Assembly: GCA_021613535.1 (NCBI GenBank)
Contig: CP075492.1
Location: 3,596,001-3,660,000, forward strand
Direction of reading: 5' to 3'
Source of the DNA: Adineta vaga
Taxonomy: Eukaryota; Animalia; Rotifera
DNA: 64,000 nt
A program made the translations under genes and the position numbers. Positions within the stretch are counted from its first letter, which is position 1. Every line of letters begins with the position of its first letter. Under the pieces are notes generated by a model. That model was given only the letters and a program-made list of their open reading frames with translations, had not been told where the DNA came from and ran no database searches. Below are positions 1 through 64,000 of the stretch, piece by piece.

Positions 1-130
1 TCTATTTGAAACATCAAGTGAGAATGATTTTTTTTTCAAGTGCAATTTTTTAAATAACCATAAAACCAAAATAATGAAAATTTGTCAATAAAAACCATTC
101 GATTTCTTCATTTTTCTTATTTTTAGAAAA

Positions 131-1342
<1,212 letters not shown>

Positions 1343-2052
1343 ATTTTTTCATTCCAACGCGATATTGTACTTATACATTTTTCTTTTTGACTCTATGTAC
1401 ATCTTCTTATTTCTCTTTCTCATCAGTATATTTTTTCGTGTCTTTCTTTTCGTTCAAATATCTATCTATATATGGTATGTGTATATGTTAGGTTCATTTT
1501 GTTAGTCAGATAATAAAAGATCGTGTGAAGAACGTTCGTAAGAATTGATTATTGTTTTGATATGAATAATGGTAACGAATAGTTTTATTCACGATTGAAT
1601 TTGACTCAAGTACCGAAGAAACTTGTAGAAACATTGATTATTAGTCATTCTCATGTCTTTATCTGTTTTTATTCTGAACTACCTTGATCGTTTAAAAAGA
1701 CTATTACACATATTCGCTCTCTCTCTCTCTCTCAGAAAATGTACTTTTGTATTAAAGAAACCATTGTATTACTTGTATGTTCTACTTTCGATGCCAAACA
1801 AAAAGCACAGTAGCATGTTCGATCTGTATCTTCATTGTATTTGAATTAATAAATCTTATTATAAAAAAACAATTGTTAGGCTTCAATTTCAAGCTTAACG
1901 AACATATAAATTACATATGTCAGTAATATATCGTATAGCATAATTGAAATGAAACCTTCACGTCATTCACGAGCAAATATGGTGAATTATTTTCTCCATA
2001 TATTTTCCGGTATTTTTATTTAAGAAATGCCTTAATTTAGAAATCTTCTTCT

Positions 2053-3524
2053 ATGACAAAAACTACGCGATCTATTCGAGTCATTCATACAACTATTCGA
2101 CCAGAAAGACGAATTAATTGTGAAAATAACAAATCAATTCATTGTAATTCGTCAACGAAAAGTCATTCAAATCATCGTTCATTAACACAAGTAAGTAGTA
2201 TAATAATACAATGAACCAAGAGTAATTTAAATCTTGTTTACTCAATAGTCATTTCAAAAGAACATTTCGCCATATAATAATTCTGAAAAACAATCATCAT
2301 TACCTGATTTATCAAGTGATCTATCAACATCATCAAAACAGCAGTTTAACATTAATGTCAGCGACTATCATCCATCATCTTCAGAAACGAAAGTAAATGT
2401 TTCTTTATGGAGAAAAGAGTATGAGTGTAGAAGATAAAGTCAAGATCTAACCTTAAAGCAAAAAATATTTATTATTTTTCTTTAATTAACAGATATCAAG
2501 ATTTCAAACAGATCGAAAAGGCACAATAAAAGATATGTGGAAAGAATCAAACAAGAACAAAAGAAGAAAGTAGATTATTATAATTTTCATCTTTATTATG
2601 TATATTTACTTCTCATCTAGATATTTTCCTCATTCTTGTGGTCATCGTTTATATTTATGTATATTTATTTCAATTTGTTGTACTCTTCTGATAGCAATAG
2701 GTATTGCTGCAATTTCAGTCGGATTATTAATAAAAACTTCAAAACCATCGACAACAACAACAACAACAACAACAACACTACTAACAACAACATTAAGTAA
2801 GCTAGAATAAGTGTGCGGATAGATTAACTTCTCTGGCATTCACATCTAATATATCTGAATTTGTATGAAAATAATCACTGAAGATGTATCAGACTAACTG
2901 AGGCCGAAATTTTCGGTTTATAATCTCGCTCATGGTACATCTCTAAATGATAACTTTCTAATTTCTTTAACAGATCTGACATCATTCATAATTACAAATG
3001 AGACTTTCTATGGTATATGGAACACAACTGCTGGTAGTAATGGTGAACTATCGACTCCTGGTAGCGTTTTTGGCAACTATAATCCAAGTGAAATACCGAG
3101 CTATGCCTTTGATCAAAATACTAATACCAAATATACTAGTTACGGTATTTGTAATCAAAGTTCCATCTATTCACTTGAGTGTGGAGTAAATACTGGTTTT
3201 TATCTCACATTTCAACAAGGTGCATCATTACTAACAGGTATACGATTTTCGACTGGTAATAATCGTCCAGATCGTGACCCATTGACAATAACTATTGAGG
3301 GAAGCAATCAAGTTCCTTCTGCACTTCTACTCGGTTCTAGTTGGACTTTAATATATAATGATTCAACTGGTTTAGATATTGATCCAGGTCGTTATAGTGT
3401 TGGTATGACTCAAATAATATCAAACAATATCGTTCCGTATAACAGTTATCGTGTTCTCGTTACTTCTATACGTAATATATCTAATGCTGTTCAATATAGT
3501 GAAGTCGAATTATTTGGTTATTGA
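2053..3524 (+). CDS. Type II single-pass membrane protein: Ser-rich N-terminus, TM helix, poly-Thr stalk, C-terminal galactose-binding/discoidin (F5/8 type C)-like domain; about 5 exons
   Basis: TM LYLCIFISICCTLLIAIGIAAISVGLLI; (ACA)n encodes TTTTTTTTT; last exon from about 2974 reads ...YAFDQNTNTKYTSYG...GIRFSTGNNRPDRDPLTITIEGSN...YNSYRVLVTSIRN...VQYSEVELFGY*, a jelly-roll-like pattern. Confidence 0.7.
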
Positions 3525-4651
3525 CACTTGAGCGTGTAGGTGTTCTTCTGACCCTCACCCTAACGTGATAAAAAAGACAGTTTTCTTGTACTATCTAGTT
3601 AACAATAAACTATGATACCAGTATATGTGATGATAAAGCCGTCATTATACATGTCGTTGTTTGTTACTACAGAAGATAAAAATGAAATTGACTTGAGACG
3701 GTATGAATATTACAAATTTAAGTTACTTGAAAGGGAACAAATAACTGACTGCCGAAAATATGCTCACTAAACAGGTCTCTATTTTCTTCTTAAGTTCTTT
3801 TCTTGTTATACGCACATTGTCATATACCGAAGATTGAATCTCATTTTGATGAATTATGAGAAGAACAACGATGTGTCTTAAAAAGAACCACATAGAATCT
3901 GTTTGAGTGATTAGTCAAATATTTAGTATATATTCAGAAATAAATTTCGATTATTGCACGTACGATTCTGATAATTCAAACTATATTTGTAAATGTGCTT
4001 TTTCGTTCATTTAAATCAATGATGTTCAGTCAAGACTATATTTTCTTCTGTAATTTCAATAGTAACATAAATTGTTTTCAATACTTATGAAATAATTCGA
4101 GAATATAAATGATCATATATGAAGTTTTTATTTATTTACAATGTTTGGCAATCTATACACACGCAAAAAAAGAAAAATTGTTTTCTTTTTGAAAATATTA
4201 AAACAAAGTTTTTCATATTTGTCTTATCTTCATTAAAAATGATGTCATTGTAATTCTTTATATTTGTTGATTTAAAAGGAAATCTACAAGAGTTTGTTAT
4301 CGAGATAAGAGAAAAAACAAAAATATTCGTTGGAAATTTCATTTGTTTTATCGAATTTCAGAATCTTCACGACAAAACATTAAAAGAATCTAAAGAATAT
4401 CATATTCGATATTTTGATCAAAATGCATTTCATCTCTTTATGAATTTTTCCTTTTTAAAAACATCACCATCAATGAAAATATTTTAAACAAAACAAATTC
4501 ACATCGTTATTCAACTACTTTCCTTTTCATCTCAGTCGTACTTATACAATACCCATTTTGCACATCCACACCCTCACACACTTGATATTGAGTCTGAAAT
4601 CTTCTATTCCAATATGATTTGAATATTTTTAGATAAAACATAACTTCTTTC

Positions 4652-6966
4652 ATGGCTTCTGTGGAAAATCTTTCTTCTTCAGTTAATCTTCATCGTAAAA
4701 TAGCACTTGTTATTGGTATTAGTGAATATAAAATAAATAAATCTTTACCAAATGCTATTAATGATGCAAATGGTATGTCGAAAATGTTAAAATCAATGGG
4801 ATTTCTTATTCATGATGGTGAAGCAAAATTAAACTTGACACGCAAAGATTTTAAATTAATATTGACAGCTTTCATAGAATCAATCGAAGATAAAGATATC
4901 GTTCTGTTTTATTATGCTGGACATGGTACACAATGGGAAGTAAGATGAATAATTAAAGATTGTTATTTTTCATTTTCTTTTTATTCTTAGGATCAAAATT
5001 ATTTAATTCCATCGGATGATTTTAAAGTCGAAAATAATGAAAATATTCAATTAACTGGACCTGATTTAAAAAAATATGCAATCAATGCACAAACTCTTTT
5101 GAATAATATTGATGATCGTGATCCATTTCTAACAATATTTCTCTTAGATTGTTGTCGAACTTATCATTTAGGTCATATTGAATCAGAAAAAAATAAAAGA
5201 GGTGATGTAACTAATCGTTCTAAAGGACTAAGTTTAATGCCCCCTAAAATTGGTTCATTAATTGCATTTGCATGTGCACCGGGAAGAGATGCTGATGATG
5301 GAAATAATGGAGAAAAGAATGGATTATTTACAAAATATCTTCTTCAACATCTTTCAACACCAAATGAAGATATTGAAATACTTTTACGTCGTGTTAGAAA
5401 TAATGTCATGGAAGAATCCGAGGATGAGCAAATTCCACATGTGACTTCTGTTCTAAGATATGATCATATTTGTTTATTCAATGGGAAAAAAGGTAAAGAA
5501 TTCTAGAATTTTTATAATCTGATTTAACCCAGAGTGAGATTTGTTTTTGCCAAGAAAAGTATTAAATATCAAAATATAGAACTTGAATAGTGAACGATAA
5601 ATAAAAAACCATTGATAAAAGATTTCTCTTCATGGAAATGATTAGAAAACAAATTATCTTCCAATCATGTTTCCCTGCCTAGTCTTTCCAAAGACACTCC
5701 TTTCGTTTCACTGAATACTATGAGAAATAAGTTCCGAATTTTAGAATTATCTGAATTCATTGTAAAGATCCAAGTATCTCCAATAAACTTTCTTTTCCTT
5801 TTGATTCGATTCAAATGTTAAAATAACAAATACGAAAATAAATGACACCTTTCGAAGATTCATCAATTAAATACAATATATTCGAGTATAATTACACATT
5901 TACAAATGAAACAATTCTTTTGTTAATCGATGAAAAAAAGGACAAATTTCAGAAAGTTTTCTTCGAAGAAATTTCGTATTCTTCTTTTTTTCTGATGAAA
6001 ACCATTTCTTTAGAAATACAATTCAAAAAGTGGAGACAAGATGCAGATATTATTGCGGGAGGAAATGGATTGGGAGGCAGATTAAATCAATTCTTTTATC
6101 CTAGAGGAGTATTTATTGATAAAAACAAAACCATTTTCATTGCTGATTTTGGAAATCATCGTATTGTTGATTGGAAATCAGGTGAGAAAGAAGGAAGAAT
6201 TGTTGTAGGTGGAAATGGAAAAGGAGAGAGAAGAGATCAATTGACTTATCCAACAAATATGATTGTTAATCAACAAAATCATTCAATCATCATTGCTGAT
6301 TCTGAAAACAGACGGATTATTCGGTGGTGGCTGGAACAAACACAAGGATTCAGACGATTTTTCTCGTTTTTCAATCAAAATCAACAAGAAATTCTTATCG
6401 AAAATATTTCTTGTTGGGATTTAACAATAGATCAACATGGATTTCTTTATGTTTCTGATTTGGAGAAGAATGAAGTGAGGAAATGGAAGTTAGAAAAGAT
6501 TAATAAAAACAAAGAAGGAATATTAGTAGCAGGTGGAAATGGAAAAGGAAATCAACGAAATCAACTCAACTCTCCTACTTTCATTTTCGTTGATAAAGAT
6601 CAATCTCTTTATGTTTCAGATCGAGAGAATCATCGTGTGATGAAATGGAGAAAAGATGCGAATGAAGGAGTTGTTATGGCTGGAGGAAATGGTGAAGGAA
6701 ACAGTCTCAATCAATTGAATCAACCTGAAGGATTGTTTGTTGATGAATGGAATCAGATCTATATGGCAGATTGTGCGAATCATCGAATAATGCGATGGTG
6801 TGAAGGAGATGAAGAAGGTTCGATTGTTGTTGGTGGAAATGATTGGGGGAGTGAATCAAATCAATTCAATGGTCCCGTTGGTTTATCATTTGATTTTGAA
6901 GGAAATCTTTATGTTTCAGATAGTTGGAATGCTCGAATCGTTCGATTTGATTTAATTCGTGAATAA
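4652..6966 (+). CDS. Peptidase C14 (caspase/metacaspase-like, bacterial p20 type) fused to an NHL-repeat beta-propeller (NHL copy A); exons 4652-4939, 4991-5492, 6014-6966
   Basis: KIALVIGISEY, catalytic His in FYYAGHG, catalytic Cys in LLDCCR, IAFACAPG, NGLFTKYLL; the phase-1 donor after 5492 (AAA G|gtaaag) matches the phase-1 acceptor tttag|AAATACAATTC at 6014; NHL repeats GGNG..QL..P.G...D..N.R. Confidence 0.85.
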
Positions 6967-8156
6967 AAGCATTTTTTGTTTTTTGATTGAAAAAAGAAAA
7001 GCAAGATTTTTGAGAAATGAAGAAGAAATTTCACGAAAGAAAATATCCTTTGTGAATTTAAACGAATTCTTTTCATCTCAAAAGAAACTACGCAGAAAAA
7101 ACGATTTGATTTGAAATTGATTCGAAAAACAAAATCTTTTTTCAACGGAAAAAGAATAAAATTTCTCTTTAAATTTCACATAAAAAATCACTTTTTAGAT
7201 TATAATAAACCATATGTATGTATTAGAGTTATCTAGTCGTTATTGCTATAAATAATTTTGTAAATTGAAAGTGTTACAATACAAATGAATATCAATTTAA
7301 TTTTCATATTGTATAATTATGATAATATAAGTATAATGATAGATTATAATATCAATCAATTTTTGATTTTCTATGAAATAAATACAAAAACAATTATTAT
7401 CATAGTCTCTTCTTTATTATATTCATTAGTATGTGATTTCTTATATCATTTAATAAGAAAATCATTATTTTGAGGATGGGTGTGGATGTTGATGTAATCT
7501 CATTGCAGTCGAGCAACAAAAATTGGCCAGACAATTGATCCTATTTTTTCTCTAAATAATCTTTTTGTTATATACTTTCTTAGATTGTGCTTTGTGAACA
7601 CTTCACTGGAAAGAATATTCCTAGTTTCTCTATAAATTAAATGTCCTTCTTTTGTTTCTTCGAGTTTTTATATTTTCATAAAGAAAAAATACTGAAGCGA
7701 GGCGTTTCTACGGTTTGTTGATCAACTAGATATGTTATTTTAGGCAAGAAAATATATGAATATGGTAAAAAATTGTCATAGAAACAGCGCAGAAATATTT
7801 TCACTAAAAGAGTATACAGTTTTTCTTTTTAATTTACTAAATTTTGTGCGTTATTCTCCATTTAAAACTTAACTGCCTAGAGTGTGCGAAGTAGTCAAAA
7901 CAAAAACTTTTTTCTCTGACAAACTGGGTGGAATATCTTTAGAATCGATCATCTTTTTCTTATATTGTGAAGATGTAAGAGATGCCAAATTACTATGATG
8001 TAATATATGTTACATATGGTAGTCAACTGGCTTCTTTGTGCATCTCTGGAGGCATCTTCAGGATATGTAATATTACTTCTAAATAGAATATACTTTTATT
8101 TTAGAGCAAGGCATCACAATTTTCTTTGAAGTATTGGAAAACTTTTAACTAGTATC

Positions 8157-11100
8157 ATGAACTTGAAAACTCTTCTCAAATGGATTTATACAAAAGGATC
8201 CAATTATAATCTTTTCATGTTAGAAGAACATGATTATAATGATGATGACGATATCAAAGATCCAGCTATTATTCTTAAACATCAAAAAAATAAAACTCGG
8301 TTGTACGTTATACTTCTCGCAGGTAAATCGTATACAAATTCGATATTCCAGTGAAGAACTGAAGTTCTAATTCTGTATTTGTTTCTTTATTTTAGTATGT
8401 CTCTATGTGTTATTCTATGTTACTTTGATTAGAAGGGAATATGAAACAGTTGTTATTTCTAGGATAACATCTGATATTTTCAAGAAACTTTCTTCTGAAC
8501 ATATCGAAACTCTTTCATGTCCATGTAGAAGAAGCATCATATCATATGAAAATTTTGTTTTTAACAATCTCACAATGCATCCCATATGTTCGAGTGTTTT
8601 TGTTGATAAACAATGGATCGAAGGATTATATTTCGCAAATGCAAGTCTATATGCCAGTTGGGATTTTCGAACAACGGCTTTTTCTCAAGTAAATCAGAAT
8701 TATATTTTGATCGAATTATTATAGTATTTGTCTTAAAAAAAATTGTTTTATTTAGTTCGAACTTCTCTCCAAATTTTGTTCGCTTTCGAATGAAACTATT
8801 TTCCAAATTCAAACTGATATTAACAATATTAACTTTATTTCCATTGAACTGCAATCTGAAGCGCAAGTTCAGTTAGGAGTAGATGGCTTCATTGATATTC
8901 AGAAAAACAATGCATTTGATCGAATCAAATCATTCTTGAATTATTTGAATACAACAATTCAAGGAAATTTATTAGCTTCAGCACTTGGCACCAACTGGAT
9001 AGTTGGAATACGATATGAGACGCAAAATATTTTTTATCCCTATCCATCAATAGTAGCATATACTTTCAACTATTCGAGTATGCAAAAATGCGGCGAAAAC
9101 AATTTTGTAGCTCCAGCCACTCTCAATTCGCTATTAGTTGGTCCAACGGATTACAATCCAAGAATAATGATAATAGGAGTACTCAATTCAGCAATCGTCA
9201 ACGGCTTTTTCACAGCATGTACACCCCTTGAAGCAATTTTGGAAAGTACATTGCATTGCCTATACGAAACTGAATGTATTCAATTGTTGTTGAATTATTT
9301 CCCAAAACTCAACCAAGTTCGTCTTTTATGATTCCTTATTTGTCAAATATTCTTTTTTCTTTTAGATGAACTTCAATTGGAATAATTCTGTTCTGACCTC
9401 AAAACATCAAAATATTTCTGTCATTAATCATCTAAATACACTTTTCATTGAAAATTGGTCAACAAAAATCAACTATTCAACATATTTTCATCAATGTTCT
9501 CCATCAATGTGTACATACACAACAAGAAATCGAGTCAATTTATCTATTGCCATCACTCTTTTCATTAGTCTTTATGGTGGTCTCATCATTATACTTCGTT
9601 TCGTTGCATCATATTTCATTGATATCTTGTCGAAATTAAAAGATCATTCAAGTAATTCAAATGAAAATTCATCATCTTGTTCATAGAATTTCTTTTAGAT
9701 CCTCAAAATACACAAACATTCAGTTCGATTCAGGCAATGAAACAATTGAATTTATTCAAAAATATTCATGATCGAACAGGAGCGAGTATCAGACAACAAA
9801 GAATAATCACTCGTATTTATTTGATTTTTTTATTTGGTAAAGTTATTCTCATTGCACATATTTTGCGTGTTCATTTGTATCTTTTGAAAAATTAGGTTCA
9901 ATAAGTATTCTTCTACTATTCACAACATTAAGTAATGAAATAACAACAATAACAATCTCAAATCCTTCAATTATAATTTATAAATCATTAGAAAACATTT
10001 ATTCAACAACACTGCGATGTCCATGTTCAAATAAAACAATATCTCATCAAACCTTTATGTCATTTTCTCCAACATTTCATCAAATATGTTCAAGTGGTTT
10101 CATTGATGATGCTTGGATTAAAATGTTAAAATCGTCAAGAAACTACTATGTCAGTAATGATTGGAGTAATAAAGCAAATCAACAATTTCAATTATTATCT
10201 GATCTTTGTCGATTAGCTAATAGAACAATTATTGATGCTATTGATCGATTTCTTTCGCAAGTATTTATCGCTTCTTCTATAATGAATGAAATGGATTTTA
10301 ATAAACAATTAAATTCGAGTATAAATCAATTTTACCAATCAACACTTTACCACTTTGAGTTCCAGAAAAATATCATCGAACTAATTATGCAAGTGGATCA
10401 ACTTTATGCGGGAATATTCATAATTGGATCTGACTATTCTAATATTGGCTTAATCGTAAATGTAATAACAAATGAGACCAACAATGATACAACGTCGCAA
10501 GTATATCATTATAAACAAGACTTTGAAACAAGTTTATTAGATTTTCTTCTATTATTAGCGTATTGAGATGAATAGAAAGAGAGTACTAAAAATAAAGATA
10601 ACATCGAATACTGAATAAGTTCTGTATTATTTGCTATCAATCTCTTCAATAGTGGTAGATTGAATATAATAGAATTTGACAGCAAGAGCATTTTTATCCG
10701 ATATAAATATGAACTGTTTTATATATAGATCCAATTGATTTCAGCTGGAATTCAAAATATAGATTCAACATCGGTTGAATGTGTCTGTGCTATTGATCCA
10801 TCATGTCAAAATCCAGCTGTTATCTATGATCCCTATTTCGACTTCGAATGGAATAACGATGTCAATCTTATTTATAACATATCCGGTTGGATGCAAGGCT
10901 GTCTTGCTATTGATTCACTTCTACTCTCAACACTTCAGTGTTTATATGTGGATTCAGATTGTTTTCCACGCATATTGAACTATTTAGCAATCAGAAATTT
11001 AGTGTCTATCAGTCTTCTGTCATCTTCACTTCGTATACAACCTCTCGTCTACGAGTCAGCAGTAAGTCGGTTTCCTCCCGATACCTCAGTTTCATTAATC

Positions 11101-14100
11101 GTCAAAGAACTCATGATGGAACAATGGAACCCTTCTTTATCATATCAACATTTCTATGAAAGTTGTGCACCCATATATTGTTCTTATTCTCAAACAGTTC
11201 GCAAGGAATCTTTCATTGGAGTTATTATAAAATTAGTATCGATGATTGGTGGTATTGTTGTCTCATTACGTATGTTAATACCTCATCTTGTTAAATTTAT
11301 ATCAAGAGTTTCCACAAAGCCAAAGGAAAATCCAAAACAACCAGAACAAAGTAATCATCTACAGTTACTTTCGTTTTTAATAGTTAACAAACTAATAATC
11401 TAAGTTTTCCATTCTAAATGTGTGTTACTTATGTGATAGATAATTTGTGACGGCACTTAAAGGATTTGATTTAAATAATTATTTAATAATTGATAATAAA
11501 AAATATATATTATGAAACTCTTTGTAATCTAGTTGAACGTAGTTGCATTGATCGATTGAAGATGATGGTGCAGAATCTTATCAAAGTTTTACGTACAACA
11601 TTCGTTGAATTAAATATATTCACAACACGTGATCTAGGAAGTGATGTTGATCGAGTCACAGCTAAACGTTATGGTCGATGGGCAACTCGTCTTTATATTC
11701 TCTTATTTCTAAGTGGTCTAACCATTCTGATGTTCTATACACTTATTCAAACACATACTTTAACAAAAACTTTTGCTAAACCATCTTTTACTTACTTTAA
11801 TCATTTGACAAAAATCTATGGTGATGAATTAAAATGTTCATGTTCAAAAATAGCATCAACATATGATCAATTTGTGAGAATTGAACCAGTGTTTCATTTG
11901 GTAAGAAAGAATTTTCTATTTAATACTTAAAATATCCTTTGATTTCTCATTTCATCTTATTATTTTTATTGTGCCAAAAGAATAGTAAACAATAAAAATC
12001 GTTCTTTTGTTACTGCTTTCTGAAATATACATAAGTATAGATTATTATTCATATTTATAGGTTTGTACAAGTCCATTTGTATCGGAACAATGGCGACTCT
12101 ATTTAGTCAGTGGTCTCGTTCCTAATTTAACGGTCTATGAACAAAGAGATTATCGCCGATTTCTCTCCGCTCATTTACAATATCTTCAAGGATTATGTCA
12201 ACTTTCACAGCAAGCAGTGAATAATTCTATTAGTGAATTTTTGACGTCATTATTGGTGACTGTAGAACTTCTGTCACGAATCAATTTTCAAAATCGTCTT
12301 GTAATTTCAATTGAACAGAGTAAATCGAATGCTCCTGTCTTATTTTCTCGTCTTCTCTATCTCACGCAACTTATTTTTCATGGCAATGCTTTTATATCAA
12401 CTTATGGAACTGATTTTACATATCTTCTCACCAATTATGAAGTAGATTTTGATGTTTATTCACCTACAGAAGCAGTAATCTATGATAATGAATGTTCCTG
12501 TGGAATGTCTTCAAATTGTACAACTCAAGCAACTTTCATTGAAACAAATTCTTCGACTTCGACAAAGTTGTCAGTCAAAGGTATGAAAATGGGATGTATT
12601 CCAAGTGAATCCTTTCGTCTTTCGACTCTTGAATGTTTTTATGATCAATCATGTCTTGATCTTATTCAACAATATACAAATTATCCAAATTCTTTAACTC
12701 CACTTTCAACAACAACAAATTTTAGTCGTTTTCCACAGAATACAACAATAAGTGAACTGATCAATCATTTATTTATTGAAAAATGGTCAACAGAAATGAA
12801 TTATTCATCATATTATGAACAATGTTTACCTTCACTTTGTTCTTACACTAGTATTGAAAAATTTAATCTATTGTATACAATCACTGTTATTCTTGGAATT
12901 CAAGGTGGTTTGACGATTGTTCTCAAATGGATTTGTCCAAAACTCGTTCGAGTTGGATCAAAAATATATTACCATCGAAAAAAACGAATCACTCCGGTTC
13001 ACTCCACTGTTTGTATTGAAATACCGTCTACTGCAATTACTAACACTACTTGGAATTGTGTAATAGAACCAATGAATATACGACCACAGTAAATCATCTT
13101 TCTTTTCCTTTGTAATCAAAAATGTTTTTTTTTGGTTTAGAAATAATGTTATGTTACGTAGTCAATCATTTTTCAAGATGGTATTTGTAATTGGACTATT
13201 AATATGCATATTAATAGGTATTATCATGTTTTCAATATATTACGCTCAACAAGGTAATGAATAAACGAATAGGACTAAGCAAAATAATGATCTACTTCGA
13301 TTATACATATTTCATAGATTCGACGACAGATATGTCAGTGATTAATAATTCGAATACAACAATATACACAACAATAGCAACATCTTGGAGCTCATCGGGT
13401 TAGGTCAATAGCGAACTTCATGTTTTAAATATTGTCAATTAATTTATATCTCTAGAAGCTCCATGTCGACCTCAATTCGAACAACTCTCAATTAATGCAT
13501 CGTGTTCCACAATCTATTCATATACAGGTGCCGTGGCTGATATAAATGCTGATAATCGAGCTGATTTGATCTTTTACTGCACTGATAATTGGACATTAAA
13601 TGTCCTACTTGGGAATGGCAACAATAATACATTTCAAGAATCGATCATATATTCATTAGACAATGTTCAATGGATCCTTCATATTCGTGCTAACGATATA
13701 AACAATGATGGTCAAGTCGATCTTATATTAGGTCATACTATTAACTGGATTCCACATATTAGTATTTTGTTTGGTAATAGTAATGGAACGTTTCAAACAC
13801 AAAATATCCAATCCTTCGCCTTAAACAACGCCCCAGCAGCCATCATTGTAGCTCATCTTAATAACGACAAAAACTTGGATATCGTCATTTCGATTGCAAC
13901 TGATAATAATGTTTATGTGTATTTTGGAGATGGGAATGGAGCATTTCCATCACAATTAACATTGTATATAGGATACAATAGTTTTCAGCAAGGATTAGTC
14001 GTGGGTAATTTTAATACAGATAGTTATTTGGATATTGCTATAATGAACGTAAATGATCTTCATATTCATATATTTTTTGCAAATAATGATGGAAGCGTTT

Positions 14101-14564
14101 GGTCGCATAAATGGTTTTTCACTACAATCGCTTCTCATCAGTATAGTATAATTGCCGGTGATTTTGATGATAACAATCAAACTGATATTATTTGTTTTTA
14201 TAATTGGTTAAATACTGTCTCTATTTTATATCGATATCATAATGATACTTTTCATAGTGATGAGCAGATAATTATGGAATCTTCTATGATAGTCGGTTCA
14301 ATGGCTGTAGGTGATTTAAATGGAGATCAACATTTAGATATCGTTATTAGCATCATTTCTCCATATGGAATTCATTCTCTGCAAGGAAATGGGAATGGAA
14401 ATTTTCAAGCACAAATTATATATTCAAGTGAAATTAAAGGTAATGGAATGTGGAATGATGTTCATGATTTGAATAATGATAATTGTCAAGATATAATTAA
14501 TATCAATACGGATTCTAACATCATAGATATACTATTGAATACATGCGAATGTTCTACACATTAG
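8157..14564 (+). CDS. Large multi-exon membrane protein: three tandem copies of a TM / Cys-rich ectodomain / TM unit, then an extra TM, a Ser/Thr linker and an FG-GAP/VCBS repeat propeller
   Basis: Each unit reads RLY(V/L/I)..L (TM)...L.C(P/S)C...H.(I/V)C(S/T)S.F...STL.C.Y...C...E.W....Y..C.P..C.Y...GG(L/I) (TM), at about 8290-9620, 9810-11300 and 11680-12950; 13533-14564 carries repeated D.N.D...D motifs (DINADNRADL, DINNDGQVDL, DLNGDQHLDI). Confidence 0.8.
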
Positions 14565-15285
14565 ACTATTTCAGAAACTTGAAAAACGGAATTACTGTCT
14601 GAAATAACATCTGACAGCAGATCAATAATGGAAAACTTTATTCGTATTGCTTTGTCAATACTTTATATATTGTCTGCTTTACAATAATACCTCACACATA
14701 TCGTAAAATTTTCTATTTTATTACATTATTTATCATTACAGGCATATCTCAAAGTAATTTTTATTTTAATCACTAATACTTTTGCTTTAGAATAAAAATA
14801 ACAATGCAATAAGAGTACAATTGTAGATCCAAAAGAATAATCAGCCACCCTCAAGGTTCAATCAATTGATGAGAATTCTTGAAAGATTCGTTTCATCGAG
14901 AATGTTGAAGTCTGATTAGAAAATCATAGTTATCTTTTCATATATCTGTTGAATAAGGTCAACATATAACTTTGAGTTTCGTTAGTTGAGTGTAAATAAC
15001 AAAGCAACATGTTAACATCAGTTTGAATATTTTCGCTTGTTCATTCAGAAATTTAATCAAATATCAAGATTTTAATTCAACGAAGATTTCTGTCGCAAAT
15101 TAAATTCGTTATCAAATCAAAACAGTATTTCTTGAGGTTGTCATTTCAATTAAAAACAATTCTTTTTTTTTCAGATAAAAGCCGATTTTGTAAGAAATGT
15201 TTGAAAAAGAATTTATTTTTTTTTGCTAAAATCGAATCAAGAAAAATTGTTTTTTTATCAAGTCTTTTCGTTTGAAATGCAAAGT

Positions 15286-17452
15286 TCATTTCATTGATTT
15301 TTTATCAAATCGAACGATTCGATTATTTCCACGATCTGAAACATAAAGATTTCCTTCAAAATCAAATGATAAACCAACGGAACTATTCAATTGATTTAAT
15401 TCACTTCCTCCTCTGTTTCCACCAACAACAATCTCTCCTTCTTCATCTCCTTCACACCATCGCATTATTCGATTATTCCCACAATCTGCCACATAGATTT
15501 GATTCCATTCATCAACAAACAATCCTTCAGGTTGATTCAGTTGATTGAGATTGTTTCCTTCACCATTTCCTCCAGCCGCAACAATTCCTTCCTTCGCATC
15601 TTTTTTCCATTTCATCACACGATGATTTAAACAATCTGAAACATAAAGAGATTGATCTTTACCAACAAAGATGAAAGTAGGAGAGTTGAGTTGATTTCTT
15701 TGATTTCCCTTTCCATTTCCACCTGCCACTAATGTTCCTTCTTTGTTTTCATTAATCTTTTCTAACTTCCATTTTCTCACCTCATTCTTCTCATCGTCAG
15801 AAACATAAATAAATCCATGTTGACCCATTTTTAAACCAGAACAACGAATATTTTGAATGAGAATTTGTTGTTGTTGATCTCTTGACCATTGCATCACTCG
15901 TCTGTTCCACCGATCAGCAATTATGAGTGAATGATTTCGTTGATCAACAATCACATCTATTGGTCTATTCAATTGATCTATTCGATTTCCTTGTTCATTT
16001 CCACCTGCAATGATTTGTCCTTGTTTTCCATCACATTTCCATTTAACAATACGATGGTTCCCCAAATCAGCAATGAAAATGGTTTTGTTTTCATCAACAA
16101 GGATTCCGTAAGGATTGGAAAGGTGATTTAATTGATTTCGACTTCCATTTTCTCCCACAACAATTGTTCCATTTTGTTGAAATTTCGTTTCTAAACAAAG
16201 AAAATGAAAAGTTTATTTTTTCGTGTTTTAATCAAATGAAAATTCGAGAAAAAGAAGTTTGATTTGAATTAAATCATTTCGAATTTCTGGAAATTTCAGA
16301 TTAAAAATTGAACTTTGAAGAAAAGAAAAGATTTGAAATTGATGAAAAAACCAATGATCTACTTTTTGATTTGCTCTGTGATTTCATTGAAAACTAAATT
16401 ATGAAGAAAAAGAAAAAAAAGAAAATCTTTTGAATCGATTATTTTAATTTTAATTCTATATATTAACATATCTATTTTCTCTCTTTTACTTAATTTTTCA
16501 TTATCCTATAAATGTTTAATTGAACCACAGACCAAGAATAAAATGTTTATAAGGGTGAATATGGTAAAATAAAATAAAATAAAGAAGAAAAGACATTGAA
16601 TTATCGAAGAAACGAAATTGTGAAAAGAATTAAAGATTTATCACAATTCGAAGGATAAAGACAAATATCAAAAGATTAGTAAACTAAAAAGATTAAATTA
16701 ATCTAACTTATTTACAGACGATGTTTTTCATTTATTTTTCCACTTTGAACATGAAATATCAAAGTTTTTCTTAATCATTCGACTGAAGAACATAAAAATA
16801 CATTGAATTTCATGTTATAATAGTTTCACTTGTCTTTTCGTTTTTAATTAGAAAATAAAGATCTTTTTTGGGCATGAGTTTAAAATCAGTTTTTCATTTG
16901 AATAAGATAAGAATTCAAAACTTTCAGCTTACCCTTTCTTGAAATAACTGAAATTTCATTAAGAAATCCTTGACGATGTTCTTGGATTGAAATATTTGAT
17001 GGATTAGTCAGTTCTTCAGTCATTTTAATTAATTTTCTTCTTAAATCATTCAAATCAATTTCATTAAATTCATTTTCTTGTTGAATTTCTTTGATTTGTT
17101 CACTTAATTTACTTAGTTTTTGTTCGATGTCTTTAAACGATGTTTTGGAATGTTCAATAACATTTTGTCGACATTTTTCAGCTGTTTGTTGAATAATTTG
17201 AATGGAATTTGTTTCCCATTGATCAATTTGTTTGATCAATGAATGATTTATTGGATTTTGTTTTTGATCGTTCATCATATGTCTAAATTGATCATAATCA
17301 TTGATAATCGAATGGAATTCCTCATTTAATACTTGATAATGTTCACTCCAGTCGGTTTGACAAAATTCCTTTAAACAACCTTGACATTGAGTTATAATTT
17401 TTTTATATTTTTTACATGTGAAACATTGTTTTGTATTATTTGCCATAGCCAT
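15286..17452 (-). CDS. B-box-like Zn finger + coiled coil + NHL propeller (RING-less TRIM-NHL-like), copy B; exons 17452-16933 and 16190-15286
   Basis: CFTC..CQGC..FC..H motif and heptad-rich helix; phase-1 donor AGA AAG G|gtaag and acceptor tttag|AA ACG AAA TTT give a continuous frame into the NHL repeats. Confidence 0.88.
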
Positions 17453-20184
17453 TTGCAAGAAAGAGAAGTTTTAAAACTGAAAATGAAAAGATTCATGTTG
17501 ATGGAGATAAGAATAAAATGCGTCAAAGTCAATAATAATAATAAGATATAAAATATGTTGGCAAATTAATATGGATGTGTCGTATTTTTATATTATCTGA
17601 TTATCTTCCTTTTTATCGTAAAAACACATATTTATTGTTGAAAAATCATCTGAAACGAAAGAATGTATATTCGATCATTTTCGACATATGAATATAGCGA
17701 TTGGGGACAAGCTCGTGAAAAATCTCTTTGAATCATAAGGGTTGGTGTGGGTGTGTAGGATAAGGTAATATACCCATACCCAGACCCAAATTTCAACGAA
17801 GGATCAATTTCTTCAAGATAGTCATGTATTGCTCTAATACTATACCATGAGAATCTGCAATAAGTTCACGATCACACAAGAACTATTCGTTTATATTTTT
17901 CAAATGCTTTCTTTTTTATATCATTTCACACTTTCTTCATATTCATGCTTTGGCTGAATGATATTATCAAGTAAATTATAACAAACAGTTGTATTTTCTT
18001 AATCATAACGATAACCTGATACGATTTAGTAATCTATCCACGGAAAGATGATCGTATATCTCTGCTAAATCTACTCGACCCATTATTCTTACATTGTATG
18101 ATTTAATGTAATCAATGAATTATCATCACCAAGATTTGCTATTCAACAAAGTAATAATGATACATTTGATATTTTCATTTTTCAACAAGACGAAATTCAC
18201 GTAACTAAAAAATACTTCTCGTTCTTTCTCGGGAAAATTAACTTTTTGAACTTATATTTACAAATGGTATAGTTTCATGAAGTTTTGTAGGATCTCATCA
18301 AAGACAAATTCTCTTAGATTTCGATTGATAATTGTTGATAGACAAGATTTTATCAGAACTTTATTTTCATCTTCATCAAAATCGATAGTAGAATCGTCAT
18401 ACAGAAATTATAACATGAAATATTTCATTGATAAATATTAAACGTAACTTATATGATTTACTTGAATGAAACTTTTGATCTATATTCTTCATCTAAATGT
18501 TGATTATAACAATAAATATAAACTGATTTGATACTTTTAATATCATAAATATTTCCAATCAATTCCCAGTGATAATATTTGATTGTTTTTAAATAGATCA
18601 TTCAACTGTTTGATTTTCTATCTTTGTAAATATGTTTGTATCGATCCCATAGAATTGCATCAACAGATAAATAATCTTTCGCTTCCTCTTTCGAGCTTTG
18701 CAACATCAATCATATCACTTAAAAAAAATAAATTCGTTATTTATTTATATTTGTCTAAACAAAATCTGTTTTTATTTGTATCACATTTTATGCACATAAA
18801 CGGCATGGAACTTGGAAGAGAAATAATCTTAAATAAAAGAACGAAATTATCCACACTCAAAGCAACAATTTGTGAAAGAAAAAACGTCAATAGATTATGA
18901 ATATTTCACGTTTTTATTCTTATTCGAAAGCAAATTCTTTTTGTTACTTCAAACTGAAGTTATTTCACGACATTAGGTATGAATATGAATATTTGATTTT
19001 CTGACCATCGAATCAATTGATGATGTTTAGTACCTATTGGACGGACTCGACGAATATTTCTTAATGATAGGAAGAAATCTAATCTGTAATTATCATAAAT
19101 GAACATTCAGTGAATTATAAATAAATATCGATCATTAAAAACAAAAAAAAATCATCATTTACTTTATATTTAAAAAGGAATTAAAAACTATTTAACTATA
19201 AATTCCAAAGTGTTGAAAATATTGTCATTGATGCACGAAGTTTTGTTTTTATTCTTTATGATTTATACAATTTGAATGAAAGAATGATCGTATAATTATT
19301 ATTAAGATTAAATATGAAAGAAAGAAATGAAATATAACAATGATGAATATAATTCAAATGTTAAGTGATATTTCAATTACAATTTAGTTATAACATTTTA
19401 ATAAATTTAAAGTAGAAATCATTGTTTATTTGTAGATCAGTGGAATATATTTATTTTATGATCGTTCGAATAAACAATTCATTTTTCAAGAATCTTGTCA
19501 ATAGAATAAATCATTAAAATGAAAAGCACATCGTTTATTCTCGCACTATTATTTCAAGTATTTGCACGATGTTTTTTTTCAAAAACAGTACTTCTCAAAG
19601 TTTTACCTTCTATACTTATAATGAAGTAATGCGATAAGTTGTATCACAACAGATAGTAATTTAGTTAAATTGTTCATTGATGAAAATTGAAATATCGATT
19701 ATTTTATTGAGAGAAAGATTTTGTTTACATAAATGTAATTAGTATAATTTCATAAAAGTGATACTAAACTTCAACAGTTGTTTGTCAGTTAGAATCTGCT
19801 CTTCATTTACTTCAAAACGCTACACTCATTCCATGATTTAAAAAAATATTTGGTCATATACTTCGTGAGATGATAGAAAAAACAATTGTTCTATTAGTCG
19901 ATGTTTTCATTGTCAATATCTCGTATTTTACTGTTCATCCATTTTATAAACGACAATTATTATAATGATTCACTTCTGAAGAATATCGTATCAATATATA
20001 AAGAGAAAATGAAATACAAAGTTTCAATCAGCAAAGTAAATAAATATGCTTTAGAATTCTACGAAAAAAATGACTGGTAAAGGGTTAGATGATTCACATG
20101 CCGTTACATATAATTATGATTCAATAACCTATGTCAATTTGTGATTGAACGACGAACGTAAAGTTATCTAATAGGGGAAATATT

Positions 20185-22133
20185 TATTTTTTTTATTTTA
20201 TTGTGCAAGTAACATGTTGACCAATTGGTCCTTGCAGTACCAGGTTATGAGCTGTCAAGGATAGAGAGAAAAAGAAAAAAATATATATATATATGAATAC
20301 AAGATAGCGAGCGAGACTAATTGCAGAGAAGAGAAGAGACAGCGGCCATAGATGAGATCAACAATAAGGACACACAGAAGAAGAAATTTTTAACAAAGAT
20401 AGCAAGACTAAAGAATGAATCAATAACGATTAGACATATGAAGCAGGAAGAACCAGGAGAATAATAATTATCATAACGAGATTGACAAAGAAGAAATTAT
20501 GGGAAAGAGCAAAGAGCAGAATAGATGAATAGCTATATAGCAGGTGAAAAGACAGTTTAGAATGTTTCGGGAAAAGCACCAAGGATACTAACATCGTGAA
20601 TGTCATAATCTATGATCGATTCGTTTTGGGGTATACTAGAACACCATGCTACGCACTTTTCTATCAATGTGGTGTGACTGTGAAATCGTTTGGTTCTGTG
20701 AACTCCCTTAACCGGGAGTTTTCTATCAAGCCACAGTTCACGAAATAGGTTCAGATTAGCTTGTTCTCGAGTCGACCATCTGTTGTGTCTGCTAGAGCTA
20801 TGAGAAACTTATCCCAGTAAGCTTTAGCACGATCCTCGAGCGATTTTTCGTTTAGGGCAAAAGCGATGAGCTCGTTGCTGAAATGCATGCAGCGAAAAAC
20901 TCTCCTGAGGCAGACAAAGTAGAAATGATTCAGATCGTGCTGCTGTTTTTCGGTGAACAATGGGTAGATCGGGAGTAGCCAGACAAAAAGAGGGTACACA
21001 TATGAAAAGAAGAGAATGCGACGCAGAGAAGGTGAAGTGCGGTTATACATTCGAAATGAATTAATTAATGCAACTCTCTGCCTAATCTTAAGTGTGTATT
21101 TTTCTAATAAAAGACCGAAACCAATTTTGGGTGTGACGTAATAACCGAGATATTTAAATTGCTTAGTCCATTCAATGGGATGCTCACCGCAATTGAGGTT
21201 GAACTTTGGATTACCAATAGCTCTAGCGGAGAATATTGCTTGGGTTTTGTTGTAATTCAAGGGTTGAACAGTCAGTACAGAGTAGAACTCTAGTTCATCA
21301 AAAAAGATTTGAAGTTTCTTTTCAAGATTCAGACATTGGTTAGAATATTTCATTCCAATTGAACCACCTAGGATGGCCGCAAGGTCGTCTGCGAACATGA
21401 AGCTTAAGCAAGAATTTAAATGTTCACTCATATCAGAGTGGTAGCAGATAAAGAGAGTCGGGGTGAAGCAAGACCCTTGAGGTCCACCCCTAAAGATGTC
21501 AAACCATCTTGAGCGTTTACCATTAATTTCGATGAAAGCGCGTCTATTTCTTAACCACGTGTTAATCCATTAACGATAATTTTGAGAGATACCTAGCATT
21601 TTTAGTTTGCCCAGGCATCCGTCGTACCAGAGCGCATCGAAGGCGCTTTTGAAATCGACGAAAACGGAGGCGACTGGACAACCATTTGACATTAAACTAA
21701 GAACTTGATCGAAAAAAAGTAAAACTCTAGTTTGAAGACGAAATTGTGAACGAAAACCTGATTGGGAATCAGGAAGAAGACCTCTTCTCGAAAGAATAAC
21801 ATTAAATCTCGTCAGAAAAATCTTTTCATTAACTTTAAGGAAACAGTCTATTAGAGAAATTGGGCGCGTCATGTCTGGACTGCAGATATGGTCTTTCTTT
21901 GAAAGTAAAAGAACACGTGAGTCTTTCCATTTAGCAGGAAATACGCTGTTTGTGAAAGAATTGTTAAAAATTTTTTGTAATAACGACCAATACATTGATG
22001 GAAGAAACTTAAACATATGGTTAGAAAGACCATTTGGATCAAGCGATTTCTTTTTCTTACGAGAAAAGGCAACTTCTAGTACTTCATTGAGTTTGCACAT
22101 AGGAATGAGTTCATTTTCATTGTCCCAATCAGA
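20185..22133 (-). mobile_element. 5'-truncated non-LTR retrotransposon (Jockey/I-group-like RT) with 3' UTR, AATAAA/A-rich tail and 16-bp target site duplication
   Basis: TSD TAATAGGGGAAATATT at 20169-20184 and 22134-22149; A-rich tail at about 20185-20203 on the minus strand; RT motifs RPISL, QSGFR, FVDFKSAFD, GGPQGS, FADD, FKYLG. Confidence 0.92.
20557..22133 (-). pseudogene. Disabled reverse transcriptase ORF of the retrotransposon
   Basis: An in-frame TAA at 21570-21572 separates the two ORF-track pieces, with 46 in-frame codons WINTWLRNRR...GGPQGS...YHSD between them; apparent frameshift near 20770, after which EQANLNLFRELWL...FPETF* continues to 20557. Confidence 0.85.
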
Positions 22134-22843
22134 TAATAGGGGAAATATTATAATCATATATATCAGATTTTTTTCTTTTTTAATTCTAAAAATCTTGAAA
22201 AAGAACAGAAAAGGATATTCGAATTATTTTCAATTTATCAATGTGAATCAAAATGATAATAAATATCAAAGAAGAAAAAAAATTCATCGATCAAATGCCA
22301 AGATTTTTACACAACAGAGTTTTAAAAAAAAGATCTTTATTGGGATAAAATCATTGAAATACATGGAAGTGTTGAAATCGGTCAATGAATGTAAGGATTA
22401 CGGCATAAAAGATACACTCTCAAGCTGAACTTGGACTCAAAAACTTGAGAATGTTCATTCAACTGGTGATTCGAGTTATTCGAAACAATAATTACGGAAC
22501 ATGTCTTTTATTCCCTTAAAAATGGCCAAGATTGTAGAATTTAATTTTCACTTGTGCACAAACCTCGTCGTAATTGAATATTTATAATTGAAAGAGATTT
22601 TTCAAGAGGCTATCCTTTATCGTTATATTTACATCATGAAAATGATCAAATATACATTCTTTTCTTTCATATGATTTTTCAATAGTAAATAATATGTTTT
22701 CATGATAAAAAGAAAGAGAATCAAATAATATTAAAATATGACTCGACCATCTTTATTTTCCAACATATTTTATATCTTATCATTGTTGACTTTCAAGCAT
22801 TTAATCTTCTCATTTTCAGTTTTATAACGTCTCTTTCTTACGA

Positions 22844-24562
22844 ATGGCTATGGCAAACAACACAACACAATGTTTCAAATGTCTGAAATATAAAAAAATT
22901 ACAACTCTTTGTAAAGGTTGTTCAAAAGAATTTTGTCAAACAGATTTCAATGAACATCGACAATCATTAAATGAAGAATTACATTCGATTATCAATGATT
23001 ATGATCAATTTAGACATACGATAAACGATCAAAAACAAAATCCAATAAATCATTCATTGATCAAACAAATTGATCAATGGCAAATGAATTCCATTCAAAT
23101 TATTCGACAAACAGCCGGAAAATGTCGACAAAATGTTTTAGAAAACTACAAAACATCTTTTAAAGACATCGAACAAAAGTTAAGTAAATTAAGTGAACAA
23201 ATCAAAGAAATTCAACAAGAAAATGAATTTAATGAAATTGATTTGAACGATTTAAAAGGAAAATTAAATCAAATGACTGAAGAACTGACTAATCCATCAA
23301 ATATTTCAATCCGAGAACATAATCAAGGATTTATTAAGGAAATTTCGATTGTTTCAAGTAAGAGAAAGTTGAAAGTTTTAAATTCTTATCTTTTTCAAAT
23401 GAAAAACTGATTTTAAACTGATGTCTAAAAAAGATCTTTATTTTCTAATTAAAAACGAAAAGACAAGTGAAACTATTATAACATGAAATTCAATGTATTT
23501 TTATGTTCTTCAGTCGCATGATTAGGGGAATCTTCGATACTCCGTATTTAAAGTGGAAAAATAAGTGAGAAAGATGAAAAAAAGATTTTCTATTTTCATT
23601 GATTTATTTCTTTATTCAAACATTCACAAAAATCAAAGGTTTCCTCTTTACTTTGTCTAGAAACAAAATTTCAACAAAAAGGAAAAATTGTTGCGGGAGG
23701 AAATGGAAATGGAAATCAATTAAATCAACTCTATCGTCCTCAAGGAATCTTTGTTAATGAAAACAAAACCATTTTCATTGCTGATTATTCGAATGATCGT
23801 ATTGTTGAATGGAAATGTGATGGAAAACAAGGACAAATCATTGCAGGTGGAAATGGACATGGAGAGAGAATAGATCAATTGAATTATCCATTAAATGTGA
23901 TTGTTGATCAACAAAATCATTCAATCATCATTGCTGATGGAGAGAACAGACGAGTGATGCAATGGTCACGAGATCAACAACAACAAATTCTCATTCAAAA
24001 TATTTATTGTTTTGGTTTAACAATGGATCAACATGGATTTATTTATGTTTCTGATGATTGTGAGAAGAATGAAGTGAGAAAATGGAAGTTAGAAAAAATT
24101 AATGAAAACAAAGAAGGAATATTAGTGGCAGGTGGAAATGGAAAAGGAAATCAACGAAATCAACTCAACTCTCCTACTTTCATCTTTGTTGGTAAAGATC
24201 AATCTCTTTATGTTTCAGATTGTTTAAATCATCGTGTGATGAAATGGAGAAAAGACGCGAAGGAAGGAATTGTTGTGGCTGGAGGAAATGGTGAAGGAAA
24301 CAGTCTCAATCAATTGAATTGTCCTCAAGGATTGTTTGTTGATGAATGGAATCAAATCTATGTGGCAGATTTGAGGAATAATCGAATAATGCGATGGTGT
24401 GAAGGAGATGAAGAAGGGGAGATTGTTGTTGGTGGAAATGGTGAAGGAAGTGAATCAAATCAACTGAATGGTCCCTTTGGTTTATCACTTGATTTTGAAG
24501 GAAATCTTTATGTTTCTGATTGTTGGAATCATCGAATCATTCGATTTGATAAAATTTATTGA
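22844..24562 (+). CDS. B-box-like + coiled coil + NHL, copy C; exons 22844-23357 and 23661-24562
   Basis: CFKC..CKGC..FC..H; phase-1 donor TCA A|gtaag at 23358; acceptor tctag|AA ACA AAA TTT; open frame to the stop. Confidence 0.88.
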
Positions 24563-24849
24563 AATGAACTCTCGATGAAAAACGAAAAGATCTAAGAAGA
24601 AACGAGACTTCTCTTGATTTGATTTTGAAAAAGAAAAGTTTTTTTTTAAATTTAAACGAAATTCAATCGAATGAAATTGTTTAAAAATCTGAATAAGCTA
24701 AGGCATTATCTCATTTAGCATTTGAAATAGATCACAACCACTAAATGTCGTTAATAATGGCCTTCTTCTTTCATGCCCGTCCAAAAGAATATTCGAAAGA
24801 GATAGAAATTTAATCTCGATTATCCTAAATTCTATAAAACTCTTTGATT

Positions 24850-26917
24850 CTCGAAGTAAAAGAACAAACAAAGGTAAATTTTATTCTTCAAATAACCATA
24901 AACTAAATGTTTTAGATTGAATTGAATCTGTTTGGTATCATAAATAAAAATTAATCGAAAATGATTTATTTTAAGTTCCATCAAAAGATGAATATCATTA
25001 TTTATTAAATCGTTTTAAAACAAATTGGAAAGACAATCATTACTTTTAAAAGAAATTCTTCAAAAAATTCAGGATATTGATATTATATATGGTTTAGAAT
25101 TGTTAAAAGTATTATTCAAGTAATTTTATATCAATAATATTTCTTTTGTATTAATTCGTGTTGGTTTACATAAATGAATTTGAACTTTCTTCGATAATTT
25201 ATAAAAGATTATGAACAAGTTTATTGATCAAAACAATGACAGATCAAATTATTAATTTTATTTCGAATTATGTGGAGAAATTTGAAGAATTAAATGTTAG
25301 TTTATATCAAATATGCACAACACTGTTTAAAGAAATCATTTTTTTTTCAACATTATTGGATTTTGATGACTTTTTCTTGTTCTCTTAATACGATTAAATA
25401 ATCAGATAAACATATGAAAATAATTAATAAAATTTTAAAGTAAATTCAATTCGTGCGATTAGTATGGATATTTTATTTGTTTGTTTTAACTTTATTTGTT
25501 GGAAGTTGCTTGATGATTATAAAGTTTTACTCACAGCGAATATCTTTTATTATTTCTTGATAATTTAAGATATTGAATTAAGATTAATTTGACTTATGTG
25601 ATTAAAAAATGAAGTGAAAATCGAATTATATCGAAAAGAATCAATGAATTTATATTAACAAAATGAAATTCTATACGAAGTTTTAATATGAAGAAAGTTT
25701 CGTTAACTTGAAGTTCTATTCAATCATTTATGATTTAATTGGAATTACCCGTGCGACAGGTTCATGTAAGGTCTTCACGTTTAGCAGCGATTCTTGATAA
25801 AATGTGTTTAGCTAAAGATACAAATCAAATTGCTTAGAACTTTTCTAGAACAATTCATGAGAATATTCTATTTTGTCAATTATTTGCAGATTTACAAATA
25901 TTTATTGCGGATGATTTGAGAATGAGCGATGGAAAAGATGTAACTTTTAGTGAAGGATAAGAAGCACGTTCATCTCTCGCACACGCTTTATAGAAAACAA
26001 CGTGAAGTTCATTATGTTTATGTTTATTTATGTTTCGTCATTGGTAGTTGATTAAATATTTCTTTCATTTAATCTGTTACGTAGATAATCTGTATTATTA
26101 CATAATAATATCTTTAAAGATGTTTCATATATTTAATTGAACTTTTTTAATGAACCGTTCGACAATCGATAGAAACGGAAAATTTGACGACAAGTGATGA
26201 ATCTTTATATATACTTGAAGATAAGAATACTTACTGAGAAAGAATCAGTTCAAAAAGAAATTAATTTCAAAATTATACGACGAAATAAAATCGTTGACTT
26301 CGAAAGAAGTGGTGATGAAATAATTGAGAAAGAAGGTTTTTGAATTCTTTGTTTTAAGAAGTGGTGTTTATTTTTTTTTCATATGGGATGAAATCATTAT
26401 TATCTTTTCTGATTATACAATTTACAATATAATGAAAACTTAAAAAAGAAATTTTTAAAATTGTTTCTATTGAACATCGAATGAAAGAAATGTTATATAA
26501 ATTAAATAAAAACATCATCTTAGGCAATTTTTAATAAAATATTATGAGAAAATCGAAGATCATTATTGGTGGGATTTATGAGTTTCTTGTACAGAAACAA
26601 TGAATATTATGGAAAGATTTTATTGGAGATGAGAAGAAATTCGAACTGTTTTTAATGTTCAATGTTTAAATGGTAAATCCAATTCCGTTCTCATTCGTAT
26701 TTTCAAGAAATGAAAATGAAATTCTTCTTCTTCCTTGGAACGTTTTTAAAATTGTTAGTAAATGGAAAGCATCAAAACGTTTATTTATTATTCATTTGAA
26801 AGAACAAACTCCTCCTTATGTAACACTTGCTTCGCCTTTTGATGATAATTTAACCAATTATTGAGAAATTAACAATTTCAAATGAAAAGAAAACTACATC
26901 ATCAATTCAATCAATGA
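24850..26917 (+). pseudogene. Decayed gene ending in an arginine-type (R-S-E) ADP-ribosyltransferase domain; probable 5' part of an ART-NHL gene; start boundary approximate
   Basis: Frameshifted remnants at 26560-26860: YWWG(F).SCTET...RTVFNVQCLNGKS...SHSYFQ..ENEILLLP...KIVSKW...LFIIHLKEQTPPY; ends at a phase-1 donor ATG A|gtaag (26918). Confidence 0.65.
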
Positions 26918-27481
26918 GTAAGTTTAATTTATTAGATTTTATTCATACGCGCACACAAAGAGGAAGTGTGGGCACCTTAACACCTGAAAAATCCGATACG
27001 TGCTGGCTTCGCACTTCCCTCCTTGCTGAGACATCAAATTAAATACAATGTTTTTGACTTTCGAGAATCATTTTTCAACAAAATATGTTTGACGCTAAAA
27101 AAAATGAGAATAAAAGGAAATTTCTGATCAATAAAAGAGACAAGTAACGTTCGTCATTTCGACTCACTTGACCCTCGACGGACAGAAACAGAAATCTTTT
27201 TTCTCTTCGCAATTTCTCTCCGAAGTTAAGGACGTAAATGCTTACGTGCCTGACGATGAAGTTCAGTTCTAAATACACCCACAAGATCGCAATATGAGAG
27301 TTGAAGAAAAGAAGATTTGATATTCGCATTCATTTTAATTTCTCAATATCAATCAATGAGTAAGTTTATTTATTAGATTTTATTCATACGCAGACACAAA
27401 GGGGAAGTGTGAGCACCTTAACACCTGAAAAATTCAATAGGTGCTGGCTTCGCACTTTCCTCCTCGCTCAGACATCAAATT
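26908..27481. repeat. About 133-bp direct repeat (26908-27040 and 27350-27481) containing a splice donor and an imperfect GC-rich hairpin
   Basis: caatcaatgagtaagttt...ttagattttattcatacgc...ggaagtgtg.gcaccttaacacctgaaaa...gtgctggcttcgcactt...gacatcaaat occurs twice, 442 bp apart. Confidence 0.85.
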
Positions 27482-28582
27482 TTTTTTTTAATAAAAAATA
27501 ATTCATTAATATCGAATAGTTTCGAGAACTTTTTCAGTATTCTCTTTTGATCAATAATTACCTTTTTTTCTATTAGAAATAGATTGAGAAAAGAAGATAT
27601 ATCTACATATGTTATCTTGATTTTAACATTACTTCAAAGGTAGAAAAACTCACAACGTATCTAATGAGACGAAAGAAAGAAAATAAAGGCGGATTTATGC
27701 AGAACAAACGAGAATCATATAATTGATAAAGAATTTGAAGAAGAAGAAGATCGATATGTAAATGACAAAATGTAAAAAAGAAATGAATATTTTTAGAAAC
27801 TTTAACAATCATTTCTCTCGATATTATAAATAAGAGAATAATAAAATCAATTAAATTACATAGACAAATATTAAATCGAGATTGAAATAAAAAAAAGAAA
27901 TCTTCGAGATGTAATAAAATAGTTAGAAAATCATGCAAAAGATTTACTCATTTTTATTATTCTCTACAAATAATTTTGATTTCAAACAAAACATTATCTT
28001 TATGAAAATATCGAATTAAACAAAAGATATTTTCAGCAAAATCTAAAGTATCATTTAGTTACATGAAACATAAGAGATGTTCTGTACATTTATCATTATA
28101 AATACTAAGATTTACTTATGTCAATATCTATTGAATCATTTTTAGGAGAAAAACATTGAATTTATAAAAGAGATTTTTAAATCAAATATAAAATATCAAA
28201 GATTTTTGTTTTTATTGTTTATTTACAAACAGTAAAAAGAGTATTTTCGACATTTAAGAATTAAATCATAATTCAATACAATGAGAAAAAAACGGCACTT
28301 TTTTTCAACTACACAGATATTCTTAACTTCATCAAACTAAGAAATATTTATTTTAATAATAAAGTATCACGTTAAATATTATTCAGAATTGTTTTATGAA
28401 AAGATCATTTTGTTTTGTATACAATGTTATTATTTCAGATAAAAACAATGTTTATTTAAGAGAAAAAATTATGAAAATCACTTCTTAATGAGTATTTTCA
28501 TGAAATGGCGACCTTTCTTCTTTCGAATTCTAATCATAGCCATATCAAAGAGATTTTAAATTGAAAATTTTCCTCTTTCTAG

Positions 28583-29787
28583 ATTCTTCAGTTTCATCTA
28601 AACAACATTCATCTATTTCAACTAATAATAAAACATCAACAAAATCAAAACATAGTAAATATTTATTTTCTTTTTTAATTAGAAATTGAAATTTTAATTT
28701 TCTATAAAATATTAAATCAGATTTCAAAATGTTTTATTCGAAATTTAATGGAAATTATAAATTATTTTATTTCATTGAAAATTCTTTGAAACGAAACTAA
28801 AATTTAATTCAACAAAGAAATTTATTTTTATCAACAAAAACAAATTTCATTTTATTTTCCATAAATCATTTGTCTTTTCTTTGTTTAGAAACAAAATTTC
28901 AACAAAAAGGAAAAATTGTTGCGGGAGGAAATGGAGATGGAAGTCAATTAAATCAACTCAACAGGCCTTTTGGAATCTTTGTTGATGAAAACAAAACCAT
29001 TTTCATTGCTGATTATTCGAATCATCGTATTGTTGAATGGAAATGTGATGAAAAACAAGGACAAATCATTGCAGGTGGAAATGGACAAGGAAAGAGAATA
29101 GATCAATTGAGTTGGCCAACAGATGTGATTGTTGATCAACAAAATCATTCAATCATCATTGCTGATCAAGGGAACAAACGAGTGATGCAATGGTCACGAG
29201 ATCAACAAAAACAAATTCTCATTCAAAATATTTCTTGTTTTGGTTTAACAATGGATCAACATGGATTTATTTATGTTTCTGATTGTGTGAAGAATGAAGT
29301 GAGAAAATGGAAGTTAGAAAAGATTAACGAAAACAAAGAAGGAATATTAGTTGCAGGTGGAAATGGAAAAGGAAATCAAAGAAATCAATTCAACTATCCT
29401 ACTCACATCTTTGTTGATAAAGATCAATCTCTTTATGTTTCAGATGAAGACAATCATCGTGTGATGAAATGGAGAAAAGATGCGAAGAAAGGAATTGTTG
29501 TGGCTGGAGGAAATGGTGAAGGAAACAATCTCAATCAATTGTATTCTCCTGGAGGATTGTTTGTTGATGAATGGAATCAAATCTATGTAGCAGATTGTAG
29601 AAATCATCGAATAATGCGATGGTGTGAAGGAGATGAAGAAGGGGATATTGTTGTTGGTGGAAATGGTGAAGGAAGTGAATCAAATCAATTGAATAGTCCC
29701 GTTGGTTTATCATTTGATTTTGAAGAAAATCTTTATGTTTCAGATTATGCAAATGTTCGAATCGTTCGATTTGATAAAATTCATTGA
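28583..29787 (+). CDS. Ser/Thr linker exon (28583-28654, phase 1-1) plus intact NHL exon copy D (28889-29787); 5' partner probably the decayed ART
   Basis: 72-nt exon reading SSVSSKQHSSISTNNKTSTKSKH, bounded by ag/gt; tttag|AAACAAAATTTC acceptor; open NHL frame to TGA. Confidence 0.75.
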
Positions 29788-32354
29788 AATGAACTTTGAA
29801 TTTCAACCGAAAAGATTTTTGTTAAATTTAATTTGAATTAGGCGGAAGAAATGTTTTGATTTGATGAAAATGTTTGATTTAACAAAGATTTTCTTTTATT
29901 TTTTGTGTTTTCGATAATTTTGTTTCTATCAAAGTGATTTCAAAGTGTTTTCACCGAGAAATAAAATAAAATTGATTCTCGATGATTTTGAAAAATTCGA
30001 TGTAATTTCGTTGAAATTCAACGAACTTTGAGAATGAAAACGAAGAAAAAATATTGAAATAGGATGGAAAAGATATTCGAATTTTGATAAGTTCGATTTT
30101 ATTGTAAATAATGAAACGATCGAACATATTCAAGGTAATATTTCAATAATTGATCAACGAAATGAAACAACCTGTGAATCGTTTAAAAAAATGAATGAAG
30201 TTTTGGAGAAATTTGACACGGAAAAAAGAAGTGAAGATGTTTTTCATTGTTATAACAATGAAAGTTTTATCTATTTTTATGAGAAGAATTGAGATAAAGA
30301 GAATATTTTCTATTCTGTGATGTTGAACAGTGTGGAATTAGTTTCAGAATTCCTCTATGGAATCACATTCTCTTTCCTCACCCCCATTACTTATTGTATT
30401 GTTATAACAGATCAATCAGTTTGAGCGCAATCCAATCCCACTAAGAAATTAAGAGAATTAGTTGAAACTGATTTCACGATGTTCAAAATCTCGTAATAGA
30501 CTGATTGCTCTGTAATATGTTGAATTTAAAAAGTAACAAAATCAAACTAAAGATATCAGAAAAGTTTTCCCAAGAATTAAATTTTAATATTATAACTATA
30601 AAATAGTTCGAATTGATAAGTAATTAATCTTTGAGTGGTCAAGATACCAATTTCTGATCTTTTACCTTGAAATCGATATTTTCTTTTAGAATAATTTCAC
30701 CATAAAACGAGCGATAAAATCAAGAAATATTCGATGAATTTCCATTAAAATTCGAAATATTTTCAAAATTCTCGTTAAATCTTCATTTCTCTTATCAGTA
30801 CAAAATGATATTTGATTTCTGAAACATCAGTCAAATCGAATTTACACGAATACGAAAGCATCGCTTTTGCATTAAAAATCAACAAAAATATAAACTCACT
30901 TTTTAAATTCATAAAATCTTCTTTTTCTCAATATTTCCAAAGAGATATTAATGAATTTATATGTTGATAAAAGAATAAAATTTGAGATAAAAATGTTGAA
31001 TATTTATTTCTTCAATTAGAATCAACAAATATTCGATCAAATAAATCTCAAATCTTTTATAAAATGATTTTCCTAATCAATCAATGTGAAATTTAACAAA
31101 ACTCGAGTCTTTTTCAATCTCATATACAATTCTTTTCGACTATATCTTCAATTGACGAAATATAAATATTGTCCATGAGAAATCTTTAAAACAAAGATTA
31201 ACTTTCTTTTGATCTATTCAATTATTCAGATATCTCAATTGAAATTTATGGAAATGGTACCATGTCATTAATGTTGTTCAAGAAATGAAAGTAGAACTTT
31301 TGAACAACATATCGAATTTGAGTAACCGTAGAATTATTTAGTTAATGAACTAAAATTTATACAAATCGATAGATGATTATACATCTCATCTTTATTTCGT
31401 TCTATATTTAGACATTAACTTATTTGAATATGTTAAAAGAAATGAAATTTAAATTGATGAAGTACGATAAAATAAAGAAAAGACTTTTTTTGCTCTCGAA
31501 CAGCAATGTTTTCTTCGGTATAAAGACATTTAAGAAGTTACATTTTGGAGAATAATCGAATGAGGGACGATGAAAAATACTATTTGGATTGTGATTTATT
31601 AGAGAATACAGTTTTTCTATGATAATCTACAAACATTGGCTATGTATTGTGTATCAATGATTGTGAAAATTTAATTAAAATTGAAAAGGTTTTGATGATT
31701 ATAGAATATGAAATGACAAGAAGAGAATAAATATTTATTTTCATATCTTTCTATGTTGAATCGAAGTCATAGAACATATCATAATGCATAGATTCGACTA
31801 TTAGAAGATGTTCTACAATGCACTACCGTAAGATTAACTTGATATATTCTTATCGTGTTATGTTACATAAACAAATAGTAAATGTGTACATGAAATAATT
31901 TATATTAAATGTCAAAATGTATCAACGATAATTATGATATAATTGAATATAAAGTTTTTTTTAGAAAATAAATTTCTGTTGAATATCTTCAAGTCATAAA
32001 TCATTACGTGTTCGAATATAAAACTCATTTAAAAAATACCGACTGAAAAAAAAACTAATGACCACGTTGTTTATTTTTAATTAATTATTTCCTTTAATAA
32101 TAAATAGGTGAATATTCTTATGAATTCGACTCACTTCAATGATTTCCTTTCGTTTGTTATATTAAAAGAAAAACAAAATAAATTTCTTTTATTCTTTCGA
32201 AATTATCGAAAAGAAAACAATAATGTCAACATTTCTTTTCTTTCTCTCATCCCATTCATAATATATTTCATCCTTTCATTATATAAAATCACAATTTTAT
32301 TTCGATGGTATTTCCAGTCATCAATTACACATCAGTTATTGTTTATTATTGTTC

Positions 32355-32540
32355 AATACGTAATCTTGTTGTTGCAACATGTATGATAAGTGCAATAACA
32401 ATATTATATTTAGCTATCGTTGATCAATACTTTGTTACTTGTTCTCGTTCATGATGGTAACAATGATCAAATATTCGAATAACTCATCGTCTTCCAATAA
32501 TCATTTCTATTCTCTTGACTTCACATGTCATATCATCTTT
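32355..32540 (+). pseudogene. Fragment of a rhodopsin-like GPCR (TM3-ICL2 region)
   Basis: Reads ...YLAIVDQYFVTCSRS*W*Q*SNIRITHRL, a DRY-equivalent TM3 end interrupted by stops. Confidence 0.5.
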
Positions 32541-32607
32541 ATGAATATTCCCTCGACTGTAGGGAGGGTCTTGTGAAAAAAATTGTTTATTTGTAAATTT
32601 GTGTCAG

Positions 32608-32762
32608 AGTTAAAGGTCAAAGGTCAAAGACACATCAGTGAGGGCTAGTTTGAAACTATACCCCCACCCACGGTTTCACTCAACACTCATGTCCCTACTC
32701 GTCCAAGATGATGATTTCAAAATAGCCTTCACTGATGTGTTTTTGACCTTTGACCCTGAACT
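32608..32762. mobile_element. MITE-like element with about 48-bp imperfect terminal inverted repeats
   Basis: agttaaaggtcaaaggtcaaagacacatcagtgagggctagtttgaaa (32608-32655) versus the reverse complement of tttcaaaatagccttcactgatgtgtttttgacctttgaccctgaact (32715-32762). Confidence 0.75.
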
Positions 32763-32894
32763 GGGACCACATCTGAAAATATTGAAGAAGTCGAAAGCAT
32801 TATCAATGATAACCCGTATATTATAATAGAAGAACTAGAAAAACAAACTGATCTCGGACCATCTGGATCTTAGAAAAATCATCGCTCGGTATGT

Positions 32895-33314
32895 ACCCAA
32901 AAAGCAAAGACCTTCGCGTGATGTTCAAGGTATTAAACTTCATCATGATAATGGGCGGCCACATGTTCATAAGGATGTGCTGAATTACTTCGAGTCTGAA
33001 GGTATTACAATAATTCCACATCCACCTAATTCTCCTGATTTATCACCATGTGATTTTTGGTTATTGCACTTAATCAAACAGAATCTGACCGACAAGACAA
33101 CTCAGAATCGTTATGCCGTGCTATGTCCAACTTCATGAACTCTTTAGGCAAAGAAGAATATAAAAAACACTTAATAAATGGGTTCAACGCATGCATTTGT
33201 GTATAGATGACGATGACGATTATTTCGAACATCTGATAAAATAAAAACTTATTATTTAAGCCTGTTAAACGATATTAAACTGTCACTGTCCGAACTTTTG
33301 GTATGCCCTAAGTA
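32895..33314 (+). mobile_element. 3' relic of a mariner (Tc1/mariner, DD34D-type) transposon
   Basis: IKLHHDNGRPHVH...IPHPPNSPDLSPCDFWL...KWVQRMHLCI....DYFEHLIK* with frameshifts; putative right end ...ccgaacttttggtatgccctaag followed by TA (33313-33314). Confidence 0.85.
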
Positions 33315-34261
33315 TAAAGAAGATTGTTTTCGTTGCTTTTGAATAAGAGTGATCAATTTCAAAAACGGTCATAATTGTATTCTCGTACTTGAACTTCTTA
33401 TCATCACATGACACGATATTATATCATTATATAGCATTTGTTAGAACATGGCGAGCACTGCAACCTTATATGACAATATTCACCTCTAAATTGCTTTTTA
33501 TCATCATAAGAACTGAGTTTTGTTAGACTTCGAAACATTCTGTATAGCATAGAGTGTGTGAGGGTGTGAAGAGAAAGAAAAGTGAAAAGAATAAAAGAAA
33601 TAATTAAGACGAAAGATGCATTATAGCTAATGGTGATGATATTAAGTGTTATAGAGAATAGAAATAATGGAGAATTTGTGTTTTTTAGAAAAGCACGAAG
33701 TTTGCCTTGTGAATATGTTTACGACTGATTAACCACAACGTGTTGGTAGGTATTGTCGGATAATATGAGTTACTCTGAAATGAAAAAATATAAATTTATC
33801 AATTTTGTAGAGGTTTTCTGAAGCACGTCAAATGACATATAGTGACTCTTGTTTATGAGAGTACAGTTGAGTCTCACTATGTTATACGACAATTATTCCA
33901 AATAATGCTCAAATACTCTCAAAAATATCTTGTTTTTCAGAGCTCTACGGTCATTTGAGCTGAATTGTTTTTTACGGATACATAATCTCAGTTGTGTGGA
34001 GTCTTGCTTCATTAGGTTATGGCTCAGTTAAAAAGGAATTCACTAATGAAGAAAAATATGATTTTTTAAAATTGCACGAGTAAAGACATCTCAGCAAAAG
34101 TGATTCTTGCAAATAGTATCTAGTATCTGCGAAAAAATGTTAGCTCAAACCAACATCTGATATACGAAAAATGAAGGAGATTCTAGATATCTGTCTTGGC
34201 TCTTGTTTGCCATTATCACCGCTACCGAAGTACATGAGAACATTTGTATTTGCAGAACTTT

Positions 34262-37075
34262 TCATTCACTACGTCGAGCTGTGTTCCTCAATGTAAAGTA
34301 CAACTCTAACGATTCAAATATATCACATATATAGGTAAATTTCTTACCATTTCCGACTGCTGAACAGATGCATGTGTTTCCATTTCCACAAATGCCTCTA
34401 CCACGGTGACCACGATTCCGACACCATGCGTCACATGCACAACCACTACCTAGCACCGAAACAAAAGCGAGCGATGGTTTCATCAATGTTTCAGAATCGC
34501 TCGCTTCGTTTACCAATTTGTTCTTTGGTTGCCTTTTTGTCTGTGCAAATACAAGTATGTCCGTTGCCACATACTCCGAAGGGTAAGCCCCGATCACGAC
34601 ACCATTGAGCGTAGCCACAGGTTTTACCTTCCGTAAAATCTAAAGAAAATCGAATTACTTCACTGCTGAAAACTGCCGTCGCAAGATTGAGAATAAGGAA
34701 TGTATCTTACTGTTGTCAACAGATGCGGATGTTGTCGTTTCTACAAATACAGAATACATGTAATTGCTTTTAACATTAGGTGTTGAAACTGTCTCTTTCC
34801 TGCTTTCAATATACGGGTGAAATATATTGGTGTGTCACACAATTTTTAAAGTGAAATCACAACTTAGAGACATCATTCTTTCTTACTTTTATCGGTTGAT
34901 GAACACAAACATGTGTGTCCATCACCACAAACGCCTCCATCATGATGCCCACGCTTTCGACACCACGCATCACATGTACAACCGCCACCTAGAATCAAAA
35001 AAAGAAAGTGAATGTTTATTCCATGGCGCCTTCAGAACAGTTCGGTTTATTTACCAATTTGTTCTTTAGTTGCCTTTGTGTCTGTGCAAATACAAGTATG
35101 TCCGTTGCCACACACTCCGAAGGGTAAGCCCCGATCACGACACCATTGAGCGCAGCCACAGGTTTTACCTTCCGTAAAAACTAAAGAAAATCGAATTACT
35201 TCACTGCTGAAAACTGCCGTCGAAGGATTGAGAATAAGGAATGTATCTTACTGTTGTCAACAGATGCAGATGTTGTCGTTTCTACAAATACAAAATAATC
35301 ATTCTATAATAAGCTTAGAACCAGAAACAATAGCATGTTTCGTTTGAAGAGGATTTCCTTAGCTAATCTATGTATATTTCGAAGTAGTTTACTCTTTATG
35401 GCAATGCGCAAGATATGATCAAGAAATTCACAAAACTATTGAAATTTAGCTGACTTGAAATACAATATAGATATGGATAATTACAACAAAGATACTGTGT
35501 TTCTTAGTGATAAATTTCTGTATATTTCATAAATATATAATCTGATAAATGTTATAATATGGTTTCATTCTTTCATATTTTGCTCGAAAATCTTCGCAAT
35601 CTATAAGTGCTGAAAATATTATGACCTTTCTTCATCGTCGTAGTTTGTTTGGTGGTTGTAGTCAAAACCCGTGAGTTTTGATAAAGCATACGAATTTGTA
35701 TTTGATCCTAAAACAGACAAATACAACCATTGAATTCTTTTCAGATTAATAGACAGACTAAAAGAATTATGGAGTGAGGACTAGTTCTATTTCATGCTCT
35801 TTCAATTCATATGCAGTCTAAAGTCAAAGATATTGTTTAATTATATTTCAAAGTTAAATATAATGCTCTAATCGATGTCGAATTCTTACAACTTCGATAT
35901 TAAATCGTCGATTTTGATATTTGGAAAAGTCATAGGATCGATAGTATATATTCATCAAATTTGTTCTATGCGTTGAGAATAATCTTTTAAGAAATGTCTC
36001 TACAGGCAAATAGTGACTGGTTCATTGGCGAGTGCTAAAAATTTGGAAAAGTAAGGGTTTCATATGTCAAGAGATGAACGATTACACGATTTCATATACC
36101 CGTACAGACTTTACATATGAGGATAGTGTGTGAAACGAAGATGTACTTTACTTACTGGTGTCGGTAACATTTCCGATGGTTGCAACAGTTGATAAAATGG
36201 ATTCATAAGTGCCTTCGCTTCTTGATTGTTATGATTAAGTCCAAGACTGTGTCCGATTTCATGCGCGGCAACGAGACGAAAATTGATACCCACATCATCA
36301 TACCCTCAAAATCAAGTCGTGAAAAGATTAAAAACATAGTACTGTTTACTGTACTTACGCTTCTGTCCAATGTTCCTCCAGGTCCATCAAATGGAAATCC
36401 ATCTGCGTGATCACCATGCACAAAATCCAAATTGAAATCAGCTTTGGTATTTTCAGTTGCCTCACGGAAGGTTAATCCCGCGTGACTAGCCCAATCGTCA
36501 AATGCCTGTTGAATATATTTACGAGTTTTTTATTTGAGAAAGGGTCAACGATTGCCATTCAATTTCCACATAAGTGCTCGATTTTTTGGCCTTGAATAGA
36601 AAAGTTTTCTCGTAATTAAAATGAGATGACTATCGTCACTACTTCAACGCCATAGAAAGAAAAAAGAAAAGGCGTACCATAGTGCGTTTCTACTCGTAAA
36701 CGCTAGTGGATAATCGGGCAAACTGCATCGCGGCATTCTCATCAGTCTCTCTGTGGCTGCATCAAGTATCTTAGTCACTTTTAGATTAAAGTTGGTTTGA
36801 AAAGATTCAAGCATCGACGCCAAACTCGTCGAACACAATGGACCAGATCCGTTGCTTGGTTTCGAACCAGTAGGTCTGACACATGGATTATAGCCGAATT
36901 GAGTGAGATATTGGTAGACATTGATATTTGTCTTTGCAGCGAGAGTTTTCGTCTGAGAATTTCGCTGAAGTGGTTTTGCCTTCGCCTTGAACTTCGATGT
37001 AGGAAACTTAACTGGTTTGGTACTTAGGACGATGAGTATAAGAGCAGAAAGAGTAAGTAACGAAAAGAACTGCAT
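34262..37075 (-). pseudogene. Matrix metalloproteinase (signal peptide, PRCxxPD pro-domain, HExxHxxGxxH) spliced to a Thr-rich linker and four CS-alpha-beta defensin-like exons; this copy is disabled; terminal exon uncertain
   Basis: PRCSLPD, HADGFPFDGPGG, AAHEIGHSLGLNH, ALMNP; exon 35707-35626 DQIQIRMLY..TTTTKQTTT; exons 35281-35252, 35180-35055, 34988-34887, 34740-34711, 34639-34514 and 34449-34348 are all phase 1-1; in-frame stops at 36545-36547 and 36530-36532; the AHA..HFD segment is missing. Confidence 0.78.
34340..35295. repeat. Tandem duplication (541-bp period) of a three-exon unit: linker + defensin-like A + defensin-like B
   Basis: Near-identical exons and introns at 34514-34750 and 35055-35290. 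Confidence 0.9.
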
Positions 37076-38569
37076 GTTTCTTTTTAAAGCTGGCAATAAT
37101 GCGTAAAAATAGGAATTATTTATTTGTGATTTGAGCAACCTGTTATCTTTTTTCTTATTAAAGTAGAGAGAGAGAGGAAAGAATGAAAAGAGAAAGAAAC
37201 AACAACGAGGATTGAATAGAATGTCATCGATCCTATCAATTGATTAGACTATGAATGATGTACTACGGATTAATTTTCTTCTTTTCATAAGAGAAAGAAA
37301 AATATTGAATATATTTGTGTGCACCAAAGAAAACAACCTTGATTCGAACAAGTATTATGTATTAACAACGACGGGTTTTGTAATGGAAAAACGGTATTAC
37401 AATAGTATAAAAACAACTGTGTAATTATCAATAAAAAAACGAAAAGATTGACTTCAGTTGAAAATAAAACAGAACGTATAGAAGATGAATCGTGTCACAA
37501 GAGATTATGATATTTAAAGTATTTCATCACATTTAATTAAGAAATAAACTCGTCTATAGTCTTATATCAATGAGATACTGATAAGAAAATGTACACTAAT
37601 GTATCTTTTAGTTCTAGGTAGAATTCAGTAAAACTGAAAACAGTTCTAAAAGTTTTTATCAAAGTGAAGAATCTTTTCTTCACATAAATCTGTAAATAAG
37701 ACGGATTCGAATCGTTATACACATGGTATTGATATGTCAAAATATGTATTTGAATGATATTCGGTAGTTGATCTCGTAAGATCATTGACAATGTTATTTC
37801 TAAATATATTCTTCTATCATTTGTAATTGAATATCTTTCTAAAATTCGATTATAATCAAAAGGTGAATGATTTCTTTTAGAATTTATCGATATAATCAAT
37901 ACATCAAGAAAAAAGATCAAATCGTGTTCAACTCTATCCTTGTCTTCTTTCTTGCCACAGTGATCTGTCTGATCAAAATTGGTCATTCGATAAAAAGGAT
38001 GTTTTTATCTGAACATATTTTGATACAATCGAAGACTCTGTTGAAGAATATGAAATGTGCTTAGAACTATTATTAAAACATGAAAATTATCTTTATTTCG
38101 ATTTCCTTGTGAAGTTAAAATAATCGAAATAGATTGTAAATCAAAGTTGTTCATATTTATGGAATCAATGTCATTGAAATATAATCGAGTAAATTCATTC
38201 GTTTCAGATAAACTTTATGGAAAAACTTTCATCTAGACATACTTAATTGTTTTATGTCTTGTATTTATTGATTTTTGCGATGAAGATACACAATTATTAT
38301 TTGATGTACTAAGATAGAATATAGTGAAGATTATCATTTCTTCTTATGAATTTCATTTATTTTGAAAAGATATTGATAATACTCGATCTTTTATCGAATA
38401 AGATTCAAAATCACATTGCAAACCATTTGTATCATTTTATTTCGATATGAATCATTTTAACAATGAAAAGAAATTCATTATCTACTCGAATCTTCTAAAA
38501 CAAAATACAAATCAATCAAAATTTATTGAATTTATTCTATTTGATTTTTATTTAAATATTAATATTAAT

Positions 38570-39500
38570 GAAATTGTTTATTGAAAAATCTTATTAATAG
38601 AATTTTTATGTCATTTATTTTATTTCAATAAGGAAAATATTTATTTTCATACGTTTCTACATAATTCAATAAAGATTTCTTTCATTCATATAGATACGAT
38701 TATTCACTGATACATTGTAAAATAATTCTTAAAGATTAACTTTTTCTATTCCAATAAAAACAGATTCTCATTACATTTAGATCTTTAATAAAATGATATC
38801 AATGATAAAGATACAAACTATTCAAGTGATGTCTGAAAAATTAACAGAATACAATCAATTATTTTTTCGATAATAGTTTTATGAATATTATTCATCATTT
38901 AGACATTTAATCTTCAAAACAGTTATTTATATATCCTCGATATACGATTTAACATACGGTCAAATTGATCATTTAATGATTCCGAAATGAACTCTTTATC
39001 TTATGTGATATATTAACAATCAATAAGGTACAAGAGAAGATTATAGATTAGATAAATATTTGAATAAATCAATACATAGATATTGTTGAACATCAATCAA
39101 CAAACATAACATAATTACTGATAGTGTTAGTCTTACTTTGATTTATCGTTTTTTAAAGAAACTAATAGTATAAGATGAAATATTCATTGATAATTTTATT
39201 TGATTGGATTTAGAAAGAAATAATATCTTTCTCAGAAGTGGCACAACGTTTAACAAAAGTTCTACGTCGAATCACAAGAAATAAACAATATTTCTTTTTC
39301 TATGGATTTGAATTTTAATCTATTGTATAAACAGATAGTTATTGAGTTAAATTTTTCAATGAAATACTATTAGTAATGAGGAAATACAATATTTAATTGG
39401 TATAATTCAAATACTAAATAAATCGAATCTGGAAGATAGGAGAATTGACGGGGTAGATGGAAAACAATTAGCAAATGCAGTACTACAAAATACAGGAAAT
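38570..39500 (+). pseudogene. Highly decayed F-box-like N-terminus plus ribonuclease-inhibitor-type LRR gene
   Basis: Remnants such as LDLERNNI..AQRLTKVL, NTISNEEIQYL and GKQLANAVLQNT with many stops and frameshifts. Confidence 0.4.
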
Positions 39501-40622
39501 GTATCTGAATTCTTTATATTCTTGAAATCTTCTGTAGAATTAAATTGTAATATTTATATAGAAATGAATCATATTAAACCTATGAAAACAAACATTTCTA
39601 ATGTTGAATTTGAAGAGTAACAACATCATTGATGAAGAAGAACAATTTTCTATCAACGATTTTCAAATGAATTTTCATAAGAGACAAAAGAAAAATCTGC
39701 TATGTAATTGTTAATCATATGGAAATTATTTAGTGAAAATTCGTTATGAGTTGAATTGATTTTCAGTGAAATTATAATGAATAAAAGAAATTAATAAAGA
39801 ACACAAAGTATTGTTATTTAAATAATGTTGTTATCCTTTCATTATCACAAATATTTTTAGCGAAAGTTATTTGAAACATTTCTTTTTCATCGAAAATTGA
39901 AAAGAGAAAATTATATAAAGAATCTTAAGTAATGCATCCAACGTTTTAACTGAAAAATGGGCTTGTCAATATATGGAAATATTTAACGTATTCGAGAATT
40001 GATGAAAACAATTCCTGATAAAGATTTAAATCATTCTGAACTTGATTGAAGTACAACACTTCATTCAATATCTTATCATGGAATTCGATTCGTTTCTTCC
40101 ATTTCCATATAGAATGCCAGAGAATCCTCATTTGAGATCGACGCCTTCGTGACTGATTGATGTCTTGTAATTCGAAACTATTTATCATTCACTGTTCTCT
40201 AGCAAAAGAAACTCAAATTTAGTTCATTGATTTTCCAATCGAAGAAAAAATTATTTTTTATTTCTTTTTCTTCCTTGTTCAAAACAAATTTTTATTTCAT
40301 AATCGACTGTTGATTTATTTTATAAATATTCGAAACTTTTTTTCTCGGAAAATTAATGACTTTACAAATCAATTTACAAATTATCCTCGTTTTTTAATCA
40401 AAATTAATTTTTTCATCGCATCTCAAAGTTTTCAATTATTTTTCATCATTTTCACAGAAAATCCTTTGAATTCAAATCAATTTTGGATCATTTTTAACCG
40501 ATACTCGATCAAAACAAACAATTTCAATGATCAAACAAATTCATTTTTCTTTTTCAAAATCAAAATAAAATCAACAAAAGCGATTTTTATCAAATTTTTT
40601 CGCTTGAAGTGCAAAGTTCATT

Positions 40623-50555: not shown

Positions 50556-53500
50556 GAATGAAACACATTTAAAACAAAACTAAATTCGGAAAGCTTTCTC
50601 AATGTTTTTTCTTTTCTATTCAATTAGTCTTTTACATTTTCTCTAAGAAAAATGTCTTGAATTGACATAGGAAGATATGTTTAGATGTATTGTAAAATTC
50701 TCAAATGAATTATAAATTTAAATCAGATTCTTTGTCTCACTATTGGATAATGATGATGACGTACTTCTTTTGGAGACATAACGATAAATAGATAATTATA
50801 ATTACGTACTTATTCAACAAGATTTGCAAATGAGATTGAAAATGATTCTCGATGAAAAATACGATTAGTAATCATCTTCGAGGTTTAGTATGACTATTTT
50901 GTCAGATCGAGAAATGGAAGTGACAATAGCATATCATTCCTTTCCATTATCGTCCGATGATGAAACAACAAGAGTTGGTTTCAGATGATTGATATCGAGA
51001 AAATTAATTAAACTAAAATAAAATATATTTTTGTTCTCTTCTGAGTAGAACTTTAAGATCTATTATAACAAATGTAAAGCCATTCGTAATTATTAGATTC
51101 AAAAGATAAAATCAAAGTAAACACGAGAAATAAAATTTTCAGTTCAGTTTACATGACAAAAATGAATATAGTAGTAAATAATGATATAAATTCGACGATA
51201 ATTGAACGTGATTTAGAATAAGATGAACTTGGTTATGATTTTATTCCTGTGTATTGTGTTTTATTTGCTCTCAGTTGTTTTACATTTCCATACTTGGAAT
51301 TCTGCCTATCTGTATTCATTATGATGGTATTTATTATCCAATAGTAATACAAAATGGAGCAGCAGCTATTGATCTTCAAGATCCATCAGAAACGCAAACA
51401 TATGATCTTTTTTTATGACTGAAGGAGATTTATTAATCCTATTTGTACCATATTTTCTCATGCTAATTATGTGTTTATTTGTTATTGCTATTTTTTTCTG
51501 TTGAATATGTCTTCCAGTCAATCAATAGACAGGACAAAATGGTCCATGAAATCATCGTCGTCTTCTTTATTCTCTCTTCATTTATTTCTTGTTCAGATTC
51601 TCTATGATTTGTGTCAAACGATTTTACATTTAGCTTATTCCATTTGTATGGACGCAATCACAACATTTATTGTTTATTTGAATTATATATTTAGTTTGAC
51701 AATTATTTTGCTAACTTTCAAAGAAATTCGGTTTACAATGTGGTTTATCTTTAATCGAAAACAGAATCGAGCTGGTTCGACCTATATAATCCATTGATCC
51801 ATCTTTCGTATTAAAGTCAATAGTAATTGGTTCTAAAACGACAAGAAATCATCGTTTTGTATTGTAGGAAAAGGCAACCGACTTTTTCGAATATATTTTG
51901 TCATCCTACGATAAGTAGAAAACAAGAAAAACATTCTTGAGGGTGTACAAGAGGCTATACACTTAACCCACACCCTTTTCAGACATTTCTTCAAAAGCAT
52001 GACTCTATTTCATCATATGGTCCAGTCTGCGTTTACCTTTGAATGTAATGTAATCAGGCGATCGGAAAACGCTTACACGACTGATCAAATGCTGCATATT
52101 TCGCCTCGTCTTTCACGACTCACTATAGAATGGAAGGATTTGTATCTTTGCTCACATTCGAATACAAATATGAAACATTTACATTTTCTACTCAACAAAA
52201 GATGCAACGGTCCAAATGAATACATTAATATTAACTATCTCTTTCAATTACTACCCAGCATTTGGTTATCTCGAAACTAGTCAACCTGATATATTATTCG
52301 ATGAAAATCTGATGAAATTTGTTGTAAAAATTGTTGATACAATTGATCAACTTGTTCAGGAAATAAATCGAAAGTGAAATTATAATACAAAGAATATTCT
52401 CAAGCATTTGTCAAATTATGTTGAACGAGCTTTTCAAGAAAAACTCGAGGATATATATATATATGAGGTACATGTACAGTTGAAGCACATCCTCACGTCG
52501 ACGACGTGTGTAATGTGTTAATTAAGTGTGATAGTGCAGTAGTATTAAACTTGAATTCAATGGAAACACAAAGTTTCAAAGGCACTATTATATGTGAAAA
52601 CACTCTGCAGCACCGTTCTTGTTGCCTTCGCCACCATCATCCACTCTCACACACATTTCATTTGAACAGAGCTGTCAAGTTCTACATGACTCTTGGAACC
52701 AGGCTATGGTTGTATAGAAAGGATGATTTTCTATTGAAAAAAATATTCTCTTTTATTTGTTTTTCTTCATGTTTTCTTCATATTTAAACCTCAGCCATTT
52801 AGAGCATCTGCTACTTTCTTTTTCATGTTGAAAAAGCCTCAGCTGTTGCTAACCATTAATGTGCTTAACTACGAACAAAAACAGAACGTCAAAAAACCCA
52901 GTACGATTGTCAATGTGTTGAATAGAGTCTAGATTGAGAAAAATAATTTTCTTCTAGCAATAGAGAGCATAACAATATCTACCAATGAGAAAGAAAAAAG
53001 TCTGGTGAGAGCATATAAAGAAGCGACTCTCGATGCTTTGGGTAGTCACTACCGTTTTAACTCAAACTGTTTTAAAAACACAAAATGTCTTATAATAGTC
53101 AAGAAGGTAAGGAATTTCCATTAAAGTTTTAGCTATGATATAAAGAAACATACACATTTATGAAAATGATGAAATGTTCTCAAATTTCTTCTGCAGCTAG
53201 ATTGTGACCCAATCCCAAACTCGAGCGATATATTTCTTTCTTTTTTCGACTGTTTCATATAATTCAGTACGACTCAGACTAAGTATTTTCTTAATTGTTA
53301 ATTTAGCACATGAGCTGTTTGTTGGCAATGAACATAGAACTGCAAACGTTCCCAATTTCGATACTTTATATTGTGAGTCAAATGATGAGGAAGAACGAAC
53401 GATTGATATCAATACTTCGATTCGGAAAGATTATCTTCTCAACTTCAGTGACATGGATTCAAGCCCAACATATGAAGAATGCACAGGATCGGGCCATATT

Positions 53501-53988
53501 CCACTGGGACTATGCGACCGAGCAGTTCTAGATGCTTCACCATGGTTTTCAGATCATCATGATCAAACAAGGTAGTGATTACTAGCACTTTATTTCTATC
53601 GAAAATGTTATTATCTCATACAGAAAACTTGAGCTGCCGGAAACTATCTAGCAGTCAGAGCATATGCATAATCTATTAAAATCCTATAGAGTATAGCGTA
53701 CACTTGAATTATGTGAGTTTGATTAATCATTTCTAGAGACGTACCGAGCTCGATCCTCTCAGTCTCAGTATATGCCGAATCACTAAGAATCTCCCGAAAT
53801 TCCACTTCAATCCAATTCGCGGAATTCTGGGCACTTAGGAGCTAATTTCGCAATGTGAAACATAATTTCCAATTGATTTATATAGGAATGATTATAAAGG
53901 TAGTCAACTCACTCAAGACCAACTGAAACTACAGAACCTGTGAAAGCGGATTTCCTAGATATAGTAAAGAAAAATATGGTGAAGACAA

Positions 53989-54765
53989 ATGGTCGATGAT
54001 ACATCCAATTGTCGAGAGTGTATGCGGAAACCCATGCACATTCGTAATCATACCCGATCAGGCTTATCTATGTCACAACAAGGTACAGATTCTATAAAGT
54101 TGGATGAGCTTAAAGATATAAGAGCTGATAAAAACGATGACAACTTGTATTGGTATCACGCAACGAATTGGGACAACGCAGAGTGTATCATTAAATGCGG
54201 TCCAGCTCCAAGTAATAAACCTGGAGATCTGTCGACGTCACGAACTGCATTTTATTTGAACCCTGACTACGATGACTGTTACAATTGGCTTTTGACAAAG
54301 AATAGCGAATTCAAGGGATACCATGCCGTACTAATTTTCAAATTTGCACCAGAAGAAATAAGCGAAAATGGAAGGAGACTAACAAAACAAGAATGGAAAC
54401 AGATCGCTTCAAATTCTTCAACGAAGGTTTGCCGGAGCAATGATTGGTTACTTGCTTATCAAAGTGCTAATCCTGAAAGTATGGGGAAGAAGGGACAAAC
54501 ACCAGAAATTCGTCGGACAAGTGCTGGTGAGAATGCAAAACAGCTAATTATTTATTGTGCCAAAATGTGTCGAAATCTTCGCTCATGTCTGATCGGTTGT
54601 GTATTTTATCAAAAAGTGATTTCCATTAACAGATTTCATAAAAATGATTACGATCGAGAAAATTTTTTAATTAAAACAAATCCTAATAAAAGAAGTAAGA
54701 AAAAATCTACAGTCAAACAAGAAGAAAAACATCATCGAAAACATACATATGGCAATGCTGATTAA
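53989..54765 (+). CDS. ART-fold (H-Y type, DUF3990/PARP-like) domain protein; likely last exon, upstream exons at about 53300-53570 uncertain
   Basis: LYWYHAT...IIKCGP...GDLS...AFYLNPD....YNW...AVLIFKF...KQLIIY resembles the YHGT...DFG.GFY pattern. Confidence 0.5.
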   Translation: MVDDTSNCRECMRKPMHIRNHTRSGLSMSQQGTDSIKLDELKDIRADKNDDNLYWYHATNWDNAECIIKCGPAPSNKPGDLSTSRTAFYLNPDYDDCYNWLLTKNSEFKGYHAVLIFKFAPEEISENGRRLTKQEWKQIASNSSTKVCRSNDWLLAYQSANPESMGKKGQTPEIRRTSAGENAKQLIIYCAKMCRNLRSCLIGCVFYQKVISINRFHKNDYDRENFLIKTNPNKRSKKKSTVKQEEKHHRKHTYGNAD

Positions 54766-54828
54766 TACGTGTCCTGCAATCACACACATACAGCCAAATG
54801 TAAAAATCATCGGCCATTTTTATTTCCA

Positions 54829-55015
54829 TGACAGTTAAAAAAGTCCGATATTAGTTGTTTCAAAAAAAATAGAAAAAGGTTAACAAAAAAAAACAAAAAA
54901 AAGAGAACAAAATTATCTAAACTTTAAAAAAAACCTAATAAATAGCTGAAAAATTTTAAAAAGTCATTTTTTGCTCAAAATACTCAGCTAATATCGGATA
55001 TTTTTTGTATTGTCA
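54829..55015. mobile_element. Small MITE-like inverted-repeat element
   Basis: tgacagttaaaaaagtccgatattagttg (54829-54857) versus cagctaatatcggatattttttgtattgtca (54985-55015). Confidence 0.5.
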
Positions 55016-55784
55016 GTGTCTACCAATTTGCTTGATAAGAATGTCCTCATCTTTTTTTTGTACTGCCAAAAATAAACAAAATCTTGCGTACATTAGAATT
55101 CAATCTTCTATCTTTTGTTCACAATGTTGATTGAAATAGACGTGTTTCTAAGAAACAAATCTTTACTTTTCTGTGCCCATTTATACTAGTTGATATCTGT
55201 TCGAATCATTTGAACATCTCGTTAAATTTCTCATTGATTGTTTGTATTTTCATCAAAGCAACAACGACGAAATAGTTAGTGAATTTCAGATGATTTCACA
55301 CAATCATAACCAGTTTTGCCATCTTTCTTACGTAAAGTTCTCGTACAAATATCTTTTTCTTTGAGTAATAAACCTTTGTAAGTTACCGTGGGTAACAAGC
55401 GACGAACATGCTCAATATTGAAAATAATCGTCCTCTATTTTCAATGTACATACATCTGATTAGAAATAATAATTAAAAAGTCACAGTTTTATTGTTATTT
55501 TTTCATTCTCGTTTATATAGATAATAAAAATTGTTTTGTATTTTTTTTCTCATTAAATTTGATATTTCAACAGTAAAATAGTAATTACCTCATGGGAGAT
55601 TGAATTCAAGTGGGAAACAAATAACCTTTTTCTTATGAAATATTTTCTACGATAAAAGCAAAAGATCAAACCTATTTAAACATACAACTCATCGGCGAAA
55701 TAACACGGTTTGTTTTAACGATAAAAAAACCAGGTAATTTCTTGAAAATATATTTTGTTTTCTTAAGGATAAAAAAGAGTACTA

Positions 55785-58614
55785 ATGGATAATCTTCGTT
55801 TACGTGCTACCATATTGAATATTCACGATCGTCTTACTGCTGATGATCGAACACGTCTTCATCTTTATCTTGGTGATGATGAAGATCTTCCACGAAGAAT
55901 TCGAGATGATCCATCATTAAGTGGGACTTTACGTCTGATGGATTGTCTTTTCGATCGAGATACAATAAATAATCAAGATTTTAGTTTTCTTATCAATGCA
56001 CTCGATGGAATTCAATGTTTTGATGCTGCAAATTTGTTACGAAGTAAATTGATTCTTTTTTTTCTCGAAAAAATATTGTTTTGTCTAGGACATTTAAATC
56101 GAAATCGTAATGTTGATTTAAATAATTCGCTACAAAGTTTATCATCAATTATGCCACTCATCTGTAATCAGCCGCTTCGCCGTCTAGAAGATGAGAAAGG
56201 TAAACCATCTGTCGGATTGTGTATGTCATAAGTAAAATAAATGAATAATTTTATTTGATTTTAGCTAATGGTCTTCAGATAAACAATAATGGTACAAATA
56301 TTCAGGATACTTATGTAACTACAATGAAAAACAATAGAAATGTGGTATCATTGAAATTAAAAGGAAAGAAATTGCCGAAGAAATGCTCATTACCATTGAT
56401 TTTGTTATTGTGCATTATGATCGTAGCAGTCATACTTTTATTTGCTTGGATTTATGTGAAATTTCCCATATTTAAAAAAGAAAATAGTAAGTCTATCAAA
56501 ATAATCAAACAAATTCCAATAGAACAGGGGAAAGTGCAACTTAACTTTTCTGCCTGAATATACGAGATTGAAATAAATAATTACATTTGGGAGATGTTTT
56601 TTTTCCAACTCATCAAACTTTAGTCACTCTTAATAATAATCTCATTTTAGGGCATGGTATAATGCCAGATAATTCAAGATCTTTTCAAAATCACAGTACG
56701 ATCGCCCAGCATCACGAAATTACCCCATCTTTCGATCACATGAATGAAGTTACAAGCTATAACAATATTGCAGAACTATATTTCAAGATGAGAAACTACT
56801 CAAAAGCACTGGAAATATTAGATACTCAAAAACAACAACTTTCAGCTGATTCTCCGAAATTAATCCCCATCTACAATCGAATTGGTCTAATACACTCCTA
56901 CATGGGAGAACATTCAGCAGCTCTTGATGATTACAAAATCGTGCTGTCAATTCAACAAAAATCTCCTTTTCCTAATCATGCAGATTTAGCTACTACGTAC
57001 AACAGCATGGGTTTAATGTATTCTTACACTGGAGAATACAACAGAGCTCTCGAGAACTATAAAAAAGCATTAGATATTCAACAAAAAGATGTTTCTTCAA
57101 ATCATCCAGATTCCGCTACAACGTATAACAACATTGGTGAAGCATATTTTAAACTGGGGGAATACTCAACAGCTCTTACAAAATTCAACAAAGCGTTTGA
57201 GATTCAACAAAAAACTCGTTCTCCAAACCATTCGATTTTAGCAATTACTTACAATAATATTGGTCAGGTACAGTTCAAAATAGGAAATCATTCAACAGCT
57301 CTTCAGAGTTATACAGAAGCACTTAGTATTCAGCGACAATTTCCTTCCGTAAACAATCAAACAATAGCCATCATTCATAATAACTTCGGTACATATTATT
57401 CTGCCAGGGCACAGTATTCAAAAGCTCTTGACAAGTACCACGAGGCACTCAAAATTCAACAAAATTATCTTTCTAGCGATCATCCTGATTTAGCTGTAAT
57501 TTATAACAATATTGGTGAAGTGTACTTCAAGCGTGGAAACTTCTCAAAAGCTCGAAAAGAGTATAACAAGGCACTGAATATTCAAAAAAAGAATCCTGCA
57601 TCAAATCATCCAAATTTAGCCGTTACCTACATTCACATTGATCTAGTCGATTTAGATGAGGTAGGAGACTTAAAATCTCGTAACTACTTCGACAAGGCAA
57701 TAGAAATTCAAGAAAAACATCTTCCTTTTGGACATTCCGATTTAGCCGCTACTTACAACAATGTCGGCTCAATGTTTCTCAAGAAGGAAGATTATAAAAG
57801 AGCTCGTGAAAACTATGAAAAGGCATTACAAATTCAACAAAATTCTTTTTCTGCTGATCATATCGACTTGGCTACGACTTACAACAACTTCGGTGAATTA
57901 GATCTCAAATACGAAGAATACACAAAAGCTTTGGAAAACTTTAACAAAACATTAGGAATTCAACAAAAATCTCTTCCTCTCACTCATCCAGATTTTGCTA
58001 TAACTTACAACAATATGGGGGAAATACAGCTCAAAAAAGGAATGAATTTAACAGCACTTGCTTACTTCAACAAAGCATTAGAAATTCAACAAAAATCATT
58101 TCAGTCTAATCATCCAGCTATAGGTATTACATACAACAATATTGGTTCAGTATATTCGACGATAAAAAATTATTCAAAAGCACTTGAATACTATAACAAA
58201 GCACTTGCTATTCAAAAACAAATCCTTCGTACAAACCATCCAAGTTTAGCCACTACCTACAACAACATTGGCTTAATATATTTCGAAATGCAAAACTATT
58301 CAACATCATTTAAAACCTACACAAAGGCACTCGAAATTCAAGAAAAATCTCTTCCTCCCGATCATTCAGACTTAGCCTCTACTTTGATTAACATCGGTAA
58401 AGTGTACTTTCAGTTGGAAAAGAACGATGAAGCTCTCGAAAAGTTCAATAAAGCACTCAGCATTCAACAAAAATCTCTTCCCTCGGAACATTCCACCCTC
58501 GCTACAACTTACAACAACATTGGCTCAGTACATGAAAAGATGGGATTACCTACAAAAGCTCGCGAATTCTATGAGAAAGCGCAGAAAATTAATAGAAAAT
58601 CACTTTCCAATTGA
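55785..58614 (+). CDS. Death-effector-domain-like + single TM + about 14 TPR repeats; exons 55785-56043, 56089-56199, 56265-56486, 56651-58614
   Basis: LR.....I...LT..D...L..YL.D..PR...L.LMD.L.DRD.IN..D.S.LI.AL..I...DAA.LL (DED-like); TM LPLILLLCIMIVAVILLFAWIYV; 42-aa TPRs HP.LA.TYNNIG..Y...G.Y..AL..Y.KAL.IQ; all junctions are phase 1 and compatible. Confidence 0.82.
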
Positions 58615-58901
58615 AACATTTGTATTCAGGAGTTTTGAAATAGAAATAAAAAACACGAAATATTCATTTGATTATTTTGTCCATTCTCACATTTACATCA
58701 ATCGAAAAAGGAACTTTCAAATTGTTGTTTTTTTAATTTAACAATCGTTATTTTAAGAGCTTATATGAAGATGAAGTGATTTACATTTTCATATCGTATT
58801 AAGTGAATTTGATTTTCAATAAGTTTTGTTAAGAAAAATTGTTATTCAAAACAAAATTCAGTCACTTATAAATGATTTTCAATTCAAAAGTATGTGAATA
58901 A

Positions 58902-61608
58902 ATGTCTTCTATTATCGGCACATTCGATGTATCTTTTCCCGAAACGAATCGATCTGTTCAAAGTAAGAGTCTAACAGAGCTTCGACTTTTATTTATAAAA
59001 TCGTTTTCATTATAGTAAGTAATTTGGATGAACCTGAGTATCATTCAAATGACTATTCTCGAACGAAACATTCCTATGTATCGGAATTAACAACACAAGT
59101 ATCATCCATTGAACATTCAATTACTCAAGAAAATGGACGTAAACCTTGTAATAATGCATATCAATTATGTGCTATGATCATTGGTTCGGAAAAATATCAA
59201 CAAATACTTAAATCTTCTTACGAATTATTTCAATTATTTCTATATACATTTGATTCTTCAAAAACAGTGATGAATTTAATTGAAAATATATTTGATTCAA
59301 CGAAAAATATATCAATTGATTTAAGTATCTGTGTTGTTTATCAAAATCGTCAATTAGATGAAAGTGAATATCTTATAACTCAATCATTTCAAACAAATCT
59401 TATTGTTTATATTCTCTTAATTCCAACCAATAGAAATAATCTTTCCAAATCATTGAAATTCTCAATCAGTTCTGATATTTACATTCGAATAACAGAAAAA
59501 GATCATAATAAATGTCAAATAGTTCGAATGAAAGATATCAATAAAGATACAACAATTCAATTTCTAAAACAACGTGCTTTAGAAATACTTGAAATAAAGA
59601 AAATAACATCTCATCGAATTCGAATGTATTATTATGGATATGAATTATTTGATGATTTACGACCATTATCATTCGAATTTTCCTTTTTTATCAATTCAGA
59701 AAAATTACCAATCATTTTCGATCTTATTCTTTATGAAATTCGATCAAAATCAACATGTTATACAAATAATTATGATGATCACAGTGAAATTGAAGATATT
59801 AACAATAGTACAGATCTTTTTGAAACAGATTATGAAATTTTTTTTCGAAATTTTGCTTTTATTTATTACATACGTTTATATCTCTACGCCGTAATCGTAA
59901 ATCAGTAAGTATTATATATACATTTCATGTGAAATTTTAATTTGTCATTATTCTAATAGATCAACACGAAATGATCTTTCGGAATTTTATTCATTTTGTG
60001 ATAAAAATCAATCCAATCAATTAAATGAACATCAATCCACATTAGGTTTATTAACATTTTTTATGTACATTAACAAAGATTTAGTTGAATATCAACTCGA
60101 TGAGAAAAATCTCCTTCCAATTATTTATGAAAATGATCATTATAATCTCGAAGATTTCCAAACATTAATAATCGATACATTAACTGAATACATTCGTCAA
60201 CAAACATTTCATTATCCTGAATATTCACATTTTAAAGACTCATCATCGCCTTCTCAAATCAATAAACAAATTGAGAATTTATCCAAAGGTATTGAAAATA
60301 CTCTAACAAAGCATTTACAATTTTCTAATGAAACTGATTATCAAAGTCCATTTCTTATAACAAAAACTATCACGCATACATTTTTATTTCTATTCAGTCT
60401 AATTTTTCTTCCAATGACTCTTTTCATTTTCTTCATCATTCAAACACGATCATTTATTTCATCTCAAAATCAAGTTGTACGATATTTTCTTGGTATTATT
60501 TTAATCTTTACTTCGATAGTTTTATCCTGTGTTGGTTATTTGATTTTGCTCAATATGATTTATTTTTATTATTTCTATGAAGAAAATTTATTTTGGAAAA
60601 TCAGTTCTTTGGAAGTTTATTGGCCATTGATATTGATGATTTATTTGCTTTTTGTGATTTATCTTTATGTAGTGGAAGAATTTTCATCGAATTCTAATGA
60701 GAAAAAACGAGAAGAAATGATGAAAATGTTCAATCAAGCAGAAATTGAAATGTTAAAACATAAAATTCAAATCATAAATATTGAAGAATCAAAATGTAAT
60801 TCTTTCTGGAAAAATATTTATAAAAGCGAATTTAAAAATACAAAATTTCATTTAATTTTATGTAAAATCTTTCTTTTTATTCTTATTCTTAGTATTACTG
60901 CAATTCATACATGTATTCCAACAATCCATCGTACTTATTCTTATTATTCAAATCGAACGAAACCATTTCAAGTTCAATCGATACAAATTTCTTATTTTCT
61001 ATTTGGTTTTTCTCTTTATTTCATCTATCTTATCATGATTAGTCACACGTTTTATCAATATCGAATTCTCTACAATCAAATCTTACGTAAAACCATCATT
61101 AATAATCATTTAAATCTAAAAAATTCAAATCATTTTTATCTTTTCTTCACTTTAATTCATCAAAAATTACAATTACATCAAACTCTTCAATATCCAGTAA
61201 GTTCTATACATTCCTCATCGTCATTGAATATCGTTTTAGATATTATTCACATTGATATTTGATTTGATCTTAATCATAATTTCAATCATGCGATTAGTTA
61301 CTCATGTGACGAATATTTTGATTTTAATGGATATTATTATATTATCAATTGTAATTTTTGTTTTTCTTCGTGGAATTGACGTGATGAATAGAACAATAAG
61401 ACGAGAATTATCGGAATTAGTTTTTCGTACACAACGAGAAATGTTTCAAAATGAAAATTGGAAATATACACATTTAGATAGTTTTAAAGGAGATTTCTAT
61501 ACGATAACATTCTTTGGATTTCATATTGATCAAATATTTCTATTCAATTTATTCTTTATAATATTAATCGGTATTATTTCATCAATTTTCACTTTATTTA
61601 TTAATTAA
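58902..61608 (+). CDS. Multi-exon polytopic membrane protein with a possible ubiquitin-like segment and a C-terminus reminiscent of 7TM ion channel (GR/PHTF-like) proteins
   Basis: About 7 hydrophobic helices in 60370-61608; TTIQFLKQ...RIRMYYYGYELFDD (Ubl-like); C-terminal ITFFGFHIDQIFLFNLFFIILIGIISS; gtaagt donors at about 59905 and 61197. Confidence 0.6.
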
Positions 61609-62377
61609 AACTAAAAGCGAGTTGTTCAATTGAACCAATTTTGATTTGTTTTTCATTTTCAATCGATCGAATGAATACTGAAGCATCATTCAATGATTCA
61701 AATGTTCCCATATCAAACCAGATTGTTTCTTTGTTTAATAAATGAACATGAAGTTTCTTTTTTTCGAAATAAATTCTATTTATATCAGTTATTTCATATT
61801 CACCTCGATCGGATGGTCGAAGTGTTTTTGCAATTTGAATCACATCATTATCATAGAAATACAAACCAGTTATTGCTTTATTAGATTTTGGTTTACAAGG
61901 TTTTTCTTCAATGGAAATCGGTTGATTATTTTCATCAAGTTCAATAATACCATAACGATAAGGATCAGTGACTTCATAAGCAAATATACAAGCTCCATCT
62001 ACATTCATAAATGCTTGTAATTGTTGTGAAAGATGTTCATGATAAAATAGATTATCACCAAGAATCAATGCAACTTTGTCATTTTGTAGAAATTCTTCAG
62101 CAAGAATAAATGCTTGAGCAATTCCATTCGGTTGATTTTGTATTTGATATTGAAAATGACAACCAAATTGATTTCCATTTTCTAATAATTTTTCAAATAA
62201 ATAATAATCTTCTTTCGTTGTTATAATCAATATTTCTCGAATTCCTATCATCATCAAAACAGATAATGGATAATAAATCATTGGTTTATTATAAATAGGT
62301 AATAAATGTTTAGAAAAAACTTTTGTTAAAGGATATAAACGAGTACCTAAACCTCCTGCAAGAATAATACCTTTCAT
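61601..62377 (-). CDS. rmlA: Glucose-1-phosphate thymidylyltransferase (RmlA/RfbA), intronless, C-terminally shortened
   Basis: MKGIILAGGLGTRLYPLT, LLPIYNKPMIYYPLS, QPNGIAQAF, LILGDNLFY, EEKP..PKSN.AITGLYFYD, PSDRGEYEITD, WFDMGT. Confidence 0.95.
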   Translation of the reverse strand: MKGIILAGGLGTRLYPLTKVFSKHLLPIYNKPMIYYPLSVLMMIGIREILIITTKEDYYLFEKLLENGNQFGCHFQYQIQNQPNGIAQAFILAEEFLQNDKVALILGDNLFYHEHLSQQLQAFMNVDGACIFAYEVTDPYRYGIIELDENNQPISIEEKPCKPKSNKAITGLYFYDNDVIQIAKTLRPSDRGEYEITDINRIYFEKKKLHVHLLNKETIWFDMGTFESLNDASVFIRSIENEKQIKIGSIEQLAFSFN

Positions 62378-62554
62378 GTTGTCTCTTATTCAAATCAATA
62401 TGATGCATTTCTTTTCGATTGTATATCAGTAGAACATGTGTTTCATTGAATAATTATTTAGAGAGAAAGAAAGAAAGAAACGTCTTCCTATTTATTTATT
62501 GGTGAATGAATTTATCCAACTGCGGAAGAGAAAAAGAAATATCTATGTTTTAGT
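62378..62554. promoter_or_regulatory. Putative bidirectional promoter between rmlA and rmlB
   Basis: Only 177 bp separate the two divergent ATGs; no specific motif identified. Confidence 0.45.
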
Positions 62555-63640
62555 ATGGAAAAAACGATTTTAATAACAGGTGGTGCTGGATTTATTGGTT
62601 CACATGTGATTCGTTTATTTGTAATTAAATATCCAAATTATCGTATAATTAATTTTGATGCATTAACTTATGCAGGAAATCTTGAAAATCTTCGCGATAT
62701 TGAAGATAAATCGAATTATACATTTATTAAAGGTGATCTAACTAATATCGATGAAATTGAAAATGTTTTTAAACAATTTACAATCGATGGAATTATTCAT
62801 TTAGCTGCTGAAAGTCATGTTGATCGTTCAATTGATCATCCACAATGTTTTCTACGAACAAATATTCTTGGTACAGCTTATCTATTAGATATTGTTAAAA
62901 AATATTGGAAAGATAATTTTGATAAGAAACGTTTTCATCATATTTCAACCGATGAAGTCTATGGATCATTAGATGAATCTGGTTTATTTAGTGAAACAAG
63001 TCCGTATAATCCTCAATCGCCTTATTCAGCATCGAAAGCATCAGCCGATCATGTCGTTCGATCCTATGGAAATACATATGGAATTCCATTTTTAATAAGT
63101 AATTCATCGAATAATTATGGACCAAATCAATTTCCGGAAAAATTAATTCCATTGATTATTAATAATATTCTTAACAATAATACTCTACCAATTTATGGTG
63201 ATGGAAAATATACACGAGATTGGTTATATGTTATTGATCATGCGAATGCAATTGATCTACTTTTTCATCGAGGAAGAATTGGACAATCGTATAATATTGG
63301 TGGACAAAATGAATATCAAAATATTGATTTAGTTCAATTAATTTGTCAATTAATGGATGAAAAATTAAATCGAAGAAAAGGTTCATCAGAACAATTGATT
63401 AGATTTGTTAAAGATCGACCAGGACATGATCGAAGATATGCACTTGATACAACGAAAATTAGTGAAGAACTTCATTGGAAACCATCAGTTACATTTGAAG
63501 AAGGTTTAAATCAAACGATTGATTGGTATATTCAAAATCAAACTTGGTTAAATAATATTAATCAAGGAATTTATCGATCTTTTTATTCGAATAAAAAGGA
63601 AAGAATCGAATCATCATCAGTTGGTAGTAATTTGCAATAA
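62555..63640 (+). CDS. rmlB: dTDP-glucose 4,6-dehydratase (RmlB/RfbB), intronless, Bacteroidetes-like
   Basis: ITGGAGFIGSH, DALTYAGNLENL, HLAAESHVDRSI, HISTDEVYG, YSASKA, NNYGPNQFPEKLIP, DRPGHDRRYA. Confidence 0.96.
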   Translation: MEKTILITGGAGFIGSHVIRLFVIKYPNYRIINFDALTYAGNLENLRDIEDKSNYTFIKGDLTNIDEIENVFKQFTIDGIIHLAAESHVDRSIDHPQCFLRTNILGTAYLLDIVKKYWKDNFDKKRFHHISTDEVYGSLDESGLFSETSPYNPQSPYSASKASADHVVRSYGNTYGIPFLISNSSNNYGPNQFPEKLIPLIINNILNNNTLPIYGDGKYTRDWLYVIDHANAIDLLFHRGRIGQSYNIGGQNEYQNIDLVQLICQLMDEKLNRRKGSSEQLIRFVKDRPGHDRRYALDTTKISEELHWKPSVTFEEGLNQTIDWYIQNQTWLNNINQGIYRSFYSNKKERIESSSVGSNLQ

Positions 63641-64000
63641 AAGTGATATTGATAAAGTATTCGACTTTAGACTTCCATCTTTTTTCAACTTGCTTTCAGA
63701 ACTTTGTGTATAACTTTTATTTCGCTTGAGAGATTTTAACATTTTCCCCTATTAGAGTTGTGTGAAAAACTAATCTGATGATATGATATTTCGCCAGTCG
63801 GTGAACGTTTAACTTCCTACGACAATCCTACTGACAGAAACAATCGGGAAAGTTAAGCCGTTTTTCGTAAGCATATGATCTTATATTTACTGTTTGTTTA
63901 CATGAAAACTGAGGATTTTGGAATTTCGTTTTAAAAGTGGTTCAATAGGAAAAAACCTTTGATCGAAGTGCTGTCATTCATCTCAGTATGGAATTTTTCA

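Follow-up and report, generated by a model that had tools for sequence, protein, structure and literature searches.

Matrix metalloproteinases (MMPs) typically, though not universally, carry a C-terminal hemopexin domain, and their ancillary domains set what the protease acts on. In MMP23, a ShK toxin domain is found where hemopexin usually sits (PMC5793123). The CS-alpha-beta (cis-defensin or scorpion-toxin) fold is recognised by a cysteine-stabilised helix motif, CxxxC...CxC, and a third pair with GxC (PMC5116183). Here we describe a rotifer matrixin whose tail is formed by modules of this predicted fold.

The gene, Adineta vaga I4U23_011708, occupies positions 37075-33605 on the minus strand of the window, the stretch of 64,000 nucleotides that was analysed (contig CP075492.1, 3,596,001 to 3,660,000). 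Its product consists, in this order, of a signal peptide, a prodomain with a Cys switch, the matrixin catalytic domain, the segment DQIQIRMLY with a Thr-rich hinge, and a tail L-A-B-L-A-B built of linker exons (L) and two types of cysteine-rich module (A, B). The intact form is a secreted matrixin of about 480 residues. The exons were searched singly, and the joined protein models are public database entries only. The features are listed in Table 1.

Table 1. Exons of I4U23_011708 and the lesion in its catalytic domain (positions in the window)
Feature	Position	Strand	Content	Evidence
Exon 1 (E1)	36678..37075	-	Start codon, signal peptide, PG_binding_1-like prodomain, Cys switch PRCSLPD; ends in phase 2	ORF and translation
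Exon 2 (E2)	36359..36590	-	First half of matrixin catalytic domain; Pfam PF00413, 46.5 bits	
Deletion site	36372..36378	-	68-nt frameshifting loss with 7-nt microhomology; AHAF...H.D segment (structural Zn/Ca site) removed	
Exon 3 (E3)	36156..36305	-	HEIGHSLGLNH zinc site, ALMNPFY Met-turn, LPTP end in phase 0; PF00413, 44.4 bits	
Exon 4 (E4)	35626..35707	-	DQIQIRMLY, last helix of catalytic domain, and Thr-rich hinge; ends in phase 1	
L1	35252..35281	-	30-nt phase 1-1 linker exon, TTTSASVDN	Splice sites; within public model P0040
A1	35055..35180	-	Type-A CS-alpha-beta module (predicted) TCGCAQWCRDRGLPFGVCGNGHTCIC and conserved linker TKATKEQIG	RNA joints, AF2, fold matches
B1	34887..34988	-	Type-B module GCTCDAWCRKRGHHDGGVCGDGHTCLC	RNA joints A to B1 and B1 to L2; family alignment
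L2	34711..34740	-	Second 30-nt linker exon; 1 nt off L1	
A2	34514..34639	-	Copy of A1; second Cys replaced by Tyr (TAC, 34613-34611) in the window haplotype	
B2	34348..34449	-	Type-B module GCACDAWCRNRGHRGRGICGNGNTCIC	RNA joints A to B2 and B2 to 33774, two studies
Last exon	33605..33774	-	GAG codon (Glu) completed, TAA stop 33772-33770, 3' UTR	RNA joint, translation

The zinc site and the Met-turn, both in exon 3, are those of a matrixin (MEROPS M10A), and the PF00413 scores of exons 2 and 3 compare with a cut-off of 24. The Cys switch fits the prodomain pattern PRCGxPD. The prodomain itself was recognised by PF01471 (PG_binding_1, E=7e-5, 23.3 bits against a cut-off of 23). A scan of the A. 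vaga genome with the hemopexin family PF00045 yielded 8 places, none of them in the window. The nearest A. vaga paralogue (C1:7.826 Mb) shares exon 4 and the T-rich hinge, and hemopexin comes next; exon 4 is homologous to DRDGIRALYG with the T-rich hinge in this paralogue and to DRQGIQALYG in Rotaria. This supports the conclusion that the modules occupy the place of hemopexin in the paralogue, and the fusion claimed in the preliminary description is borne out by RNA joints and by the public model P0040. Hemopexin has probably been exchanged for the two tandem A-B pairs via phase-1 exon shuffling.

In RNA contigs from studies P1 and P3, GT..AG joints were observed for E1 to E2 (36677/36589), E3 to E4 (36155/35706, runs X1 and X2), E4 to L, L to A, A to B1, B1 to L, A to B2, and B2 to the last exon (34348/33774, X2 and X7). 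The joint at 36155/35706 is among those expected earlier, linking the LPTP exon (to 36156, phase 0) with DQIQIRMLY and the Thr-rich stretch. The E4 to L joint comes from RNA of two runs, with the contig side mapping to the near-identical L2; the joints A to B1 and B1 to L2 were seen in three runs of two studies. The splice from B2 to 33774 places the gene end beyond 34262 and adds one residue (GAG) and the stop. The same exon chain is found in P0040 (412 aa). The E4-L-A link is made of overlapping contigs and every joint from the MMP part into L belongs to one study; no single contig runs across E4-L-A, as the L exon is only 30 nt long, equal to k-1 of the contig assembler. These observations support one transcription unit comprising the MMP and the Cys modules. 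A short isoform produced by intron retention and ending in LPTPVSKVHLRFTHYPHM before a stop was also considered, since this tail is identical at 12 of 14 positions in P0139, the A. steineri orthologue. It was rejected: DNA identity remains at 80-85% for about 170 nt past the donor, beyond the stop, and thus the conservation is not specific to coding.

The copy in the window is a dead allele, with two nonsense codons, the 68-nt frameshifting deletion, and the loss of a cysteine in A2. Exon 2 of this haplotype is interrupted in frame by TGA (36547-36545) and by TAA (36532-36530), and the frame is broken between 36359 and 36305, so that no complete AHAF..HFD catalytic segment exists in an open frame. 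The RNA contig differs at 36546 (C>G) and 36531 (T>G) and reads TCA (Ser) at both stop positions, where P0139 also has Ser. Between the anchors 36372-36300 it has 84 letters against 71 in the window, the latter including an intron of about 55 nt; it carries the missing 68 nt with a continuous frame, its 61 extra letters being unread. Both the C1 paralogue and P0139 have the residues that the window catalytic domain lost. Contigs over exon 1 (37144-36677) show 0 differences from the window. An alternative genetic code reading through TGA and TAA is ruled out by the Ser codons of the RNA allele and the orthologue, and by the frameshifting deletion.

RNA contigs after L2 or before B2 fit the A1 spelling at the Cys>Tyr codon of A2, and so, by this indirect route, A2 of the RNA allele probably reads Cys. 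The other allele looks intact, given Ser at both stops, the missing letters in frame, and the apparent Cys in A2. Thus the earlier statement that the protease is disabled holds for the window haplotype, but not for the RNA contigs. Database searches for an intact A. vaga allele with P0033 and P0040 gave only P0040, the annotators' model. This pair, with one allele broken and the other apparently intact, neatly illustrates allele-specific decay in an asexual genome.

The modules A1, B1 and B2 share the array C-x-C-x3-C-x9/10-GxC-x5-C-x-C, which is invariant or nearly so in 51 family members; A2 of the window haplotype has one Cys fewer. A1 and A2 are 96% identical at the nucleotide level, B1 and B2 75%, and L and A lie within a direct repeat of 298 nt (90% identity, spacing 541 nt). 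All that had been said from the sequence of these exons, namely their phase 1-1 structure and the duplicate of A with its C>Y change, holds. A search with a profile of the modules retrieved 31 library proteins at E<=1e-3, with the best value of 7e-30, and thus the likeness is not due to chance. The window modules have no Pfam matches. The defensin families PF01097, PF00304 and PF24552 do not reach the gathering threshold for any member, the best E-values being 0.025-0.07 in 3-7 of the 51.

The AF2 model (A1 entry, pLDDT 79.5) has a helix at 7-14 and strands at 18-21 and 27-30, in line with the helix packed on an antiparallel sheet that marks the superfamily, for which the expected disulfide pairing would be C1-C4, C2-C5 and C3-C6. 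The top 50 Foldseek matches are all CS-alpha-beta peptides, and so are all structural matches with Z>=2 (27/27) among 48,161 PDB chains, although single matches are weak (Z<=3.1, Foldseek E>0.4), as expected at 33 residues. A PDB sequence search with a 6-sequence profile gave nothing useful, whereas that with the 51-sequence family profile succeeded and aligned Anopheles defensin, sapecin, lucifensin and alpha-KTx toxins with the family over the stretch CxxxC to CxC. The prediction that the A and B modules adopt the CS-alpha-beta fold is thus supported, in agreement with the identity first proposed from the cysteine pattern. They form a previously undescribed subfamily, marked by an N-loop of one residue, with members in bdelloids, in the nematode Plectus and in environmental eukaryotes. 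The modules are near neutral (net charge from -2 to +3), and the linker between A and B is conserved (..TK[ED]xIG) and contains no dibasic or furin site.

Intact fusions, for which a search in related genomes had been suggested, were found in two Rotaria species as MMP-A-B proteins with an intact HExxH. In Rotaria sp. Silwood2 (P0033 / L021), the MMP exons and A-B lie inside 2 kb, in one gene; the Silwood1 protein P0038 has the layout MMP-A-B-RicinB. In the Rotaria fusion a single A-B pair, joined by a 10-residue linker with no processing site, directly follows the catalytic domain. In A. steineri, no module exons were found within 6 kb downstream of P0139, and no MMP within 8 kb upstream of the P0001 module array; the MMP orthologue and the B-L-A-B array are on different contigs of the assemblies.

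The order A then B is kept in every multi-module protein of the rotifer type. The A-B pair forms the C-terminal end of a DED-TM protein (P0002 / L016) and of the TM-coil proteins P0004 and P0106, and is also present in the SP-A-B-X proteins P0008 and P0142. No Pfam family was identified in the non-module parts of P0008, P0007, P0015, P0142 and P0025. The stand-alone relatives P0018, P0027 and P0028 consist of a signal peptide, one module, GKR or KRR, and an acidic tail. This is the layout of a classic secreted antimicrobial peptide precursor, and the ancestral job of the fold may well be killing microbes.

If the Cys exons were an independent downstream gene, the fusion would be an artefact of annotation or assembly. 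The gap in contig coverage across E4-L-A and the A. steineri module arrays apart from any MMP could be read in this way. However, E4 to L was seen in two runs and L to A in another, the only upstream partners of L in the contigs are E4 and B1 (and that of A is L), the interval 35626-35281 contains no signal-peptide exon, and Rotaria carries the same fusion, so that two separate genes are hardly tenable. It is also very unlikely that the whole gene is being lost and its transcripts are functionless relics, even with four lesions in the window haplotype, a rearranged locus in A. steineri, a decayed Silwood1 paralogue (P0039, with HEIAY and Cys lost) and several relatives lacking the catalytic Glu (P0041, P0042). 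At every lesion seen, the RNA allele has an open frame; Adineta, Rotaria and Plectus show little or no variation at the six Cys, the Trp and the Gly, and the fusion has been retained in two bdelloid families.

As for function, it seems reasonably probable that the two A-B pairs, once phase-1-shuffled in for hemopexin, stay attached as a targeting or binding domain of the I4U23_011708 matrixin. This is suggested by the recurrence of the A-then-B unit on the DED-TM and other scaffolds, by linkers with no conserved processing sites, and by the near-neutral charge. The pair would then remain the C-terminal domain of the protease and take the role of hemopexin in other MMPs, or of the ShK toxin domain in MMP23. 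It would direct the enzyme to a microbial or cell-surface ligand, within a fast-evolving defence gene set; such a ligand is the most likely one in view of what CS-alpha-beta domains bind elsewhere. A precursor cut into free peptides is less likely than an attached domain. The preliminary description had proposed a self-releasing polyprotein, from which the MMP itself or convertases would excise A, B or A-B units as free defensin-like peptides, but no positive evidence for this was found. The defensin fold, the amidation or dibasic signals of the stand-alone secreted relatives, and the repetition of units in A. vaga and A. steineri would suit it. Indeed, Lys-Lys precedes each L-A-B unit in A. 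vaga and could be a processing site; it is absent from the A-B boundary and from Rotaria. Nor is there a dibasic or furin site after B2, the linker between A and B is itself conserved, Rotaria has only one pair, and the same pair is terminal in membrane proteins, all of which makes this proposal rather unlikely. Alternatively, the tail could act on an ion channel or receptor by blocking or trapping it, unrelated to microbes. The Lys-Tyr dyad typical of pore blockers appears to be absent from the module layout. Among the nearest structures there are many scorpion K+ channel toxins (BmKTX, agitoxin, OSK1, tamapin), and MMP23 provides a precedent (PMC5793123). Its ShK domain reportedly acts on Kv1.x channels in this way. 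However, antifungal and antibacterial defensins are equally numerous among the matches, and a module carried by a death-domain receptor-like protein is more in keeping with ligand sensing; a role as a channel or receptor modulator is decidedly improbable.

Beyond the attached domain of this one protease, A-B may be, more tentatively, a defensin-derived recognition module that bdelloids shuffle as a phase-1 cassette among immune effectors and receptors, the examples being the secreted MMP and DED-TM-A-B. In the latter, which belongs to a family with at least 52 members that start with a death-effector domain, A-B would be the outer part. If A-B is such a module, a protease would attack, and a death-fold receptor would sense, one and the same microbial ligand. 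In the literature searched, there was no description of an MMP with a defensin-fold tail, nor of defensins from Rotifera. After MMP23, such a tail would be the second case in nature where hemopexin has given way to a toxin-type mini-domain. Larger proteins, a death-domain membrane protein among them, are built here with the defensin fold as one of their parts, and the module family opens a testable route into bdelloid innate immunity.

Compared with canonical hemopexin MMPs, of which the nearest vertebrate matches are MMP-19, the gene has the same prodomain, Cys switch, HExxHxxGxxH site, Met-turn, terminal helix and Thr/Pro-rich hinge, whereas L-A-B exons stand where the hemopexin blades would be. 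MMPs have also been linked conceptually with direct antimicrobial defence: the C-terminal domain of MMP12 is reportedly bactericidal (Houghton and colleagues, 2009), and MMP7 is said to activate alpha-defensins (Wilson and colleagues, 1999). However, the activity of MMP12 is in its hemopexin domain, and the defensins on which MMP7 acts, in trans, have an unrelated fold; the MMP7 parallel drawn earlier is thus an analogy only.

With the invertebrate CS-alpha-beta defensins (insect defensin A, sapecin, lucifensin; plectasin; drosomycin) and the short scorpion K+ toxins the modules share CxxxC...GxC...CxC and a helix with a two-stranded sheet. The spacings from the second Cys onward, 3, 9-10, 5 and 1, are also those of insect defensins. 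The N-loop between the first two Cys is, as had been noticed, unusually short, with one residue against 4-16 in the known groups. The modules further differ from known defensins in the invariant helix Trp, the G-[DN]-G turn, the near-neutral charge, and their occurrence as fixed A-B pairs within large proteins.

A close parallel in architecture is given by MMP23 and the astacins bearing ShKT, which likewise are secreted or anchored metzincins with a small disulfide-rich domain of toxin type in place of C-terminal hemopexin. The attached toxin domain of MMP23 reportedly acts by giving the protease its binding specificity (Rangaraju and colleagues, 2010; Galea and colleagues, 2014). The modules are not of the ShKT type, defined by six Cys and an all-helical fold, as their fold matches are CS-alpha-beta, and the resemblance would be a functional one only. 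MMP23 has an Ig-like domain and the topology of a type II membrane protein, whereas the A. vaga product starts with a classical signal peptide, has a Cys switch, and carries its two A-B pairs after a Thr-rich hinge.

The MMP gene I4U23_011708 lies on chromosome C3 of the A. vaga genome (100.8 Mb, six chromosomes, ~29% GC; the window is G000:C3:3596001-3660000). A word search of proteins identified P0040 ('hypothetical protein I4U23_011708 [Adineta vaga]') as the annotators' model of it. Re-reading of the minus strand recovered every element of the MMP exons and cysteine modules listed in the preliminary description (see table). Towards its 3' end the gene has an array L-A-B-L-A-B, where A and B are two types of six-cysteine module and L is a linker exon. 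A direct repeat covers L and A (90% identical copies, 541-nt spacing). Just downstream of the gene, a short ORF at 32977-33138 (+) is similar to the C-terminal portion of mariner/Tc1-type transposases (...PHPPNSPDLSPCDFW...) and is likely a transposon remnant. A 38-nt stretch at 32546-32583 is matched within longer RNA contigs from three runs, including one with another species label, with unrelated flanks on both sides; this is probably a short repeat or conserved element.

Exons and encoded features of the MMP-module gene (window coordinates)
Feature	Position	Strand	Description
exon 1	37075-36678	minus	signal peptide, PG_binding_1-like prodomain, Cys switch PRCSLPD
catalytic region	36590-36156	minus	HEIGHSLGLNH; ALMNPFY; LPTP end, phase 0; Pfam matrixin 46.5 + 44.4 bits
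exon 4	35707-35626	minus	DQIQIRMLY, then Thr-rich hinge
L1	35281-35252	minus	linker exon, 30 nt, phase 1-1
A1	35180-35055	minus	module exon, phase 1-1
B1	34988-34887	minus	module exon, phase 1-1
L2	34740-34711	minus	linker exon, 30 nt, phase 1-1
A2	34639-34514	minus	module exon, phase 1-1; second Cys -> Tyr
B2	34449-34348	minus	module exon, phase 1-1
last exon	starts 33774	minus	one codon, then TAA stop

Contigs from four public runs were aligned to window positions 32200-38100, and the evidence for expression is at the contig level. The aligned contigs contain exons only, joined at GT..AG borders, and thus represent RNA. A 950-nt contig of run X1 passes from exon 1 through exons 2, 3 and 4 into L, and a contig of X2 follows the same path from exon 3. 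The module joints are [L]-A-B1-L in X1 and A-B1-L-A in X7, a run from a different study; the 3' joints are A-B2-last exon (X2) and B2-last exon (X7). The contigs break at L because it is exactly 30 nt long, one below the assembler's word length. No single contig spans exon 4-L-A, and thus the link between the MMP part and the modules rests on contig overlap, the joints from the MMP part to L coming from one study. In the contigs, L is preceded only by exon 4 or B1 and followed only by A exons, and no signal-peptide exon was found between exon 4 and L1. Transcripts assigning the cysteine exons to a separate gene had been named as a refutation; instead, the contigs link L to exon 4 and, overlapping, join exon 1 through the last exon, in agreement with the proposed single gene. 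The MMP-module fusion is real, expressed and, as described below, conserved.

The window copy is a pseudogenised allele, with two in-frame stops and one frame break in the catalytic region. The X1 contig differs from it at 36546 and 36531, where TGA and TAA are both replaced by TCA (Ser); P0139, the A. steineri orthologue, has Ser at both positions (within ...SHSPFDKSKIRK...). Between the anchors 36372-36300 the contig has 84 letters against 71 in the window, ~55 of the latter being skipped as an intron; thus the contig contains 68 extra letters. By arithmetic on the alignment record, their addition puts exon 3 in frame with exon 1. The site is flanked by a 7-nt repeat (36372-36378), and the missing segment corresponds to the structural-metal segment AHAF...H.D...W of P0139 and the C1 paralogue, the nearest A. 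vaga MMP relative. At the codon of the C>Y change, contigs after L2 or before B2 agree with A1, which indicates, indirectly, that the expressed A2 probably carries Cys. Since exon 1 of the RNA has no differences from the window in 391 nt and the genome contains only one copy of this MMP, the RNA comes from the other allele rather than a paralogue. This allele is intact in the sense of being open at every checkable place, 61 unaligned contig letters falling outside the check. Decay is allele-specific: the nonsense codons, the 68-nt deletion and the Cys>Tyr change belong to the assembled haplotype, so the disabled protease described previously holds for this haplotype, but not for the transcribed allele.

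The C1 paralogue (C1:7.826 Mb), with 64% identity in exon 3, is a canonical MMP and complete. Its DRDGIRALYG and T-rich hinge lead into hemopexin blades, whereas the window gene has modules there. A whole-genome PF00045 scan found hemopexin at this and other MMP loci and none in the window, bearing out the earlier suggestion that the modules stand in place of hemopexin.

Intact MMP-module fusions, a search for which in related genomes had been proposed, were found in Rotaria sp. Silwood2 (P0005, P0033), with the order MMP-A-B, the motif HEIGHALGLDH and all exons within 2 kb on locus L021. P0038 of Rotaria sp. Silwood1 is MMP-A-B-RicinB. A. steineri has B-L-A-B and A-B-A-B arrays, and no MMP-module fusion was seen in its assemblies. 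One A. steineri locus (L019, CAJNOE010000071.1) contains the MMP orthologue in tandem duplicate (6001-7267 and 13087-13266, period ~7 kb); similarity to the A. vaga gene stops ~170 nt inside intron 3, and neither exon 4 nor module exons follow. Another (L020, CAJNOG010000371.1, 7860-9110) contains a decayed A module and, after it, a B-L-A-B array; upstream there is a pentapeptide-repeat gene but no MMP within 8 kb. Some bdelloid relatives (P0041, P0042, P0046 of A. steineri; P0039 of Rotaria sp. Silwood1) no longer have the catalytic Glu (HQIGH, HVIGH) or the second His (HEIAY), and the Rotaria fusion proteins, including P0033, are without the usual structural-zinc histidines (GDDFDG, LAYAY, IRFD).

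Other architectures are membrane-anchored TM-coil-A(-B) proteins (P0004, P0017, P0019, P0021, P0106), signal peptide-A-B-unknown domain proteins (P0008, with an HExxH motif, and P0142), and stand-alone forms (P0011, P0018, P0027, P0028, P0030) known from the nematode Plectus sambesii and unassigned environmental contigs. In the stand-alone forms a signal peptide precedes one or two modules, and GKR/KRR plus an acidic tail often follow. In P0008 (JGI metatranscriptome contig L023) and P0007/P0015 (A. ricciae / ENA), the A-B or B modules adjoin, within one protein, unknown domains of ~200 residues, one with HExxH, that have no Pfam match.

The module profile finds only six modules in the A. vaga genome, four in the window gene and two 0.9 Mb away in I4U23_012031 (P0002, 309 aa; L016:6016-7188 = G000:C3:4535015-4536187, + strand). 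The latter encodes an N-terminal death-effector domain (DED; PF01335, E=4e-8, slightly below cut-off), then a TM helix and a coiled stretch, with A'-B' before the stop, the modules being entered in phase 1 as in the MMP gene. The A'-B' C-terminal end is presumably extracellular. Relatives of the DED exon number at least 52, spread over all six chromosomes (35-76% identity), one of them inside the window at 55785-56039 (+); they form a large protein family with an N-terminal DED and C-terminal domains that apparently vary.

Exons were searched separately, and the spliced protein sequences are database entries. The profile of the six modules matched 31 proteins among 1.84 billion representatives. 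In the 51-sequence alignment built from these matches, the invariant positions are six Cys and one Gly; a Trp and another Gly are almost invariant (C-x-C-x2-W-C-x8-10-G-x-C-G-[DN]-G-x2-C-x-C). AlphaFold2 applied to this alignment predicts a helix (7-14) and two strands (18-21, 27-30) with pLDDT 79.5. The top 50 Foldseek matches are all CS-alpha-beta peptides, as are all 27 chains at Z>=2 among 48,161 PDB representatives compared exhaustively, with low scores (Z<=3.1), as expected at 33 residues; among the matches are drosomycin, plectasin, eurocin, plant defensins, termicin and scorpion K+ toxins. From CxxxC to CxC, the profile is in register with Anopheles defensin, sapecin, lucifensin and alpha-KTx toxins (E 0.03-0.6), and the modules contain the Cys array defining the superfamily (PMC5116183). 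The predicted structure thus favours the CS-alpha-beta fold proposed initially. No Pfam defensin model reached its own threshold, and the N-loop, already noted as unusually short, is one residue; for these reasons the modules are filed, by predicted fold, as a new CS-alpha-beta subfamily rather than in an existing family.

A literature search covering bdelloid or rotifer defensins, metalloproteinases that carry defensin-like domains and MMPs of Adineta yielded nothing on such a fusion; MMP-A-B is a new domain architecture. Its setting is most likely defence, because the stand-alone relatives resemble ordinary secreted antimicrobial peptides and the family shows birth-and-death dynamics (the dead window allele, the rearranged A. 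steineri locus, the decayed Rotaria paralogue P0039, relatives without the catalytic Glu).

The preliminary description had suggested, as one of two options, a polyprotein releasing its own peptides. Indeed, KK occurs ahead of each L-A-B unit in A. vaga. However, the A|B linker shows sequence conservation and lacks a dibasic site, and we consider release of free peptides unlikely. A precedes B in all rotifer-type proteins that have at least two modules; Rotaria has one A-B pair, ten residues past the catalytic domain; the pair also ends membrane proteins bearing a cytoplasmic signalling domain at the other end; and module charge is -2 to +3. Together with the linker, these features favour an attached tail: most likely, A-B would be a di-domain that binds some ligand and so directs the protease to its target, in the manner of hemopexin or of the attached ShK domain in MMP23 (PMC5793123).
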